Source: an uncultured Chloroflexia bacterium
Lineage (GTDB): Bacteria > Chloroflexota > Limnocylindria > Limnocylindrales > CSP1-4
Length of the DNA: 64,000 nt
NCBI GenBank assembly: GCA_963819655.1
Contig: CAWFXA010000003.1
Location: forward strand, 192,149-256,148
Direction of reading: 5' to 3'
Shown here piece after piece: positions 1 through 64,000 of this stretch; positions within the stretch are counted from its first letter, which is position 1; the number at the start of each line of letters is the position of its first letter. Under the pieces are notes generated by a model, which saw only the letters and a program-made list of their open reading frames with translations, searched no databases and was not told the DNA's origin. The position numbers and the translations under genes were made by a program.

Positions 1-1040
1 CCAGCACCCGCTGCAAAGCGCGGATCCCGGACTGCTCCAGCAACGCCTCTGACAATGCGGTCGCGCTCCGCACGCTCCCATCCGAGATCAGCCGGACCGC
101 CAGGCGCACCCCATACAACCCGAGCCGGGCCAGCAGGTCCTCGCGGATCTCCTCGCCCAGCGGGTTGCGTTCCGGGTCGCGGAAACGCTCGACCGACGTC
201 AACAAGTGATCCCGCGCGTCGGGCTCGAGCCGGACGAGCGCGCGCAGCCAGTCGAACTGTTCCTGGCGCAGCGTCGCGCCCGTCTCGGCGAGCAGGCCCG
301 CCACGGGGAGCACGCCCGACGCGAGCTCGCGAACGCGGGGATCGGTCGCATACCGTTCCGCGATCGACCGCGCCGAATCGAGCGCGTCCGGCCGTGCCGC
401 GCCGATCTCGTCGGCGCGTGACAGCACCACGACCGCGTTGACCGGCGACGCCTGCGCGATCGAGTGGTCCATGAACGCCTCGAGGAAGCGCGCGTCGCCA
501 TGATGCAGATGGCGCATCAGGTAGACGACTGCGTCAGCCTCGGCCGGGCTGTCGACTCCCGCATCGAGCAACGAGGCGGTCGTGCGCATCGACGCCCGTT
601 CGTCGGTCGAGCCGAGCCCCGGCGTATCGATCAGTGTCATCGACTCGAGCTTGGCCGATGGCCAGCCGACCTCGATGCGTTCGATCTCTTCGACTTCGCG
701 CGTTCCGAGGTCGATCAGCTAGCTCGCCGTCCCGCCGTGTGAACTCGAGATCGGCGTGGCCCTCGGGCCGCAGGTCGGCGGTCACCCGATACCCGAGCCC
801 GTGCCGGTACCACGTCACGATCCGGGTGCACTCCCCGGCGTCGGTGGCAGCCAGGCGCTCACCGACCAACGCGTTGAGCAGAGTCGACTTGCCGGCCTTC
901 ACGCGACCGGCGATCGCGACGCGGAGCGGTTCATCGAGGCGTCGAACGACGGCATCGACGGCCGCGGCCTGATCGGTCCCCCGGGCGACTCCCCGGGCCA
1001 ACTCGGCGATCGCGCGGACCTCGGTCGCGAGATCGGTCAT
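1..1040 (-). CDS. dynamin-like GTPase (bacterial DLP), 3' end outside window; apparent +1 frameshift near 716-724
   Basis: Minus-strand ORF from ATG at 1040 with G1 P-loop GRVKAGKST. After a frame break at gatcagCTAGctcg the other frame continues with LIDTPGLGS (G3) and VVVLSRADE (G4), reading to position 1 without a stop. The ATG lies 10 nt after the stop of the upstream Hsp70-like gene. Confidence 0.8.
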
Positions 1041-1050
1041 CCGCGTCCGC

Positions 1051-2854
1051 CTACGAAGGGAGGTCGAAACAGTTGCCGGTGTTCTGGATGACCGAGTGGT
1101 CGTGCCGCGCGACGAGGACGCACATCTGCGACGCGCCCGTGGGGCGATCGCTGACTTTGTAGCGGTCGAACGGCACCGGACCGTCGTACAGGATCCAGTT
1201 GCGGGAGTTGGCCGGCGTCCCGGCCTGGTCCGGCGGGATCGTGTCGAAGAAGAAGTGGATATGACGATCGAGAACGTCAGGCGAGAAGTTGAAGATGTCG
1301 TAGTCGACCAGATATGTGCCGCTGCTGACCGTGATGCCCGTGATCCGGGCCTGGCGACCGCCCGGGGTCGGGGTCGGCGTCGGCACGGTAGTCGGCGTCG
1401 GCGCGGCGGTCACGATCGGGCTCGGGGATGGCGTCACGGCGACGGACGGCGAAGCGGTGGGGATCGTCGCGACGGACGGTGCCGGGGACGGGGTGGCGGA
1501 GGCGCCGCCGAACATGCCGGACGAGGCCGCGACGGCGACCGCCCCGACCACTGCCATCCCGGCGATCGCCAGGCCTATGGGTAAGAGGTTCCGTGAGCCG
1601 CGGCCGCCGGGCGGCGGGGTCGGAGCGCCCGAGCCCCCCACGCCCGTTGCGGGCGTGTCCAGCGGGGGCGTCGGCGGGGACTCCTGCGGCGGCTCGGCGA
1701 GCGCGCCGGCAACGGCCGCGGTACCCGGGACCGCAACGGCCGCGACCGCAACTGCCGCGACCCCGCCGACCTCCGTCGGCTCCGCCGCGACCCGCTGCTG
1801 CTCGGCCACGAACGCGGCGCCAAGGGCCATCGTGTGCTTCGGGTGTGCATCGACCGCGACCGGCCGCCCGGTCGCCTCGCGCACCATCTCCTCGACGAGC
1901 GGGATCCGCGACGAGCCGCCGACGAGCAGGATCCGATCCACGTCCCCGAATCCAAAGCCGGCGCTGCGGGTCGCCCGGCCGAGTGCCTCGATCGTCTCGC
2001 GGATCCGGGGACGGATCATGTCCTCGAACTCCGCGCGCGTCAGGCGCATCTCGGTCTGCAGGCCAGGCAGGACGATCGGGATCGTCGCGTCGGTGTCCGA
2101 CGACAGGGCCTCCTTGGCGCGACGACACTCGTCGCGGAGCCGGGCGATGGCGGCCATCGTCGCCGGGCTGGTTCGCATCGATCTGGACGCCCTGTGCGGT
2201 GGCGTGCTCGATCGCCCGCCGGAACAGCGCCTCATCGAAGTCGATGCCGCCGAGCCGCTCCAGCCCCTCCGGTTGACCAAGGAGCTCGAAACCCTCGTCG
2301 GTCTTGCGCAGGATCGTGGCGTCGAACGTCCCGCCACCGAAGTCGTAGACCGCCACGACCGAGCCGGACGGCACCCGCTCCTGGCGCGCGTAGTCGAGGG
2401 CGGCCGCCTCGGGCTCCGCCAGCAGCGAGACCTGGCCGATGTCGGCCTGTCGGACGGCCTGCTGGAGCAGGTCGAGCTTGTACGGCCCGTAGCTGGCCGG
2501 ATGGCACAGGGCGATCGCCGCGGGCGGCTCCCCGAACTGCTGCGTGACCCGTGCGACGATCGAGCGCAGGAGGTGGGCGAGCAACGCCTCGGCTCCGTAC
2601 GGGGTGCCGCCGAGGATGATCGGGGTCGGGTCGCCCAGGCGCCGCTTGAACTCGCGGCCCGTGCGCGTCGGTTCGGCGAGGGCTCGCCGCTCCGCGGCTT
2701 CGCCGACGAGGACCTCGCCGTCGGCACGCAGGAGCACGATCGACGGAATCGTCGCGGCGCGCTCGCCGAGTTGGAAGATCTCCAGTCGATCGCCGCGCGC
2801 GACCGCGGCCGCGGAGTACGTGGTCCCGAGGTCGATCCCGAGCGAGTAGGCCAT
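1051..2854 (-). CDS. Hsp70-family ATPase (NBD only) fused to TM helix, Pro/Thr/Ser-rich linker and ~100-aa C-terminal extracytoplasmic domain; frame break near 2161-2170
   Basis: N-terminus MAYSLGIDLGTTYSAAAV ... DFGGGTFDATIL (Hsp70 phosphate-1 and connect-1 motifs) from ATG at 2854, preceded by an AAGGGA RBS. The second frame carries LRDECRRAKEALSS ... ILLVGGSSRIPLVEEMV (Hsp70 NBD C-lobe). This is followed by the hydrophobic helix LLPIGLAIAGMAVVGAVAVAA, a PT-rich stretch and a terminal domain ending CFDLPS. No Hsp70 substrate-binding domain is present. A single extra C in the cagCCCggcg run splits the two ORFs. Confidence 0.75.
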
Positions 2855-3013
2855 CAGTCCCTTCGATCGCTGGCAGGGCTCCCGAGTCTAGCGTGCGGGG
2901 CGCCGCGTGGGACGACCGATGAGACGTCGCGGCCGTCGTCGCGCGGCGCACGGGACACGTTCAGCGTGACGCCGGACGGTACACTCGCGGGCCGGAAGGA
3001 GGGACACACGCCG

Positions 3014-4818
3014 ATGCCGGCTGGGGTCATGGTCGCGCCCGCGACGGAGCAGCTCGATGCTGTCGTCGGCGACGTCCGCTCGATCGCTCGAAACCTCGAT
3101 CGGGACGACCTTGCCGACCGGCTCGACGACATCCGGCGTCGGGCCGCGCGGACGGACACCGTGGTCTGTGTGGTCGGCGAATTCAAGAAGGGCAAGAGCG
3201 CCCTCATCAACGCGCTGCTCGGCAGTGCGGTGTGCCCCGTCGACGACGATCTCGCGACGGCTGCCGTCACGGTCGTCCGCTACGGCGAGACGCCGAGCGC
3301 CACTAGTCCACCGCCGCGAGGGTGGCGAGTCGGTCGTCGAGCAGATCGAACCGACCGCCGTGCCCGACTGGGCGCAGGAGCCGGTCGGTCGTGAGCGTCG
3401 ACCCCAGGTCGACCTCGTCGAGGTGCGCATCCCGAATCCGCTTCTCGAGGGCGGTCTCACGCTCGTCGACACACCGGGTGTCGGTGGCCTGAACGCCGGG
3501 CACGCCGCAGCGACGCTGGCCTTCCTCCCATCGGCCGATGCGCTCGTGTTCGTGACCGATGCGTCGGCTGAACTGTCGGGTCCGGAGCTGGAGTTCCTGG
3601 CCAGCGCCAGGGGCGCAGGCCCGCCGGTGCTCGTCGCCGTCACCAAGATCGACATCTACCCGGCGTGGCGTCGCATCATCGACATCGATACCGGCCATCT
3701 GCAGGCGATCGGTTTCGCCGAACGGCCCTTCGGGCTGAGCGCGGCGCTTCGTGCCCGGGCCGATGAGCGGGACGACGAGAGCGGCTACGGGGCATTCTCC
3801 GAGGCTCTTCGTGGCGACGTCGTCGAGCGCGCCCGCGTGGCGAGCCTGGGCGCGGCGGTCGGCGACCTGCGCTGGGTCCTCGGGCAGCTGCGGGAGCCCC
3901 TCGTCGCCGAGCGAACAGCACTCGAACACCCGGAGCAGGCTGCCGCGATCGCCGCGGACCTCGCGGCCGTGCGCGAGCGGCTTGCGGCGTTGCGCCGAGC
4001 GGACGCCGCGTGGTCGACCCGGCTCGACGATGAGTTCGGCACCGTGCGCACGCGCGTCGCGTTCGGTTTCCAGCGCGACATGCGGACGATCCTGCGTGAC
4101 GCGCAGGCCGAGATCGAGGGCACGGATCCGTCCGGGACGTGGCCGGAACTGAGCGCAAGGATCCAGGATCACATCGCGACTGCTGTCCGGGCGGCGTTCC
4201 GTGGCGCGACGACCGGCGCAGCCGATGTCCAGGCCACCATCGCTGACCTCCTGGCCGACGAGGAGCGCGGGTCCACCGACGCCGCGCCCTCGATCACGTT
4301 CGACGTCGGCGAGTTCTGGCGCGGTGACCCGGAGTTCGAGGGTCGGACGAAGTCGCGTCTGGGAGCCGGCTACGGCGTGGTGACCGGCGCCAAGGCCGGC
4401 GTCGAGCTGCTCGGTCTCGTCGGCACGCTGCTCGGTGCGGCGATCGTCGGGCCAGCCGTGCTCGGCGTGGCTGCGCTGTACGGCGGCAAGGAGGTCCTCG
4501 ACGAGCGGCGCCGTCGTCTCACCGACCGCCGCCAGCAGGCGCGGAGCTTCCTCGCCGACCTCGTCGAGGAGATCGCCTTCCAGGTCGAGGGACGGCTGAC
4601 CACGGTCCTCGACGAGATGCAGCGCCAGATGCGGGCACGCTTCACCGACCGGATCGGTGAGCTGCATCGGACCGTCGGGGCGAGTGCCACCGCGCTGGAG
4701 CGTGCAGCGAAACGCGAAGTCGCGACCGCAACGCGCGCGCCAGGAGGAAGTCGATGCGACCCTCGACGAGATCGACGCGCTCCACGAGCGGGCGCGCGGG
4801 TTGCGGCCGGTGGTCTGA
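3014..4818 (+). CDS. dynamin-like GTPase (second DLP, with hydrophobic membrane-paddle region); frame breaks near 3300-3308 and 4731-4742
   Basis: ATG at 3014 with an AGGAGGG RBS 11 nt upstream. G1 VVGEFKKGKSALINALLG, G3 LTLVDTPGVGG, G4 VAVTKIDIY. Hydrophobic hairpin GVELLGLVGTLLGAAIVGPAVLGVAALYGG. Three frames are needed: 3014-~3305, ~3305-~4738, then ~4738-4818 ending ...QEEVDATLDEIDALHERARGLRPVV*. Confidence 0.8.
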
Positions 4819-4869
4819 CCCGAGGCGCCCGACCCCGTCGAAGGCCGCTGCGTGTAGCATCCTCGGACG

Positions 4870-5800
4870 ATGACCGACCTACCCGTCGGACCGCGACGAC
4901 CGCCCGGCCGGCACGCGATCGATCGACGCGCTGACCGAGGAGTTCCGCAGCCGCGACTACATCACGGACCGCTCACTCGCGACCGCCGTGTTCCTTGCGT
5001 TGGAGCTCGGCCGCCCGCTGCTGCTCGAGGGAGAGGCCGGCGTCGGCAAGACGGAGCTCGCCAAGGTCCTCGCGGCGTCACTCGGTGCGCGCCTGATCCG
5101 GCTGCAGTGCTACGAAGGCTTGGACGTCAACACGGCCGTCTACGAATGGAACTACCCGCGCCAGATGCTGGAGATCCGGCTGCTCGAGGCGCGCGGCCAG
5201 GCCGAGCACGCCAGCGCCCACGACATCTTCGGGTCGGACTTCCTGATCCGCCGGCCGTTGCTGCAGGCGCTCGAGAGCGACGACGGCGTCGCGCCCGTCC
5301 TCCTGATCGACGAGATCGACCGGGCCGACGAGGAGTTCGAGGCGTACCTGCTCGAGATCCTGTCGGACTTCCAGGTCACGGTGCCGGAGATCGGCACGAT
5401 CCGTGCCGAGAAGCCGCCGCGCGTGATCCTGACGTCGAACCGGACGCGCGAGGTCCACGACGCGCTCAAGCGCCGCTGTCTCTACCACTGGATCGACTAT
5501 CCGACGGCCCAGAAGGAATACGAGATCGTGCTTGCGCGCGTTCCGGAGTCGCCGGAGCGCCTGGCGCGCGAGGTCGTCGGTTTCGTGCATCGACTGCGTG
5601 AGGCCGATCTGACCAAGGTCCCGGGCATCGCCGAGACGCTCGACTGGGCAGCCGCCTTGCTGTCGCTCGGCGCCCGTGAGCTCCGTCCCGACCTGGTCGA
5701 CGAGACGCTCGGTGTCGTCCTCAAGTACGAGGAGGACATCCGCCACGTGCGCGGCGAACAGGCTGCCCGGATGCTCTCGGAGATCGCCGCTCGGGGCTAG
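4870..5800 (+). CDS. MoxR-family AAA+ ATPase (CoxD-like chaperone); +1 frame break near 4915-4926
   Basis: Walker A LLLEGEAGVGKTELAKVLA, Walker B VLLIDEIDRADEE, sensor/arginine-finger region TSNRTREV...LKRRC. ATG at 4870 sits in a different frame from the ATPase body, and the N-terminal extension AIDALTEEFRSRDYITDRS continues upstream in the body frame. Confidence 0.8.
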
Positions 5801-5828
5801 CGACAGTAGCCAGGAGACAGAACGCCCG

Positions 5829-8006
5829 ATGACCTTCCCGGTCCAGGTCGGACCGTCGACGATCACGATCAACCGCGACGACCGCGTCCTCGTCTCCCAG
5901 CCCGACGCGAGGGTGCTCGGCGAGTCAGACGGCTTCTTCACGCGCGACACGCGTTTCATCTCGGGCTACGACATGTGGATCAACGGGCGACGGCCGATCC
6001 TCCTCGCGTCGGGGCCCATCCAGTTCTTCTCGTCGCGGTTCGAGTTCACGAACGAGGCGTCGGTCGATGCGGATGGCCCGATCGAACGCCAATCGCTCGC
6101 GCTGCGGATCGACCGGACCGTGGCGGATGCGGTGCACGAGGACATCGACCTCACGAACTATGCACGCCGACCCGTGCGACTGACGATCGAGGTCGCGATC
6201 CTGTCGGACTTCGCCGACATCTTCGACGTGAAGGCGGGGCGGATCCTCCGGCGTGGCGAGGTCAACTCGCGCTGGTTCCGCTCCCGCGGTGAGCTCCGCA
6301 CGACCTACGTGAACCGCGATTTCCGTCGGGACCTCGTCGTCGCGGTGGAGCGCGCCGGCTCGACCCCCCAGTTCGCCAACGGTCGCCTGGTCTTCGTCGC
6401 GAACATCCCTCCGAAAGGGACGTGGCACACCTGCCTGAAGTGGCTGCCGGTGACCGGCGCGCACCGCCGGCCCCTCACACTGGCGTGCAACGCTGTCGAT
6501 GCGCCGCTGCGCAAGATCGGTCGGACCACGCTGCCGAACGTCGCGATCCAGACGCCGAACCAGGTCGTCGATCGCGCCTGGGACCAGGCCGTGCGCGATC
6601 TCGAGTCGTTGCGTCTCGAGGACCCGACGTTCGAGCGGGGCGTGTTCATCCCGGCAGCCGGGGTGCCGTGGTTCGTGACGCTGTTCGGACGTGACTCGCT
6701 GATCGTGTCGATGCAGGGGATCTCCGGCTTCCCGGAGTTCGCGGCCGGCGCTTTGCGGCGCCTGTCGGGTTTGCAGGCCACGAGCGACGACCCCGAACGC
6801 GACATGGAGCCCGGCAAGATCCCCCATGAGATCCGGCACGGCGAGCTTGCCCAGCTCGGGATCCTGCCGTATCAGCCGTACTACGGGACGCACGACGCGA
6901 CCAGCCTCTTCGTGATCGTCCTGTCCTACCTCTATCACTGGACAGGCGACGCGAGCATCCTGCGCCGGTTCCTCCCGAATGCGGAAGCGGCGATGGCCTG
7001 GATCGACCGCTACGGGGATCGTGACAGCGACGGTTTCCAGGAGTACAAGACGCGGTCGTCGCACGGGTACTACAACCAGGGCTGGAAGGACGCGGGCGAC
7101 GCGATCGTCGAGGCGGATGGCACGTTGGCAGCGCTCCCGATCGCCACGTGCGAGCTGCAGGGCTACGTGTTCGACGCGAAGAACCGGATGGCGGACGTGT
7201 ACGAGGCGCTCGACCGGCCGAAGGACGCGCGCCGACTCCGCCGCCAGGCGCAGCGCCTCTACGAACGCGTGAACGAGACGCTCTGGTGGGAGGAGGAGGG
7301 CACGTACTACCTCGGGCTCAATGGCCGCAAGGAACCGATCCGGAGCGTCGCCTCGAACGCCGGTCATCTCCTCCAGTCGGGGATCGTCCCACCGGAGCGC
7401 GCCGGTCGCGTCGTGAAGCGCCTGATGGCCGACGACATGTGGTCTGGCTGGGGCGTCCGGACGCTGTCGTCCGCACACCCCGCGTACAACCCGTTCTCCT
7501 ATCAGACCGGCTCTGTGTGGCCACACGACAACGCGTCGATCGCCGGCGGGTTCCGCCGGTACGGCTACGCGGCCGAGGCGGCCCAGGTCGCCAAAGGCAT
7601 CTTCGATGCCGCGGAACGGCTGGTCGGTCTGCGGCTCCCCGAACTGTTCTCGGGCCTCCCGCGAGTGCCGGCCAGCTTTCCTGTGCCGTACCTCGGCGCG
7701 AACGTCCCGCAGGCATGGGCGGCCGGCTCGGTCTTCCGGTTCGTCGCGATCCTGTGCGGGCTGCACGCGACCGTCGATGCCGACGGGTCCAAGCTCTATG
7801 TCAACCCGGCACTCCCGGACTGGCTGCCCGAGATCACGATCCAGAACCTGCGGTTGGGGACCGGCTCGATGGCGATCCGTTTCGCCGACGGCGACGCCGA
7901 GGTGCTCTCGAACACGTCCGGCTATCGCGTCGTGCACGGACCCGCGCCCGGGCCATTCGGCAGTCGCGGCGCGGTCGTGGCAGAGTCACCGCATGCAGGC
8001 GCCTGA
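5829..8006 (+). CDS. amylo-alpha-1,6-glucosidase family protein (bacterial glycogen-debranching-enzyme-like, GDE_N_bact + GDE_C)
   Basis: 726-aa ORF starting MTFPVQVGPSTITINRDDRVLV after a GGAGA RBS. Conserved GDE_C region GVPWFVTLFGRDSLIVS ... YYNQGWKDAGDAIV ... GSVWPHDNASIA. Its stop overlaps the next gene start. Confidence 0.75.
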   Translation: MTFPVQVGPSTITINRDDRVLVSQPDARVLGESDGFFTRDTRFISGYDMWINGRRPILLASGPIQFFSSRFEFTNEASVDADGPIERQSLALRIDRTVADAVHEDIDLTNYARRPVRLTIEVAILSDFADIFDVKAGRILRRGEVNSRWFRSRGELRTTYVNRDFRRDLVVAVERAGSTPQFANGRLVFVANIPPKGTWHTCLKWLPVTGAHRRPLTLACNAVDAPLRKIGRTTLPNVAIQTPNQVVDRAWDQAVRDLESLRLEDPTFERGVFIPAAGVPWFVTLFGRDSLIVSMQGISGFPEFAAGALRRLSGLQATSDDPERDMEPGKIPHEIRHGELAQLGILPYQPYYGTHDATSLFVIVLSYLYHWTGDASILRRFLPNAEAAMAWIDRYGDRDSDGFQEYKTRSSHGYYNQGWKDAGDAIVEADGTLAALPIATCELQGYVFDAKNRMADVYEALDRPKDARRLRRQAQRLYERVNETLWWEEEGTYYLGLNGRKEPIRSVASNAGHLLQSGIVPPERAGRVVKRLMADDMWSGWGVRTLSSAHPAYNPFSYQTGSVWPHDNASIAGGFRRYGYAAEAAQVAKGIFDAAERLVGLRLPELFSGLPRVPASFPVPYLGANVPQAWAAGSVFRFVAILCGLHATVDADGSKLYVNPALPDWLPEITIQNLRLGTGSMAIRFADGDAEVLSNTSGYRVVHGPAPGPFGSRGAVVAESPHAGA

Positions 8007-9390
8007 CGATCCAGCTGTCGTCAAGGCCCCGTGGGGCCCCGAGGTCGATGGTCGACGCCTGCTGAACGAGGCGGTCGGCTTCGGACGCGCGCTGCGCACA
8101 GCCGGCCTCCACATCGACCTCGGTGCCGCGGTCGACTTCGCGCGGGCCCTGCCGCTTGTCGATATCGGCTCGCGCGAGCAGGTCCGAGCCGCCGGCGAGA
8201 CCGTGTTCGTCCGCCGACGCGACGACCGCGAGACGTACGACGTCGTCTTCGACCGCTGGTGGCGTGCCCGCGGTCGCCGTCCCGGCGACTTCCAGGCACC
8301 GGCGCTCCAGCGCCCGGACGGCACCGAGTCCGAGGGCGACGACCCGACCGGTGAGGCCGCGCCGATGCCGGGCGACGAGACGACCTCGACGCGCCCCGAC
8401 GAGTGGGGCGTGCCGATCCCCACGGCCGGTGACGACGATGACGAGGCGGGCGACGACATCGAGGGCGTCGTGGTCGCGCCCGACGCCTACTCGCGGGGCG
8501 AGATGCTGAAACACCGCGAGTTCGACCGGATGACGCCCGCCGAGCTGCGCGACGCGGAACGTCTGGTCGACGAGCTGGTCCCGCGGCTGGAGCAGCGCCG
8601 GACCCGTCGGTACGAGTTGCACTCGCACGGCCGCCGGCTCGCCCCGCGGGCCATGTTCCGCCGCAACCTGGGGACCGGCGGTCAGCTCATGTCGTGGGTC
8701 TGGCGCCGACCAGTGAAGGAGCCGCGCTCGCTGGTGGTGCTGTGCGACATCTCGGGCTCGATGGAGCGCCACTCCCGGTTGCTCCTCCGCTTCATCCAGG
8801 CGCTGTCCGCCTCGAGCGAGGTTCGCGCCGAGTCATTCGTGTTCGGGACGCGGCTGACGCGCGTGACGCGGCTGTTGCGCGACAAGGACCGCGATCGGGC
8901 CCTCGCGCGGGTCAGCGATGCGGTCAACGACTGGGCGGGCGGGACCCGCATCGGTGAGAGCTTCCGGATGTTCAACCAGAGATGGGCGCGCCGCTCGCTT
9001 CGCTCGAGCGGCGTGGTGATCGTCGTGTCCGACGGGTGGGACCGGGGCGATCCGAACCTCGTGGCGACCGAGACCGCGCGCCTCCGGCGGAACTGCCACA
9101 GGCTCGTGTGGCTGAACCCGCTGGCCGGCACGCCCGGCTACCAGCCACTGGCCGGCGGGATGCGTGCGGCGTTCCCGTACATCGACGACTTCCTGCCGGC
9201 CGGCACCGTCGCGTCGCTCGAGCGGCTCGGCGAGATCCTCGGCGGCGTCCGCTCCGCCGACACGCGACAGGGCGCCGAGGCAGCAGCCCACGCGTCACTC
9301 CCCGGTGTGACCGACCTGGCCGGTGTCGGGCCGCCGACCGTCGTCGGTGGCACGCCCACCGATCCCACCACAGCGAGGCCGATCCGATGA
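7993..9390 (+). CDS. VWA domain protein of the CoxE family
   Basis: N-terminus LLNEAVGFGRALRTAGLHIDLGAAVDFARAL, typical of CoxE. MIDAS-type motif VVLCDISGSMERHSR ... VVIVVSDGWDRGD. The stop forms an ATGA overlap with the XdhC-like gene. Confidence 0.75.
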   Translation: MQAPDDPAVVKAPWGPEVDGRRLLNEAVGFGRALRTAGLHIDLGAAVDFARALPLVDIGSREQVRAAGETVFVRRRDDRETYDVVFDRWWRARGRRPGDFQAPALQRPDGTESEGDDPTGEAAPMPGDETTSTRPDEWGVPIPTAGDDDDEAGDDIEGVVVAPDAYSRGEMLKHREFDRMTPAELRDAERLVDELVPRLEQRRTRRYELHSHGRRLAPRAMFRRNLGTGGQLMSWVWRRPVKEPRSLVVLCDISGSMERHSRLLLRFIQALSASSEVRAESFVFGTRLTRVTRLLRDKDRDRALARVSDAVNDWAGGTRIGESFRMFNQRWARRSLRSSGVVIVVSDGWDRGDPNLVATETARLRRNCHRLVWLNPLAGTPGYQPLAGGMRAAFPYIDDFLPAGTVASLERLGEILGGVRSADTRQGAEAAAHASLPGVTDLAGVGPPTVVGGTPTDPTTARPIR

Positions 9391-10541
9391 AGGAACTGCT
9401 CGAGACGTTATCTGGCTGGCAGGGCGAGGGCATCGATGCGGGCCGCGCGGTCGTCGTTCGCACATTCGGCTCGGCCCCTCGGCCGGAGGGCGCGTCGCTG
9501 CTGTATGCGTCGGACGGTCGCATCGCGGGGTCGGTGAGCGGCGGCTGTGTCGAGGGCGCAGCCGCAGAACAGATCGAGCATGCCCGTGTGACCGGCAACG
9601 CCCGCGTCATCCGCTACGGCATCAGCGACGAGCAGGCGTGGGATGTGGGGCTCGCCTGCGGGGGCACCATCGACGTCCTGGTCCAGCCCGCGGTGCCCAC
9701 CGCCGCTGTCGCGGCGGCCACTGCATCGCTCGGTGCAGGCGGCCACGGTGCCGCCGTCGTCACGCCGCTCCCCGCCGACTCCCCACCGGCCGAAGGCGGT
9801 CCGCACGAGCCGGGGGAGGGGGCGGCGCCCGAGTCGCCCCTGGTGGTCCATGAGGATGGCCGTCTTGAGGGCACGCTCGGCGATCCGGCCCTCGATGGAG
9901 CCCTGGTCGACGGCGCGCTCGACGCGTTGCGGCGCGGCCAGTCGCGCACGATGGAGCTCGGTGAACGATCGCTCTTCGTCGAAGTGTTCCCGGTCCGGCC
10001 ACGGCTCGTGGTGGTCGGCGCGGTCGAGGTGGCCCGCTCGCTGGTCCGGCTGGCGAAGGAGCTCGGGTTCGAGACCGTCGTCATCGACGGTCGGGCGTCG
10101 TTCGCGACCCCCGAGCGGTTCCCGGACGTCGACCGACTCGTCGTCGGCTGGCCCGACGAGGTCGCCGATGAGATCGGCCTCGGACCCAATGACGCCGTGG
10201 CCGTGCTGACCCACGATGTGAAGTTCGACGAACCGGCGATCGTGGAAGCGCTCAAGCGAGGTTGTCGCTATGTCGGGGCTGTCGGCTCGCGCAAGACCCA
10301 GGCGGATCGCCGGCAGCGTCTGCGCGATGCCGGCGTGAGCGACGAGGCGCTCGCCGAGCTGCGTGGTCCGGTCGGGCTCGACCTCGGCGGCCGGCAACCG
10401 GCCGAGACGGCGCTCGCGATCCTCGCCGAGGTGGTCGCAGAGCGCTACGGCGGGTCCGGGCGGCCGATGCGCGACCGTGCCGCCGAGGGACCCGCGGCGT
10501 CGCGGATGGCGATCGAGGGGACGCCGGTCACGGCCGGCTGA
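9387..10541 (+). CDS. XdhC/CoxI-family molybdoenzyme maturation factor (CoxF-like)
   Basis: XdhC_CoxI N-domain GRAVVVRTFGSAPRPEGASLLYASDGRIAGSVSGGCVEG followed by a Rossmann-like C-domain LVVVGAVEVARSLVRLAKELGFETVVIDGR. Confidence 0.8.
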   Translation: MKELLETLSGWQGEGIDAGRAVVVRTFGSAPRPEGASLLYASDGRIAGSVSGGCVEGAAAEQIEHARVTGNARVIRYGISDEQAWDVGLACGGTIDVLVQPAVPTAAVAAATASLGAGGHGAAVVTPLPADSPPAEGGPHEPGEGAAPESPLVVHEDGRLEGTLGDPALDGALVDGALDALRRGQSRTMELGERSLFVEVFPVRPRLVVVGAVEVARSLVRLAKELGFETVVIDGRASFATPERFPDVDRLVVGWPDEVADEIGLGPNDAVAVLTHDVKFDEPAIVEALKRGCRYVGAVGSRKTQADRRQRLRDAGVSDEALAELRGPVGLDLGGRQPAETALAILAEVVAERYGGSGRPMRDRAAEGPAASRMAIEGTPVTAG

Positions 10542-10553
10542 CGGAGGGCGGCG

Positions 10554-10997
10554 ATGAGAGGCGACAGGGTCGAGGTGGTGGTCGACACCGGCGGGACGGT
10601 GCAGACATTCGAGATCGTGGCCACCCGCGCAGGCCGACGGATCGAGGTCACGACGGCGCGCGGCGTCGTCGAGGTCACCGAGGTGACGCGCGGCGGGACG
10701 CCGGTCCGCACAGGCCGGTTCATGTCGAGCCGGCTGATCGCGCTCGTCGAGCATCCGGCTCGGGAGGGGGATTCGACCGTCGAAGTCGTGACCCGTCGGC
10801 GGATCGGCGCGAAGGAACCAGGTGGCCGCCGCGGGCGGGCCGCCGAGAAGGCGCCCGGCCTGTTCGATCCGAGCGCGGCCGACCCAGTCGGCGCGGTCGA
10901 CCCGGACGTGAGGCCGCAGCCGAGGGCTGAGGCGTCGCAGACGTGGACGACACGGTCGCGACGGCTTGCGTCGGATGCACGCTACGACCGCGGATAG
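10554..10997 (+). CDS. hypothetical protein
   Basis: 147-aa ORF immediately after XdhC with a beta-strand-like N-terminus VEVVVDTGGTVQTFEIV. The C-terminal half is Arg-rich and low complexity. No recognisable family. Confidence 0.3.
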   Translation: MRGDRVEVVVDTGGTVQTFEIVATRAGRRIEVTTARGVVEVTEVTRGGTPVRTGRFMSSRLIALVEHPAREGDSTVEVVTRRRIGAKEPGGRRGRAAEKAPGLFDPSAADPVGAVDPDVRPQPRAEASQTWTTRSRRLASDARYDRG

Positions 10998-11204
10998 CAC
11001 CATCCGTGCCCGATTCGTGCGTCAGGCGCATGCCGCAGCGGCCGGCGCTCCGGTTTCATGCACCGACCGCCAGAATTGACGGCCGGGGCACCGGTGCGTG
11101 CCCGATCGGTGACAACCTGCATCGGACGCAGCCACTGAGAGCAGGCGGACGCGAGCCCGGAGACGACGTCCGACGCCGGTCGACGCATAGGCGAGCATCG
11201 GACG

Positions 11205-12651
11205 ATGCGGGACTCGCGTCGGGACGGATCGGGTCGCCGCGGTCGTCCTCGCGGCCGGCGCGGGCTCGCGCTTCGGCGGCGGCAAACTCCTGGCGCCGCT
11301 CGAGGGCCGGCCGATCCTCCAGCACGTGATGGACAGACTTGCTGCATCGGGGCTGGAGGACGTGGTGGTCGTCCTGGGCGACGACGCGGCCGATGTCGAA
11401 CGGAGCATCGACTGGCATGGTGCCCGCCGGATCCGGAACCCCGACCCGTCGCGCGGCTTGTCGAGCTCGCTGCAGCACGGGATCGAGGCGCTGGCACCGA
11501 GCGTCGATGCAGCGCTGATCGTGCTCGCCGACCAGCCGCGCCTCCCGCCGCGCGCGATCCGGGCATTGCTCGACGCCGAGGTCGACGCGGCGCGACCGAT
11601 CGTCGTGCCGGTCTACGGCGGCGACACCGGTCGCAACCCCGTCCTCCTCGGGCGGGCGGCGTTCGCGTTGGTCGCCGACGCGACCGGCGACCGCGGTCTG
11701 GGTCCGCTCATCGCGGCGAACGCGGAGCTGGTGCGGGAGATCCCTATCCGCGTCGAGGGCGGCAATCCGGATGTCGACACGCGGGCGGACCTCATCGGAT
11801 TACTGGAGACTGCCTGGGCGACGCGCGTGCGGGCGAATGCGGAGCAGGTCGATCGATTCCGCGAGGTCCCCGACGGCGCCGATTTCTACGCGCCGGTCAC
11901 CGGCCTGTTCCGTGCGGACCCACGCCGCACTGACGAGCCGGTGCTCGACGCGCTGCTCCGCTTGGTCCAGCCGGGCGAGACGTGGATCGATATCGGCGCG
12001 GGCGCGGGTCGGTACGCCCTGCCGATCGCACTCCGCCTGGCGTTGTCAGGCGGCCGGGTCATCGCGCTCGACGCGTCGCACGGGATGCTCGATGCGTTGC
12101 TGGACCTGCAGACGGAGCATGGCGTGGCCGATGTCGAGGTCATCGAGGGTCGCTGGCCACCGGCGGACGGGTCGTCGCTCGACCGCTATCGGGCGGACGT
12201 CGCCCTGATCGCCCACGTCGGCTACGACATCGAGTCGATCGGGCCATTCGTCCACGCGATGGAGTCGGTCGCGCGGCGGCTGTGCGTTGCCGTCCTGATG
12301 GAACGCCAGCCGTCGTCGATCGCCGATGCGTGCTGGCCGCCGGTCCACGCCGAGGCGCGCGTCGCGTTGCCGGCCCTGCCCGACTTCGTGGAGCTGCTGG
12401 AAGCGCGCGGGCGGCAGCCCGCGATCGAGATGCTCCAGCGCGAGCCTCGGCTGTTCGCGTCTCGCGATGAGCTCGCGGGCTTCCTGCGCCGGCAGCTGTG
12501 GATCGAGCCCGGCGGTGAGGCCGACGAGCGGTTCCAGGCTGCCCTCGACGATCTCGTCGTGGTCGACGCGCACGGCGGCGTCGGATTGCGCGGGCAGCAA
12601 CCACTGCCGATCGGGATCGTGACATGGGATCCCCGCGGAGAGGCGGCGTGA
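11205..12651 (+). CDS. MobA-like NTP transferase (molybdenum cofactor cytidylyltransferase MocA-like) fused to class I SAM-dependent methyltransferase; +1 frame break near 11218-11230
   Basis: Body frame encodes DRVAAVVLAAGAGSRFGGGKLLAPLEGRPIL (MobA/MocA signature) ... IVLADQP. C-terminal half carries MTase motif I WIDIGAGAGRYALP. ATG at 11205 is in the adjacent frame, and removing one G from cggGAcgg joins M-R-D-S-R-R-T-D-R-V-A-A-V-V-L-A-A-G. Confidence 0.7.
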
Positions 12652-12680
12652 CGAGCGCATCAGCACCGGACGGGCGGCCC

Positions 12681-13244
12681 ATGGTCGGCCCCTTCGATCG
12701 GGCGGGCTGGCGCGGCTGGCTCGGTGCCAATCACGCGGCGACCAAGGGCGCGTACCTCGTCTCGTGGCGGCGCGCGACCGGCCGGACCAGCGTGTCGTAC
12801 GAGGAGGCCGTCGAGGAGGCGTTGTGCGTCGGGTGGATCGACTCGTCCGGCAGGGTGATCGATGACGAGCGTTCGATCCAGTGGTTCGCGCCACGAAGGG
12901 CACGGAGCGTCTGGGCGCGCTCGAACAAGGAGCGGGTGGCGCGGCTGACTGCGGCCGGCCTGATGCTGCCGGCAGGGCTGGCCGTCGTCGAGGAGGCGAA
13001 GCAGTCGGGTATGTGGTCGCTACTCGACGCCGTCGAACAACTCATCGTGCCGGACGACCTGGGCGCCGCCCTGGCCGCCGTCCCGTCAGCTCGTGCGAAC
13101 TGGGAAGCGTTCCCGCCGAGCGCCCAGCGGGCGATGCTCCAGTGGGTCGTGGAGGCGAGGCGCCCTGAGACGCGTGAAAAGCGCATCGCCGACATCGCCG
13201 AGAAGGCGGCGCGCAATGAGCGCGCCTACCCGCCGGCTCCCTAG
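12681..13244 (+). CDS. YdeI/OmpD-associated family protein
   Basis: Motifs GAYLVSWRR ... RRARSVWARSNKERVARLTAAGLMLPAGLAVVEEAKQSGMW are typical of the YdeI-like family. The start could alternatively be GTG at 12624. Confidence 0.6.
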   Translation: MVGPFDRAGWRGWLGANHAATKGAYLVSWRRATGRTSVSYEEAVEEALCVGWIDSSGRVIDDERSIQWFAPRRARSVWARSNKERVARLTAAGLMLPAGLAVVEEAKQSGMWSLLDAVEQLIVPDDLGAALAAVPSARANWEAFPPSAQRAMLQWVVEARRPETREKRIADIAEKAARNERAYPPAP

Positions 13245-13672
13245 CGCTGCAGGTCGTCGATGGAGCGGAGCATCCGTTCGCCGCGGGTCATCGCCGCGAC
13301 TCGGGCGCCCTCCAGGATCAGCTCGCGACAGCGCTCCTCCGGGATTCGATCGCCGGGTCGGAATGTCAGCCAGCGCACCCGTTTCGTGATGCCCGCGCCG
13401 AGGAGCAGGCCGCGTGGATCGCGCATCGCCCAGCCGTGCTCGAAGCCGAGGTGGACGTGCTCGATCTCGGGTGCGACATAGGCGAAATACGCGAGCTTCT
13501 TGCCGATCGGGAGGTCGTAGCCGATCAATCGCCACCCCGGCCTGACCCGCTCGATGGCGTCCGGGACGGTGTTCATGACGATCGCGCGGAGCCGCTGCGC
13601 GATGGCCTGCATCGGGGGAGGGAAGTCCTCGAGCAGGGCCTCGGGCGGGATAGGTTCCATGGTCGGCATCAT
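13241..13672 (-). CDS. DUF1801 (YdhG-like) domain protein
   Basis: Only the C-terminal 143 aa of the long minus ORF is protein-like: MMPTMEPIPPEALLEDFPP ... LIGYDLPIGKKLAYFAYVAPEIEHVHLGFEHG. The upstream part of the ORF is an Arg-rich frame artefact. Confidence 0.55.
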   Translation of the reverse strand: MMPTMEPIPPEALLEDFPPPMQAIAQRLRAIVMNTVPDAIERVRPGWRLIGYDLPIGKKLAYFAYVAPEIEHVHLGFEHGWAMRDPRGLLLGAGITKRVRWLTFRPGDRIPEERCRELILEGARVAAMTRGERMLRSIDDLQR

Positions 13673-13722
13673 GGCCGATGTTGCACCCATGAGCGGCCGT
13701 CCGCGCCCGGCGGGCGAGCCGG

Positions 13723-14286
13723 CTAGCGCGCCACGCGGTAGCGGAGGTAGATGACTTTCGAGCTGAAGGTGCGGGTCTCGACGAGTTCGAGATCCACCCG
13801 GCGCTCGTCCCGAGGAAAGAACGGGATGCCACCGCCGACCAGCACCGAGTAGACCATGACCCGGTACTCGTCGATCAGGCCCGACGCGGCCACCTCGGAG
13901 GCCAGCGTCGCGCCGCCGATCGCGATGTCGCCGTCTCCTGGCTCGGCGCGCAGACGCCCGATCTCCTCTGCGATGCCGCCGGAGGCCAGGCGGGCGTTGC
14001 CCTGGACCTCTGACAGCGTGGTGGAGAACACGACCTTCGGCAATGGCTTCCAGAGCCCGGACCACTCGAGCTCGGCGTCGCCGAGCGTGGGATCCTCGTC
14101 GGCGGTCTCCCAGTACAGCATCGTCTCGTACAGCCGTCGGCCCATGAGGTGGACGCCGACCTCTCGGATCTCGTCGATCCAGAAGCGGAACACCTCGGTC
14201 TCGAACCCCGGCCAGTCGAAGCCGCCGTCCGGCCCGACGATGTAGCCGTCGAGTGACATGCTCATCGAATAGGTCACGCTGCGCAT
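13723..14286 (-). CDS. dihydrofolate reductase-like protein (RibD C-terminal domain family)
   Basis: MRSVTYSMSMSLDGYIVGPDGGFDW ... GRRLYETM ... VYSVLVGGGIPFF matches the RibD_C/DHFR-like family. Confidence 0.7.
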   Translation of the reverse strand: MRSVTYSMSMSLDGYIVGPDGGFDWPGFETEVFRFWIDEIREVGVHLMGRRLYETMLYWETADEDPTLGDAELEWSGLWKPLPKVVFSTTLSEVQGNARLASGGIAEEIGRLRAEPGDGDIAIGGATLASEVAASGLIDEYRVMVYSVLVGGGIPFFPRDERRVDLELVETRTFSSKVIYLRYRVAR

Positions 14287-14412
14287 CAGAAGTCCTCCTC
14301 GGTCACGGGCTCCACGATTCGATCGCCGGACGCCGCAGGACTACCGCTACGGACGACGACCAGATCGAAGTGTTCTGACTACGCTGGAAAGCAACGACTC
14401 GGCTGGCCATAC

Positions 14413-15096
14413 CTAGGCCCGCGGGTACCCCGATGCGTAGGCTCGCAGTTGTGTCGGCAGCGAATCGGCCGACTCCTTGTCAACGGCGAGTCGGAAGAAA
14501 AGCTCGTTCTCGATCCAAAAGCGGTACAGGAACTCTTCGAAGGTCTCCGAGCAGACAGTCATCCGGTCCGATGCATCGTCGACGTTCACGAGGCGAACTG
14601 GTTCACCTTCGCCGTTATCGAAGCCGAGCGGGTCCGGGGATACCACCACCGCTTCCGAGCCGTCAGGGCCGAGGTAGAGCAGCCAATGCAGAACCCATTG
14701 CTGGTCGGAGAGGAAATGGACGAGGATGCCACCGTCGCTCACCTCGACGCTGAAGTGTGCAAGGTCGAGGTAGCAAGCTGTCGCGGACCGGATGTGGCGT
14801 CTGGGTTCCGGGTCCTCGATGAACATGCGGAAAGACGGTGGGAACGAGAGCGACGGCGCAATCGCCTGCAGTCCCGCGGCATCAGCGTCCCGCTCTGCCG
14901 GATCGTCGAGCCCACGCCGAAGCGACCGATCGTGGGTTGGCGTTTCGAGTAGCCAGCCGAGGGTCGCATCAAAGGCTTGCTCTGTCGGCGACATCGAATC
15001 CAGCGGGATCGGCGAGTAAGTCGTCCAGCCTGGTTCGAAGATACCCGGCAGCGCGATGCTCTCCCATACCCGCGGAAAGCCCGGCAGAGCCGTCAT
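14413..15096 (-). CDS. hypothetical protein, possibly SMI1/KNR4 (SUKH-1) family
   Basis: 227-aa ORF in a locally lower-GC stretch. C-terminal MTVCSETFEEFLYRFWIENELFF and central GDGGILVHFLSD resemble SUKH immunity-protein motifs. Assignment is tentative. Confidence 0.35.
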   Translation of the reverse strand: MTALPGFPRVWESIALPGIFEPGWTTYSPIPLDSMSPTEQAFDATLGWLLETPTHDRSLRRGLDDPAERDADAAGLQAIAPSLSFPPSFRMFIEDPEPRRHIRSATACYLDLAHFSVEVSDGGILVHFLSDQQWVLHWLLYLGPDGSEAVVVSPDPLGFDNGEGEPVRLVNVDDASDRMTVCSETFEEFLYRFWIENELFFRLAVDKESADSLPTQLRAYASGYPRA

Positions 15097-15510
15097 AGCG
15101 CAAGACTACCGGCGCGGCGTGAGCAGCTGACCGATTCCAGGAGCACTGCGTTTGGGATAGGTGGGAGTAGCACCGCGGCTCTCGATCAGGACTAATCGTC
15201 GGTGGTGCCGTCACATAGCAATACGAAACGACTCAGGTCTCCGGTCGCGACCCTGAAGTACGCGGATGGGAGCGACCTAATGGCGCGCTGATCCGCTCTC
15301 AAAGGATCGCAAGGCCGTTTCTATCGACATACCGTCGGCCGCGGACGCGCGTTATGCGGTATCGAGGCGCCCTGCGGCCTTCCTACGGCTCAGGCGGCGG
15401 CCACAAGGCCATGGTGGTGCGCGTAGTTCACGGTCCCTCCACGGTCGTTCGCAGATGGCCGGAGCACCTCGTGCCGCGATCGGTTTGGTATCGGGATTCG
15501 CCAGGTCTCG

Positions 15511-15540
15511 TTGACATGTGACCATATGGTCACATAACAT
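15511..15540 (+). promoter_or_regulatory. sigma70-like promoter (TTGACA, 17 nt, ATAACA) with a perfect 20-bp palindrome ATGTGACCATATGGTCACAT in the spacer: candidate autoregulatory ArsR operator
   Basis: TTGACA at 15511-15516. Perfect inverted repeat at 15516-15535. A -10-like ATAACA/TAACAT follows at 15534-15540. ATG of the ArsR-family gene is at 15560. Confidence 0.5.
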
Positions 15541-15559
15541 CCGGCACGTGACGGACGAC

Positions 15560-16315
15560 ATGGCTCCGGTCTTCCGGGCACTCGGCGACGCCAATCGGCG
15601 CGTGCTGCTCGACCGGCTCTTCGAGCGCGATGGCCAGACGCTCGGCGAGCTGTGCGAGGCGTTGCCCGACATGACGCGGTTCGGAGTCATGAAGCACCTC
15701 GGGGTCCTGGAAACGGCCGGTCTGATCTCGACCCGACGCGCCGGTCGAGAGAAGCGGCACTACCTGGATCCCGTGCCGATCCGTTTCGTCCACGATCGAT
15801 GGACCGGCAAGTTCGCCGAATCGATCGTGGGCTCCATGACCGCTCTCAAGCGACACCTGGAGGCACCGATGGACACGGTCGATCACGTCTATTCCGTCTA
15901 CATCAAGGCACCCGCGGACCGCATCTGGCGCGCGATCACCGACGGCGACGAGACCGTCCGCTACTACTACGGCACGAGGGTCAGCTCGACCTGGGAGGTC
16001 GGGGCGGCGATCTCGTACACGTACCCGGATGGCAGCGTGGCCGCCGACGGATCCGTGCTCGAGATCGAGCCCGGCCGTCGCGTCGTGATGTCGTTCCACC
16101 CGCGCTGGGACCCCGACATCGAGGCGGCCGGTCCGATCAGGATGACCTGGGCGATCGAGTCCGGGGAGGGCGATGACAAGCCGTCGCGCCTGGTCGTGAC
16201 CTCAGCCCTGGTATCCGGGTCGAAGACCGAGCGCGAGTTCAGCGGCGGAGTCGTGTACATCGTGTCCGGTCTCAAGACCGCGATCGAGACGGGTGCCTCG
16301 ATGGCCGCGGCATAG
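15560..16315 (+). CDS. ArsR-family transcriptional regulator fused to SRPBCC (AHSA1-like) domain
   Basis: HTH region ALGDANRRVLLDRLFERDGQTLGELCEALPDMTRFGVMKHLGVLETAGLI followed by an SRPBCC-like domain. An in-frame GTG at 15518 or 15548 is an alternative start. Confidence 0.75.
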   Translation: MAPVFRALGDANRRVLLDRLFERDGQTLGELCEALPDMTRFGVMKHLGVLETAGLISTRRAGREKRHYLDPVPIRFVHDRWTGKFAESIVGSMTALKRHLEAPMDTVDHVYSVYIKAPADRIWRAITDGDETVRYYYGTRVSSTWEVGAAISYTYPDGSVAADGSVLEIEPGRRVVMSFHPRWDPDIEAAGPIRMTWAIESGEGDDKPSRLVVTSALVSGSKTEREFSGGVVYIVSGLKTAIETGASMAAA

Positions 16316-16553
16316 GCGTCGGAGGAGCGCCCAAGCCCGCTCGGGGTGGCGAAAAACCGGGCCGCGGGCCGTTGACGGTCCAACGACCCGGGACGATACT
16401 CGCTCGCAACATCGCCGCACCGCGGACCAGCGCGTCGAGGAGGACGCGACGGCCTCCGCGCCACCGTCATCGGACACGCTCGAGGCCTGTCCGGGCCGGA
16501 CAGGGCAGGCCCCACCAGCCCCCGCGGAGAGCGGGGAGGAGGGATGCTGCGCG

Positions 16554-17426
16554 ATGATCCCCGGTCAGTTCGACTATGTGCGTCCGGGCAACCTGGACGA
16601 AGCGCTGGCGATCCTCCGAGACCGCGAAGGCGAGGCCAAGCTCCTCTCGGGCGGCTACAGCCTGATCCCTCTCATCAAGCTCCGGCTCGCCCAGCCGGCT
16701 CTTCTCGTCGACATGCGCGACCTGACCGGGCTCGACGGCATCGTCGAGACCGACGACGAGCTTCGGATCGGGGCTCGCGCAACCCATCGCCAGATCCACG
16801 AGCACCCGGTGATGGCCCGCTATCCGATGATGCGCGAGGTGGCCGGCGGGATCGGGGACCCGCAGGTCCGCAACTGGGGCACGATCGGCGGATCCGTGGC
16901 CCACGCCGACCCAGCCAGTGACTGGCCGGCCGTCCTGCTCGCACGGCACGCCCACATCGTCTGCAGAAGTGGCAGTGGCGAGCGCACCATCCGTGCTCGC
17001 GACTTCTTCATCGACACGTTCCAGACCGCGATCGAGCCGACCGAAGTGCTCACCGAGATACGCATGAGCTCCCGCCCGAAGGGTGGCGGAGGTGCCTACA
17101 AGAAGCTCGAGCGGCGGGTCGGCGATTTCGCCACGGTGGGCGTCGCCGCAGCGGTGGTGATCGACGCCGGTGGTCGGATCGACACGGTCGGGATCGGCGT
17201 GACCGGCGTCTCGCCTTCGCCGTTCGTCGCGCTCGACGCCGAGGACATCCTGGAGGGCCAGGTGCCATCCGACGACCTCTTCCGTCGCGCGGCTGACGCG
17301 GCCGCCGCGCAAGCGGATCCCACAGCCGATGTCCGCGGGCCCATCGAGTACAAGCGCGGGATGGTCGCGGAGATGACGATCCGGGCCCTCCGGACAGCCG
17401 TCGAACGCGCCATGTCGGACGCGTAG
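16554..17426 (+). CDS. coxM: carbon monoxide dehydrogenase medium (FAD-binding) subunit
   Basis: [21 protein letters not shown] ... [16 protein letters not shown] (FAD-binding domain of molybdopterin dehydrogenases). GGAGG RBS upstream. First gene of the M-S-L order. Confidence 0.9.
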
Positions 17427-17440
17427 GGCGAGGGACGACC

Positions 17441-17989
17441 ATGAGCACCCAGCACATCACGGTAACGGTCAACGGCGAGGCCCGCGAGGCCGACGTCGAG
17501 CCCCGCTTCCTCCTGGTCCATCTCCTGCGGGACACGTTCGGGCTCACCGGTACGCATATCGGCTGCGACACGAGCAATTGCGGCGCGTGCACGGTCCACA
17601 TCGACGGCGTCAGCGCCAAGTCCTGCACGATGCTCGCGGTCCAGGCCGATGGGCGCGAGGTCAAGACCATAGAGGGCATGGCCGACGGCGCCAACCTCCA
17701 CCCGCTCCAGCAGGCGTTCTGGGACCAGCACGGCCTGCAATGCGGGTTCTGTACGCCGGGGATGATCATGCAGGCCGCCTGGCTGCTCGGCGAGAACCCC
17801 GACCCGAGCGAGGAGGAGATCCGCGAGGGGATCAGCGGCAACCTCTGCCGCTGCACCGGCTACGTGAACATCGTGAAGGCGATCCGGCAGGCGTCAGGGC
17901 AGCTCAGCACCGACGAGTCGGCGCCGGTCGTCGCCGCCGAGACCACCGAAGGCCAGGCCGTGTCGGCCGAACCGGCCGCGGCCGGTTGA
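17441..17989 (+). CDS. coxS: carbon monoxide dehydrogenase small (2x[2Fe-2S]) subunit
   Basis: [11 protein letters not shown] and [10 protein letters not shown] ... CRCTGY cysteine motifs of the two [2Fe-2S] clusters. Confidence 0.9.
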
Positions 17990-18005
17990 GTGGGGAGCAA
18001 CAAAC

Positions 18006-20387
18006 ATGACGATGACGGAACCCCGCACGACCCCCGAAGTCGGGGGTATGGGCCATTCGGTCAAGCGCAAGGAGGATCCGCGCTTCATCCGCGGCGCCGG
18101 CGAGTACATCGACGACGTCAACCTGCCAGGTCAGCTCTGGCTCGACATCGCCCGGTCGCCGTACGCGCACGCCACGATCAAGAGCATCGACACCAGCGAG
18201 GCCCTCAAGGTCCCGGGCGTGCTGGCGGTCATCACCGGGAAGGATCTCGAGGGCTACAAGCTCCACTGGATGCCGACGCTGGCCGGTGACATGCAGATGG
18301 TGCTCCCGACCGACACGGTGATGTACCAGAGCCAGGAGGTCGCCGCGGTGATCGCCACGTCCCGCTACGCCGCGGCCGACGGCGTCGAGGCGGTCCTGGT
18401 GGACTACGAGCCGTTGCCGGTCATCGTCGACCCGAAGAAGGCACTCGAGGCTGGCGCCTTCGTCCTGCGGCCCGACCGCGGTGAGGACAAGCAGAACAAC
18501 CACATCTGGCACTGGGAGTCGGGCGACGCGGCGAAGGCCGATGCGGCCCTCGCCGCCGCCGACGTCACGGTCAGCGAGGACATCTACATCCCGCGCATCC
18601 ACGTGGCGTCGATCGAGACGTGCGGCTGCGTCGCGGACTGGGATCCGGTGCGCCAGCAGCTCACCTTGCACATGACCAGCCAGGCGCCGCATGCGATCAG
18701 GACGGTCCTGGCGCTCGTGGCAGCGGGCGCTGGGTTACCGATCCTCGAACAGAACATCCGCGTGAAGACGCACGACATCGGCGGCGGATTCGGCGGCAAG
18801 GTGCCGGTCTACCCGGGCTACGTCCTCGCGGTCGCGGCCTCGTTCCTGATCGGCAAGCCCGTCAAGTGGATCGAGGACCGTTCGGAGAACCTCCAGGCCG
18901 ATTCGTTCGCCCGCGACTACCACATCCATGCCGAGATGGGCGCGACCAAGGACGGCCGCATCACCGGCCTCAAGGTCAAGACCATCGCGGATCACGGCTA
19001 CTCGGACGCGGCCGCCGACCCGAGCAAGTTCCCGGCGGGGTTGTTCAACGTGATCACGGGCTCGTACGACTTCGACGACGCGTTCGTCGAGGTCGATGGC
19101 GTCTACACGAACAAGCCGCCGGGCGGCGTCGCCTACCGCTGCTCGTTCCGGGTGACCGAGGCCGTCCACGCCATCGAGCGCATGGTCGACATCCTCGCGC
19201 ACGAGATCGGCAAGGATCCAGCCCAGCTGCGGATGGAGAACTTCATCCGCAAGGACCAGTTCCCGTACAAGACACCGACCGGCTGGGAGTACGACTCCGG
19301 CGATTACGCGCCGGCGCTCCAGAAGGCCATGGACATGATCGATTACGCCGGCCTCCGCAAGGAGCAGGCCGAGAAGCGCGACCGCGGTGAGCTGATGGGC
19401 ATCGGCATCAGCAGCTTCACCGAGATCGTGGGTGCCGGCCCATCGCACGACTTCGACATCCTCGGGCTAAAGATGTTCGACTCGTGCGAGATCCGGGTCC
19501 ACCCGACCGGCAAGGTCCTCGCGCGGATCGGCGTCCAGACGCAGGGCCAGGGCCACGAGACGACGTTCGCCCAGATCATCGCTGAGGAGTTGGGCTTCCC
19601 GGTCGGCGACATCAAGATCGAGTACGGCGACACCGACACGGCGCCGTACGGGCTCGGCACGTACGCCTCGCGGTCAACGCCCGTCGCCGGCGCGGCAACG
19701 GCGATGGCGTCGCGCAAGATCCGCGACAAGGCGCGCAAGCTTGCGGCGCACCTCCTCGAGGCGTCCGAGGACGACCTCGAGTGGGAGCCCGGCAAGTTCA
19801 GCGTCAAGGGCTCGCCGGACCGCTTCACGACCATCCAGGACATCGCCTTCGCCGCCTACACGAATCATCCCGCCGGGATGGAGGCCGGTCTGGAGGCGGT
19901 CGACTATTACGACCCACCCAACCTGACGTTCCCGTTCGGAAGCTACATCTGCGTCGTCGACATCGACAACGGCACGGGGCAGGTCAACATCCGGCGGTTC
20001 GTCGCGGTCGACGACTGCGGCAACATCATCAACCCGATGATCGTCGACGGCCAGATCCATGGCGGGCTGACGATGGGCCTCGCGCCGGCGTTGTATGAGG
20101 AGATCACGTACGACGAGCTCGGCAACAACATGGCCGGCACGTTCATGGACTATCTCATCCCGACGGCCGTCGAGACGCCCGCCTGGGAGCTCGAGAAGAC
20201 CGTGACCCCATCGCCACACCACCCGATCGGCGCCAAGGGCGTGGGGGAATCGGCCACGGTCGGCGCCCCGCCGGCCATCGCCAACGCCGTCGTCGACGCT
20301 CTGTGGCACCTCGGTGTGCGCAACATCGACATTCCGATCACTCCCCAGAAAGTATGGGCGATCCTGCACGAGAAGGGCATCAGCTGA
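18006..20387 (+). CDS. coxL: carbon monoxide dehydrogenase large (molybdopterin) subunit, form I
   Basis: 793 aa of the aldehyde oxidase/xanthine dehydrogenase molybdopterin-binding family. Active-site loop GGVAYRCSFRVTE (AYXCSFR) is diagnostic of form I CODH. Confidence 0.9.
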   Translation: MTMTEPRTTPEVGGMGHSVKRKEDPRFIRGAGEYIDDVNLPGQLWLDIARSPYAHATIKSIDTSEALKVPGVLAVITGKDLEGYKLHWMPTLAGDMQMVLPTDTVMYQSQEVAAVIATSRYAAADGVEAVLVDYEPLPVIVDPKKALEAGAFVLRPDRGEDKQNNHIWHWESGDAAKADAALAAADVTVSEDIYIPRIHVASIETCGCVADWDPVRQQLTLHMTSQAPHAIRTVLALVAAGAGLPILEQNIRVKTHDIGGGFGGKVPVYPGYVLAVAASFLIGKPVKWIEDRSENLQADSFARDYHIHAEMGATKDGRITGLKVKTIADHGYSDAAADPSKFPAGLFNVITGSYDFDDAFVEVDGVYTNKPPGGVAYRCSFRVTEAVHAIERMVDILAHEIGKDPAQLRMENFIRKDQFPYKTPTGWEYDSGDYAPALQKAMDMIDYAGLRKEQAEKRDRGELMGIGISSFTEIVGAGPSHDFDILGLKMFDSCEIRVHPTGKVLARIGVQTQGQGHETTFAQIIAEELGFPVGDIKIEYGDTDTAPYGLGTYASRSTPVAGAATAMASRKIRDKARKLAAHLLEASEDDLEWEPGKFSVKGSPDRFTTIQDIAFAAYTNHPAGMEAGLEAVDYYDPPNLTFPFGSYICVVDIDNGTGQVNIRRFVAVDDCGNIINPMIVDGQIHGGLTMGLAPALYEEITYDELGNNMAGTFMDYLIPTAVETPAWELEKTVTPSPHHPIGAKGVGESATVGAPPAIANAVVDALWHLGVRNIDIPITPQKVWAILHEKGIS

Positions 20388-21418
20388 CGTCGATCTTCGC
20401 GCGCGCCGCCGAGCTGGAAGGATCCGGCCGACCATTCGCGGTCGCCACGGTGGTGGCAGTCCGGCGCCCGACCTCGGCGCGCCCGGGCGCGAGCGGCATC
20501 GTCCACCCGGACGGGACCATCGAGGGCTGGGTCGGCGGCAGTTGCGCGCAGCCCGTCGTGGTTCGCGAGGCCCTGCGCGCGATCGGCGACGGCCAGCCGC
20601 GGCTGCTCCGGCTGTCTCGTGACGGTCCGGCCGAAGGCCGCCGCGCCGACGGCGTCATCGAGCTTGTCATGACCTGTCATTCGGGGGGCACGCTGGAGAT
20701 CTACGTGGAACCGCACCTTCCCGCCGCGCATCTCTGGATCGTCGGGACGACGCCGATCGCAGGGGCACTCGCGGCGATCGGATCGGCCGCCGGGTGGCAG
20801 ATCACCGTCATCGATCCGATCGCCGACGCCGACGCGTTCCCGGGAGCGCGTGTTCAGCGCTCGGCGGATATCCGCGGTCTCGACCCGGAGGTCGCGCCCT
20901 ACGTGGTCGTTGCCAGCCAGGGGATCTGGGACGAGGAGGCAGTGGCGCTGGCGCTCACCCGTGAGTCGGCCTACGTCGGGCTCGTCGCCTCACCGACCCG
21001 GGCCGCCGTCGTGCGCGACTGGCTGCGCGAGGAGACGACGGTCGGCGACGAGCGGATCGCGGCGCTTCGAGCGCCGGCCGGCCTCGATATCGGTGCCGAG
21101 ACCCCCGAGGAGGTCGCGCTGTCGATCCTGGCCGAGCTCGTCCAGGTTCGTCGCGGCCGGGCCGATTTCGTCGCCTCGCCTGGTCCGGCCACCGTGGCGG
21201 GCGCGCTTCCGGAGTCGATCACACTGGAACCCGTCGTCGACGACATCGTGCTCGTCGACCCCGTCTGCGGGATGACGGTCGAGGCCGCCCATGCACGGCA
21301 CCTGGCTGAGCACGACGGTATCGTCTATGCGTTCTGCTCGATCGGGTGCCGGACCCGATTCATCCGCGAGCCCGCGACCTACCTGAACGCGAGCGAGTAC
21401 TCCCCGATGCACGACTGA
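20354..21418 (+). CDS. XdhC/CoxI-family maturation factor with C-terminal YHS (TRASH-like) metal-binding domain
   Basis: XdhC N-domain GRPFAVATVVAVRRPTSARPGASGIVHPDGTIEGWVGGSCAQ and Rossmann domain HLWIVGTTPIAGALA. C-terminus VDPVCGMTVE ... YAFCSIGCRTRF is a YHS-type Cys motif. Overlaps the coxL 3' end. The start could alternatively be 20303. Confidence 0.75.
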   Translation: MGDPAREGHQLTSIFARAAELEGSGRPFAVATVVAVRRPTSARPGASGIVHPDGTIEGWVGGSCAQPVVVREALRAIGDGQPRLLRLSRDGPAEGRRADGVIELVMTCHSGGTLEIYVEPHLPAAHLWIVGTTPIAGALAAIGSAAGWQITVIDPIADADAFPGARVQRSADIRGLDPEVAPYVVVASQGIWDEEAVALALTRESAYVGLVASPTRAAVVRDWLREETTVGDERIAALRAPAGLDIGAETPEEVALSILAELVQVRRGRADFVASPGPATVAGALPESITLEPVVDDIVLVDPVCGMTVEAAHARHLAEHDGIVYAFCSIGCRTRFIREPATYLNASEYSPMHD

Positions 21419-21442
21419 CCGACCTGGCCACGGGAGGATCCG

Positions 21443-21898
21443 ATGCATTTCGAGGGCACTGTCCAGATCGCCGCACCGCGCGACCGCGTCTGGGCGTTCG
21501 TCACCGACCCGAATCAGGTCGGCCAGTGCGGTCCAGGCGTCGAATCGATCGACGTCGTCGACGACACGCACTTCAAGGCAAAGGCCAAGGTCGGGGTTGG
21601 CTTCATCAGCACTCGATTCGTGGTGAACATGGAGTTCGCCGAAATGACCGCGCCAGACGCGGCCACCATCAAGGCGCATGGGCAGGCGCCCGGCAGTGCC
21701 GTCGACGCGACAGCGCAGATGCGGCTGGCGGACGGCGATGCCGGTGGCACCACGATGGAGTGGTCCGCCGACGTCAACATCTCTGGCACGATCGCAAGCG
21801 TTGGCGCTCGGCTCATCGAGGGGACGGCGGACAAGATGATCGGCCAGACCTTCGATTGCATGAAGGCCAAGCTCGAAGGCGGCGAATCCTCGGGCTGA
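21443..21898 (+). CDS. coxG: carbon monoxide dehydrogenase subunit G (SRPBCC family)
   Basis: MHFEGTVQIAAPRDRVWAFVTDPNQVGQCGPGVESI is a typical CoxG N-terminus. Confidence 0.8.
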   Translation: MHFEGTVQIAAPRDRVWAFVTDPNQVGQCGPGVESIDVVDDTHFKAKAKVGVGFISTRFVVNMEFAEMTAPDAATIKAHGQAPGSAVDATAQMRLADGDAGGTTMEWSADVNISGTIASVGARLIEGTADKMIGQTFDCMKAKLEGGESSG

Positions 21899-22072
21899 TG
21901 GCTCGCACGGGCGTCGACCCAGTCCGCGGGGCGGGCCGGCCGCTGTGGCGATGTCCCCGCTGCCGGCACTCGTCTGCGAGGGCTACCGCGACCTGGGCAT
22001 GCAGGGTTTCCTGGCGGTGCGACCCGGTTAGTCGCGCAGCGCCCGGCCGGCACGGATGCGACACTCGCGCCG

Positions 22073-22711
22073 ATGGAGCATCTTCACCGCGTTGTCGGCC
22101 CAGTCGCGACAAACCTGCATGTCCTGGCCGACCCGCGGACGCGCGAGGCGATCGCGATCGATACCGCCATCCCGTCGCTCGCCTGGATCTCAGACGAGCT
22201 CGCCGAGCGCGAGTGGTCGCTGAAGCTGATCGTGTCGACGCATGGTCACTGGGACCACATCGGTGACAACGCGGCAGTCGCCGCCCATACGGGCGCCGAG
22301 ATCGCGGTCCACCCGCTCGACCGGACGCGGCTGACCGACCCACGACCCCTGTCGGCGCCGTTCGAGATCCCGTCATCCGTCCCGGCCGTCGAGCTCGCGG
22401 AGGGGGGCGAGGTCAGGTTCGGGGCGATCCGCCTCCTGGTCATGCACACACCCGGCCACACGGAGGGATCGGTCTGCCTGTACGACCCGGACCAGGGCCT
22501 CCTGTTCAGCGGTGACACCCTGTTCCAGGGCGGCTGGGGTCGCGTCGACCTGCCCGGTGGCGACGCGTCGGCGATGGTCGCGTCCCTCGGCCGGTTGCTG
22601 ACGCTCGACGACCCCGTTCACGTGTTCCCGGGGCACGGCGACTCGACGACCATCGGCCGGGAACGACCCTGGCTCGAGCTCGTCCGCGACTCCGGACGTC
22701 TGATCGCCTAG
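22073..22711 (+). CDS. MBL-fold metallo-hydrolase (glyoxalase II-like)
   Basis: Metal-binding motif STHGHWDHIGDN plus HTPGHTEGS, GDTLF and FPGHGD. Confidence 0.75.
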   Translation: MEHLHRVVGPVATNLHVLADPRTREAIAIDTAIPSLAWISDELAEREWSLKLIVSTHGHWDHIGDNAAVAAHTGAEIAVHPLDRTRLTDPRPLSAPFEIPSSVPAVELAEGGEVRFGAIRLLVMHTPGHTEGSVCLYDPDQGLLFSGDTLFQGGWGRVDLPGGDASAMVASLGRLLTLDDPVHVFPGHGDSTTIGRERPWLELVRDSGRLIA

Positions 22712-23139
22712 ACCAGGTCGTCGGTCGAAGTCACGACCGTGACCGGCACACGGACCGAATCGCGCAGCCTGCTCGGGACATCCTCACCAAGCCACCGGGA
22801 CAGGCCCTTGGGGAGCGTCGAGACGATCACCTCGTCGACCTCGCGCCCGCGCAGCGCATCCCGCACCGCCATGACGGGGTCCCGGTCGCCAACCTCGCCG
22901 TCCGCCTCGGCGTCCATCTCCCGCAGCTTCTCGAGCACCTCGTCGAGGCGGGTCTGGGCGACCTGGCGGGATGCCTGTTCGTCCCAGGTCAGGCGTCCGC
23001 CGACCGGGCTGAGCGGCACCACGACATAGGTCCGCACTGGTCCCTCGGCGAGCCTGGCCGTGATCGCGTCGGTCAGCGATCGACTCGTCAGCGTCTGGTT
23101 GGCCACGATCAGATAGGAGCGCACGGCCGGATCCTCCAA
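22708..23139 (-). CDS. conserved hypothetical protein
   Basis: 143-aa ORF with a plausible globular composition. Overlaps the MBL gene stop by 4 nt. No family recognised. Confidence 0.4.
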   Translation of the reverse strand: MEDPAVRSYLIVANQTLTSRSLTDAITARLAEGPVRTYVVVPLSPVGGRLTWDEQASRQVAQTRLDEVLEKLREMDAEADGEVGDRDPVMAVRDALRGREVDEVIVSTLPKGLSRWLGEDVPSRLRDSVRVPVTVVTSTDDLV

Positions 23140-23169
23140 CGCGTCCCGTCATGATGCCACGGCCCGCCG

Positions 23170-24198
23170 TCACTCCTGGGCCGGCCACCCGTAGAGCATC
23201 GAGCGCTGCGCGATCTCGAACCCCATGCCCTCGTACAAGCCGAGCGCCCCGGTCGGGTTGTCGGCATCGACGCCGAGCATCGCGTCGGCCAGCCCAGCGG
23301 CTCGGAGACGACGGAGTGCCTCCGCGGTGATCGCCCGGCCGAGGCCCCGACGCCGCCAGGGACGGCGGACGCTGATGCGCTCCAGCCAGCCGCGTTGGAC
23401 CCCGAGCCGCTCGTTCTCGTCGGCCCAGACCCAGCTCTGGACGACGCCGGCGATCTCGGCGCCGTCCCAGGCGACGACCCACAGGCTCGTATCGAGCTCG
23501 GAGCGTTCGAACCGTGCCGTGAAGTCCGCCTCGCTGAAATCGCGAGGCTCCCAATGATCCCGAAACGCCTCGTGCTCGGCGAGGATGAGCGCTCGGTGCT
23601 GCTCCGGCTCGACCGGGCGCAGCTCGATCCCCGCGGGCAGCGGCGCGTCTGGGATATCGTCGAGGGTCGGCCGAAGCATCAGGAAGATCCAGCGGATCGG
23701 GGCCATGCCCACGGCGGTCAGGATCGCCCGGTGGCCCGGCTCATCCTCGCCCGCCAGGCTGCGGACCTCGGCGCGTCCGCCCGGTGAGATGTCACCGAGC
23801 CCGACGGCACGCTCGTCGGCACCGCGGAGGTTCGCCCGCAGCACGGCCCGGCCGATACCCCGCCTGCGCCAGGCCGGATCGACGTGGCCCCACGCCTGGT
23901 AGACCGGCCGGCCGACCCGCAGCGCTCGATCGGTCCCGGCGATGGCGACCAGGCGTCCGTCGACCTCGGCCACGATGCCGTCAGACTCCGGCCCGAAGAC
24001 CTCCGGGTCGTCCTCCCAGTCCTCGCGCAGCATCGCGCCCGAGGGGAACCACGGAATGTCGTCTGCGCGGCTGGCCACACCGATGAGCTCGGCCAATGCC
24101 TCGTATTCGGCGTCGTCCCGCCGCGGCCGCCGGAAACGCAGCCCAGCGACGGACGGCGCGTCGGCGAGCTCGAGCCAGGTGTCGGTCGACACCGTCAT
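23170..24198 (-). CDS. tandem-GNAT N-acetyltransferase (mycothiol synthase MshD-like architecture)
   Basis: Two acetyl-CoA binding motifs, VDPAWRRRGIGRAVL and VRRPWRRRGLGRAITAEAL. The likely start MTVSTDTW at 24198 forms an ATGA overlap with the rsgA stop. The upstream part of the ORF track entry is Arg-rich artefact. Confidence 0.65.
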   Translation of the reverse strand: MTVSTDTWLELADAPSVAGLRFRRPRRDDAEYEALAELIGVASRADDIPWFPSGAMLREDWEDDPEVFGPESDGIVAEVDGRLVAIAGTDRALRVGRPVYQAWGHVDPAWRRRGIGRAVLRANLRGADERAVGLGDISPGGRAEVRSLAGEDEPGHRAILTAVGMAPIRWIFLMLRPTLDDIPDAPLPAGIELRPVEPEQHRALILAEHEAFRDHWEPRDFSEADFTARFERSELDTSLWVVAWDGAEIAGVVQSWVWADENERLGVQRGWLERISVRRPWRRRGLGRAITAEALRRLRAAGLADAMLGVDADNPTGALGLYEGMGFEIAQRSMLYGWPAQE

Positions 24199-25274
24199 CA
24201 GCCCAGGTCGCCGTATTTGGCGTGCATCTGCCGCGCGACCGCCTTGTGGATCGACTTCCATTTCTTCGTCTCGGCCGCGCGGGCACGAGCATCGCCCTTG
24301 CGCTCCGCGTGCGCCAGCTCGCGCTCCAGCTTCCGGTGGCTGGCGAGCCGGTCGTCGCTCAGCCGGCCGTCGTCGACGGCGGCACGGACCGCACAGCCGG
24401 GTTCGCCCTCGTGACGGCAGTCGCTGAAGCGGCACGCGGATGCCAGATCGGCGATGTCGTCGAAGGCCACGTCGACACCCACGTCGGCGCCGGCCACCTC
24501 GAGCGAGCGGATGCCGGGCGTGTCGATGAGCAGCGCACCACCCGGTAGCGCGAACAGCTCCCGATGTGTCGTCGTGTGGCGGCCCCGCGAGTCATCGTCG
24601 CGGACCGCCGCGGTGGCCTGGCGCTGCTCGCCGAGGAGGGTGTTGACCAGCGTCGACTTGCCGACGCCCGACGATCCCAGCACGACCGCGGTCTGGCCCG
24701 CTAAGAGGAAGGGAGACAGGTCCGCGACGTGGTCGCCGGTCAGAGCCGACAAAACGACGATCGGGACGGCCGGGGCGATCGATTCGACCTCGAGCAGCCG
24801 TTGCTCCAGGTCCACCGCGATGTCGGCCTTGTTGAGGATGATCACCGGCCGGACGCCGCTCGACCACGCGACGGCGAGATAGCGCTCGAGGCGGCGGAGG
24901 TTGAAGTCGTGGTCGAGCCCGGCGACCAGGAACGCCACGTCGACGTTTGCGGCCAGTACCTGCTCATCGGCGAGATGGCCCGCCGACCGCCGGCTCGCGT
25001 CGGCCGCGCTGCGAACGAATGCGGACCGGCGGGGGAGGACGGCGGTGATGATGGCGGGCTCGTCCGTGCGGGTCGTGGCCAGGTCGGTCGCGAGCGCCAC
25101 CCAGTCGCCGACTGCCGGATAGTCGGACGGGGCAAGGGCGTCAAACCGGAACCTGCCCGACACGATGGCCGAACGGTCGGTGCCGTCCGGCCCGCGCACG
25201 ATCGACGTCTCCTTGTGGACGGCGACGACGCGGGCCGTGACGGCCTCGCTGGCGAGCGACACTGCCTCGCTCAT
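24198..25274 (-). CDS. rsgA: ribosome small-subunit-dependent GTPase A
   Basis: Circularly permuted GTPase motifs ILNKADI (G4), VVLGSSGVGKSTLVNTL (G1) and LIDTPG (G3), followed by a C-terminal zinc-finger CRFSDCRHEGEPGC. Confidence 0.85.
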   Translation of the reverse strand: MSEAVSLASEAVTARVVAVHKETSIVRGPDGTDRSAIVSGRFRFDALAPSDYPAVGDWVALATDLATTRTDEPAIITAVLPRRSAFVRSAADASRRSAGHLADEQVLAANVDVAFLVAGLDHDFNLRRLERYLAVAWSSGVRPVIILNKADIAVDLEQRLLEVESIAPAVPIVVLSALTGDHVADLSPFLLAGQTAVVLGSSGVGKSTLVNTLLGEQRQATAAVRDDDSRGRHTTTHRELFALPGGALLIDTPGIRSLEVAGADVGVDVAFDDIADLASACRFSDCRHEGEPGCAVRAAVDDGRLSDDRLASHRKLERELAHAERKGDARARAAETKKWKSIHKAVARQMHAKYGDLG

Positions 25275-25277
25275 CGC

Positions 25278-26081
25278 TCAGCCGACCCGCTTGAGCTTGC
25301 CGGTGCGCTTGGCGTAGCGCTCCGCGCGGCCGAACGCCCACAGGCCGAACGGGATGAGCACGATCCCAGCCACGATCAGCGGCCAGACGTCGTGCATCAG
25401 CTCCGATACGGGCGTCCCGTGGACGAGCCCGGCACGGACGCCATCGAGGACGTAGGTCGCCGGCGACAGGTGCGACAGGACCTGCATCCACTCTGGCAGG
25501 ATCTCGATCGAGTAGTACACGCCGCTGACGAGCAGCAGGCAGGACTGCAGGACGAAGGTCATCTGTGCCCCGCGCTCGACGTACAGCAGCGGCAGGATCG
25601 CGGCGATCATGCCGATCCCGACGAAGCTGAACGAGCCGAGCAACATGAACGTCAGGGCCGTCGCCGGGTTCGCGTTCGAGAAGTCGAGCTGCGGGAAGAA
25701 CAGGACGAGCGCGACGAAGATCACGGCCGTGTGGATGAAGCCGTAGACCATCGCGTACAGGACCGAGCCCAGCAGCTGCGACCAGCGCCGGATCGGGGCC
25801 ATGAACGTGTACTCGAGGGTGCCTTCCCAGCGCTCGATCGAGATCGTCTCGGCGATCCAGCTGAAAACCACCGACAGGTAATTCCAGAAGATCGCTCCCA
25901 CCATCAGCGTCAGCAGCAGCGTCGGGTCACCCTGGTCGGCACCGATGAGCGAGATCGAGAGAGCGCCCGCGACGGAATAGACCAGGAAGGCGACTTCCCA
26001 GCCCCAGTAGCGGCGAGTCAGAAAGAAGTTGCGCTCGATGAAGGCGTATGAGGCCTTCAGCTCATGGGCGACGATGGTCAC
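25278..26081 (-). CDS. ABC-2 type transporter permease
   Basis: 267 aa with six predicted TM helices, typical of an ABC-2 exporter permease. Confidence 0.7.
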   Translation of the reverse strand: MTIVAHELKASYAFIERNFFLTRRYWGWEVAFLVYSVAGALSISLIGADQGDPTLLLTLMVGAIFWNYLSVVFSWIAETISIERWEGTLEYTFMAPIRRWSQLLGSVLYAMVYGFIHTAVIFVALVLFFPQLDFSNANPATALTFMLLGSFSFVGIGMIAAILPLLYVERGAQMTFVLQSCLLLVSGVYYSIEILPEWMQVLSHLSPATYVLDGVRAGLVHGTPVSELMHDVWPLIVAGIVLIPFGLWAFGRAERYAKRTGKLKRVG

Positions 26082-26119
26082 GAGAGGATCTCCTCGAGAG
26101 TTGGGAGCCGGCCCGATCC

Positions 26120-26308
26120 CTAGCGGGACCGAGCCAGCTCCAGTGCGGTGGCCGCAGCGATCCGCTCGCCCATCGCGATGACGCGACGACCGATCGATCG
26201 GCGGATGGATGGGCGGCTGGGCTGGATCTGGCGCGCACGCGCCCTCTCCGCGATCAGCTGCTCCTGGCGCTCACGCGCCAGCTCCAATGCGATCTGGTTG
26301 AAGTTCAT
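26120..26308 (-). CDS. hypothetical small protein (62 aa)
   Basis: The only ORF in the 250-bp gap between the ABC ATPase and permease genes. Helical, charged composition. Weak support. Confidence 0.2.
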   Translation of the reverse strand: MNFNQIALELARERQEQLIAERARARQIQPSRPSIRRSIGRRVIAMGERIAAATALELARSR

Positions 26309-26331
26309 GGTTTCTCACCTCCTTTCGGCAT

Positions 26332-27219
26332 CTATTCGTCGTCGTCCGGCTCGGCGTCCTCTTCGTCGACGTCCTCGTCGAGGGAGCGGCCGGTGTATGT
26401 CATGAACACGTCTTCGAGGGTGGTCGGCCGGCCGAGGCGCTCGGCAGTGATCGCCTTGAGCCCGTCCGGCGTGTCCTCGGCGACGACGCGACCGTCGTTG
26501 AGGACCGTGATCCGCGCGCACAGGCGCTCTGCCTCGGCGAGGTCGTGGGTCGTCAGGACGATCGTCGCGTCGTGGGTGGTGTTGATCTCCTCAATGAAGG
26601 ACTGGACGTCGAGCTTGCTGCGCGGGTCGAGACCGGTCGTCGGCTCGTCGAGCAGCAGGAGGGTCGGGCTGGTCAGCAGGGCTCGCGCGATCGCGACCTT
26701 CTGCTGCATGCCTCGACTCATCTGTTCGACCGGTCGGCCGACCCGCTTCTCACTGATGCCCAGCCGGCCCAGGATCGAGATGGCGTCGCGCTTTGCGGCG
26801 CCCCCGTCGAGCCCGTACAGCCGGGCGGCGAACAGCAGGTTCTCCATCGGGCTGAGCTTCTTGAAGAAGGCGGCGTCAACGCTGACCCGGTTGATCACGC
26901 GCTTCACTGCCATCTCCTCGCGTTCGAGGTCGTGGCCGAAGACCTCGACTCGACCGCTATCGAGCGTGAGCAGCCCGCTGATCAGACGGATGAGGGTCGA
27001 CTTGCCAGAGCCGTTCGCCCCAAGGATCCCCTGCACGTCGCCACGCTCGAGGCGCATCGACACGTTCGAGATCGCGGCCACGGGCTTGCGCTTGCGGCCG
27101 ACGACGAACGACTTACTGACACCCTCGAGGAGCAGGGCCGGGACCGCCGCGGTCGCCGTCGAAGCGACCGGAGCGGCGCGGGTGGTCGTCTTCAGTTGAT
27201 CGGTCAGGATGGCGGTCAT
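26332..27219 (-). CDS. ABC transporter ATP-binding protein
   Basis: Walker A GANGSGKST, signature MSRGMQQKV, Walker B LLLLDEPTTGLD, acidic C-terminus. Start taken at MTAILTD. The ORF-track N-terminal extension is low complexity. Confidence 0.85.
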   Translation of the reverse strand: MTAILTDQLKTTTRAAPVASTATAAVPALLLEGVSKSFVVGRKRKPVAAISNVSMRLERGDVQGILGANGSGKSTLIRLISGLLTLDSGRVEVFGHDLEREEMAVKRVINRVSVDAAFFKKLSPMENLLFAARLYGLDGGAAKRDAISILGRLGISEKRVGRPVEQMSRGMQQKVAIARALLTSPTLLLLDEPTTGLDPRSKLDVQSFIEEINTTHDATIVLTTHDLAEAERLCARITVLNDGRVVAEDTPDGLKAITAERLGRPTTLEDVFMTYTGRSLDEDVDEEDAEPDDDE

Positions 27220-27725
27220 CGGTGACTCCAGGTACGGGGCGGGTTGGACAAAGAACGAGCCGCGGGCCTCGTCCGACGTTCGTCGGGTGGGCCTCGCGGC
27301 TCGTGATGCGGGTCCTGGGTATGCCGCCCGGTAGGCGGGGAGGGCAGGGAAGAGCATCAAAAAAGCCGGGGGCCCGATCTGGCCCACGGCTCTTGCTCTT
27401 CCGGAAGGCGGTCCTGCCGCCTGCGGCTAGCTCGAGATGGGCACAGATCTCCCGTCATCGACGGCGCCGATAGGCGCGGTCGTGCGTCGGAAGAGGTGCG
27501 TCATCGACATATTCCGAGCCGCCTCCGCTAGGGGATGGATGGGTGGGCGCTCCAGGCCCGGCGCGCAGTCTACGGGTCGGGGACGCGCCCCGTCAAGGTG
27601 GACAGACGACGATGTCGGAGGCCAGCGAAAGATGACGTCCGGACGCCCCGTTTGCACCCGCGCGACGGTGGCGGTCGAAGGTCGTTCGATGCCGGGAGGA
27701 CGTCCGAACCGGGCCGGGTGCCTGA

Positions 27726-28349
27726 TCACGGTCCTCCAGGTCGACGTGGCCGCCGTGGGCGGATGGCGCGTCGGACGATCGAGCGCGGTTTCGCTGCGCC
27801 GGATGCCGCACGTCGCTCGACGACCTTGAAGGCTGCTCGCTCGAACATGGCGAGCGTGCCGCGGAATGCGTCCCCCGCGGGGATCCGCTCGCCGGCGGGG
27901 ATATCGACCGGATAGGCCTCGAGCGTCGTGGCCCCGTGATCACGGGCGTAGTCGACGCCGGCATCCAGCAGCGCCCGCGCGACCCCGCGCCCGCGTGACT
28001 GACGACCGACGACGAAGCAGACGATCGACCAGACGGGCTTGTCGTCGAGCGGAGCGAGGACCTTGGAGTGCGCGAGCCGCTCGTAGTCCTCGCGCGGACC
28101 GATGCTGATCCAGCCGACCGCCTCGGTGCCGTCGTAGGCCACCAGACCGGGGGCGCGACCCTCATCGGCCGTCTCGGCGACGGCAGCCTCCATGACCGAC
28201 CGATGTCTGGCCTTGCCACCGCTGGAGAAGTCGAACCCACGGATCCGGAAGTAGGCGCACCAGCACCACTTCGGGTCGCCACCCTGCTCGAAGAGTGACG
28301 CGAGGTCCGGGAGGCGATCGGGAGTGAGGGGCCGGATGTCGATAGCCAT
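27726..28349 (-). CDS. GNAT family N-acetyltransferase
   Basis: Acetyl-CoA binding motif VVGRQSRGRGVARALLDAGVDYARDHGA. Confidence 0.7.
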   Translation of the reverse strand: MAIDIRPLTPDRLPDLASLFEQGGDPKWCWCAYFRIRGFDFSSGGKARHRSVMEAAVAETADEGRAPGLVAYDGTEAVGWISIGPREDYERLAHSKVLAPLDDKPVWSIVCFVVGRQSRGRGVARALLDAGVDYARDHGATTLEAYPVDIPAGERIPAGDAFRGTLAMFERAAFKVVERRAASGAAKPRSIVRRAIRPRRPRRPGGP

Positions 28350-28520
28350 CTTGGCGATCGTACGTGCTGAGGTGACCGCGGTCCGTCATGAACCCGTGCC
28401 GGCCGTGGTTTGGTGCCGCATTGGGTCACCTCATGACCATTCCGGAGAACGAGCGCTTTGATCGACGGCCGTCGGGGCCTCGTCGGGTCACCCGACGACA
28501 CATCCGACGCTCGAGCGCTG

Positions 28521-28614
28521 GCTCAGGCCTCGATACGGTCACGGGGTGACACATCAGGCCGTCGAGCGGCCCCCATCCTCTGCTCAGGTTCCGATACGGT
28601 CACCGGGTGACACA
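28521..28614. promoter_or_regulatory. tandem ~33-bp direct repeat, each copy carrying a 13-bp palindrome GTCAC-N3-GTGAC (candidate paired operator)
   Basis: Copy 1 at 28521-28553 (palindrome GTCACGGGGTGAC, 28538-28550). Copy 2 at 28582-28614 (GTCACCGGGTGAC, 28599-28611). Centre-to-centre spacing is 61 bp. Copy 2 overlaps the first in-frame start of the downstream ATPase ORF. Confidence 0.45.
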
Positions 28615-29617
28615 GGGCCCGCCCGGTGCAGCCGCCAGGTCCCGCCACGCCCGTTTGACGCTCCTCGGACCCCGGCCGTACGCTCCGCCCGTGGCCGAGA
28701 CCTCGCCGGGGCGGGGCCGGTGGACCATCCGCCACGTCCCACCGACGCCGCGCTCGATCGTCGAGCTGATCCGTGCCGGCACGCTCGATGCGGAGCTGGC
28801 GGCGACCCTGTGGGTCCTGATCGAGAGCCGGGTCCCGCTCGTCGTCGCGGCACGTGTCCAAGGTGCCGGCAAGACCACGCTTCTCGACGCTCTGATGGTG
28901 TTCCTCCCGCCAGGTGTGCGGACGATGGAGCTGGCCGGCGCGATGGAGACGTTCGACTGGCTCCCGCAGGCTCCGGAGCTGGGCTGGCGTCGCCCCCACG
29001 CACCGGACGCGATCGCCGCACGGGTCACCGGCCGCCAGCCCCCTGCGATCACACCCGACAACACGGTCCTCCTGATCCCTGAGCTGTCCGACCACCTGCC
29101 GTCCTACACGTGGGGCGCGGAGGCACGCATCGCGATCCGGGCGGTGGCGATCGGTTACGGGCTGGCCGCGACGATCCACGCCGACTCGCTCGACGAGGTC
29201 TTCGAGGAGCTTCGCCACCCGCCGGTGAGCCTCGGCGACGACGAGCTCTCGCGGCTCGGCGTCGTGCTCGTTGTGCGACCGGTCGGGGACGGGCTGCGCC
29301 GGGTCGCTGCCGCCCACTACGTCCGCCCGGTCGCGCGCGATGAGCACGGACACGTCCAGCGGCTCGGGCCGGCCGTACTGGCCACCTGGGACCCGAATGG
29401 CGATCGGTTCGAGCACTTCGGCTGGGGCATCATCCCCGAGCTCGCGCGGCGGGTCGAGCGGCGCCCGGGCGACTTCGAAGTCGATGTCGATCGTCGGCGC
29501 GACTACCTCGCCGGTCTTGCCGAGGCCGGCATCGTCGATGTCGATGCCGTCCGCGCTGCCATCGAAGGCTTCCGAGCCACGACCGTCGATCCTTCCAGCG
29601 TCCTCGCCACGAACTGA
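28607..29617 (+). CDS. divergent CpaF/VirB11-like (type II/IV secretion ATPase family) P-loop protein, possibly catalytically degenerate; start uncertain
   Basis: GTLDAELAATLWVLIESRVPLVVAARVQGAGKTTLLDALMVFLPPGVRTMEL matches the secretion-ATPase core. ATIHADSLDEVFEEL matches the conserved His-box. The Walker B / catalytic Glu region is atypical (LLIPELSD). No pilus or secretion genes are nearby. Alternative GTG start at 28691. Confidence 0.6.
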   Translation: MTQGPPGAAARSRHARLTLLGPRPYAPPVAETSPGRGRWTIRHVPPTPRSIVELIRAGTLDAELAATLWVLIESRVPLVVAARVQGAGKTTLLDALMVFLPPGVRTMELAGAMETFDWLPQAPELGWRRPHAPDAIAARVTGRQPPAITPDNTVLLIPELSDHLPSYTWGAEARIAIRAVAIGYGLAATIHADSLDEVFEELRHPPVSLGDDELSRLGVVLVVRPVGDGLRRVAAAHYVRPVARDEHGHVQRLGPAVLATWDPNGDRFEHFGWGIIPELARRVERRPGDFEVDVDRRRDYLAGLAEAGIVDVDAVRAAIEGFRATTVDPSSVLATN

Positions 29618-29627
29618 GGTCCCAGCG

Positions 29628-31070
29628 ATGCCGACCCCCGCGCGCCCCGCCACGATCGCCGAGCTGCGGGCCGCCGGGTGGCGCTCGCGGACCGTCAAGG
29701 AGGAGCTTCGTGCGAACCTCCTCGACCGCCTGGGCTCCGGTGACGACGTGCTACCCGGGATCGTCGGCTACGAAGACTCGGTCGTCCCCGCGATCGAGAA
29801 CGCGATCCTCGCCGGGCACGACCTGGTCTTCCTCGGCGAACGCGGCCAGGCGAAGACGCGTATGGCACGGCTGCTCGTCGGGCTGCTCGATGAATGGCTG
29901 CCGGTCGTCCGCGGTGGCGACCTGAACGACGACCCGTACGCCCCCGTCTCACCCGCGGCCCGCGCGATCATCGAGCGCGACGGCGACGACGCGCCGATCG
30001 ACTGGCTGCCACGTGACCGGCGCTATGCCGAGAAGCTGGCGACACCGGACATCACCATCGCCGACCTCATCGGCGAGGTCGATCCGATCAAGGTCGCAGA
30101 GGGTCGCTACTTGTCCGACGAGCTGACGCTTCATTACGGGCTGATCCCGCGCGCGAACAGGGGCATCGTCGCGATCAATGAGCTGCCCGACCTGGCGGAG
30201 CGGATCCAGGTCGGACTGCTGAACGTACTCGAGGAACGCGACGTCCAGATCCGTGGCTTCATCGTCCGGTTGCCGTTGGACCTGTATGTCGTCGCGAGCG
30301 CCAACCCCGAGGACTACACGTCGCGCGGCCGCATCATCACGCCGCTCAAGGATCGCCTCGGGTCGCAGATCCGGACGCACTACCCGCGCTCTCTCGACGA
30401 CGAGCTGTTGATCGTGGCGCAGGAGAAGCACCGCTTCCCGGTGGCCTCGGATCCCGATGTCGCAGCCCCGACCGTGGTCGTGCCTCCGTTCATGGAGGAG
30501 GTCGTGGCCGAGATCACGCACCTCGCCCGGCGCTCCCCGGAGATCAGCCAGCGCTCGGGTGTGTCGGTCCGGGTTTCCGTCGCGAACATGGAGGTCCTCG
30601 AGGCAGCGGCATTGAAGCGCGCGGTGCGTCTCGGCGAGGCCGTCGGTGCGCCGCGCGTCTCGGATCTCGGAGCGGTCGTCGCCTCGACCGTCGGCAAGGT
30701 CGAGCTCGAATCGGTCGGCGACGAGGCGCCCGAGGAGCGCGTCGTCGAGCGCCTCATCACGAAGGCCCTGTACGCGACGTTCAACCGGCGCGTGACCCTC
30801 GACGACCTCGACCCGATCGTCGAGGCATTCGAGGACGGCTTCATCGTCGAGACGGGCGAGCGGACGCCGTCACGCGAGTACGTGGCGTGGTTGCGTGAGG
30901 TTCCCGGGATGGATGACGCCGTGGCCGGCCTCGGCACGTTCGATGTCACCGATGGGGCCGAGGAGCCCGCGGTCGTCGCATCGGCCGTCGAGTTCCTGCT
31001 CGAAGGGCTCCACCTCGCCCGCCGGCTGAACAAGGAGCGGGTCGCGGGCGGGACGGTCTACCACCGATGA
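29628..31070 (+). CDS. ChlI/BchI-like (Mg-chelatase family) AAA+ ATPase
   Basis: GIVGYEDSVVPAIENAILAGHDLVFLGERGQAKTRMARLLVGLLDEWLP parallels the BchI motif IVGQEEMK ... GDRGTGKST ... LLP. Walker B GIVAINELPD. GAGG RBS before ATG at 29628. Confidence 0.75.
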   Translation: MPTPARPATIAELRAAGWRSRTVKEELRANLLDRLGSGDDVLPGIVGYEDSVVPAIENAILAGHDLVFLGERGQAKTRMARLLVGLLDEWLPVVRGGDLNDDPYAPVSPAARAIIERDGDDAPIDWLPRDRRYAEKLATPDITIADLIGEVDPIKVAEGRYLSDELTLHYGLIPRANRGIVAINELPDLAERIQVGLLNVLEERDVQIRGFIVRLPLDLYVVASANPEDYTSRGRIITPLKDRLGSQIRTHYPRSLDDELLIVAQEKHRFPVASDPDVAAPTVVVPPFMEEVVAEITHLARRSPEISQRSGVSVRVSVANMEVLEAAALKRAVRLGEAVGAPRVSDLGAVVASTVGKVELESVGDEAPEERVVERLITKALYATFNRRVTLDDLDPIVEAFEDGFIVETGERTPSREYVAWLREVPGMDDAVAGLGTFDVTDGAEEPAVVASAVEFLLEGLHLARRLNKERVAGGTVYHR

Positions 31071-31119
31071 TCGGTTCAGGGATCCGGGCGCTGCCGGTCC
31101 CACTCCCAGGCGCGCGCGC

Positions 31120-31360
31120 TGACCGACGGTCAACGTTGATGTCCGGCACCTTGGAGCGCGCTGACCGTGGGTCAACGTACCGGTCGCAAACGGCTGCCGA
31201 CGGGCGCCTGGCGACGTCTACGTTGCCCGTCGGTAACCAAGGGTCCGCGATGACGGGCCCCCAGAGCGTCACTGCGCCCCTTCGTGCCAAGATCGTTGAC
31301 CCTGGGTCAGCGCGGCGACGGTCCATGGCGTTGTTGCCCAAGATCGTTGACCGTGGGTCA
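31120..31360. repeat. four copies of a 13-bp palindrome TGACC-N3-GGTCA in two direct-repeat pairs within the intergenic spacer
   Basis: TGACCGACGGTCA at 31120-31132 and TGACCGTGGGTCA at 31162-31174, both in gcgcgcTGACC..GGTCAacgt context. TGACCCTGGGTCA at 31297-31309 and TGACCGTGGGTCA at 31348-31360, both in ccaagatcgtTGACC..GGTCAgcgcgg context. Confidence 0.45.
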
Positions 31361-31380
31361 GCGCGGGACGGGCCGTCGTC

Positions 31381-33481
31381 GTGACCGCCTACTCGCCCGA
31401 CCCGCGTGACCTCGCCGGGCGCGTCCCGGTGCCACCTGAAGCGGACGGGACGCTGGCCGGTCGCGCGCGATACTCGCGCTGGGACGGCACGCAGCGTCTG
31501 CCCGACCTCGAGGCTGACGAGATCCTCAAGGCGCTGTCCGACGACGTCATGGCGGAGGGAGATCTGGCCGAGGCGCTGCGCCGGCTGATGGACCGCGGTT
31601 GGCGGAGCGGCGATCCGACCCGCCCGGACATGCCCGGCCTCCAGGATCTGATGGAACGTCTGGCGCGCCGTCGCGAGGAGCTGCGCGAGCGGTACGACCT
31701 CGGCGACGTCCTAGGCGACATTCGGCACGAGCTCGAGGAGATCGTGGCCGACGAGCGATCGGGCGTGGAGCGGCGCCTGGAGCGGGCCGCGGAAGACGCG
31801 CCCGATGCGGACACCGCGCGCGTGGCGCAGGACCTCGCCGCTCGGCGCCTGGACCGTCTCGATGCACTCCCGCCCGACCTCGGCGAGCGGATCCGCGACC
31901 TGCGTGAGTACGACTTCCTCGAGCAGGACGCACGCCAGCGCTTCGACGAGCTCGTCGAGCGGCTGAGCAAGCAAGTCCTCGACCAGTTCGCGCAGGGGAT
32001 GAGCGACGCCATCCGCTCGATGACGCCGGAGGACCTCAGCGCGAATCGCGAGATGGTCCGCGACCTCAACGACCTCATCCGCCAGAGGATCGGTGGGCAG
32101 GACCCGGACGTCCGCGACTTCCTCGCGAAGCACGGGCGGTTCTTTCCTGGCGCCCAGACCTTCGACGACATCATCGACCAGCTGGCGCAGCGGATGGCCG
32201 CGATGCAGTCGCTCATGCGCTCGCTCAGCCCGGAGCAGCGCGCCGAGCTCGAATCGATGATGGAAGCGCTCTTACGCGACGACCGCCTCGTGATCGACCT
32301 CGCGCAGCTCGCCTCGAACCTCGATCTGCTGCTCCCCGGCGGGCTCGGCGATCGCGTGCGTTTCAGCGGCGATGAGTCGCTGTCGCTCGATGGCGCCCTC
32401 TCCCAGATCGCCCGGATGCAGGCCATGGAGCGCCTCGAGGATTCACTCATGGACGTCGAAGCACCCGGCGATCTCGCCGCGATCGACCGCGACGACGTCC
32501 GCGAGCTCATGGGCGACGACGCCGCCCGCGAGCTCGACGCCCTCGATGACCTCGCCCGGCGCCTGGAGGAAGCCGGCTACCTGACGCGCGACGGCGAGCG
32601 GCTCGAGCTGACCCCGCGCGGGACGCGGAAGATCGGCCAGCAGGTCCTCGACGACCTGTTCGCCCGCCTCGCAGCGCGACGCATTCGGCGGTCACCGCAT
32701 CGATCGGCAGGGGCGGGGCGGCGAGCGTGAGGAGACCACGAAGCCGTACGAGTTCGGGGATCCATTCCACCTGGACCTGCGCGGCACGCTGTCCAACGCC
32801 ATGGTCCGCGAGGAGAACGCGCCGGCGGCGCGAGCCGCCCGCGGCGAGCGCGGTGTCAGGCTGATACCGGACGATTTCGAGGTCTATCGCACCGAGCAGC
32901 TCACCAGCACCGCGACCGTCCTGCTCGTCGACATGAGCCGCTCGATGCTTCTGCGCGGCTGTTTCCTGGCGGCCAAGAAGGTCGCGATCGCCCTCGACAC
33001 GCTGATCCGGACGCAGTACCCGCGCGACCACCTGTCGGTCATCGGCTTCGCGTATTACGCGCGGGAGATCCGGCCGGGCGCCCTGGCCGAGCTGACCTGG
33101 CACGGCTATGAGTACGGCACCAACCTCCAGCACGGGCTGATGCTCGCCCGTCGGATCCTGGCGCGGCAGGCCGCTTCGAACCGCGAGATCGTGGTGATCA
33201 CGGACGGTGAGCCAACCGCCCACTTCGAAGGCGGCCAGGTCGAGTTCAGCTACCCACCGACCCGGCGCACCATCAGCGAGACCCTCCGCGAGGTGCAGCG
33301 CTGCACGAAGGAGGGCATCACGATCAACACGTTCATGCTCGAGCGGTCGCGCGCCCTGGCCGAGTTCGTCGCCCACATGACGAAGCTCAACCGCGGTCGG
33401 GCGTTCTACGCGACGCCGGAACGCCTCGGTGAGTACGTGCTGGTCGACTTCGTCGGACGGCGCTCGAAGCGGGTGTCGTAG
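31381..33481 (+). CDS. VWA-domain protein with long N-terminal acidic/coiled-coil region (ChlD/CobT-like partner of the ChlI-like ATPase); +1 frame break near 32665-32680
   Basis: The 449-aa N-terminal ORF (GTG at 31381) has a helical, D/E/R-rich composition. The second frame carries the MIDAS motifs VLLVDMSRSM ... VVITDGEPTA. The frames join through ...DLFARLA | RDAFGGHRIDRQGRGGEREETTKPYEFGDPFHLDLRGT. Confidence 0.75.
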
Positions 33482-33543
33482 GGCGTATCCTCCCGCGGGA
33501 CGCGGCTGATCCGGGGGGCGAGTCGCGCTGAGGGAGGGTCGTC

Positions 33544-34026
33544 GTGGACTTCACAAGCTTCTTGCCGTGGTTGCTGTTCTTGCACGTTCTCGGGGCGATC
33601 GTGGCCTTCGGGCCGACGTTCGCCTTCTCGATCATCGGGGCGATGGGCGGCAAGGAGCCGCAGCACGCGAACTTCGCGACGCGGGTATCGGCAAGGATCT
33701 CGGATCGGCTCGTCGTGCCGCTGGCTATCTTCCAGGGAGTGACCGGCGTCCTCATCATCCTGATCAGCGGCCGGGATCTCCTTGCGTCGCGATGGCTCCT
33801 GCTCGCGATCGTGCTGTATGCGATCGCGCTGGGCTTCTCGCTGTTCGTCCAGCGAAAGAATGTCCAGCGGATCATCGACCTGACGTCCGCGCCGCCACCG
33901 CCCGGGGCGACAGGCCCTCCACCGGGGCTGCCCGAGGTGGTGGCGAGGGTCCAGCGTGGCGGGATGTTCACCGGCGCGCTGATCGTCGTGATCGTGTTCC
34001 TGATGGTGGTCAAGCCGGCGTTCTAG
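33544..34026 (+). CDS. DUF2269-like integral membrane protein
   Basis: 160 aa with four predicted TM helices. N-terminus MDFTSFLPWLLFLHVLGAIVAFGPTFAF. Confidence 0.55.
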   Translation: MDFTSFLPWLLFLHVLGAIVAFGPTFAFSIIGAMGGKEPQHANFATRVSARISDRLVVPLAIFQGVTGVLIILISGRDLLASRWLLLAIVLYAIALGFSLFVQRKNVQRIIDLTSAPPPPGATGPPPGLPEVVARVQRGGMFTGALIVVIVFLMVVKPAF

Positions 34027-34089
34027 GGCCGGCGGGCGTCGCGCCGCTACCATGGTCTCCGAGACATTCGACAAGGAGACCGCCGACCG

Positions 34090-35511
34090 ATGCCGCACGT
34101 CGCGACGAGCCCGCAGGACCTGATCGAGACGATCCGCCCCGCCGCCCACCTCGACGGTGACCGCCTCGTCATCGACGACGAGCGGACCTTCCGCGACACG
34201 ACCATCCGCGATCTCGCCTGGACCGCCGCGTTCTCGACCGACGACGCCACGACCGAGGCTGCCCAGTGGCTGGTCTGGGAGGCGAGTCAGGAGCTGGGTG
34301 CGCTCTCGGCCAGCATCCAGGAGCTATACACGGCACGTGGTCGAGGCGAGGTATCGGGCTTCACGGTCCCGGCGATCAATCTGCGAGCGCAGACGTTCGA
34401 CATGGCGCGGACCGTATTCGATGCGGCCCAGAGCGCCGACGTCGGCGCGGTCATCCTCGAGATCGCCCGCAGCGAGCAGACCTACACCTATCAGCGGCCG
34501 ATCGATTTCGCGACGTCGGTCCTCGCCGGCGCGGTCGCCGCGAACTGGCGGGCGCCGGTGTTCATCCAGGGCGACCACTACCAGTTCAACGCCAAGAAGT
34601 ACGCGGCGGATCCGGAGGCGATGACCGAGGAGATCCGGCGCGCCTGCCGCCTCGCCGTCGCCGCGGGCTATCGCAATATCGACATCGATTCCTCGACTCT
34701 CGTCGACCTGTCGAAGCCGACCGTCGACGAGCAGCAGCGCGAGAACTACGTCCGCGCGGCCGAATTGACCGCGCTGATCCGGTCCCTCGAGACCGACGGA
34801 GTGACGATCAGCGTCGGTGGCGAGATCGGCGAGGTCGGCCACAAGAACTCGACGGTCGAGGAGCTGCGCGCCTATCTCGATGGGTACCGCGGCGAGCTCG
34901 AGTCGCTCGCACCCGGCGCGACCGGGATCTCCAAGGTCAGCGTCCAGACCGGGACGAGCCACGGTGGGGTGCCACTGCCCGGCGGCGGCGTCGCCGAGGT
35001 CAAGCTCGACTTCGACGTGCTGCGCGAGCTCGGCGAGGTCGCCCGCACCTACGGGCTGGCCGGGGCCGTCCAGCATGGCGCCTCGACCCTGCCCGACGAG
35101 CTGTTCCACCGCTTTCCGGCGGTCGAGACCGCCGAGATCCACCTGGCGACCGGCTTCCAGAACGCGCTATATGAGCACCCCGCGTTCCCCGCCGAGCTCC
35201 ACAAGAAGATCGAGGCATGGGTGTTCGAGAACGCCGCCGACGAGCGCAAGCCCGAGCAGACCGACCAGCAATTCGTGTACACGACCCGCAAGAAGGCGAT
35301 CGGGCCGTTCAAGCGCGAGCTATGGGACCTGGAGGCGAAGGGCGAGATCCTCGCCGCCCAGCGCCGCAAGTTCTCGTTCCTGTTCACGGAGCTGGGCGTC
35401 AACGGGTCGCGCGAGATGGTGACGGCGTACATCCGGCCGGTCGAGTTCCATCGGCCGATGCCGGGATCGCTCCGAGAAGCAGCCGCCGCAGGGTTGGGGA
35501 GCGCACGTTGA
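34090..35511 (+). CDS. class II (metal-dependent) aldolase family protein, long form (473 aa)
   Basis: Motifs PVFIQGDHYQ and GYRNIDIDSS ... VGGEIGEVGH resemble fructose/tagatose-bisphosphate aldolase class II cores. The exact subfamily cannot be resolved by eye. Confidence 0.45.
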   Translation: MPHVATSPQDLIETIRPAAHLDGDRLVIDDERTFRDTTIRDLAWTAAFSTDDATTEAAQWLVWEASQELGALSASIQELYTARGRGEVSGFTVPAINLRAQTFDMARTVFDAAQSADVGAVILEIARSEQTYTYQRPIDFATSVLAGAVAANWRAPVFIQGDHYQFNAKKYAADPEAMTEEIRRACRLAVAAGYRNIDIDSSTLVDLSKPTVDEQQRENYVRAAELTALIRSLETDGVTISVGGEIGEVGHKNSTVEELRAYLDGYRGELESLAPGATGISKVSVQTGTSHGGVPLPGGGVAEVKLDFDVLRELGEVARTYGLAGAVQHGASTLPDELFHRFPAVETAEIHLATGFQNALYEHPAFPAELHKKIEAWVFENAADERKPEQTDQQFVYTTRKKAIGPFKRELWDLEAKGEILAAQRRKFSFLFTELGVNGSREMVTAYIRPVEFHRPMPGSLREAAAAGLGSAR

Positions 35512-35582
35512 CGGCGCCGTAGGGCGGCCGACGGCTTTTTCGCGGCCGTCCAGCAGCCGGCTCGCGACCACCGAGACGGGCG

Positions 35583-35610
35583 TTGACTCCGCGCAACCCG
35601 GTGCTATCCT
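35583..35610 (+). promoter_or_regulatory. candidate promoter TTGACT-16nt-TATCCT upstream of the APC permease, followed by a ~110-nt GC-rich leader
   Basis: TTGACT at 35583-35588 and TATCCT at 35605-35610. AGGAGGG RBS at 35711-35717 before GTG at 35722. Confidence 0.35.
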
Positions 35611-35721
35611 CGCGCGCACGGATCGACCGGCGAGGGAGCCGCGTCGGCCGAGACTCCGCGTCCTCGCGTCCACTCCGAGAGGTCAGTCTCGCGCCCCGGC
35701 GCAGAGCTAGAGGAGGGAATC

Positions 35722-37362
35722 GTGGCGGGATCCGTCGACTCCCAGGAGGTCGCCGCGCGCGACGACGCGCAACTTCGCCAGCTCGGGATCAAGCCTGAGC
35801 TCCGGCGCACGCTGGGATTCCTGTCGAACTTCGCGATCGCGTTCAGCTTCATCAGCGTATCGACCGGGTCGTACGGCAACTTCTCGATCGGGATCGGGCA
35901 GGCGGGACCGGCCTTCTTCTGGTCGTGGCCGATCGTGATCATCGGTCAATTGGTCGTCGCGCTCGTCTTTGCCGAGCTGGCCAGCCATTTCCCGGTGGCA
36001 GGGTCGATCTATCAGTGGTCGAAGCGACTGTCGAACCGGACCCTGGGATGGTTTACCGGTTGGTTCTATTTCTGGGCACAAGTCGTAACGGTCACGGCCG
36101 TCGCCGTCATCGTCGGCTACGTGATCGACGGGATCCATGCCGGGCCTGTCGGCGACGTACCGTTCCTGGACTCGCCTGACCCGTTCGGGTTCACGTCGAT
36201 GTTCACGTTCATCGCACTCGTGACCCTGCTCATCACGACCCTGATCAACGCCTACGGCGTACGCCTGCTCGCGATCCTCAACAACATCGGTGTCGCAACC
36301 GAGATCCTCGGGATGGTCGTGTTCGCGCTCATCCTGTTGTTCTTCGCGAACAACCAGTCGCCCAGCGTCCTGTTCGACACGGCCGGGACCGAAGCCGCGA
36401 CGGGCGGAAACTATCTGCCGGCCTTCGCACTCGGGATGTTCATGGCCCTGTTCGTGGTCTACGGGTTCGACACGGCGGGAACATTCGGAGAGGAGACGCT
36501 CGATGCCAGCCGGCAAGCGCCCCGAGGCGTCATCTGGTCGGTCATCATCTCCGGACTCGTCGGGACCCTGTTCCTGATCGCCGTCATCCTCGCTATCCCG
36601 AACATGGCGGATGCGATCGCCGAAGGACAGGCGCTCGGGTTCCCGATCGCCACGACGATCCTGGCGACGCTGAACGCCGAGATCGTCGCCGGCATCACCG
36701 TCGGCGAGATCTACCTCTTCGTCATCCTCGCGTCCGTGTTCGTGTGTACGTTGGCGATCCACGGCGCGGCGACCCGGATGATGTTCTCGATGAGCCGCGA
36801 CCGCCATCTCCCCCTGGGCTCCATCTGGGGGCGGGTGAACGGCACGTTCAAGACTCCGGCGAACGCAGCGATCGCGGTCGGCGTCCTCGCAGCGATCCCG
36901 ATCCTCGTCATCGGGCCGGCCGGCGGCTTCTCGGTGTCGATCGCCGCAACGGGCCTGATCTACCTGAGCTACCTGCTGACCAACCTCGGCGTCGCCGTTG
37001 CCCGGAGCCGTGGCTGGCCACGGCAGCGTGCCTGGTTCAACCTCGGGCGATGGGGGATGCCAGTCAACATCCTCGCCATCGTTTATGGCGGCGTGATGCT
37101 CCTGAACATCGCGCTGTGGCAGGACCCTGGGCTGTTCGGCGATTTCGGCGGCGCCGGTCGAGCGATCACCAACCCCACCATCGATGGGTTCCTCAAGCCC
37201 TTCGGCAACGCGATCGCCGGGATGCCCGCGTGGCCCGTCTTCGAGACGTTGGTGGGGACCCTCCTCGTCGTCGGAGCCATCTATTACGCGGTCAGCGTCC
37301 GCGGTCGCGCGGCCGACGTCGAATCGGCCGATGCCGTGACCGGCGAGGCGACCATCGGCTGA
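35722..37362 (+). CDS. APC-superfamily amino acid/amine permease
   Basis: 546 aa with 12-13 TM helices. N-terminal region GIKPELRRTLGFLSNFAIAFSFISVSTGSYGNF is typical of the APC/AAT family. Confidence 0.85.
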   Translation: MAGSVDSQEVAARDDAQLRQLGIKPELRRTLGFLSNFAIAFSFISVSTGSYGNFSIGIGQAGPAFFWSWPIVIIGQLVVALVFAELASHFPVAGSIYQWSKRLSNRTLGWFTGWFYFWAQVVTVTAVAVIVGYVIDGIHAGPVGDVPFLDSPDPFGFTSMFTFIALVTLLITTLINAYGVRLLAILNNIGVATEILGMVVFALILLFFANNQSPSVLFDTAGTEAATGGNYLPAFALGMFMALFVVYGFDTAGTFGEETLDASRQAPRGVIWSVIISGLVGTLFLIAVILAIPNMADAIAEGQALGFPIATTILATLNAEIVAGITVGEIYLFVILASVFVCTLAIHGAATRMMFSMSRDRHLPLGSIWGRVNGTFKTPANAAIAVGVLAAIPILVIGPAGGFSVSIAATGLIYLSYLLTNLGVAVARSRGWPRQRAWFNLGRWGMPVNILAIVYGGVMLLNIALWQDPGLFGDFGGAGRAITNPTIDGFLKPFGNAIAGMPAWPVFETLVGTLLVVGAIYYAVSVRGRAADVESADAVTGEATIG

Positions 37363-37418
37363 ACGAACATCCCGGGAGGAGGAGTGCGGCGCGGCGAGCG
37401 ATCGCCGCGCCGCTTCTT

Positions 37419-38360
37419 ATGACCGACGACGGGACCCTGCAGAGCGACCTACATGATCAGCTTGTCGCTGCGATGCAGCGCGTCCCGGAGCTGGCCGGTC
37501 ACGAGCTGGTCCTGACCTTTCTCAGCGGCGGCATCACGAACCGCAACTTCCTGGTCACGATCCGTGGCGAATCCGACCGCTACGTCATCCGCCTTGCCGG
37601 CAATGACACGCATCTCCTCGGCATCAGTCGGGAGGTCGAGCACGCGGCGACGGTCGCGGCCGCGGGCGTGGGCGTCGGGCCGGAGGTCACCGCCTTCATC
37701 CGACCGGAGGGCTACCTCGTCACGCGCTACATCGAGGGCTCACCGGTCAGTTTCGAGCAGGTCCGCCAGCGCGCGACGCTGGCGCGGATCGCCGATTCGT
37801 TGCGCCGCATCCACCAGGGTCCGGCTATCCCTGGCCTGTTCGTGCCGCTCCGGATCGTGGAGGCGTATCGCGCGCTGGCGATGGCCCGCGGCGTGCCCAT
37901 CCCGCCCGAGTATGAGCTCGCCGCCGCCGTCGGGCGCCGCATCGAGCTCGCCTGCCTTGCGGACCCGGTCGAGCTGCGGCCGTGTCACAACGACCTCCTC
38001 AACGCGAACTTCATCGACGACGGCAGCCGCATCCGCGTCGTCGACTGGGAGTACGCGGGGATGGGCGATCCCTACTTCGATCTCGGCAACTTCAGCATCA
38101 ACCACGAGCTCACGCCCGACGACGATGCCTACCTACTGTCTGCGTACGAGGACCCTCGACACGGCACCCACCTGGGGCGCCTCTCGCTCATGCGCGTCGT
38201 CTCGGATTTCCGGGAGGCCATGTGGGGCGTCCTCCAGCAGGGGATCAGCACGCTCGATGTCGACTTCGCCGCCTATGCCGGCGAGCACTTCGATCGACTC
38301 CTGGTGAATGCCTCGACGCCGGCGTTCGAGCGTGCCCTGCGCGAGACCGCCGGCGACTAG
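37419..38360 (+). CDS. choline/ethanolamine kinase-family phosphotransferase (APH-like fold)
   Basis: LSGGITNRNFLV (nucleotide-binding loop), CHNDLLNANFI (catalytic loop, Brenner motif HxDxxxxN) and VVDWEYAGMGDPYFDLGN (ChoK signature). Confidence 0.7.
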   Translation: MTDDGTLQSDLHDQLVAAMQRVPELAGHELVLTFLSGGITNRNFLVTIRGESDRYVIRLAGNDTHLLGISREVEHAATVAAAGVGVGPEVTAFIRPEGYLVTRYIEGSPVSFEQVRQRATLARIADSLRRIHQGPAIPGLFVPLRIVEAYRALAMARGVPIPPEYELAAAVGRRIELACLADPVELRPCHNDLLNANFIDDGSRIRVVDWEYAGMGDPYFDLGNFSINHELTPDDDAYLLSAYEDPRHGTHLGRLSLMRVVSDFREAMWGVLQQGISTLDVDFAAYAGEHFDRLLVNASTPAFERALRETAGD

Positions 38361-38378
38361 CACAGCGGCTACGCTTCG

Positions 38379-40835
38379 ATGATGGAACAGGCCCAGGCGG
38401 TGATCATCGGCGGCGGGGTCGGGGGCACGTCGATCGCCTATCACCTGGCGGACCGCGGGTGGCGCGACATCATGCTCGTCGAGAGGGCTGAGCTGACGAG
38501 CGGCTCGACCTTCCACAGCGCCGGGTTGGTGGGCCAGCTGCGCGGGTCGGTGACACTCACGAAGATGATGATGTACGGCACGGACCTGTACCGCCTCCTC
38601 AACGACGAGACGGGCACGGACCCGGCGTGGCACGAGGTCGGTTCGATCCGGCTGGCGTCGTCGACGGAGCGCATGCACGAGCTCGAGCGCCAGGCGGGGT
38701 GGGCGAAGACCTTCGGGCTGCCGATGGAGCTGATCGACGCACAGGAGGCGCAGGATCGTTTCCCGTTGATGTCGATCGACGGCGTGCTCGGTGGCGTCTG
38801 GCTGCCGACCGATGGCTGGCTCGATCCGTCCGGGCTGGCCCACGCGCTGGCGGCCGGTGCGCGGCAGCGCGGGGCGGCCATCCGGGCAGAGACACGGGTC
38901 GTCGGCATCGGCGTCGAGCGGGGGCGCGTCGCATGCGTGACGGTCGAGCACAAGGGTGAGCGTTCCGACATCCAGACCGAGGTCGTCATCAACGCCGCCG
39001 GCATGTTCGCACCCGAGGTCGGGCAGATGGTCGGCGTGACCGTGCCGATCATCCCGATGGCGCACCAGTACCTGTTCACCGAGCCCCTCGAGGGCGTAGC
39101 CCCGAGCCTGCCGCAGCTGCGCGACCCGGACAACCTCGTGTACTTCCGCGAGGAGGTCGGCGGGCTGTGCATGGGGGGCTACGAACGCGACCCGGCGCCG
39201 TGGTCGCTCGAGGGCGTGCCGCCAGATTTCAACGGCAAGCTGCTGGCCCCCGACATGCCGCGTTTCGAGCCGATCATGGAGGGCGCCATCCGCCGCGTGC
39301 CCGCGATGGAGGAGGCGCGCGTCAGCCGGGTGATCAACGGACCGGAGGCCTTCACCCCTGACAACGAGTTCATCCTCGGCGAGTCCGATGTCCGCGGCTT
39401 CTGGGTCGCGGCGGGGTTCTGTGCGCACGGGATCGCCGGCGCAGGCGGCATCGGGCGGCAGATGGCGAGCTGGATCGTCGACGGCGAGCCCGAGCTGGAT
39501 CTCTGGAAGATGGACATCCGCCGTTTCGGGGCGGCGTACCGGTCGCAGACCTACACGCTGGCTCGGTCGATCGAGAACTACGCGACCTACTACGACATCC
39601 ATTACCCGAACGAGGAACGGCAGGCGGGTCGCCCGTTGCGGACATCGCCGACCTATGACGATCTCGCCCGGCTGGGCGCCGTGTTCGGCGAGAAGTCGGG
39701 TTGGGAGCGCCCGAACTGGTTCGAGCCGAACGCGGACCACGCGCGATTTGGTGGTCGCGAGGCGCTCGAAGCACTCCGGCCGCGGGGCTGGGCGGGTCAT
39801 CACTGGTCGCCGGCGATCGCTGCCGAGGCGCTCGCGACGCGCCAGGCCGCTGCGCTGTTCGACGAGTCGTCGTTCGCCAAGCTCGAGGTCGCGGGGCAGG
39901 GCGCCTGTGCGTTCCTGCAGCGGGTCGCGGGCAACGACATCGACCGGCCCGTCGGATCGATCGTGTACACGCAGCTGCTCGACCGCCGTGGCGGCATCCA
40001 GGCCGATCTGACCGTCACGCGCCGCGCGGACGACCGGTTCATGCTCGTGACCGGCACCGCGTACGGCAACCACGACGCGGGCTGGCTGCGTTCGAACCTG
40101 CCCGACGACGGCTCAGTCGAGATCCGGGACGTGACCTCGTCGCGCGTCTGCTTCGGCCTGTGGGGACCCCGGGCACGCGACATCCTCGCCGCGTTGACGC
40201 GCGACGACGTGTCGGACGCCGGCTTCCCGTACCTCACCGCGCGCGAGATCAGCGTCGGGTCGGTGCCGCTCCTGGCCCTGCGGGTCACGTATGTCGGCGA
40301 GCTCGGCTGGGAGCTGTACGCCCCGACCGAGTACGGACGGTCGCTGTGGTCCGCCCTGTGGGAGGCAGGGCTCGAGCACGGGCTGGTCGCCGGTGGCTAC
40401 CGGGCGATCGAGGCGCTCCGACTGGAGAAGGGCTATCGCGTCTGGTCGAGCGACATCACACCCGACGAGACCCCGTTCGAGGCGGGTTTGGGCTTCGCCG
40501 TTTCTCTCGACAAGCCCGAGCCATCCCTGGCGCACGACGCGCTGGTCGAGGCAAAGGCGAATGGGCCAGGCAAGCGGCTGCGCTGTCTCGTCCTCGACGA
40601 CCCGCTCGACGTCTGCCTCGGCAACGAGCCGGTCCGGGTCGATGGCGACATCGTCGGGCGGGTGACCAGCGGCGGCCAGGGCTTCGCGATCGAGAAGTCG
40701 ATCGCGTACGCGTACCTGCCGCCCGACCGGGCGATCGGCACGCGCGGAGAGGTCGAGGTGTTCGGCCGATGGGTCGGCTTCGAGGTCGTGCACGAGCCGC
40801 TGTACGACCCCGACAACGCCAGGATCCGCTCGTGA
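38379..40835 (+). CDS. FAD-dependent oxidoreductase fused to aminomethyltransferase (GcvT-like) domain: dimethylglycine/sarcosine dehydrogenase family
   Basis: N-terminal dinucleotide fold VIIGGGVGGTSIAYHLADRG ... FHSAGLVGQL. C-terminal folate-binding GcvT-type domain LVAGGYRAIEALRLEKGY. 818 aa. Confidence 0.75.
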   Translation: MMEQAQAVIIGGGVGGTSIAYHLADRGWRDIMLVERAELTSGSTFHSAGLVGQLRGSVTLTKMMMYGTDLYRLLNDETGTDPAWHEVGSIRLASSTERMHELERQAGWAKTFGLPMELIDAQEAQDRFPLMSIDGVLGGVWLPTDGWLDPSGLAHALAAGARQRGAAIRAETRVVGIGVERGRVACVTVEHKGERSDIQTEVVINAAGMFAPEVGQMVGVTVPIIPMAHQYLFTEPLEGVAPSLPQLRDPDNLVYFREEVGGLCMGGYERDPAPWSLEGVPPDFNGKLLAPDMPRFEPIMEGAIRRVPAMEEARVSRVINGPEAFTPDNEFILGESDVRGFWVAAGFCAHGIAGAGGIGRQMASWIVDGEPELDLWKMDIRRFGAAYRSQTYTLARSIENYATYYDIHYPNEERQAGRPLRTSPTYDDLARLGAVFGEKSGWERPNWFEPNADHARFGGREALEALRPRGWAGHHWSPAIAAEALATRQAAALFDESSFAKLEVAGQGACAFLQRVAGNDIDRPVGSIVYTQLLDRRGGIQADLTVTRRADDRFMLVTGTAYGNHDAGWLRSNLPDDGSVEIRDVTSSRVCFGLWGPRARDILAALTRDDVSDAGFPYLTAREISVGSVPLLALRVTYVGELGWELYAPTEYGRSLWSALWEAGLEHGLVAGGYRAIEALRLEKGYRVWSSDITPDETPFEAGLGFAVSLDKPEPSLAHDALVEAKANGPGKRLRCLVLDDPLDVCLGNEPVRVDGDIVGRVTSGGQGFAIEKSIAYAYLPPDRAIGTRGEVEVFGRWVGFEVVHEPLYDPDNARIRS

Positions 40836-41635
40836 GCACGGTCGACGAGCGGCGCGCCTGGGTCGACCTGGGTCTGGCGATCGCCGACAAGGCCGATGCG
40901 ATCGCCCTGCGCCATTTCCGGCGCGACCTCGAGATCAGCACGAAGCCCGATCGCACTCTCGTCACCCAGGCCGACACGGCGATCGAACGCATGATCCGCG
41001 AACGGATCCTGGCGGCCCATCCGGATCATGGGCTGGTGGGCGAGGAATATGGGGTAGAGGCGCCCGATGCGCGCGTCCGCTGGTACATCGACCCGATCGA
41101 CGGCACGCACAACTTCGTCCGTGGGGTGCCGCTGTTCGGGATGCTGCTGGGCGTCGAGGAGGATGGCGAGCTCCAGGCCGGCGTGATCTCCGCGCCTGCC
41201 CTCGGTGAGCGCTGGTACGCCTGGGGTGGCGGCGGAGCCTGGGCCGTTCGGGCGGCGTCGGGTGAAGGACCGCGACGCATCCGGGTGTCCACTGTCGCCG
41301 CGCTCGAGGACGCCCAGCTGCTGTACGGGAGCGCCCGCGACATCCGGCGGTCCGGGCGAGCCCCCGGGTTCGAGTCGCTCCTCGATGACGTGTGGCGAGA
41401 GCGTGGGTTCGGCGATTTCTGGGGATACGCACTCGTCGCGGAGGGCGCAGCCGAGGGCATGGTCGAGGTCGACCTGTCGACCTGGGATGCGGCGGCTCCC
41501 GCGATCGTGGTCCAGGAGGCCGGTGGGCGGTGGACGGACCTGGACGGGGCCCGTCGGATCGACACCCGTACCTTTCTGGTCAGCAACGGTGTCCTTCACG
41601 ATGAGCTGCGTGAAAGGTTGCTCCACACCGGCTGA
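40832..41635 (+). CDS. inositol monophosphatase family protein (IMPase/HisN-like)
   Basis: EEYG..., WYIDPIDGTHNFVRGVP and WDAAAPAIVVQEAGG motifs. GTG start overlaps the upstream stop (GTGA). Confidence 0.8.
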   Translation: MSTVDERRAWVDLGLAIADKADAIALRHFRRDLEISTKPDRTLVTQADTAIERMIRERILAAHPDHGLVGEEYGVEAPDARVRWYIDPIDGTHNFVRGVPLFGMLLGVEEDGELQAGVISAPALGERWYAWGGGGAWAVRAASGEGPRRIRVSTVAALEDAQLLYGSARDIRRSGRAPGFESLLDDVWRERGFGDFWGYALVAEGAAEGMVEVDLSTWDAAAPAIVVQEAGGRWTDLDGARRIDTRTFLVSNGVLHDELRERLLHTG

Positions 41636-41685
41636 TCGGAGGCCTGGCAGCCCGGCCTCATGTGGGGATCAAGCGACGAGCTCCG

Positions 41686-42993
41686 CTAGGCGCCCGCGGC
41701 AGCCAACGAAGCGTCGAGGATCGCCAACGCCTGCTCCACCTCATCGGCCGTGGTGACGAGCGGCGGGATGATGCGGATGACGTTCACGTAGGTCCCGGCG
41801 GTCAACACGATCAGGTTGCGCGCCAGCGCCTCGGCCTGGATGCGCTTCGTGAGATCGGGGTCGGGGACGCGTCCGTCTCCCTCGTCCGGCTTTACGAGCT
41901 CGATGGCCACCATCAGCCCGAGGCCACGCGCGTCGCCGATCGATCGGTACTTGTCCTTGAGCTTCCGCAGGCCGGCCAGGAGCTGGGCGCCGCGCTCCCG
42001 AGCATTGGCCACGAGCCCCTCGTCCTCGATGACATCGAGCGTGGCGTTGGCCGCCGCGCATGACACGACGTTGCCGCCGTACGTGCCGCCATGGCTGCCG
42101 GGCTTCCAGCGGGTCATCAGCTCCTGGCGGGCGAGGATCCCGGACAGGGGCAGCCCGGAGGCGATGCCCTTGGCCATGACGAGGATGTCCGGTTCCACGT
42201 CGTAGTGCATCACGGCGAACATCTGCCCGGTCCGCCCGAAGCCCGTCTGTACCTCATCCGCGATCAAGAGGATCCCGTGCTGGCGGGTCAGCTCGCGGAG
42301 CCGCGGCAGGAAGTCCGGCGGCGGGACGATGTAACCGCCTTCACCCAGGATCGGCTCGATGATGATCGCGGCCACCTGGTCCGGGTAGATGAACTGGTGG
42401 AAGGTCAGGTCGAGCTGCTCCTCCCAGTCACACGTGCACGCCGATGGGTCGTGCGGACCGCCGGAGGCGCGGTAGCAGTACGGATAGGCGGTGTGATACA
42501 CGCTGCCCGGGAGGGGCTCGAACGCACCCCGGTACACGTCCTTGGCCGTCGTCAGCGCCATCGTCTGGGCGGTCCGGCCGTGGTAGCCGTAGCGGAACGC
42601 CATGATCGCCGGGCGTCCGGTGGCGACCCGCGCCAGCTTGACGGAGGCCTCGATCGCCTCAGCGCCTGAGTTGGACAGGAATGCCTGGTACGGCCCGCCG
42701 GGCAGCAGGTTCGGAAGGCGGTCGTACAGGCGCAGACCCGGCTCGTGGTACAGGATGTTCTGCTGTCCGTGGAGCAGCTTCTGCGCCTGCGCCGCGATCG
42801 CTGCCGCGACGCGCGGGTGAGCGTGTCCCGTGCTGGTCACGCCGATCCCGGACGAGTAGTCCAGGTAGCGCTCGCCGTCTCGCGTGATCAGCCACGAGCC
42901 CTCACCGCGGTCGACATCGAGATTCGTGATACGACCCCACACGGCCGGCACGACGGCGTGGTCGGGCAGGGTGGTGCGCCCCTCGGTCGTCAT
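41686..42993 (-). CDS. class III (omega) aminotransferase, PLP-dependent (putrescine/GABA aminotransferase-like)
   Basis: LLIADEVQTGFGRTGQMFA and ILVMAKGIASGLPLSG (PLP-lysine region). Start MTTEGRTTLP lies 4 nt before the potC-like stop. The upstream part of the long ORF belongs to potC. Confidence 0.85.
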   Translation of the reverse strand: MTTEGRTTLPDHAVVPAVWGRITNLDVDRGEGSWLITRDGERYLDYSSGIGVTSTGHAHPRVAAAIAAQAQKLLHGQQNILYHEPGLRLYDRLPNLLPGGPYQAFLSNSGAEAIEASVKLARVATGRPAIMAFRYGYHGRTAQTMALTTAKDVYRGAFEPLPGSVYHTAYPYCYRASGGPHDPSACTCDWEEQLDLTFHQFIYPDQVAAIIIEPILGEGGYIVPPPDFLPRLRELTRQHGILLIADEVQTGFGRTGQMFAVMHYDVEPDILVMAKGIASGLPLSGILARQELMTRWKPGSHGGTYGGNVVSCAAANATLDVIEDEGLVANARERGAQLLAGLRKLKDKYRSIGDARGLGLMVAIELVKPDEGDGRVPDPDLTKRIQAEALARNLIVLTAGTYVNVIRIIPPLVTTADEVEQALAILDASLAAAGA

Positions 42994-43893
42994 ACCCGGC
43001 CCGCCGCGTAGTCGCGCGCCGCCACGCGGCGCTGCCAGGCGGTGGTCAGCATCACGAGCCCGACGGCCGTGACGAAGATGATCGTGCCGATGACGTTGAC
43101 CTGGACCGGGATACCGCGGAGCTGCGACGCGTAGATGAACAGCGGGAACGTCTCGGTCTGGCCCGAGGTGAACGCCGTGATGACGTAATCGTCGATGGAC
43201 AGGCTGAAGGCGAGCAGCGCTGCGGCGATGACGCCCGGCAGGATCAGCGGGAAAGTGACCTTCCAGAACGTCGTCCATTCGTTCGCGCCCAGGTCCATCG
43301 CAGCCTCCTCCAGGTGACGCGGGAAGTTCGCTAGTCGCGCCTTCACGGTCACGACGACGAAGCTGATGTTGAACATGATGTGCGCGATCAGGACGGTCCG
43401 GATGTTGAGCGGGAACACGAGCCCCTCCGGGATCGGCAGCTGGACGGACGCGACGAACGTCGTGAGCAGTGATGCGCCGAGGACGATCTCGGGCGTCGAC
43501 ATCGGCAGGAAGATGAGCACGTTCGTCGCCGCCCGGCCGCGGAACGAGTAACGCGCCAGCGCCAGGCCGATCATCGTGCCGAGCGTCGTCGCGACGAGGG
43601 TCGACAGGAACGCGATGACTAGGCTGTTCCGCACGGCCTCCGCCAGACCGGGGCGCCCGAGCGGGTTGAGCCAGGCGTCGAGCGAGAACTCGCGCCAGTT
43701 CAGGTTCGAGCGGCCGGTCGGGATCGTTGAAGCTGAACAGGATCATGACCGCGACCGGCAGGATCAGGTAGGCCGTGACGCCGACCACGTAGATCGGCAG
43801 CAGCCACCGATCGATCAGGCGCCCGAGACGCGCGGCGGGCGCACGTCGCGTGGCGGTCACGGCGCTCGTCGTCGTGGTCGAGGTCGTGGCCAT
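42990..43893 (-). CDS. potC: spermidine/putrescine ABC transporter permease PotC-like; +1 frame break near 43715-43728
   Basis: N-terminus MATTSTTTTSAVTATRRAPAARLGRLIDRWLLPIYVVGVTAYLILPVAVMILFSFNDP in one frame. Body ...NLNWREFSLDAWLNP...AVRNSLVIAFLSTLVATTLGTMIGLALARY in the other. An extra base in a G/C run (ggtcGGGatcg) separates them. Confidence 0.8.
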
Positions 43894-44901
43894 CAGACCG
43901 CCGCTCCGGTCAGCTCCTCGGTCCCGATCAGCCGGGTGTAGAAGAACAGCCCGACCAGGATCGCGACCATCAGGACGAACGACAGCGCCGACGCGGTCGG
44001 GTAGTCGGTCACCTCGAGATAGCGGGCCTGGATGACGTTGCCGATCATCAGCGACTGGGGGTTGCCGAGCAGCTCGGCGTTGATGAAGTCACCGACGGCC
44101 GGGATGAACGTCAGCAGCGATCCCGCGAAGATCCCGGGTAGCGATAGCGGCAGGGTGACGCGGATGAACGCCTGGCCGATCAGGAACGTGCCGACGATGG
44201 CGCCGACGATGGCGCCGGGGATACCGATCGTCAGCGGCCCGTAGTCCATCACCGCCCCGACGACGAGACCGAGCACGCCGCCGATGACGCAGCCCGACGA
44301 CCGTGCCCTGCGGCCGCCACGGGCCTGCGTAGAGGTCCTCGGCGGCCTCGATGAGGCGCTTGTCGATCCGCTCGAGCGAGACGTAGAGCGGCAGCGTCAT
44401 GAACGGCAGGAAGTTGTACGTGATCCCCGCGATGACGGCCGCCGGCGTCGCTAGCAGCCGGAACTCCTCCGACAGCAACCCGAGATCCTTGAGCGGCCCG
44501 AGGAGCAGACCGTCGTCGGCCAGGATGATCTTCCAGGAGATCGTGCGCAGCAGAAAGCTCGTGAAGAAGGGCGCGATCACCAGGAACAACAGCAGGTTCT
44601 TGTAGGCGCCGCCGCGGAACGCGATGGCGTACGCGAGCGGGAAGCCCAGCGCGAACGCGAGGGCGGTCGCCAGCGCGCCGTACACGATCGATCGGGCGAG
44701 CCACGGCCAGTACTCGCTGATGGCCTCGGGATAGATGCCCCAGTTCCAGGTCTGCGAGAACCCGGCATCCAGGTTCCCCGTCCAGAGCGAGACGAGGAAC
44801 ATCTGGAACGCCGGGTACACGTAGAAAACGACGAGCCACAGCAGGCCCGGCAGGAGGAGCGCGTAGGGCGCGATCGCGCGGAGGTGCAGCGCGCGACGCA
44901 T
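43893..44901 (-). CDS. potB: spermidine/putrescine ABC transporter permease PotB-like; +1 frame break near 44281-44295
   Basis: N-terminal part through LIEAAEDLYAGPWRPQGTVVG in one frame. C-terminal part VIGGVLGLVVGAVMDY...FIRVTLPLSLPGIFAGSLL in the other. Confidence 0.75.
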
Positions 44902-44907
44902 CGGCGA

Positions 44908-46152
44908 CTAGAGGCCCATCGCCTTCGTGAACGCCTCTGCCCAGGCCGCCTCCTCGTCGGCGGTCGTGGCCCGGAACTGATGCAGCCGGGCGACCGAATC
45001 CTCGGGCGGGAAGATCAGCGGGTTGTTGGCGATCTCGGGATCAAGTCCGACCATGACCTCCTTCGCGCCTGCGACCGGGCAGACGTAGTTGACGTAGGCC
45101 TCGACCGTCGCGGCGTTGGTGGGGTCGTAATAGAAGTCGATCCAGCGCTCTGCCTGCGGCTTGTTCGGCGAGCCCTTGGGGATGACCATGTTGTCGGTCC
45201 ACAGCATCCCGCCTTCCTTGGGCAACGCCCACTGGAAGTCCTGTTCGGGTGTCTGGTCGGGGACCAGCAGGGTGAGCACGTCGCCCGACCAGGCCATCGC
45301 CAGGACGACGCTACCGCCGGCCATGTCCTCGACGTACGAGTTGCCGGTGACCTGGCGGACGATGCCGGACTTGATGGCCTTGTCGACTTCGGCGAGCGCC
45401 GCGTCGAACTGCTCCTGGGTCAGGTCCTCGGGCTTGCTGCCGAGCCGGATCGCCGAGAGGCCGATCGTGTCGCGCATCTCGGACAGATACGTCAACTTGC
45501 CCTTGAACTCGTCGGCAAAGAACACCTCCAGCGAGTCCAGGTCGCCGGTCTTGTTCTTGTCGTAACCGATGCCGGTCATGCCCGACTGCCACGGCGCGGC
45601 GAGGTTCGTGTCGGGATCGAACGAACGGCCCTTGTAGTTCTCGGCAAGGTTCGCCACGAAGTTCGGCGTCATCGACGTGTCGATCGTCTCGAGCCAACCG
45701 AGCCGGGCCAGGCGGGCGACCATCCAGTCGGTGACGACCACGATGTCCCACTCGGTCGGCAGGCCGGCCTCGAGTGGCGCCTGCAGGTCGCTGGCGAAGA
45801 ACGTCTCGTTGTCGTCGACGGCGCCGTCCGCGTATTCGACGGTGATGCCGGTCTCGGTCTGGAACTTCTCGATGGTCGGGAACGACGAACCGTCCTCGGT
45901 GACGTCGATATAGCCGATCCAGTTCGCGAACCGGACCGTGCCGCTGGTGGCCGGCGTGCCACCGGCGCCGGCACTCGCGCTCGCGCTCGCACCGGCCGTT
46001 GCGCTGGCAGCGGCCGTCGCGGACGCAGCGCCGCTCCCGGCTGGGGGCGTGCCGCAGGCGGCCAGGAAGGCGGCCGTGCCGGCGAGGGCGCTGCCCTGCA
46101 GGAATCGGCGGCGTGTCAGATCCCCGGGGAGTGGCGTGCCGGTGTCGGTCAT
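44908..46152 (-). CDS. potD: polyamine ABC transporter substrate-binding lipoprotein (PotD/PotF family), Tat signal
   Basis: Twin-arginine motif TRRRFLQGSALAG and lipobox LAACG. PotD-like fold. Confidence 0.85.
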   Translation of the reverse strand: MTDTGTPLPGDLTRRRFLQGSALAGTAAFLAACGTPPAGSGAASATAAASATAGASASASAGAGGTPATSGTVRFANWIGYIDVTEDGSSFPTIEKFQTETGITVEYADGAVDDNETFFASDLQAPLEAGLPTEWDIVVVTDWMVARLARLGWLETIDTSMTPNFVANLAENYKGRSFDPDTNLAAPWQSGMTGIGYDKNKTGDLDSLEVFFADEFKGKLTYLSEMRDTIGLSAIRLGSKPEDLTQEQFDAALAEVDKAIKSGIVRQVTGNSYVEDMAGGSVVLAMAWSGDVLTLLVPDQTPEQDFQWALPKEGGMLWTDNMVIPKGSPNKPQAERWIDFYYDPTNAATVEAYVNYVCPVAGAKEVMVGLDPEIANNPLIFPPEDSVARLHQFRATTADEEAAWAEAFTKAMGL

Positions 46153-46165
46153 CGATGCTCTCCTC

Positions 46166-47329
46166 TCATGCCGTCGCGGCCTCGGCGGCCTCGGCGGTGG
46201 CAGTTGCCCCGGTACTACTTGAAGCGGCGGCTGGTTCCGCGACGACGAAGCTGTGGTCGGGTGACCACGTCAGCAGGACATCCTCGCCGGGTGCCCACAG
46301 TTCGGCGCGGGTGGCGCGTTCGACGTTCTGTTCGTAGACGGTCAGGCGGGCGCCGCCTCGCGCCTCGACCTGGTACTGGGTGCTCACGCCCAGGTACGAC
46401 GCATCGCGGACGACGCCTCGGAGTTGGTTGTGGCCGGCGGGCGTCGGGTCGATCTCGGACGGTTCCCGCAGGCGGATCTTCTCGGGCCGAACGCCGATGC
46501 TGACGTCGACCTTGCCGTTGACGAGCGCGCTCGGGGCGCGGACCGTCGAATCGTCGGCCAGCCGCACGGTCGCGTACTGGCCGTCCGTGCCCTGGACCGC
46601 GCCGGGCAGGAGGTTGCTGATGCCAAGGAAGCCGGCGACGAAGCGGGTGGTCGGGCGCTCGTAGAGGCTCTCGGGGTCGCCGAGCTGTTCGTAGCGGCCC
46701 TTGTTCATCACCGCGATGCGATCGGACATCGTCATCGCCTCTTCCTGGTCATGGGTCACGTAGATGAACGTGATCCCGACCTCTTGCTGGATGCGCTTGA
46801 GCTCGACCTGCATCTGCTTGCGCAACTTGAGGTCGAGCGCGCCGAGCGGTTCGTCGAGCAGCAGGACGGCGGGCTTGTTGATGAGGGCCCGCGCGAGTGC
46901 GACGCGCTGCGCCTGGCCGCCGCTGATCTGGGTCGGCTTGCGGCGCTCGTAGCCGGGCAGCTCGACGAGCGCCAGCATCTCGGCTACGCGGCTCTTGACC
47001 TCCTGGTCCTTCACGCCCTTGCGCCGGAGTCCGAATGCGACGTTCTCGTAGATCGTGAGGTGGGGGAAGAGCGCGTAGTTCTGGAAGACGGTGTTGACGT
47101 TGCGCTTGAACGGCGGCAGCCACGTGACGTCCTCGCCCTGGAGCTCGATGAGGCCGGACGTGGGCTCCTCGAAGCCGCCGATCATCCGCAGGGTCGTGGT
47201 CTTGCCGCAGCCCGACGGCCCGAGGAGGCTGAAGAACTCACCGTCCTGGACCTCGAGATCGATGTGGTCGACCGCGACGGTCTCGCCGAATTGCTTGACC
47301 ACATCCACGAGCCTGACGTCGACGGGCAC
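46166..47329 (-). CDS. potA: polyamine ABC transporter ATP-binding protein PotA-like
   Basis: Walker A LLGPSGCGKTT, signature LSGGQAQRVALARAL, Walker B VLLLDEPLGALD, C-terminal TOBE/MOP-like domain. GTG start at 47329 preceded by AGGAG. The longer ORF-track N-terminus is low complexity. Confidence 0.85.
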   Translation of the reverse strand: MPVDVRLVDVVKQFGETVAVDHIDLEVQDGEFFSLLGPSGCGKTTTLRMIGGFEEPTSGLIELQGEDVTWLPPFKRNVNTVFQNYALFPHLTIYENVAFGLRRKGVKDQEVKSRVAEMLALVELPGYERRKPTQISGGQAQRVALARALINKPAVLLLDEPLGALDLKLRKQMQVELKRIQQEVGITFIYVTHDQEEAMTMSDRIAVMNKGRYEQLGDPESLYERPTTRFVAGFLGISNLLPGAVQGTDGQYATVRLADDSTVRAPSALVNGKVDVSIGVRPEKIRLREPSEIDPTPAGHNQLRGVVRDASYLGVSTQYQVEARGGARLTVYEQNVERATRAELWAPGEDVLLTWSPDHSFVVAEPAAASSSTGATATAEAAEAATA

Positions 47330-47710
47330 GTTCGTTCGCACTCCTGGCGTGGGGGCCGCGTCGGGGCCGCACGGTCCAAGCGGTCGGGTCGTCTCCTCGC
47401 GGCTCGCGCTCCTCCGCCGCGAAGCCGGTCCTGGCTCTCTCGCCCGAAACTGGGATAGGCGGGCCGGGAGGCCAGATGCGGCCGAGGATATGGGCGGATC
47501 GCTCAGGGTGTCAAGGACGCGGGAAACGAGGGTTCGTGCTCGCGGGCCGTGCGAGATTCGTCGCGCGGCGTGCTGACGGATGCGGGGTTCGCAGCGTCGG
47601 CCGCGAGTGCATCGCGGCACGCACCGCCGAAACTCCCGCGCGGGCTCTCCCCGCAGGCAGGGTACGATGTATTCCGACACTTCCCGTGACAGAACGAGGC
47701 CGACCGTCGC

Positions 47711-48790
47711 ATGACCACAATCACCGAAGGAGCCGTCCTCGAGGCACTCCGCGCCGTGCAGGAGCCGGAGCTCGGGCGCGACATCGTGACCCTCGAGATG
47801 GTCAAGTCGATCGCGATCGAAGACTCCCGCGTCGCATTCACGATCGAGCTGACGACGCCCGCCTGCCCCCTGAAGGACGAGATCGAGCAGAACGCGCGCT
47901 CGGTCCTGACCGACATCGGCGCGAGCGACATCCAGATCACGTGGGGGGCGATGGTCCGCCGCGCCTCGCCGCGCCAGGCCGAGCAGCTCGTGCCGGGCGT
48001 CAAGAACATCGTCGCGGTGGCGTCAGGCAAGGGCGGCGTCGGCAAATCGACGGTCAGCGTCAACCTCGCGGTCGCGCTCGCGCAGGCCGGGGCCACGGTC
48101 GGCCTCCTCGATGCCGACATCACAGGCCCCAACATCCCGCAGATGCTCGGCGTGGAGGGTCAGCCCAAGGCCAGCCCGAACAACAAGATCACGCCGCTCG
48201 AGCGCTACGGCGTCAAGACGATCTCGATCCAGTTCTTCGTGCCCGAGGGCCAGCCCATCGTGTGGCGCGGCCCGCTCGTGGGCGGCGCGATCCAGCAGTT
48301 CCTGCGTGACGTCGAATGGGGCGACCTCGACTACCTCGTCATCGATCTGCCGCCGGGCACATCTGACGCCCAGCTCACGCTGGCCCAGGCCGTGCCGATC
48401 TCCGGCGCAGTCCTGGTCACGACCCCGCAGGAGGTCAGCCTGAGCGACGTCACAAAGGCGCTTGCGATGTTCCAGCGCATGAACGTGCCCGTCCTGGGCG
48501 TCGTCGAGAACATGACCGCGTTCGCGTGTCCGCACTGCGGCGAGCTCACTGAGATCTTCGGGCGGGGCGGCGGCGAGCGCTTCGCGGCCAAGCACGGCCT
48601 CGACTACCTTGGCGGCGTGCCGCTCGATATCACGGTCCGCCAGGGTGGCGATGTCGGCGTCCCGGCGGTCGCCCAGCGGGAGCCCGGACCTGCCGCCCGC
48701 GCGTTGACGCTGGTGGCGCAGACCGTCGCCGCGCGGATGAGCGTGCGCGCCGCGACGGCCGAGGCACGCCCGCTCGTCACGATCTCCTGA
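47711..48790 (+). CDS. apbC: Mrp/ApbC-family Fe-S cluster carrier ATPase with N-terminal DUF59 domain
   Basis: Deviant Walker A VASGKGGVGKSTVSVNL and CPHCGE cluster-ligating motif. Confidence 0.85.
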   Translation: MTTITEGAVLEALRAVQEPELGRDIVTLEMVKSIAIEDSRVAFTIELTTPACPLKDEIEQNARSVLTDIGASDIQITWGAMVRRASPRQAEQLVPGVKNIVAVASGKGGVGKSTVSVNLAVALAQAGATVGLLDADITGPNIPQMLGVEGQPKASPNNKITPLERYGVKTISIQFFVPEGQPIVWRGPLVGGAIQQFLRDVEWGDLDYLVIDLPPGTSDAQLTLAQAVPISGAVLVTTPQEVSLSDVTKALAMFQRMNVPVLGVVENMTAFACPHCGELTEIFGRGGGERFAAKHGLDYLGGVPLDITVRQGGDVGVPAVAQREPGPAARALTLVAQTVAARMSVRAATAEARPLVTIS

Positions 48791-48808
48791 GGGGCCGAGG
48801 CTGACGGC

Positions 48809-51019
48809 ATGCGTTGTCCGTCGTGCGGGGTCGCGGCAGGGGACGACGCAAGGTACTGCGCGCAATGCGGGAATCCGATCGAGCGATCGGACGCCCCGAG
48901 CGGTGACGGCGATGGCACGGCAGGGCGGACCACACCAGGGCCGCCGGGCGCGCTGAGCCCGCTATCGACGACGTCGGGAGACCGACGGATCGTCACCGCC
49001 CTCTTCGCCGACCTGGTCGACTACGTGCGCATGCTCGCCGAGCACGATCCCGAAGTGGTGCGAGCGCGGGTGACGGTGGCGCTCGGCACGATGGCAGCGG
49101 CCGTCGAGCGCTTCGAGGGGACGCGCGAGAAATTCATCGGCGATGCGCTCTTCGCCGTCTTCGGCTGGCCGCGGGCACACGACGACGACGCGGTCCGTGC
49201 CTCGCTGGCCGCCCTCGCCATCCGCACCGGGCTGCAGGACCTCGGCATGGGCGGTGAGCCGATGGACGTCCGGATCGGTCTCGCGACCGGTGAGGTCGTG
49301 GCCGCCGCGGCGGCGCCGCTGGACGGTGACCTGCGTCTGACCGGCGAGGCCATCACGACGGCGGCGCGGATCCAGTCGATGGCCCGACCGGGCGAGATCC
49401 TGCTCGACGATGCCACCAGACAGGCAGCGCGGGGCAGGCTGGCCACCGACACGCGTGGAGAGGTCGTCCTCCGCGGCCAGTCGACCGCCATCGAGCTGCA
49501 CGCGCTCCGCGGCGAGGCGGGCATGAGCGCGTGGCTCCCGTACCGCGCCGCGTCGCCGGGTCCGCTCGTCGGGCGCGAGGATGAGCTTGCGACGATCGCG
49601 GCTGCGCTCGAACGAACGCGGCGGACCGGCCACGGTGTCGCGCTCGTCATCGAGGGCGAGGCCGGGATGGGCAAGTCGCGCCTCCTGACGGCCGTCGAGG
49701 CCGCCGCCCGCGACGTGGGCTTTGCGTGGACGTGGACCGAGAACGTGTCCTACGGCCGCGGCGAGCCGTACCGCTGGGCTCGCCTGTTCGCCCAGGTCAT
49801 CGCCGACGAGCACGGCGTCGATTCGGGCTCGCTCGTGCGCCGTTTCATCTTCACGGACGACCTGTCGCCCGAGACCGTCAGGCGCTTCGGCGGGGCGATC
49901 GCCGCGATCGCCCGCGATGCCGCGTTCTCCGGCTGGGAGGCGGAGTCCGCCGACGTGCCCGCGGACCCGGCCGAGGTGAACGCCACGTTGGCCGAGGTCG
50001 CCGCGCGCTACGTCGATCGGCTGTTCGAATCGACAGGGCCCCGTGTGATCGTGATCGACGACCTGCACTGGCTCGATCCATCGAGCGTCGGGCTGGTCGA
50101 CCTCGTCGTGGAGAGAACCGTGGACCACCCGGTCCTTATCCTCGCGGCGACCCGCCCCGGGCCACTCCCCGGCTGGGCGACACGCGACTCGACCACCCGA
50201 GTGCGGCTCAACGGCCTGGCCGAGCCCGATACGGCCCGGCTGGCCACCCTCGTCGCTCGGGCGGCGGTCGATGCTGAAGGAGTCCGCAGCATCCACGAAC
50301 GGACCGGCGGGAACCCGCTCTTCGTCGGCGAGACCGTGCGCGCCTTCCTCCAGGACGGCACGCTTCAATGGCGGGACGGCCGGCTGGCATTGATCGGGAG
50401 CGGCGGGTCGCGTATCCCCGTGACCCTGCGGGCCGTGCTGGGCGCGCGTATCGATGCGATGCCATCTGCCGCTCGCGAAGCGCTCGGCGTCGCGTCGATC
50501 ATCGGGATCACGTTTCGGCCATCCCTCGTCGAGGAGTTGCTCGACCATCCGCTCGAGCAGGGAGCGTTCGATCTGCTCGCCGAGAGCGCGTTGATCGCGC
50601 CGATCGATGACGACCATTGGCGATTCGCTCACGCGCTCATCCACGACGCCGCGTACGCGGGGCTCCTGGCCAGTCGGCGACGCACGCTCCACACTCGACT
50701 GGCCGATCGGCTCGAACGTCGCGGGGGGGTGCCGGCTACGGGTCAGATCGCTGCCCACCGCGTGGCAGCGGGCGACGCACCGCGAGCGATTCCGCTGCTG
50801 CGCGAAGCGGGCGAGAGCGCGCTCGCGTTGGGTGCCGTCGCGGAGGCGGCGGCCTATTGGCAGCAGGCGGCCGACCTCGCAGCGAGCGACGACCCGGACG
50901 GCGCCGCGCGGGATCGGCTGCGGGCGAGCGAGGCCGTTGAAGCATCGAGCTTGCTCCGCGACGCGACAGCGGCGTCCTCGGCTACTGCCCCATCGGCCGC
51001 GGGTCCCGCCCCGATCTAG
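48809..51019 (+). CDS. zinc-ribbon / class III adenylyl-guanylyl cyclase / AAA ATPase multidomain signalling protein
   Basis: N-terminal CPSCG..CAQCG zinc ribbon. Cyclase domain RIVTALFADLVDYV ... FIGDALFAVFG. AAA P-loop LVIEGEAGMGKSRLL. Helical repeat-like C-terminus. Confidence 0.75.
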   Translation: MRCPSCGVAAGDDARYCAQCGNPIERSDAPSGDGDGTAGRTTPGPPGALSPLSTTSGDRRIVTALFADLVDYVRMLAEHDPEVVRARVTVALGTMAAAVERFEGTREKFIGDALFAVFGWPRAHDDDAVRASLAALAIRTGLQDLGMGGEPMDVRIGLATGEVVAAAAAPLDGDLRLTGEAITTAARIQSMARPGEILLDDATRQAARGRLATDTRGEVVLRGQSTAIELHALRGEAGMSAWLPYRAASPGPLVGREDELATIAAALERTRRTGHGVALVIEGEAGMGKSRLLTAVEAAARDVGFAWTWTENVSYGRGEPYRWARLFAQVIADEHGVDSGSLVRRFIFTDDLSPETVRRFGGAIAAIARDAAFSGWEAESADVPADPAEVNATLAEVAARYVDRLFESTGPRVIVIDDLHWLDPSSVGLVDLVVERTVDHPVLILAATRPGPLPGWATRDSTTRVRLNGLAEPDTARLATLVARAAVDAEGVRSIHERTGGNPLFVGETVRAFLQDGTLQWRDGRLALIGSGGSRIPVTLRAVLGARIDAMPSAAREALGVASIIGITFRPSLVEELLDHPLEQGAFDLLAESALIAPIDDDHWRFAHALIHDAAYAGLLASRRRTLHTRLADRLERRGGVPATGQIAAHRVAAGDAPRAIPLLREAGESALALGAVAEAAAYWQQAADLAASDDPDGAARDRLRASEAVEASSLLRDATAASSATAPSAAGPAPI

Positions 51020-51048
51020 CGCCTTCTCGCCACCTGTCCGGCCCGCGT

Positions 51049-51915
51049 CTAGCCGGCTGCGCCCTTGAGATCGACGCGACGCGTCGCGGGCGCCCGTGCC
51101 GTGGCGTCACGTGTCCGACCACGGACATCGTTCTCCGGTCGGACCGTGATCGTCAGCCCGTCGACCGCGGTACGGACCCATGGCCCGGCCGCGGCACACA
51201 TCGCGTCCATCTCGGGCTTGCGCGCCGGGCCGTAGTGGACCAGGACGGCAGATCGCACCTCGGCTCGTCGCGCGAGCTCGATGGCCTCTTCGGGGGTCAG
51301 GTGGCCCCGCTCCGGGTCGTCGTGGGCAGCGAGCCCCAGGGCGCTCTCGACGAGCAGCAGATCGGCGCCGCGCACGCCGTCCTCGACCGATGCCGACGGA
51401 CCGGTGTCGCCGGTGTAGGCCAGGCGCGACCCGTCGGGCGCATCGACCACCACGCCCCAGGCGGGGACGTAATGGCGGCCCTGGACGAACCGCAGGCGGA
51501 GGTCACCGATCTGAAGCATCTGCGCCGGGTCGTATTCGACGGCTGTGAAGGCGGCATCGAAGAAGCCGACCCGTTCACTCACGGCGTTCGCGAGCGCGTC
51601 GAGGCGCGGCCGGCCGCCCGGCGGCAGGTAGATCGGCAGCGGCACGGGCGCCGGTTCGCCCCACGGATACAGATAGCGCAGCCCGACGATGTCGAGGTAA
51701 TGGTCGGCGTGCATGTGGCCGATGACGATGGCCGAGAGGTCGTGCGGATCGAGCACCTTCTGCAGGTTTCGGATCACGCCCTGACCGCAATCGAGCAGGA
51801 TCGCGGTCGATCCCCATTCGACCAGGAATCCGGCCGTCGGCGTGGCCGGGTGGGGGGCCGCCGTGCTGCAGCCGAGCACGGTCAAACGGAGGCGATCACC
51901 GAGCGTGTTCCTCAT
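51049..51915 (-). CDS. MBL-fold metallo-hydrolase
   Basis: HMHADH motif plus downstream YTGDTG and VESALG elements of the beta-lactamase fold. Confidence 0.7.
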   Translation of the reverse strand: MRNTLGDRLRLTVLGCSTAAPHPATPTAGFLVEWGSTAILLDCGQGVIRNLQKVLDPHDLSAIVIGHMHADHYLDIVGLRYLYPWGEPAPVPLPIYLPPGGRPRLDALANAVSERVGFFDAAFTAVEYDPAQMLQIGDLRLRFVQGRHYVPAWGVVVDAPDGSRLAYTGDTGPSASVEDGVRGADLLLVESALGLAAHDDPERGHLTPEEAIELARRAEVRSAVLVHYGPARKPEMDAMCAAAGPWVRTAVDGLTITVRPENDVRGRTRDATARAPATRRVDLKGAAG

Positions 51916-51981
51916 GGCGGCATGCTAGAAGGCCGCGTTGCAGGGGTGTGTCGCCATTCGGACACGTTTACCATCGGCCAC

Positions 51982-52680
51982 ATGCTGGTAGGACGTCCGG
52001 TCCTTGACGCGTTGGCAACGATCCCGTTCTTCGCGGGTCTCGACCCGGCCGCCCTCGAACGGGTCGCGGCCGGGATGCGCTCGCGCCGGTTCAAGCGCGG
52101 CGAGGTGATCTTCCACATCGGCGATCCGGGTGATGCGCTGTTCGTGATGGTCGATGGCGAGGTGAAGATCTCGCTGCCCTCGGAGACCGGCGAGGAGGCG
52201 TTCCTGGCGACCCTGCGCAAAGGCGACGTGTTCGGCGAGCTGGCGCTGCTCGATGGAGCGCCGCGGTCGGCGACCGCCACCGCGATAAGCGCCACCGAGA
52301 CCGTGGTGCTGCCCCGTGACCGTTTCCGCGAGCTCATCGCGACCGAAGCCGGCGTGCGCGACGCCCTCCTCGCGTCCATCGCGGGGGAGCTGCGACGCCT
52401 CACGACGCACGTGGAGGAGCTCCATTTCCTGGATATCACGGGACGCCTGGCGGCGCGGCTCGTCCGCCTGGCCCAGGAAGGCGGGACGAGGCTGCCCGAT
52501 GGCGGCATCCGGCTGCGTACGAACCTGACCCAGGGCGACCTTGCGGCGATGGTGGGCTGCACGCGCCAGAGCGTGAACAAGCTGCTCGGGCAGTTCACCG
52601 ATGACGGCTTGATCCGCCTCGAGCGCGAGGGGATCGTCATCAGCGACGTCGAGGGCCTGACGGCGACGTCGCGACGCTAA
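51982..52680 (+). CDS. Crp/Fnr-family transcriptional regulator (cNMP-binding + HTH)
   Basis: cNMP-binding motifs GDALFVMVDGEVKI and FGELALLDG ... RSATATA. C-terminal HTH TQGDLAAMVGCTRQSVNKLL. Confidence 0.8.
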   Translation: MLVGRPVLDALATIPFFAGLDPAALERVAAGMRSRRFKRGEVIFHIGDPGDALFVMVDGEVKISLPSETGEEAFLATLRKGDVFGELALLDGAPRSATATAISATETVVLPRDRFRELIATEAGVRDALLASIAGELRRLTTHVEELHFLDITGRLAARLVRLAQEGGTRLPDGGIRLRTNLTQGDLAAMVGCTRQSVNKLLGQFTDDGLIRLEREGIVISDVEGLTATSRR

Positions 52681-52721
52681 GAGCGCCGTCACCGACTACC
52701 GCGTTGCTCGAGGAGACGTGG

Positions 52722-53954
52722 TCAGGACTCCTGGCGCAACGCCTCGAACAGCGTCGCCGCCGCGATCAGCGCGGCCTGGCTCCGCCCCATGGCGCCCCCG
52801 AGGTACGTCGTGCGGGTCTGCCGGCGCTCGCGTTCGGGCGTCACGACCGCGACGCTGACCGCGAGCTCGCTGCCACGCGGCCGGGCACGGACCGCCATGC
52901 CGACGTCGACCTGGCCGGAGGCGCGCACCCGCCCGGCCCGATCCAGTAGCCCGCCTCCGTCCTCCTCACCCGCACGCGGACCCGCACCGGAGCCCGGGTG
53001 CCCCGCCTCGCCCGGGTGCGCCTCGACGAGTGCGAGCCACGGCACATCACCGAACAGCGCCGCGACCTGCCCACCCGTCCCGGTCTCGTCGACCGCGAGG
53101 CGCCAGTCGAGCGCGCCAAGCCGCATCCCGAGCGCATCGGCCCAGGTGGTGTCTCCCTCGGCCCAGATGTAGGCTCCGAGGCGCTCACGGACGAGTGCCG
53201 CAGCCTCCTCGACGCGGATCTCGGCGCTCGCCCCCTGGGCGTCAGGCCCCGTGGCGCTCACCCGGACATCGACGGCCTCGAGGCGCGCGTACGTGGCGAT
53301 CTCCGGGTCCTGGCGTCGCAGGAGATCCTCGCCAAGGATCTCGGCCACCGTCGACTCCCCGATCCCGGTCAACCGGTACGTCCTGATGGCGGATTCCGAC
53401 CCGAGACCGCGCGCCCGAAGCCGGGGAAGAACCTCATCCGACCACATCGGACGCATCTCGCGCGGCGGGCCGGGCAGCGCGACCGCGACGCCACCGTCCG
53501 GTCGGCTCACGAACCAGCCCGGGGCCGAGCCATTCGGGTTGGCGAGCGGCTCACACGATGGGATCCGCCACGCCTGCTTGAGATTGCTCTCGGGGAACGG
53601 CATGCCACGCCGCTCCCAGCGGGCACGCAGCCACGCCTCGATCTCGGGGTCGACGGTGACCGTCTCACCGAGGGCGCCCGCGATCGATTCGCGGGTCAGG
53701 TCATCGGGCGTCGGGCCGAGGCCGCCCGTGCTGACGACGAGATCGTCACGTTCGAAGGCCGCGACGAACGCCTCAGTGACGACATCGAGGCGGTCGGGGA
53801 GGGCCTCGATCCGGCGCACGGTGACGCCCTCCTGCGTCAGCGCGCGCGCGAGCTCGCCCGCGTTCGTGTCACGCGTTTCGCCGACCAGTAGCTCGGAGCC
53901 GATGCTGAGGATCGACGCCGTTCGGAGGGGGCGGACGGAGGCCGGCGTCGACAT
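52722..53954 (-). CDS. cinA: CinA-family competence/damage-inducible protein (MocF-like + nicotinamide-nucleotide amidohydrolase domains)
   Basis: N-terminus SILSIGSELLVGETRDTNAGELARAL (MoCF-biosynthesis-like domain) and a C-terminal CinA domain. Confidence 0.85.
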   Translation of the reverse strand: MSTPASVRPLRTASILSIGSELLVGETRDTNAGELARALTQEGVTVRRIEALPDRLDVVTEAFVAAFERDDLVVSTGGLGPTPDDLTRESIAGALGETVTVDPEIEAWLRARWERRGMPFPESNLKQAWRIPSCEPLANPNGSAPGWFVSRPDGGVAVALPGPPREMRPMWSDEVLPRLRARGLGSESAIRTYRLTGIGESTVAEILGEDLLRRQDPEIATYARLEAVDVRVSATGPDAQGASAEIRVEEAAALVRERLGAYIWAEGDTTWADALGMRLGALDWRLAVDETGTGGQVAALFGDVPWLALVEAHPGEAGHPGSGAGPRAGEEDGGGLLDRAGRVRASGQVDVGMAVRARPRGSELAVSVAVVTPERERRQTRTTYLGGAMGRSQAALIAAATLFEALRQES

Positions 53955-54146
53955 CGATGCAGCGTAACGGTCCCGCGAGGCGCGCAGGGTGTCGGGTGGG
54001 GTGTCTGCCATTCACACGCTGCTATCATCCGAGCCGACCCGGTCGCGCTCGTGACCGCCCGATCCCCGAGCTGGAGCAGCATCCTGGACGCCCAACCGCC
54101 GCCCCGGTCGGTACCACCCCGGGGCCTGCGCTCATCGATCGTGTCG

Positions 54147-54899
54147 ATGCGCGATTCCGCGCTTCGACTCGTCAAGGCGCACATCGATCTTGCGAGGGCA
54201 GAAGCCGCCGCGATCGCCGGCGAGGTCCAGAAGGTCGCGGCGCTCATCGGGATCGCGATCGGCATCGTCCTGTTCGCGATCATCCTGGCGGTCATCGGCA
54301 TGTCGCTCTTCCTGGGCGAATGGATCCTCGGCTCGCTCGGCTGGGGCGTGCTGCATGGCGTCCAGCTGTTCGTGGCGATCGCGATCGCCTCCGTCCTCCT
54401 CGCCCTGGGCGTGAGCGGCGGGCGGATCGCCGGGGCCTTCGTGATCGCGCTCGTGATCGGCGTCGTCGTCGGCGTGGTGATGGCGCTCGGCCTGCCGAAC
54501 CAGGCCTACACCTCGATCGGTGGATCGGCACTCCCCGGGATCGAGCCGGGCGTGCGTCCGCTGTTCGTCGGCGTACTCATCGTGGGCGGCTTCGGCCTGC
54601 TGGTCGGGCTCATCGCCGCGTTCCGTGGCGGCGGGGCGGGAGCCGCCATCGGCGGGCTCCTCGTCGGCGTCGTGATCGGCGCCATCTCGGCGGTGGATTC
54701 CGGGCCGCAGGTCGGCGCCGGGATCGGCATCGCAGTGGGCTACCTCATGTGGATCGGCCTGATGGTCCTTGACGTGTCGCGATCCGGCATCGACATCGAG
54801 GCCTTCACGGCGCGCTTCTATCCGACCCAGACCATCGAGACAAGCAAGGAGACGCTCGAGTGGCTGAAGAGCAAGATGCCGCCCGGGACCGGGTCCTAG
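54147..54899 (+). CDS. putative holin-X-like (phage holin family 3_6) membrane protein
   Basis: MRDSALRLVKAHIDLARAEAAAIAGEVQKVAALIGIAIGIVLFA followed by several Gly/Val-rich TM helices. The ORF-track start at 54051 adds a low-complexity extension. Confidence 0.45.
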   Translation: MRDSALRLVKAHIDLARAEAAAIAGEVQKVAALIGIAIGIVLFAIILAVIGMSLFLGEWILGSLGWGVLHGVQLFVAIAIASVLLALGVSGGRIAGAFVIALVIGVVVGVVMALGLPNQAYTSIGGSALPGIEPGVRPLFVGVLIVGGFGLLVGLIAAFRGGGAGAAIGGLLVGVVIGAISAVDSGPQVGAGIGIAVGYLMWIGLMVLDVSRSGIDIEAFTARFYPTQTIETSKETLEWLKSKMPPGTGS

Positions 54900-55522
54900 A
54901 GGCGCGAGCGGCCCTCGACCAGGAGCTGACGACGCTCCAGGGGTCGGTGCGCGCCGCGGTCGACATCCCCGCGAAGGTTCGCCAGAGCCCCGTGAAGGTC
55001 GCCGCGGTCGCGGCTGGGATCGGTTTCGTGCTGCTGCGCGGGCCCCAGCGGCTGTGGTCCGCCTTCCGGCGAGCGGTGTTCGGGCGGCGAGCGCCGATGC
55101 CCAAGCGCATGCTGCCCGACGAGATCGAGAAGACCCTCGCCAAGATGGGTGACGACGGCGAGAAGGTGCGCGGAACGCTCGAGCGGGATTTCGCCGAGTA
55201 CGTCAAGCAAGCCCAGAAGAGGCGCGGGATCGGCCTCATTCCCATCGTTGTGCTCGCCTTCGCTCGGCCGATGCTTGCCCTTGCCGGCCGGCGCCTGACG
55301 GAATACCTGTTCTCGCAGAACCCGGAGGGCACCGGCACCCGGTTCGACGAGCTGCGAGCGAAGGCCGCCTTGAAGGGCGAGGAGGCCAGGGTCCAGGCGG
55401 GCGCCAAGGTCGACGAGGCGGCGGCGACGGCAGAGCGGGCCGCCGACCCCGCCAAGGAACGCGTGGACGGAGGGCGCGACGAGGGTCCGCCGTCGGGCCA
55501 GGGATCACCGACCAGGGTCTGA
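54860..55522 (+). CDS. DUF3618-like coiled-coil/TM protein
   Basis: N-terminal helical region EEQDAARDRVLEARAALDQELTTLQGSV followed by TM segment VAAVAAGIGFVLL. Overlaps the previous gene 3' end. Confidence 0.4.
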   Translation: MAEEQDAARDRVLEARAALDQELTTLQGSVRAAVDIPAKVRQSPVKVAAVAAGIGFVLLRGPQRLWSAFRRAVFGRRAPMPKRMLPDEIEKTLAKMGDDGEKVRGTLERDFAEYVKQAQKRRGIGLIPIVVLAFARPMLALAGRRLTEYLFSQNPEGTGTRFDELRAKAALKGEEARVQAGAKVDEAAATAERAADPAKERVDGGRDEGPPSGQGSPTRV

Positions 55523-55604
55523 ATCGGGACGTGCGCCGGGCGCCGCGGCCAGCGTGCCCGGCGCCTCGGCCTTGTCGCGGATGCCTCGGCTAGACTGGGC
55601 GCGC

Positions 55605-55692
55605 GGGCGAGTGGCGGAATGGCAGACGCGCCGGCCTTAGGAGCCGGTGCCGCGTGAGCGGCGTAGAGGTTCGACCCCTCTCTCGCCTACCA
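55605..55692 (+). tRNA. tRNA-Leu (anticodon UAG), type II with long variable arm, CCA encoded
   Basis: Acceptor GGGCGAG/CUCGCCU, D-arm GCG-GAAUGGCAGA-CGC, anticodon stem CCGGC/GCCGG with loop CUUAGGA, variable arm UGCCGCGUGAGCGGCGU, T-arm AGAGG-UUCGACC-CCUCU, discriminator A, CCA. TAGACT -10 hexamer at 55591-55596. Confidence 0.85.
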
Positions 55693-55767
55693 CCAGAACC
55701 GGGACGGGACAAGCCTCCCGAACCGCGTCCCGGACCCTCCCTGAGCCCAGCCCTATACTCCCCATCG

Positions 55768-57213
55768 ATGCAGATCACCCGTACTCCCGCCCCCAAGTCG
55801 ACCGTCCAGCTCCAGATCGAGCTGCCCCCGGATCGACTCGACCGTGCCCTCGACGCGGCGGTTCGCGCCCTCGCGCGCCGGACGCGCATCCCCGGCTTCC
55901 GCCCAGGCAAGGCGCCGCGCCCCGTCCTGGAGCGGCACCTCGGTCCCGGCGTCGTCATGGACGAGGCCGTCGATCACCTCATGCAGGACGCCTATCGCGA
56001 GGCGCTCGTCAAGGAGGACATCCTCCCGCTGACGAACGCCGACGTCGAAGTCGTCCAGGCCGAGGAGGGCAAGCCGCTGATCTTCAAGGCGACAGTGCCG
56101 GTGCGGCCGGAGGTGAAGCTCGGCGACTACCGGGACTTCAACTTCACGCCCGAGGTCGAGACGATCGACGACGCCCGGGTCGACCAGGTCGTCGAGGAGC
56201 TACGCGACCAGAACGCGACGCTGGCAGCTGTCGAGGACCGTGGCGCGAAGGACGGCGACTATGCGGTCATCTCGTTCGTCGGCACCCGCGACGGCCAGCC
56301 CTTCGATGGCGGGACGTCCGAGCGGATGCCGCTCATCCTCGGGCAGGAGCGCCTGATCCCGGGCTTCGAGACGAACCTGATCGGGCTCAAGGTCGGTGCC
56401 ACCACCGAATTCGATATCACGTTCCCGGACGACTACCCGGAGCCGGAGATGGCCGGCAAGTCAGCCCACTTCAGCGTCGAGCTCAAGGAGCTCCGCGAGA
56501 AGATCCTGCCGGACCTCGACGAGGACTTCCTGGCCAGCCTCGGGAGTTTCGAGTCGATCGACGCACTCAAGGCCGACGTCAAGACACGGCTCGAGGGAAA
56601 TGCCATCGACCGCGCCCGCCACCAGTTCGCCGACCGGATCATCGAATACGCAGTCGCCAACGCGACCGTCGAGCTACCCGAAGTGCTGATCGACCAGGAG
56701 GTCGAGGTCATGCACGACGAGTTCAAGGGCTCGCTCGCGCGCCAGGGCATCAGCGAGGAGGCCTATCTCAAGGCGGTCGACAAGACCGCCGACGACCTCC
56801 ATGCCGAGTTCCGGCCGAATGCGGAGCGACGGGCCAAGACCTTGCTCGTCCTCTCGAAGATCGCCGATACCGAGAATCTCACGGTGCCCGACGCCGATGT
56901 CGAGGCCGAGGTGGCCCAGGGACGGGAGCGCTACGCTGGCGATGCGCGCCTCCAGGAGTACTTCGAATCGGAGCGCGGCCGCGCGTTCATCCGGAGCACC
57001 CTGCGACGGAGCCGTGTCGTGGAGCGACTCATCGACGAGTGGCTGGCCGCCCACCCCGACCACCAGCCACTCCCACACCTCGAGGACGCGCCGGGGTCGG
57101 CGGTCGCGGACGGGGGGGCCCAGGCCAACGCGGCGATCGGGGCGACCGACCCAGGCACCGTCATCGACAGCCGAGACAGCACACCGGTCGACGAGCCAGC
57201 CACGGCGGGCTGA
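55768..57213 (+). CDS. tig: trigger factor
   Basis: N-terminal ribosome-binding region IPGFRPGKAPRPVLE (GFRxGxxP signature), PPIase and C-terminal domains. 481 aa. Confidence 0.9.
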   Translation: MQITRTPAPKSTVQLQIELPPDRLDRALDAAVRALARRTRIPGFRPGKAPRPVLERHLGPGVVMDEAVDHLMQDAYREALVKEDILPLTNADVEVVQAEEGKPLIFKATVPVRPEVKLGDYRDFNFTPEVETIDDARVDQVVEELRDQNATLAAVEDRGAKDGDYAVISFVGTRDGQPFDGGTSERMPLILGQERLIPGFETNLIGLKVGATTEFDITFPDDYPEPEMAGKSAHFSVELKELREKILPDLDEDFLASLGSFESIDALKADVKTRLEGNAIDRARHQFADRIIEYAVANATVELPEVLIDQEVEVMHDEFKGSLARQGISEEAYLKAVDKTADDLHAEFRPNAERRAKTLLVLSKIADTENLTVPDADVEAEVAQGRERYAGDARLQEYFESERGRAFIRSTLRRSRVVERLIDEWLAAHPDHQPLPHLEDAPGSAVADGGAQANAAIGATDPGTVIDSRDSTPVDEPATAG

Positions 57214-57261
57214 GCGACCGAATCCCCAAGCAGCCACACGGAATCACCCAGGAGATCCCAG

Positions 57262-57954
<693 letters not shown>

Positions 57955-57973
57955 GGACAAGGACAACGAACAC

Positions 57974-59284
<1,311 letters not shown>

Positions 59285-59376
59285 TCGGGGAGCGCCGCGT
59301 GACGGCGCCGCCTTTTGGGCAGCGCCCTCCGCGGGCCGTTGGCGGCGCCGATTCTGATCCCACCAGACGTTTCGGG

Positions 59377-59403
59377 GCTCCGAGGGCCATATGCCCTCGG
59401 AGC
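59377..59403. terminator. near-perfect 27-bp palindrome/hairpin (10-13 bp GC-rich stem around CATATG) in the clpX-ftsZ convergent spacer; candidate bidirectional terminator or protein-binding site
   Basis: GCTCCGAGGG-CCATATG-CCCTCGGAGC, 93 nt after the clpX stop. No U-tract. Confidence 0.3.
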
Positions 59404-59721
59404 ACTCTGCCAGCCACGCTCGTGGCGGTCCATCCACGCACCGGATCACGCGGCCGACGACCGTTATGCGGCCCGCTGGCCTGGATCGTCTGCTCCCAGC
59501 AGAAATGTGGGAGTCATGGGTCGGTGACGAGCGTGGGCGCGGGTCCGCCCCGCACTCGGGACGCGATCATCCGGTCGCGGCGCGAGCGCGAGGCTGCCGC
59601 TCCTGGAGGCGACGCGTCGACGCGTTCGGTCGGGCGCCACGGGAGGTCAGGGTACGCGAGGCCTTCCTCGCCGAGTCGCCCTCGAACCAGACGATCTCGA
59701 CGCAAAGGCCTGACTGCCGCG

Positions 59722-60975
59722 TCAGCCGGTCCGAGACGTCGGCGGTCGATGCTTCCGCAGGAATGTTGGCAGTTCGAGGTTCTCGTCCTCGATCGGCGCA
59801 CGCCGCTCCACCGCGGGTTGTTCGTCCTTGACGCCCGGACGCGCTGACGGCACCTGAGCGTGCGGCGTGACGCGCTCGGCCTGCCTGCGGAGACGTGCGG
59901 TCAGCGTCGCCGGCGACACCGACTCCGCAGCACGATGGCCGTCGAGGCCCGTGGCGATCAGCGTGATCATGACCTCGCCCTCGGCGACGTCGCCGACGCT
60001 CGCCCCGAAGATCACGTTGGCGCGGCTGTCGGCCGTCGACCTGATCTCGTCGGCCGCCCGCCGGACCTCGCGCAACTTCAAGTCCGCGGGCCCGGACACA
60101 TGGAACAGGATGCCGCGGGCGCCCTGGATGCTGGCCTCGAGGAGCGGGCTCGAGATGGCCTGCCGGGCGGCGTCCACCGCGCGGTCCTCGCCGGTCCCGC
60201 GACCCAGGCCGATCAGCGCCGGCCCCGCGTCGCGCATGATCGCGCGCACATCGGCGAAGTCGAGGTTGATGAGGCCGGGCGCCGTGAGCAGATCGACGAT
60301 GCCCTGGACGGCACGGAGCAGCACGCCATCGACGACGCTGAATGCCTCGAGGGCGGATGCGTCCTCCTGGACGACCTCGCTGACCCGGTCGTTGGAGACC
60401 GTGATCAGGGCGTCCACCTCGGACGCCAGCCGCGCGGACGCCTCGTCGGCGATCTCGCGACGCTGTGCGCCCTCGAAGTCGAAAGGCTTGGTGACGACCG
60501 CGATCGTCAGCGCGCCCTGCTCTCGCGCCTTGGCCGCCACGATCGGGGCGGCGCCCGAGCCGGTGCCCCCACCGAGGCCTGCCGTCACGAACACGAGATC
60601 GGCCGACGCGAGCGCCCTGCCGATCTTCTCGGCATCCTCCTCGGCCGACTTCCGGCCGACGTCCGGATCGCCGCCCGAGCCGAGCCCGTGGGTGATCGCG
60701 TCGCCGATCCTGATGCGAGTCGGCGCGAGGGACTGGCGGAGAGCCTGGGCGTCGGTGTTGCACACGACGAATTCGACGCCGGGGATCCCGGCATCGACCA
60801 TCCGGTCGACGGCGTTGCCGCCGCCCCCGCCGACGCCCACGACGAGGATGCCGCGCGTCTCCGGGTGGCGTCCCCGTCGGAACAAGCCGGGGATCGAGAC
60901 TGCGACGCGGGCGACCACAAGTCCGGCGAGGACGAGGATGACGAGCTGGACGAGGGTCTGGGCCGACTGGTCCAC
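59722..60975 (-). CDS. ftsZ: FtsZ-family tubulin-like GTPase, paralogue located outside a dcw cluster, with predicted N-terminal TM helix if the GTG at 60975 is used
   Basis: Tubulin signature VGVGGGGGNAVDRMV, T7 loop NLDFADVRAIM, C-terminal conserved peptide ENLELPTFLRK. N-terminal 27 residues TLVQLVILVLAGLVVARVAVSIPGLF are hydrophobic. TAGACT hexamer 6 nt upstream of GTG suggests a leaderless transcript. An internal in-frame TTG (LFRRGRHPETRGILVVG) would give a canonical soluble N-terminus. Confidence 0.85.
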   Translation of the reverse strand: MDQSAQTLVQLVILVLAGLVVARVAVSIPGLFRRGRHPETRGILVVGVGGGGGNAVDRMVDAGIPGVEFVVCNTDAQALRQSLAPTRIRIGDAITHGLGSGGDPDVGRKSAEEDAEKIGRALASADLVFVTAGLGGGTGSGAAPIVAAKAREQGALTIAVVTKPFDFEGAQRREIADEASARLASEVDALITVSNDRVSEVVQEDASALEAFSVVDGVLLRAVQGIVDLLTAPGLINLDFADVRAIMRDAGPALIGLGRGTGEDRAVDAARQAISSPLLEASIQGARGILFHVSGPADLKLREVRRAADEIRSTADSRANVIFGASVGDVAEGEVMITLIATGLDGHRAAESVSPATLTARLRRQAERVTPHAQVPSARPGVKDEQPAVERRAPIEDENLELPTFLRKHRPPTSRTG

Positions 60976-61089
60976 GTCCCGAGTCTAGCCACACATCGCA
61001 AGTCCCAAGCACGACAGACGTCCTGCATCGCATGGTCCCTTCGTCGCATTCGATGCCGTCCGGACCCGGCAAGAGCCCGTGCTACACTC

Positions 61090-61340
61090 GCCGCCGTCAC
61101 GGCTGTGACAGGAGAGGAGTAGCGTCGGGACGGCCCCGAGCGAGCGTGGGACGGTGGGAGCCGCGCGGTACGGGCCGACGCGAAAAGTCGCTCCCGAGCC
61201 ATGACGGCTGACGCCCGATACCGCGTCGAGAGGGCACCGGGGATCTGCGCCGCGCGATGAGCGCGTTCGCACCGGGCGCCGAACCAGCAGGTGGTACCAC
61301 GACCCGTTCGTCCGCTGGACGAGCGGGGTTTCTGTTTTCG
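61090..61340 (+). ncRNA. candidate T-box riboswitch leader of valS (valine specifier GUC), terminator/antiterminator type
   Basis: Stem-I-like elements GAGAGGAGUAGCG (61111-61123). Candidate specifier region CGAAAAGUCGC (GUC at 61187-61189). T-box-like core AGGUGGUACCACG at 61289-61301 (consensus GGGUGGNACCGCG, with the UGGU discriminator partner matching tRNA-Val discriminator A). This is immediately followed by a strong intrinsic terminator. Confidence 0.45.
61302..61338 (+). terminator. rho-independent terminator (12-bp stem, GCU loop, U-tract) 20 nt upstream of valS start
   Basis: ACCCGUUCGUCC-gcu-GGACGAGCGGGG followed by UUUCUGUUUU. Confidence 0.6.
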
Positions 61341-61358
61341 AAACCAACGAGGCATGCG

Positions 61359-64000
61359 ATGACCGACACGGCCGAGCCCGAGACGGCCGAGCCAGAGCTC
61401 CCGAAGGCCTATCGACCGGCGGACGTCGAGGGGCCGATCTACGAGCGCTGGCTGGCCGCGGACGTCTTCGCCCCGGACGGCGCCGGCTCGACGGCCGACC
61501 CCGCGCTGCCCCCATTCACGATCATCCAGCCACCGCCCAACGTGACGGGTTCGCTCCACCTGGGCCATGCCCAGCGGACCGCGGTGGAGGACCTCATGAT
61601 CCGGCACGCCCGCATGCGTGGGCATCCGACGCTGTTCCTGCCCGGTCTCGACCACGCCAGCATCGCTGCCCAGTTCGTCCTCGACGGGATCATCGCGAAG
61701 GAGGGCGAGAGCCGGCAGTCCCTGGGCCGCGAGCGCTACCTCGAGCGGATGCGCGAGTTCTCCGAGTCGACCAAGCCGATCATGCTCGGCCAGCAGCGAC
61801 GTGTCGGGGCGTCGGCCGACTGGGGGCGGCTGCGCTACACGATGGACGAGGTGTCGGCGAAGGCCGTCCGTGTCGCATTCGAGCGGCTGTACCGCGACGG
61901 GCTCGCCTACCGGACCGAGGCCATGGTGAATTGGTGCCCGGGCTGTCGGACCAGCGTCAGCGACCTCGAGGTGGTGTCGTCACCTGAGACCGGGACGCTC
62001 TGGTCGATCCGCTATCACCTCATCGACGAGTCGACCGGGGAACCCGATCCGGACGAGACGATCACCGTGGCGACCACGCGTCCCGAGACGATCCTCGGCG
62101 ACGTCGCGGTGGCCGTCCATCCCGAGGACGATCGCTATCGGGCCCTGGTCGGACGCCGCGCCCGGGTCCCGTTCGTCGAGCGCGACGTTCCGATCATCGC
62201 GGACGACGTCGTCGATCCGGCGTTCGGTACCGGCGCGGTGAAGATCACGCCTGCACATGACCCGGACGACTACGCCACCGGCAAGCGTCACGGGCTGCCT
62301 GCGCCGACGATCCTCGCCGACGACGCGACCATCACCAACACGGGCACGCGGTTCGACGGCCTCGATCGCTACGAGGCCCGCCGCCGGATCGTGGCCGAGC
62401 TCGCGGAGAACGGCGATCTCGCCGATGAGCGCCCGCACGAGATGGTCCTCGGCCGCTGCCAGCGCAGCAACGACGTCCTCGAGCCGCGGCTCAAGACGCA
62501 GTGGTTCATCCGCACCGGGCCGCTCGCGGCCCGGGCGCTTGACGCGACCCGGTCCGGGCGCACGCGGATCGTGCCCGAAAGGTTCGAGAAGACCTGGGAA
62601 CACTGGCTGACCAACATCCGTGACTGGAACGTGTCGCGCCAGCTGTGGTGGGGCCACCGCATCCCTGCCTGGTATTGCCCGGACGGCCACGTCACGGTCT
62701 CGTCCGATCCAGGTGGCCCGACCGCATGCGAGGTCTGCGGGCGCCCGGCCCCGGAGCTCCAGCAGGACCCGGACATCTTCGACACGTGGTTCAGCTCCGG
62801 CCTGTGGCCGTTCTCGACCCTGGGCTGGCCGGACGACACGCCGGACTACCGGACCTACTACCCGACATCGGTCATGGAGACGGGCTACGACATCATCTTC
62901 TTCTGGGTCGCCCGGATGATGATGCTCGGCCTGCATCTGACCGACCGGGAGCCCTTCCACACGATCTACCTCTCGGGCCTGATCCGCGACCCGGAAGGCC
63001 AGAAGATGTCGAAGACGAAGGGCAACGTCGTCGACCCGCTCGGGGTCATCGACGAGACCGGTGCCGATGCCCTCCGCTTCGCCGTCATCCATGGCACGGC
63101 GCCCGGACAGGATCAGCGGTTCGGCCGCACCAAGCTCGAGAACGCGCGCAACTTCGCCAACAAGCTGTGGAACGCGACACGCTTCGTCATCGGCGCCCGT
63201 CCGGACACCATCCCGTCGGGGGCCGAGCGGCGGCTGCCGTCTGAAGCCGACCTGGGGCCCGCCGAGCGCTGGATCCTGTCACGCGCCAGTGCGACGGTCG
63301 AGGCCGTCGACGCCGCCATGGCCGATCACGCCTTCGGCGAGGTCACGCGGCTCCTGTACGACGCGATCTGGAATGAGTTCTGCGACTGGGGCGTGGAGCT
63401 CGCGAAGGTCCGCCTCGCCGACGAGTCTTCGACAGCCGCGGAGCGCGAGGCGACCTGGTGGGCGCTGGTCGAGGCGCTCGACACATACCTGCGGCTGCTC
63501 CACCCGGTCATGCCGTTCGTGACGGAGACACTGTGGGGGTCGATCCCGCACCGCGCCAGCGACCCGGAGCTGCTGATCGTCGCGCGCTGGCCGGCGCCGA
63601 CCGGTCGCGACGAGCGGCTCGAGCGGGAGGTCGACTCGATCCTGGAACTCGTCCGTGGCCTGCGGAATGCGCGCGCCGAGGCGCAGGTGGAGGCCGGGAC
63701 ATGGCTCGCGACCGAGGTCGTCGTGCCTCAAGCCCTCGGCGCGACGTTCGAGGCGCTGCGCCCCGCGATCGAGCGACTCGCGCGCGCCCGGCCGCTCGAG
63801 CGGCGACTGACGCGCGAGGCGCTCGGGGAGGGGAGGGCATCGACGGACGGTGCCCTGACGGTCATCGCGGGCGAGCTCGAGGCGCTCGCCCACCGCCCGG
63901 AGACCGCGTCCGACCCCGCGGCCCGCGATCTGGAGCGGGCACGGCTCCAGCGAGAGCTCGACGACGCGCGCGGATGGCTGGAAGCGGCGCGGGCGCGCCT
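61359..64000 (+). CDS. valS: valine--tRNA ligase (3' end outside window)
   Basis: HIGH motif SLHLGHA, KMSKS motif KMSKTKGNV, editing and tRNA-binding domains. CGAGG RBS before ATG at 61359. Open to the end of the window. Confidence 0.9.
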   Translation, partial: MTDTAEPETAEPELPKAYRPADVEGPIYERWLAADVFAPDGAGSTADPALPPFTIIQPPPNVTGSLHLGHAQRTAVEDLMIRHARMRGHPTLFLPGLDHASIAAQFVLDGIIAKEGESRQSLGRERYLERMREFSESTKPIMLGQQRRVGASADWGRLRYTMDEVSAKAVRVAFERLYRDGLAYRTEAMVNWCPGCRTSVSDLEVVSSPETGTLWSIRYHLIDESTGEPDPDETITVATTRPETILGDVAVAVHPEDDRYRALVGRRARVPFVERDVPIIADDVVDPAFGTGAVKITPAHDPDDYATGKRHGLPAPTILADDATITNTGTRFDGLDRYEARRRIVAELAENGDLADERPHEMVLGRCQRSNDVLEPRLKTQWFIRTGPLAARALDATRSGRTRIVPERFEKTWEHWLTNIRDWNVSRQLWWGHRIPAWYCPDGHVTVSSDPGGPTACEVCGRPAPELQQDPDIFDTWFSSGLWPFSTLGWPDDTPDYRTYYPTSVMETGYDIIFFWVARMMMLGLHLTDREPFHTIYLSGLIRDPEGQKMSKTKGNVVDPLGVIDETGADALRFAVIHGTAPGQDQRFGRTKLENARNFANKLWNATRFVIGARPDTIPSGAERRLPSEADLGPAERWILSRASATVEAVDAAMADHAFGEVTRLLYDAIWNEFCDWGVELAKVRLADESSTAAEREATWWALVEALDTYLRLLHPVMPFVTETLWGSIPHRASDPELLIVARWPAPTGRDERLEREVDSILELVRGLRNARAEAQVEAGTWLATEVVVPQALGATFEALRPAIERLARARPLERRLTREALGEGRASTDGALTVIAGELEALAHRPETASDPAARDLERARLQRELDDARGWLEAARAR

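Follow-up and report, generated by a model that had tools for sequence, protein, structure and literature searches.

The gene that we call ftsZ-TM, which lies on the reverse strand between clpX and valS (Table 1), encodes a genuine FtsZ, and the comparative evidence leads us to think that its product is probably a second, membrane-integral FtsZ of the Limnocylindria (Chloroflexota). In the mechanism that we propose, a conserved TAGACT -10 element would drive a leaderless mRNA that starts at the GTG, translation from this GTG would add a 42-residue N-terminal extension, and residues 8-30 of this extension would cross the membrane once.

An FtsZ outside the dcw cluster

First, the FtsZ identity of the protein is secure. 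The whole protein scores 374.7 bits against the TIGR00065 ftsZ equivalog (cut-off 295.2), Pfam Tubulin matches residues 43-202 (151.7 bits) and FtsZ_C residues 251-345 (100.3 bits), and among solved structures B. subtilis FtsZ is the best match (PDB 2vam; 335 bits, alignment over residues 42-409). The tubulin signature GGGTGSG (residues 135-141) and the T7 loop NLDFAD (residues 237-242) are invariant across 55 family members. At the C-terminus, ELPTFLRK (residues 401-408) aligns with the B. subtilis tail DIPTFLRN, with P403 invariant in the family and conservation of 90% or more at each of F405, L406 and R407. The preliminary description of this DNA, which had credited the protein with all FtsZ hallmarks including this peptide, is thus borne out. 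The C-terminal peptide of canonical FtsZ is a docking motif for partners, FtsA and others among them. From its sequence, the FtsZ-TM core is predicted to keep every element for GTP-dependent polymerisation together with an FtsA-type docking peptide; what the protein does in the cell we can only infer. Its core is about 52% identical to that of canonical B. subtilis FtsZ, and the two have the signature, the T7 loop, a disordered linker and the docking peptide in common. Because of this identity and the equivalog score above cut-off, the protein is unlikely to belong to the FtsZ-like families FtsZl1/FtsZl2, which are described as having a tubulin-superfamily core that has diverged from true FtsZ (PMC2875224).

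The surroundings of the gene are not those of a division operon. Its placement outside the dcw cluster, on the strand opposite to clpX and valS, was recognised from the start and is confirmed by the Pfam assignments of the neighbours and by tblastn, which found no dcw gene in the window (the whole stretch of 64,000 nucleotides that was analysed) or in 35 FtsZ-TM loci. The order valS/ftsZ-TM/clpX/clpP/tig is conserved in three further loci (L082, L083 and L089), and the family as a whole occupies at least five different neighbourhoods, never in a dcw context and never beside ftsA.

Table 1. Features of the ftsZ-TM locus, in positions of the 64-kb window.
Feature	Position	Strand	Basis or remark
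tig	55768-57213	+	Pfam
clpP	57262-57954	+	Pfam
clpX, convergent downstream neighbour of ftsZ-TM	57974..59284	+	Pfam zf-C4_ClpX and AAA_2
ftsZ-TM coding sequence	59722..60975	-	ORF list; 417 codons plus TGA stop; GTG start
Conserved C-terminal peptide ENLELPTFLRK, residues 398-408	59752..59784	-	Conservation and alignment with the B. subtilis tail
Disordered C-terminal linker, residues 346-397	59785..59940	-	pLDDT <50; length and sequence vary across the family
FtsZ globular core, residues 43-345 (GTPase domain and C-terminal domain)	59941..60849	-	Pfam/TIGR00065, invariant columns, confident AlphaFold2 fold, 2vam alignment
N-terminal extension, codons 1-42	60850..60975	-	Conserved in the family; canonical FtsZ lacks it
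Predicted transmembrane helix, residues 8-30 (LVQLVILVLAGLVVARVAVSIPG)	60886..60954	-	Hydropathy, charge, AlphaFold2
GTG start codon, proposed +1 of a leaderless mRNA	60973..60975	-	GTG in 26/26 distinct orthologous loci
-10-like hexamer TAGACT	60982..60987	-	Exactly 6 nt ahead of GTG; the TAG in it closes the frame
Two conserved upstream boxes, GACGAAGGGACCA (-70..-58) and cAGGACGnnnTTTCGTG-like (-50..-35)	61010..61045	-	Comparison of loci
valS, divergent upstream neighbour, runs off the window	61359..64000	+	Pfam tRNA-synt_1 and Anticodon_1; translation

The N-terminal extension and its start

Second, translation of the 42-residue extension from the GTG is strongly supported by the comparison of loci. 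The extension follows the consensus MDPxAQTFxQLVVxVLAGLLxxRILxxxPGWxRRGRRPExRSILVV, in which R23, R36, P38, E39 and R41 are invariant at the amino-acid level, their codons varying synonymously. About 115 of the 120 best homologues and all 117 of a second homologue set have this hydrophobic extension; at least 230 homologue clusters carry it, down to about 60% identity, and extension-bearing representatives occur in several 50%-identity clusters, so that conservation begins neither at the core nor at the TTG discussed below. The coding-like codon usage noted earlier for the extension also stands, its GC by codon position (0.80/0.46/0.88, against 0.74/0.50/0.93 in the core) showing a periodicity that is absent upstream of the GTG. 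The extension has a pN/pS of 0.58, lower than that of the linker (0.83) and higher than that of the core (0.38); dN/dS for this gene is semi-quantitative only, since GC3 biases the synonymous sites, which are close to saturation.

The preliminary description had allowed for a different start, at a TTG ahead of the core. On such a reading the extension would be an annotation artefact, and initiation at this TTG, codon 31 (60883-60885; 12 codons ahead of the first core strand), or later, would yield an ordinary soluble FtsZ. The TTG does occur in the window and in 4 of the 26 distinct loci, but the codon is TGG (Trp) in 21 of them, whereas the GTG is kept in every one, and of codons 2 to 44 none could act as a start in more than 27% of these loci. 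Amino-acid conservation over synonymous variation, the coding-type GC3 and the lack of any frameshift or stop within the extension in the 26 loci likewise speak against it. The comparison has effectively refuted the artefact reading, which we consider scarcely conceivable.

The region ahead of the GTG is consistent with the leaderless start that had been proposed from the TAGACT 6 nt upstream. Leaderless genes are recognised here by an ATG or GTG that serves as +1 and has a TANNNT ending some 6-7 nt ahead of it, with neither a Shine-Dalgarno sequence nor room for a leader, and the arrangement at ftsZ-TM is TAGACT-N6-GTG. The hexamer reads TAGACT in 21, TACACT in one, TAGAGT in one and CAGACT in two of 25 distinct loci, with TAGGAT in a further one (L120); TANNNT is present in 24 of the 26, the exceptions being the two with CAGACT. 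It always stands at -12..-7, and the fixed 6-nt distance is kept even where other upstream sequence has diverged: the spacer is only ‘cgggac’, positions -6..-1 are unconserved save for CG at -6 and -5, and positions -13..-37 flanking the hexamer are not conserved. Since the TAG of the hexamer closes the frame upstream, the GTG is the first possible start. We saw no Shine-Dalgarno sequence ahead of it, and this, with the TANNNT at 6 nt and the in-frame TAG, fits a leaderless mRNA, so that the G of the GTG is the most likely first base of the transcript, with the TAGACT driving transcription; the spacing is conserved and the transcription start predicted. A generic sigma-70 scan returned no two-hexamer promoter upstream of the gene, nor do the aligned loci contain a conserved TTGACA-like -35 at 16-19 nt spacing. 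The two conserved boxes farther upstream, possibly a regulator site in place of a -35 element, recur in almost every locus, even in L081, L084 and L120, whose upstream neighbour is not valS. In the window, TANNNT-N5-7-RTG has nine matches in 7 of 43 ORFs, eight of them in six ORFs other than ftsZ-TM; this is about a rough chance estimate, and the count is therefore uninformative on the frequency of leaderless genes here. As a comparative case of leaderless initiation at a GTG in Chloroflexota, ftsZ-TM would be a clean one.

Third, the extension is predicted to anchor the protein in the membrane. The Kyte-Doolittle maximum over 19 residues is 2.63 for FtsZ-TM and 2.27-3.17 for 130 family members, compared with 0.79 for canonical FtsZ and a transmembrane threshold of about 1.6 for a 19-mer. 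With a mean hydropathy of 2.24 and a hydrophobic moment of 0.12, the helix is uniformly apolar and not amphipathic. Net charge is -1 over residues 2-7 in 117 of the 130 sequences and +3/+4 over residues 31-42 in 120, and AlphaFold2 draws a single helix from residue 3 to 34 (pLDDT 84-94 over residues 1-20), with a low-confidence tether at residues 30-40. The hydrophobic helix noted earlier for the GTG-started protein holds up in both the hydropathy and the AlphaFold2 model, and the membrane-anchored FtsZ that it had suggested is supported as a prediction. The predicted topology is N-out/C-in, with an acidic tail of seven residues outside, the Arg-rich PGW-RRGRRPE-R segment inside and about 10 residues between membrane and core; given this single span, the FtsZ core would hang only that far below the cytoplasmic face, tethered by its N-terminus. 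We also considered a signal peptide and discarded it, since the N-region lacks positive charge, which comes only after the helix, and export of an FtsZ core would be senseless.

Could the helix instead lie in the plane of the membrane, form a re-entrant anchor, or serve protein-protein contacts (oligomerisation) and so not span the bilayer at all? The invariant R23 sits inside the hydrophobic stretch, and no more than some 12 apolar residues run without a break between it and the near-invariant Q10; a position-independent Hessa sum over the best 19-mer, a crude measure, is borderline (+0.49 kcal/mol for FtsZ-TM, family mean -0.30); and AlphaFold2 is unable to tell the cases apart. We nevertheless consider a non-spanning helix quite improbable in view of 23 consecutive, mostly apolar residues with Kyte-Doolittle values of 2.3-3.2 in all 130 members, the low moment, the textbook positive-inside asymmetry and a PGW motif at the expected interface. 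If the helix spans the bilayer, as we favor, the conservation of its polar residues Q10 and R23 suggests a specific contact within the membrane.

Relation to the canonical FtsZ of Limnocylindria

Fourth, how does FtsZ-TM relate to the division FtsZ of its own lineage? A canonical soluble FtsZ, which begins MPLRSDSENFALIRVIGVGGGGSN and ends DDLEIPSFLRRK (its sequence is also quoted as MPLRSDSENFALI...), is encoded in the same order within a mraY-murD-ftsW-murG-murB-ddl-ftsQ-DUF1290-ftsA...ftsZ-ylmE cluster; a contig scan with full FtsZ-TM, whose hits were dominated by motifs common to all FtsZ, gave this protein, and no FtsZ-TM locus, among the matches listed. It is the closest relative of FtsZ-TM, with about 64% core identity, a sister position in the tree and the same type of C-terminal peptide. 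It differs from FtsZ-TM in its short soluble N-terminus, in adjoining ftsQ-DUF1290-ftsA before ylmE, and in its far stronger conservation (81% or more over the best 120 clusters). In the tree, the TM clade sits on a long stem, sister to a tight canonical Limnocylindrales clade, and at comparable genome divergence (ValS 88%, Ddl 88%) FtsZ-TM is 79.5% identical compared with 93.4% for canonical FtsZ. By these sequence measures the FtsZ-TM clade is a fast-evolving sister of canonical FtsZ, with a rate about three times higher. Such a pattern would follow from duplication of the dcw-cluster ftsZ within Limnocylindria, exit of one copy from the cluster and its accelerated evolution, after which the two proteins would coexist.

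The word ‘paralogue’, used in the preliminary description together with the suggestion to look for another ftsZ in a dcw cluster, therefore stands at the level of the lineage: a dcw-cluster ftsZ exists in the same order, and tree and rates fit a duplication. At the level of the single genome it does not yet stand, as none of the loci and protein accessions compared shows a genome or contig with both types. Four FtsZ-TM proteins (HET9757502, HEV8280588, HET9083283 and HET8785115) all fall outside the MAG ranges of the canonical-protein accessions compared (HEY75..., HEY77..., HET7029047, and the HSL, HLX and HEX series). Assembly ERZ25039541 holds both types (L081 and L086), in loci of 69.1% and 71.4% GC, and is possibly a whole metagenome. 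The Limnocylindria are an uncultured class of soil Chloroflexota, met with repeatedly in public assemblies of soil metagenomes, of which many contain it.

It is conceivable, then, that FtsZ-TM is the sole FtsZ of its genome, a Limnocylindrales sub-lineage having relocated its division FtsZ away from the dcw genes and given it, by fusion, a membrane anchor that replaces or supplements tethering by FtsA. The lack of a genome with both genes would be accounted for, two sister species groups would explain the tree equally well, and all catalytic motifs and the C-terminal peptide are kept. However, a threefold faster evolution would be unusual for a sole essential FtsZ; the gene occurs in at least five unrelated neighbourhoods away from ftsA; NCBI labels the two types alike, as Candidatus Limnocylindrales; and a threefold rate, applied to the span of the canonical clade (at least 81%), predicts roughly the depth that the TM clade has (60% identity). 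On balance we find a sole FtsZ unlikely and retain a second FtsZ alongside the canonical one as the preferred reading.

Predicted membrane tethering and possible roles

To our knowledge, all characterised FtsZ proteins are soluble and reach the membrane via the adaptors FtsA, ZipA or SepF or, rarely, via a peripheral amphipathic helix. FtsZ-TM departs from canonical bacterial FtsZ in its 42-residue extension with a predicted transmembrane helix, its non-dcw location, its apparently leaderless mRNA and its faster evolution. The literature that we searched, limited in coverage and giving absence of evidence only, contained no natural transmembrane FtsZ, and a conserved N-terminal membrane-spanning helix on FtsZ appears undescribed there. 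A natural parallel is the Mycoplasma group 1E FtsZ with its built-in amphipathic helix, N- or C-terminal (N-terminal in ten species); an amphipathic helix has also been proposed for archaeal and Atribacteria FtsZ, and the C-terminal motif of chloroplast FtsZ1 belongs with these (bioRxiv 10.1101/2023.08.29.555414). Such FtsZs attach themselves to the membrane with no need of an adaptor, as FtsZ-TM would. Amphipathic-helix FtsZs bind peripherally, however, whereas the FtsZ-TM helix is uniformly hydrophobic and long enough to span a bilayer, and the group 1E proteins lack the FtsA-binding peptide that FtsZ-TM keeps; a high-moment amphipathic helix and loss of the peptide, the two marks of that group, are both absent from FtsZ-TM.

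At the level of the lineage, the pairing of two diverged FtsZ proteins recalls the FtsZ1/FtsZ2 pairs of chloroplasts and archaea, each made up of two bona fide paralogues between which the work within a single ring may be shared (PMC3494859; bioRxiv 10.1101/2020.06.04.133736). Unlike FtsZ-TM with its predicted helix, none of those paralogues is known to have a transmembrane helix.

By analogy with canonical FtsZ, FtsZ-TM may act at the division site, self-anchored, where it would co-assemble with or nucleate canonical filaments while its tail still binds FtsA. How the position and length of a tether set the direction and size of membrane bending is debated, and has so far been tested on engineered constructs only. 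Among these, mts-FtsZ bears its tether, like FtsZ-TM, on the N-terminal side of the core, and N-terminally tethered E. coli FtsZ is reported to form ‘inside-out Z rings’ on the outside of liposomes (Osawa & Erickson 2011, as summarised in PMC5797765). The mts-FtsZ protein is an artificial construct that carries an amphipathic sequence from MinD and has no C-terminal peptide, whereas FtsZ-TM is natural and conserved, has a predicted integral anchor and keeps its tail. An N-terminal tether is perhaps ill-suited to inward constriction because of that outcome, and this possible geometric misfit weakens a Z-ring role for FtsZ-TM.

Alternatively, FtsZ-TM may be membrane-anchored but no component of the Z ring, bending the membrane in the opposite direction for some other purpose, as a remodeller or a scaffold, for instance to shape the envelope or to form vesicles or compartments. 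The reversed side of ring assembly reported for an N-terminal tether (PMC5797765), a very short tether of about 10 residues, the location outside dcw with its own conserved promoter and upstream boxes, and the existence of more distant, N-terminally hydrophobic FtsZs without a C-terminal peptide (P0280, P0283 and P0289) are all in keeping with such a role. Yet the FtsA-type docking peptide is strictly kept in the FtsZ-TM clade, which argues for partners shared with the division FtsZ, and a flexible linker of 55 residues would be long enough to contact the membrane even from the far side of the filament; a role apart from the Z ring strikes us as rather unlikely, and a self-anchored protein at the division site remains our preferred model.

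More tentatively still than the existence of a second FtsZ, we would raise the idea, doubtful at present, that Limnocylindria run a two-FtsZ system with a natural ‘inside-out’ integral partner, which either nucleates and anchors the canonical Z ring in the bilayer or bends the membrane the opposite way. If this is true, the filament would be tethered by its N-terminal face, whereas every FtsZ characterised so far uses the opposite one. As a natural, conserved family of at least 230 clusters with a predicted N-side transmembrane anchor about 10 residues from the core, FtsZ-TM would offer a ready test of tether models, and it points to what may be an unrecognised arrangement for division or membrane remodelling in Chloroflexota.

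An FtsZ with a conserved, translated N-terminal extension

The 417-residue product of the GTG-initiated ORF, hereafter FtsZ-TM for its predicted N-terminal transmembrane helix, is by sequence a genuine FtsZ whose catalytic and docking motifs are intact. It scores 374.7 bits against the NCBI ftsZ equivalog TIGR00065 (cut-off 295.2), and its Pfam Tubulin (residues 43-202, 151.7 bits) and FtsZ_C (251-345, 100.3 bits) domains are both present. GGGTGSG (135-141) and the T7-loop motif NLDFAD (237-242) are intact here and invariant among 55 relatives. The nearest solved structure, B. subtilis FtsZ (2vam, 335 bits), aligns over residues 42-409 and takes in the C-terminal peptide, DENLELPTFLRKH against DDTLDIPTFLRNR in B. 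subtilis; within the FtsZ-TM clade this peptide is strictly kept. The preliminary description had thus been right to credit the protein with all FtsZ hallmarks, peptide included, and databases label such proteins simply "cell division protein FtsZ".

That description had left room for a TTG, now codon 31, as an alternative start giving a soluble FtsZ, so that the hydrophobic stretch ahead of it would be an annotation artefact. Among 36 loci compared as DNA (the window, long-read contigs L081-L084, L089 and L120, and 30 metagenome contigs retrieved by extension-only alignment), 26 are distinct, and in all 26 codon 1 is GTG. Codon 31 reads TGG (Trp) in 21 of them, TTG in four and CTG in one, and none of codons 2 to 44 could serve as a start in more than 27% of the loci. 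Variation at the invariant residues of the extension (residues 1-42) is of a synonymous kind, R23 being written CGC, CGG, CGA or AGG, R36 and R41 with four Arg codons each, and P38 as CCG or CCC. GC by codon position (0.80/0.46/0.88) resembles the core and not the upstream DNA, in agreement with the coding-type usage noted earlier, and Nei-Gojobori pN/pS is 0.58 in the extension, 0.38 in the core and 0.83 in the disordered linker, ratios that are rough because synonymous sites are near saturation. On this combined start-codon, synonymous, GC and pN/pS evidence, a start at the TTG is effectively excluded, and the extension is shown by its sequence pattern to be translated and conserved.

Comparison with orthologues agrees. 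In a search of 5.8 billion proteins, about 115 of the best 120 matches, down to 60% overall identity, open with the extension (consensus MDPxAQTFxQLVVxVLAGLLxxRILxxxPGWxRRGRRPExRSILVV; R23, R36, P38, E39 and R41 invariant). A second search seeded with the divergent member P0278 added at least 117 clusters, and all 117 listed have an N-terminal hydrophobic stretch. A profile of residues 1-61, run against 1.84 billion representatives, gave strong matches to about ten 50%-identity clusters, besides a few remoter FtsZs whose N-termini are likewise hydrophobic. One protein, P0101 (JGI contig, 1,624 bp), has a core nested in the FtsZ-TM clade beside P0046 (79.7% identical to the window protein) and a short, canonical-looking N-terminus, MIFEFEESAAQNARLKVVGVGGGGGN; a secondary loss of the anchor, or a chimera assembled across the conserved G-box, may account for this.

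Predicted membrane insertion and leaderless start

The hydrophobic helix proposed earlier is borne out by calculation, with insertion into the membrane a prediction. The 19-residue Kyte-Doolittle mean is 2.63 over residues 8-26, and ranges from 2.27 to 3.17 over 130 FtsZ-TM members, against 0.79 for 129 canonical FtsZs (the soluble Limnocylindria type). With a hydrophobic moment of 0.12 over residues 8-30, the helix is not amphipathic. AlphaFold2, given a 55-sequence alignment, returns a single continuous helix at 3-34 (pLDDT 84-94 over residues 1-20), low confidence at 30-40, then a confident FtsZ core and a disordered linker. Net charge is -1 over residues 2-7 in 117 of 130 sequences and +3 or +4 over residues 31-42 in 120 of 130, from which the positive-inside rule predicts a single N-out/C-in transmembrane helix, with the core hanging about 10 residues beneath the membrane. 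Summed crudely on the Hessa scale, without regard to position, the insertion energy is borderline, at +0.49 kcal/mol (family mean -0.30). The apolar stretch holds the invariant R23 and a near-invariant Q10, which may snorkel or mark a specific intramembrane contact.

The frame is closed by a TAG three codons 5' of the GTG, itself part of the TAGACT hexamer that the preliminary description had placed 6 nt ahead of the start, as we find it. In an upstream alignment anchored at the GTG, positions -12 to -7 read TAGACT in 21 of 25 distinct loci, TACACT in one, TAGAGT in one and CAGACT in two, with L120, taken separately, reading TAGGAT (consensus cTAGACTCGnncnGTG). Positions -13 to -37 are unconserved, so the hexamer is under specific constraint. 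TANNNT ending 6 nt before RTG is the -10 element of leaderless transcripts, as established in Actinobacteria and Deinococcus. Here the TANNNT-N6-GTG arrangement is conserved across the aligned sequences and leaves no room for a Shine-Dalgarno sequence, and the mRNA is predicted to be leaderless, with its transcription start placed accordingly by sequence. No -35 hexamer at 16-19 nt spacing is conserved across these loci. Farther upstream lie two conserved boxes, GACGAAGGGACCA at -70 to -58 and a AGGACGnnnTTTCGTG-like element (AGGACG...TTTCGTG-like) at -50 to -35, which hold a partial ACGAA...TTCGT inverted repeat and accompany ftsZ-TM also where the upstream gene is not valS (L081, L084, L120); they may be a putative regulator binding site substituting for the -35 element.

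Gene neighbourhood and relation to the canonical FtsZ

Features in and around the ftsZ-TM locus (window coordinates)
Feature	Position	Strand	Remark
cinA			before the two membrane-like ORFs
Two overlapping membrane-like ORFs	54051-55522	+	282 and 220 aa; no Pfam match; first very hydrophobic
tRNA-Leu			between these ORFs and tig
tig, clpP, clpX		+	
Gap	59285-59721		437 nt between convergent clpX and ftsZ-TM 3' ends; no coding-like ORF
ftsZ-TM	59722-60975	-	GTG start
TAGACT hexamer	60982-60987	-	ends exactly 6 nt before GTG
Two conserved boxes	61010-61045	-	-70 to -35 of ftsZ-TM
Probable T-box-type leader	61074-61358	+	upstream of valS
Rfam T-box match	61096-61204		sub-threshold: 31.4 bits, E 1.2e-4, gathering score 93
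Terminator-like hairpin with T-run	61303-61337		upstream of valS
valS	from 61359	+	

The gene order is as first described, and the gene sits outside the dcw (mur/fts division) cluster: tblastn with a full Limnocylindria dcw cluster found no dcw gene in the 64-kb window. The valS/ftsZ-TM/clpX-clpP-tig order is shared by L082, L083 and L089 (78-93% identity), the ftsZ-TM genes of L084, L081 and L120 each have a different setting, unrelated to this one, and in none of these neighbourhoods does FtsZ-TM lie in a dcw cluster. Several local details accompany this arrangement. Counterparts of the two membrane-like ORFs (241 and 209 aa) occupy the same position in L082 and L083, likewise without Pfam hits; clpX and ftsZ-TM are just 26 nt apart in those two loci, and only short pieces of the 437-nt gap match L090. 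The non-coding stretch with the probable valS leader is about 85% identical across L082, L083, L091 and L093, a level of conservation equal to that of coding DNA.

A scan of species-representative genomes gave, among the matches listed, soluble FtsZs only, the best being L001-L006 (Candidatus Limnocylindria and Limnocylindrales MAGs), which all begin MPLRSDSENFALIRVIGVGGGGSN and end DDLEIPSFLRRK. Used as a query, one of these canonical FtsZs found at least 120 clusters, the 120 listed all at least 81% identical. On long-read contigs L085-L088 the canonical gene does belong to a dcw cluster, in the order mraY-murD-ftsW-murG-murB-ddl-ftsQ-DUF1290-ftsA-yjbQ-x-ftsZ-ylmE. The small DUF1290 gene there encodes 107 aa, a YjbQ-family gene and one or two unannotated opposite-strand ORFs separate ftsA from ftsZ, and ylmE (Ala_racemase_N) comes next.

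In a neighbour-joining tree (303-column core, without bootstrap), the FtsZ-TM clade is sister, on a long stem, to a tight canonical Limnocylindrales clade, with the canonical Limnocylindria sequences L003 and L005 basal. Core identity is 63.8% between canonical FtsZ and FtsZ-TM, 63.2% between canonical FtsZ and B. subtilis, and 52.2% between FtsZ-TM and B. subtilis. Between the window and L082, FtsZ-TM is 79.5% identical (ClpX 97.9%, ValS 88.0%, CinA 81.2%); between L085 and L087, canonical FtsZ is 93.4% identical (Ddl 87.9%, FtsA 95.1%). Judged by such identities at comparable genome divergence, FtsZ-TM changes at roughly three times the rate of canonical FtsZ. The pattern fits a gene duplicated within Limnocylindria, of which one copy then moved elsewhere and shifted in function.

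ENA assembly ERZ25039541, perhaps a whole metagenome, holds both types on separate contigs each above 1 Mb (L081 and L086), which differ by 2.3 points in GC. The earlier designation of the gene as a paralogue is borne out at the level of the lineage. As the two genes were not found together in any one genome, we regard coexistence with canonical FtsZ as quite probable, and FtsZ-TM as the sole FtsZ of a sub-lineage as rather unlikely.

Possible action and wider occurrence

FtsZ-TM would form polymers at the cytoplasmic side of the membrane that holds it, its tail would go on binding FtsA-type partners, and it would work at the division site alongside canonical FtsZ, providing an in-built anchor or nucleator. 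The chief competing view of its function turns on tether geometry: with a natural tether at the N-terminus, the membrane might be bent in the opposite direction and the protein be used for some other kind of remodelling. The analogy is with E. coli FtsZ, whose rings formed outside liposomes once an artificial tether was moved to the N-terminal side, as Osawa & Erickson (2011) are summarised in PMC5797765. Loss of the C-terminal peptide in more distant relatives makes this other route conceivable; its strict retention in the FtsZ-TM clade favours the division-ring reading.

Those relatives (P0280, P0283 and P0289), which come from the representative search, are FtsZs with a core identity of 50-57%. 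Their N-terminal hydrophobic helix is a different one (Kyte-Doolittle 2.4-3.0), and no FtsA-binding peptide can be recognised at their C-termini. A further protein, P0300, has the helix, but its core is 69.9% identical to the canonical Limnocylindria type and 62.1% identical to FtsZ-TM. Anchoring of FtsZ by its N-terminus may extend beyond the FtsZ-TM clade, or have had more than one origin.

FtsZ-TM is a family member by sequence that departs from it in being, as predicted, membrane-integral, and in lying outside dcw. The closest precedents are FtsZs that carry an amphipathic helix of their own in Mycoplasma group 1E, such a helix being proposed also for archaeal and Atribacteria FtsZ and chloroplast FtsZ1 (bioRxiv 10.1101/2023.08.29.555414). 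FtsZs of this kind bind peripherally, and those of Mycoplasma lack the FtsA-binding peptide, whereas FtsZ-TM has a helix that is apolar throughout and retains the peptide. Full-text searches of the literature covered found no natural transmembrane FtsZ. FtsZ-TM offers a natural test case for models of tether geometry, and gives a hint that this widespread, uncultured class has a two-FtsZ system.
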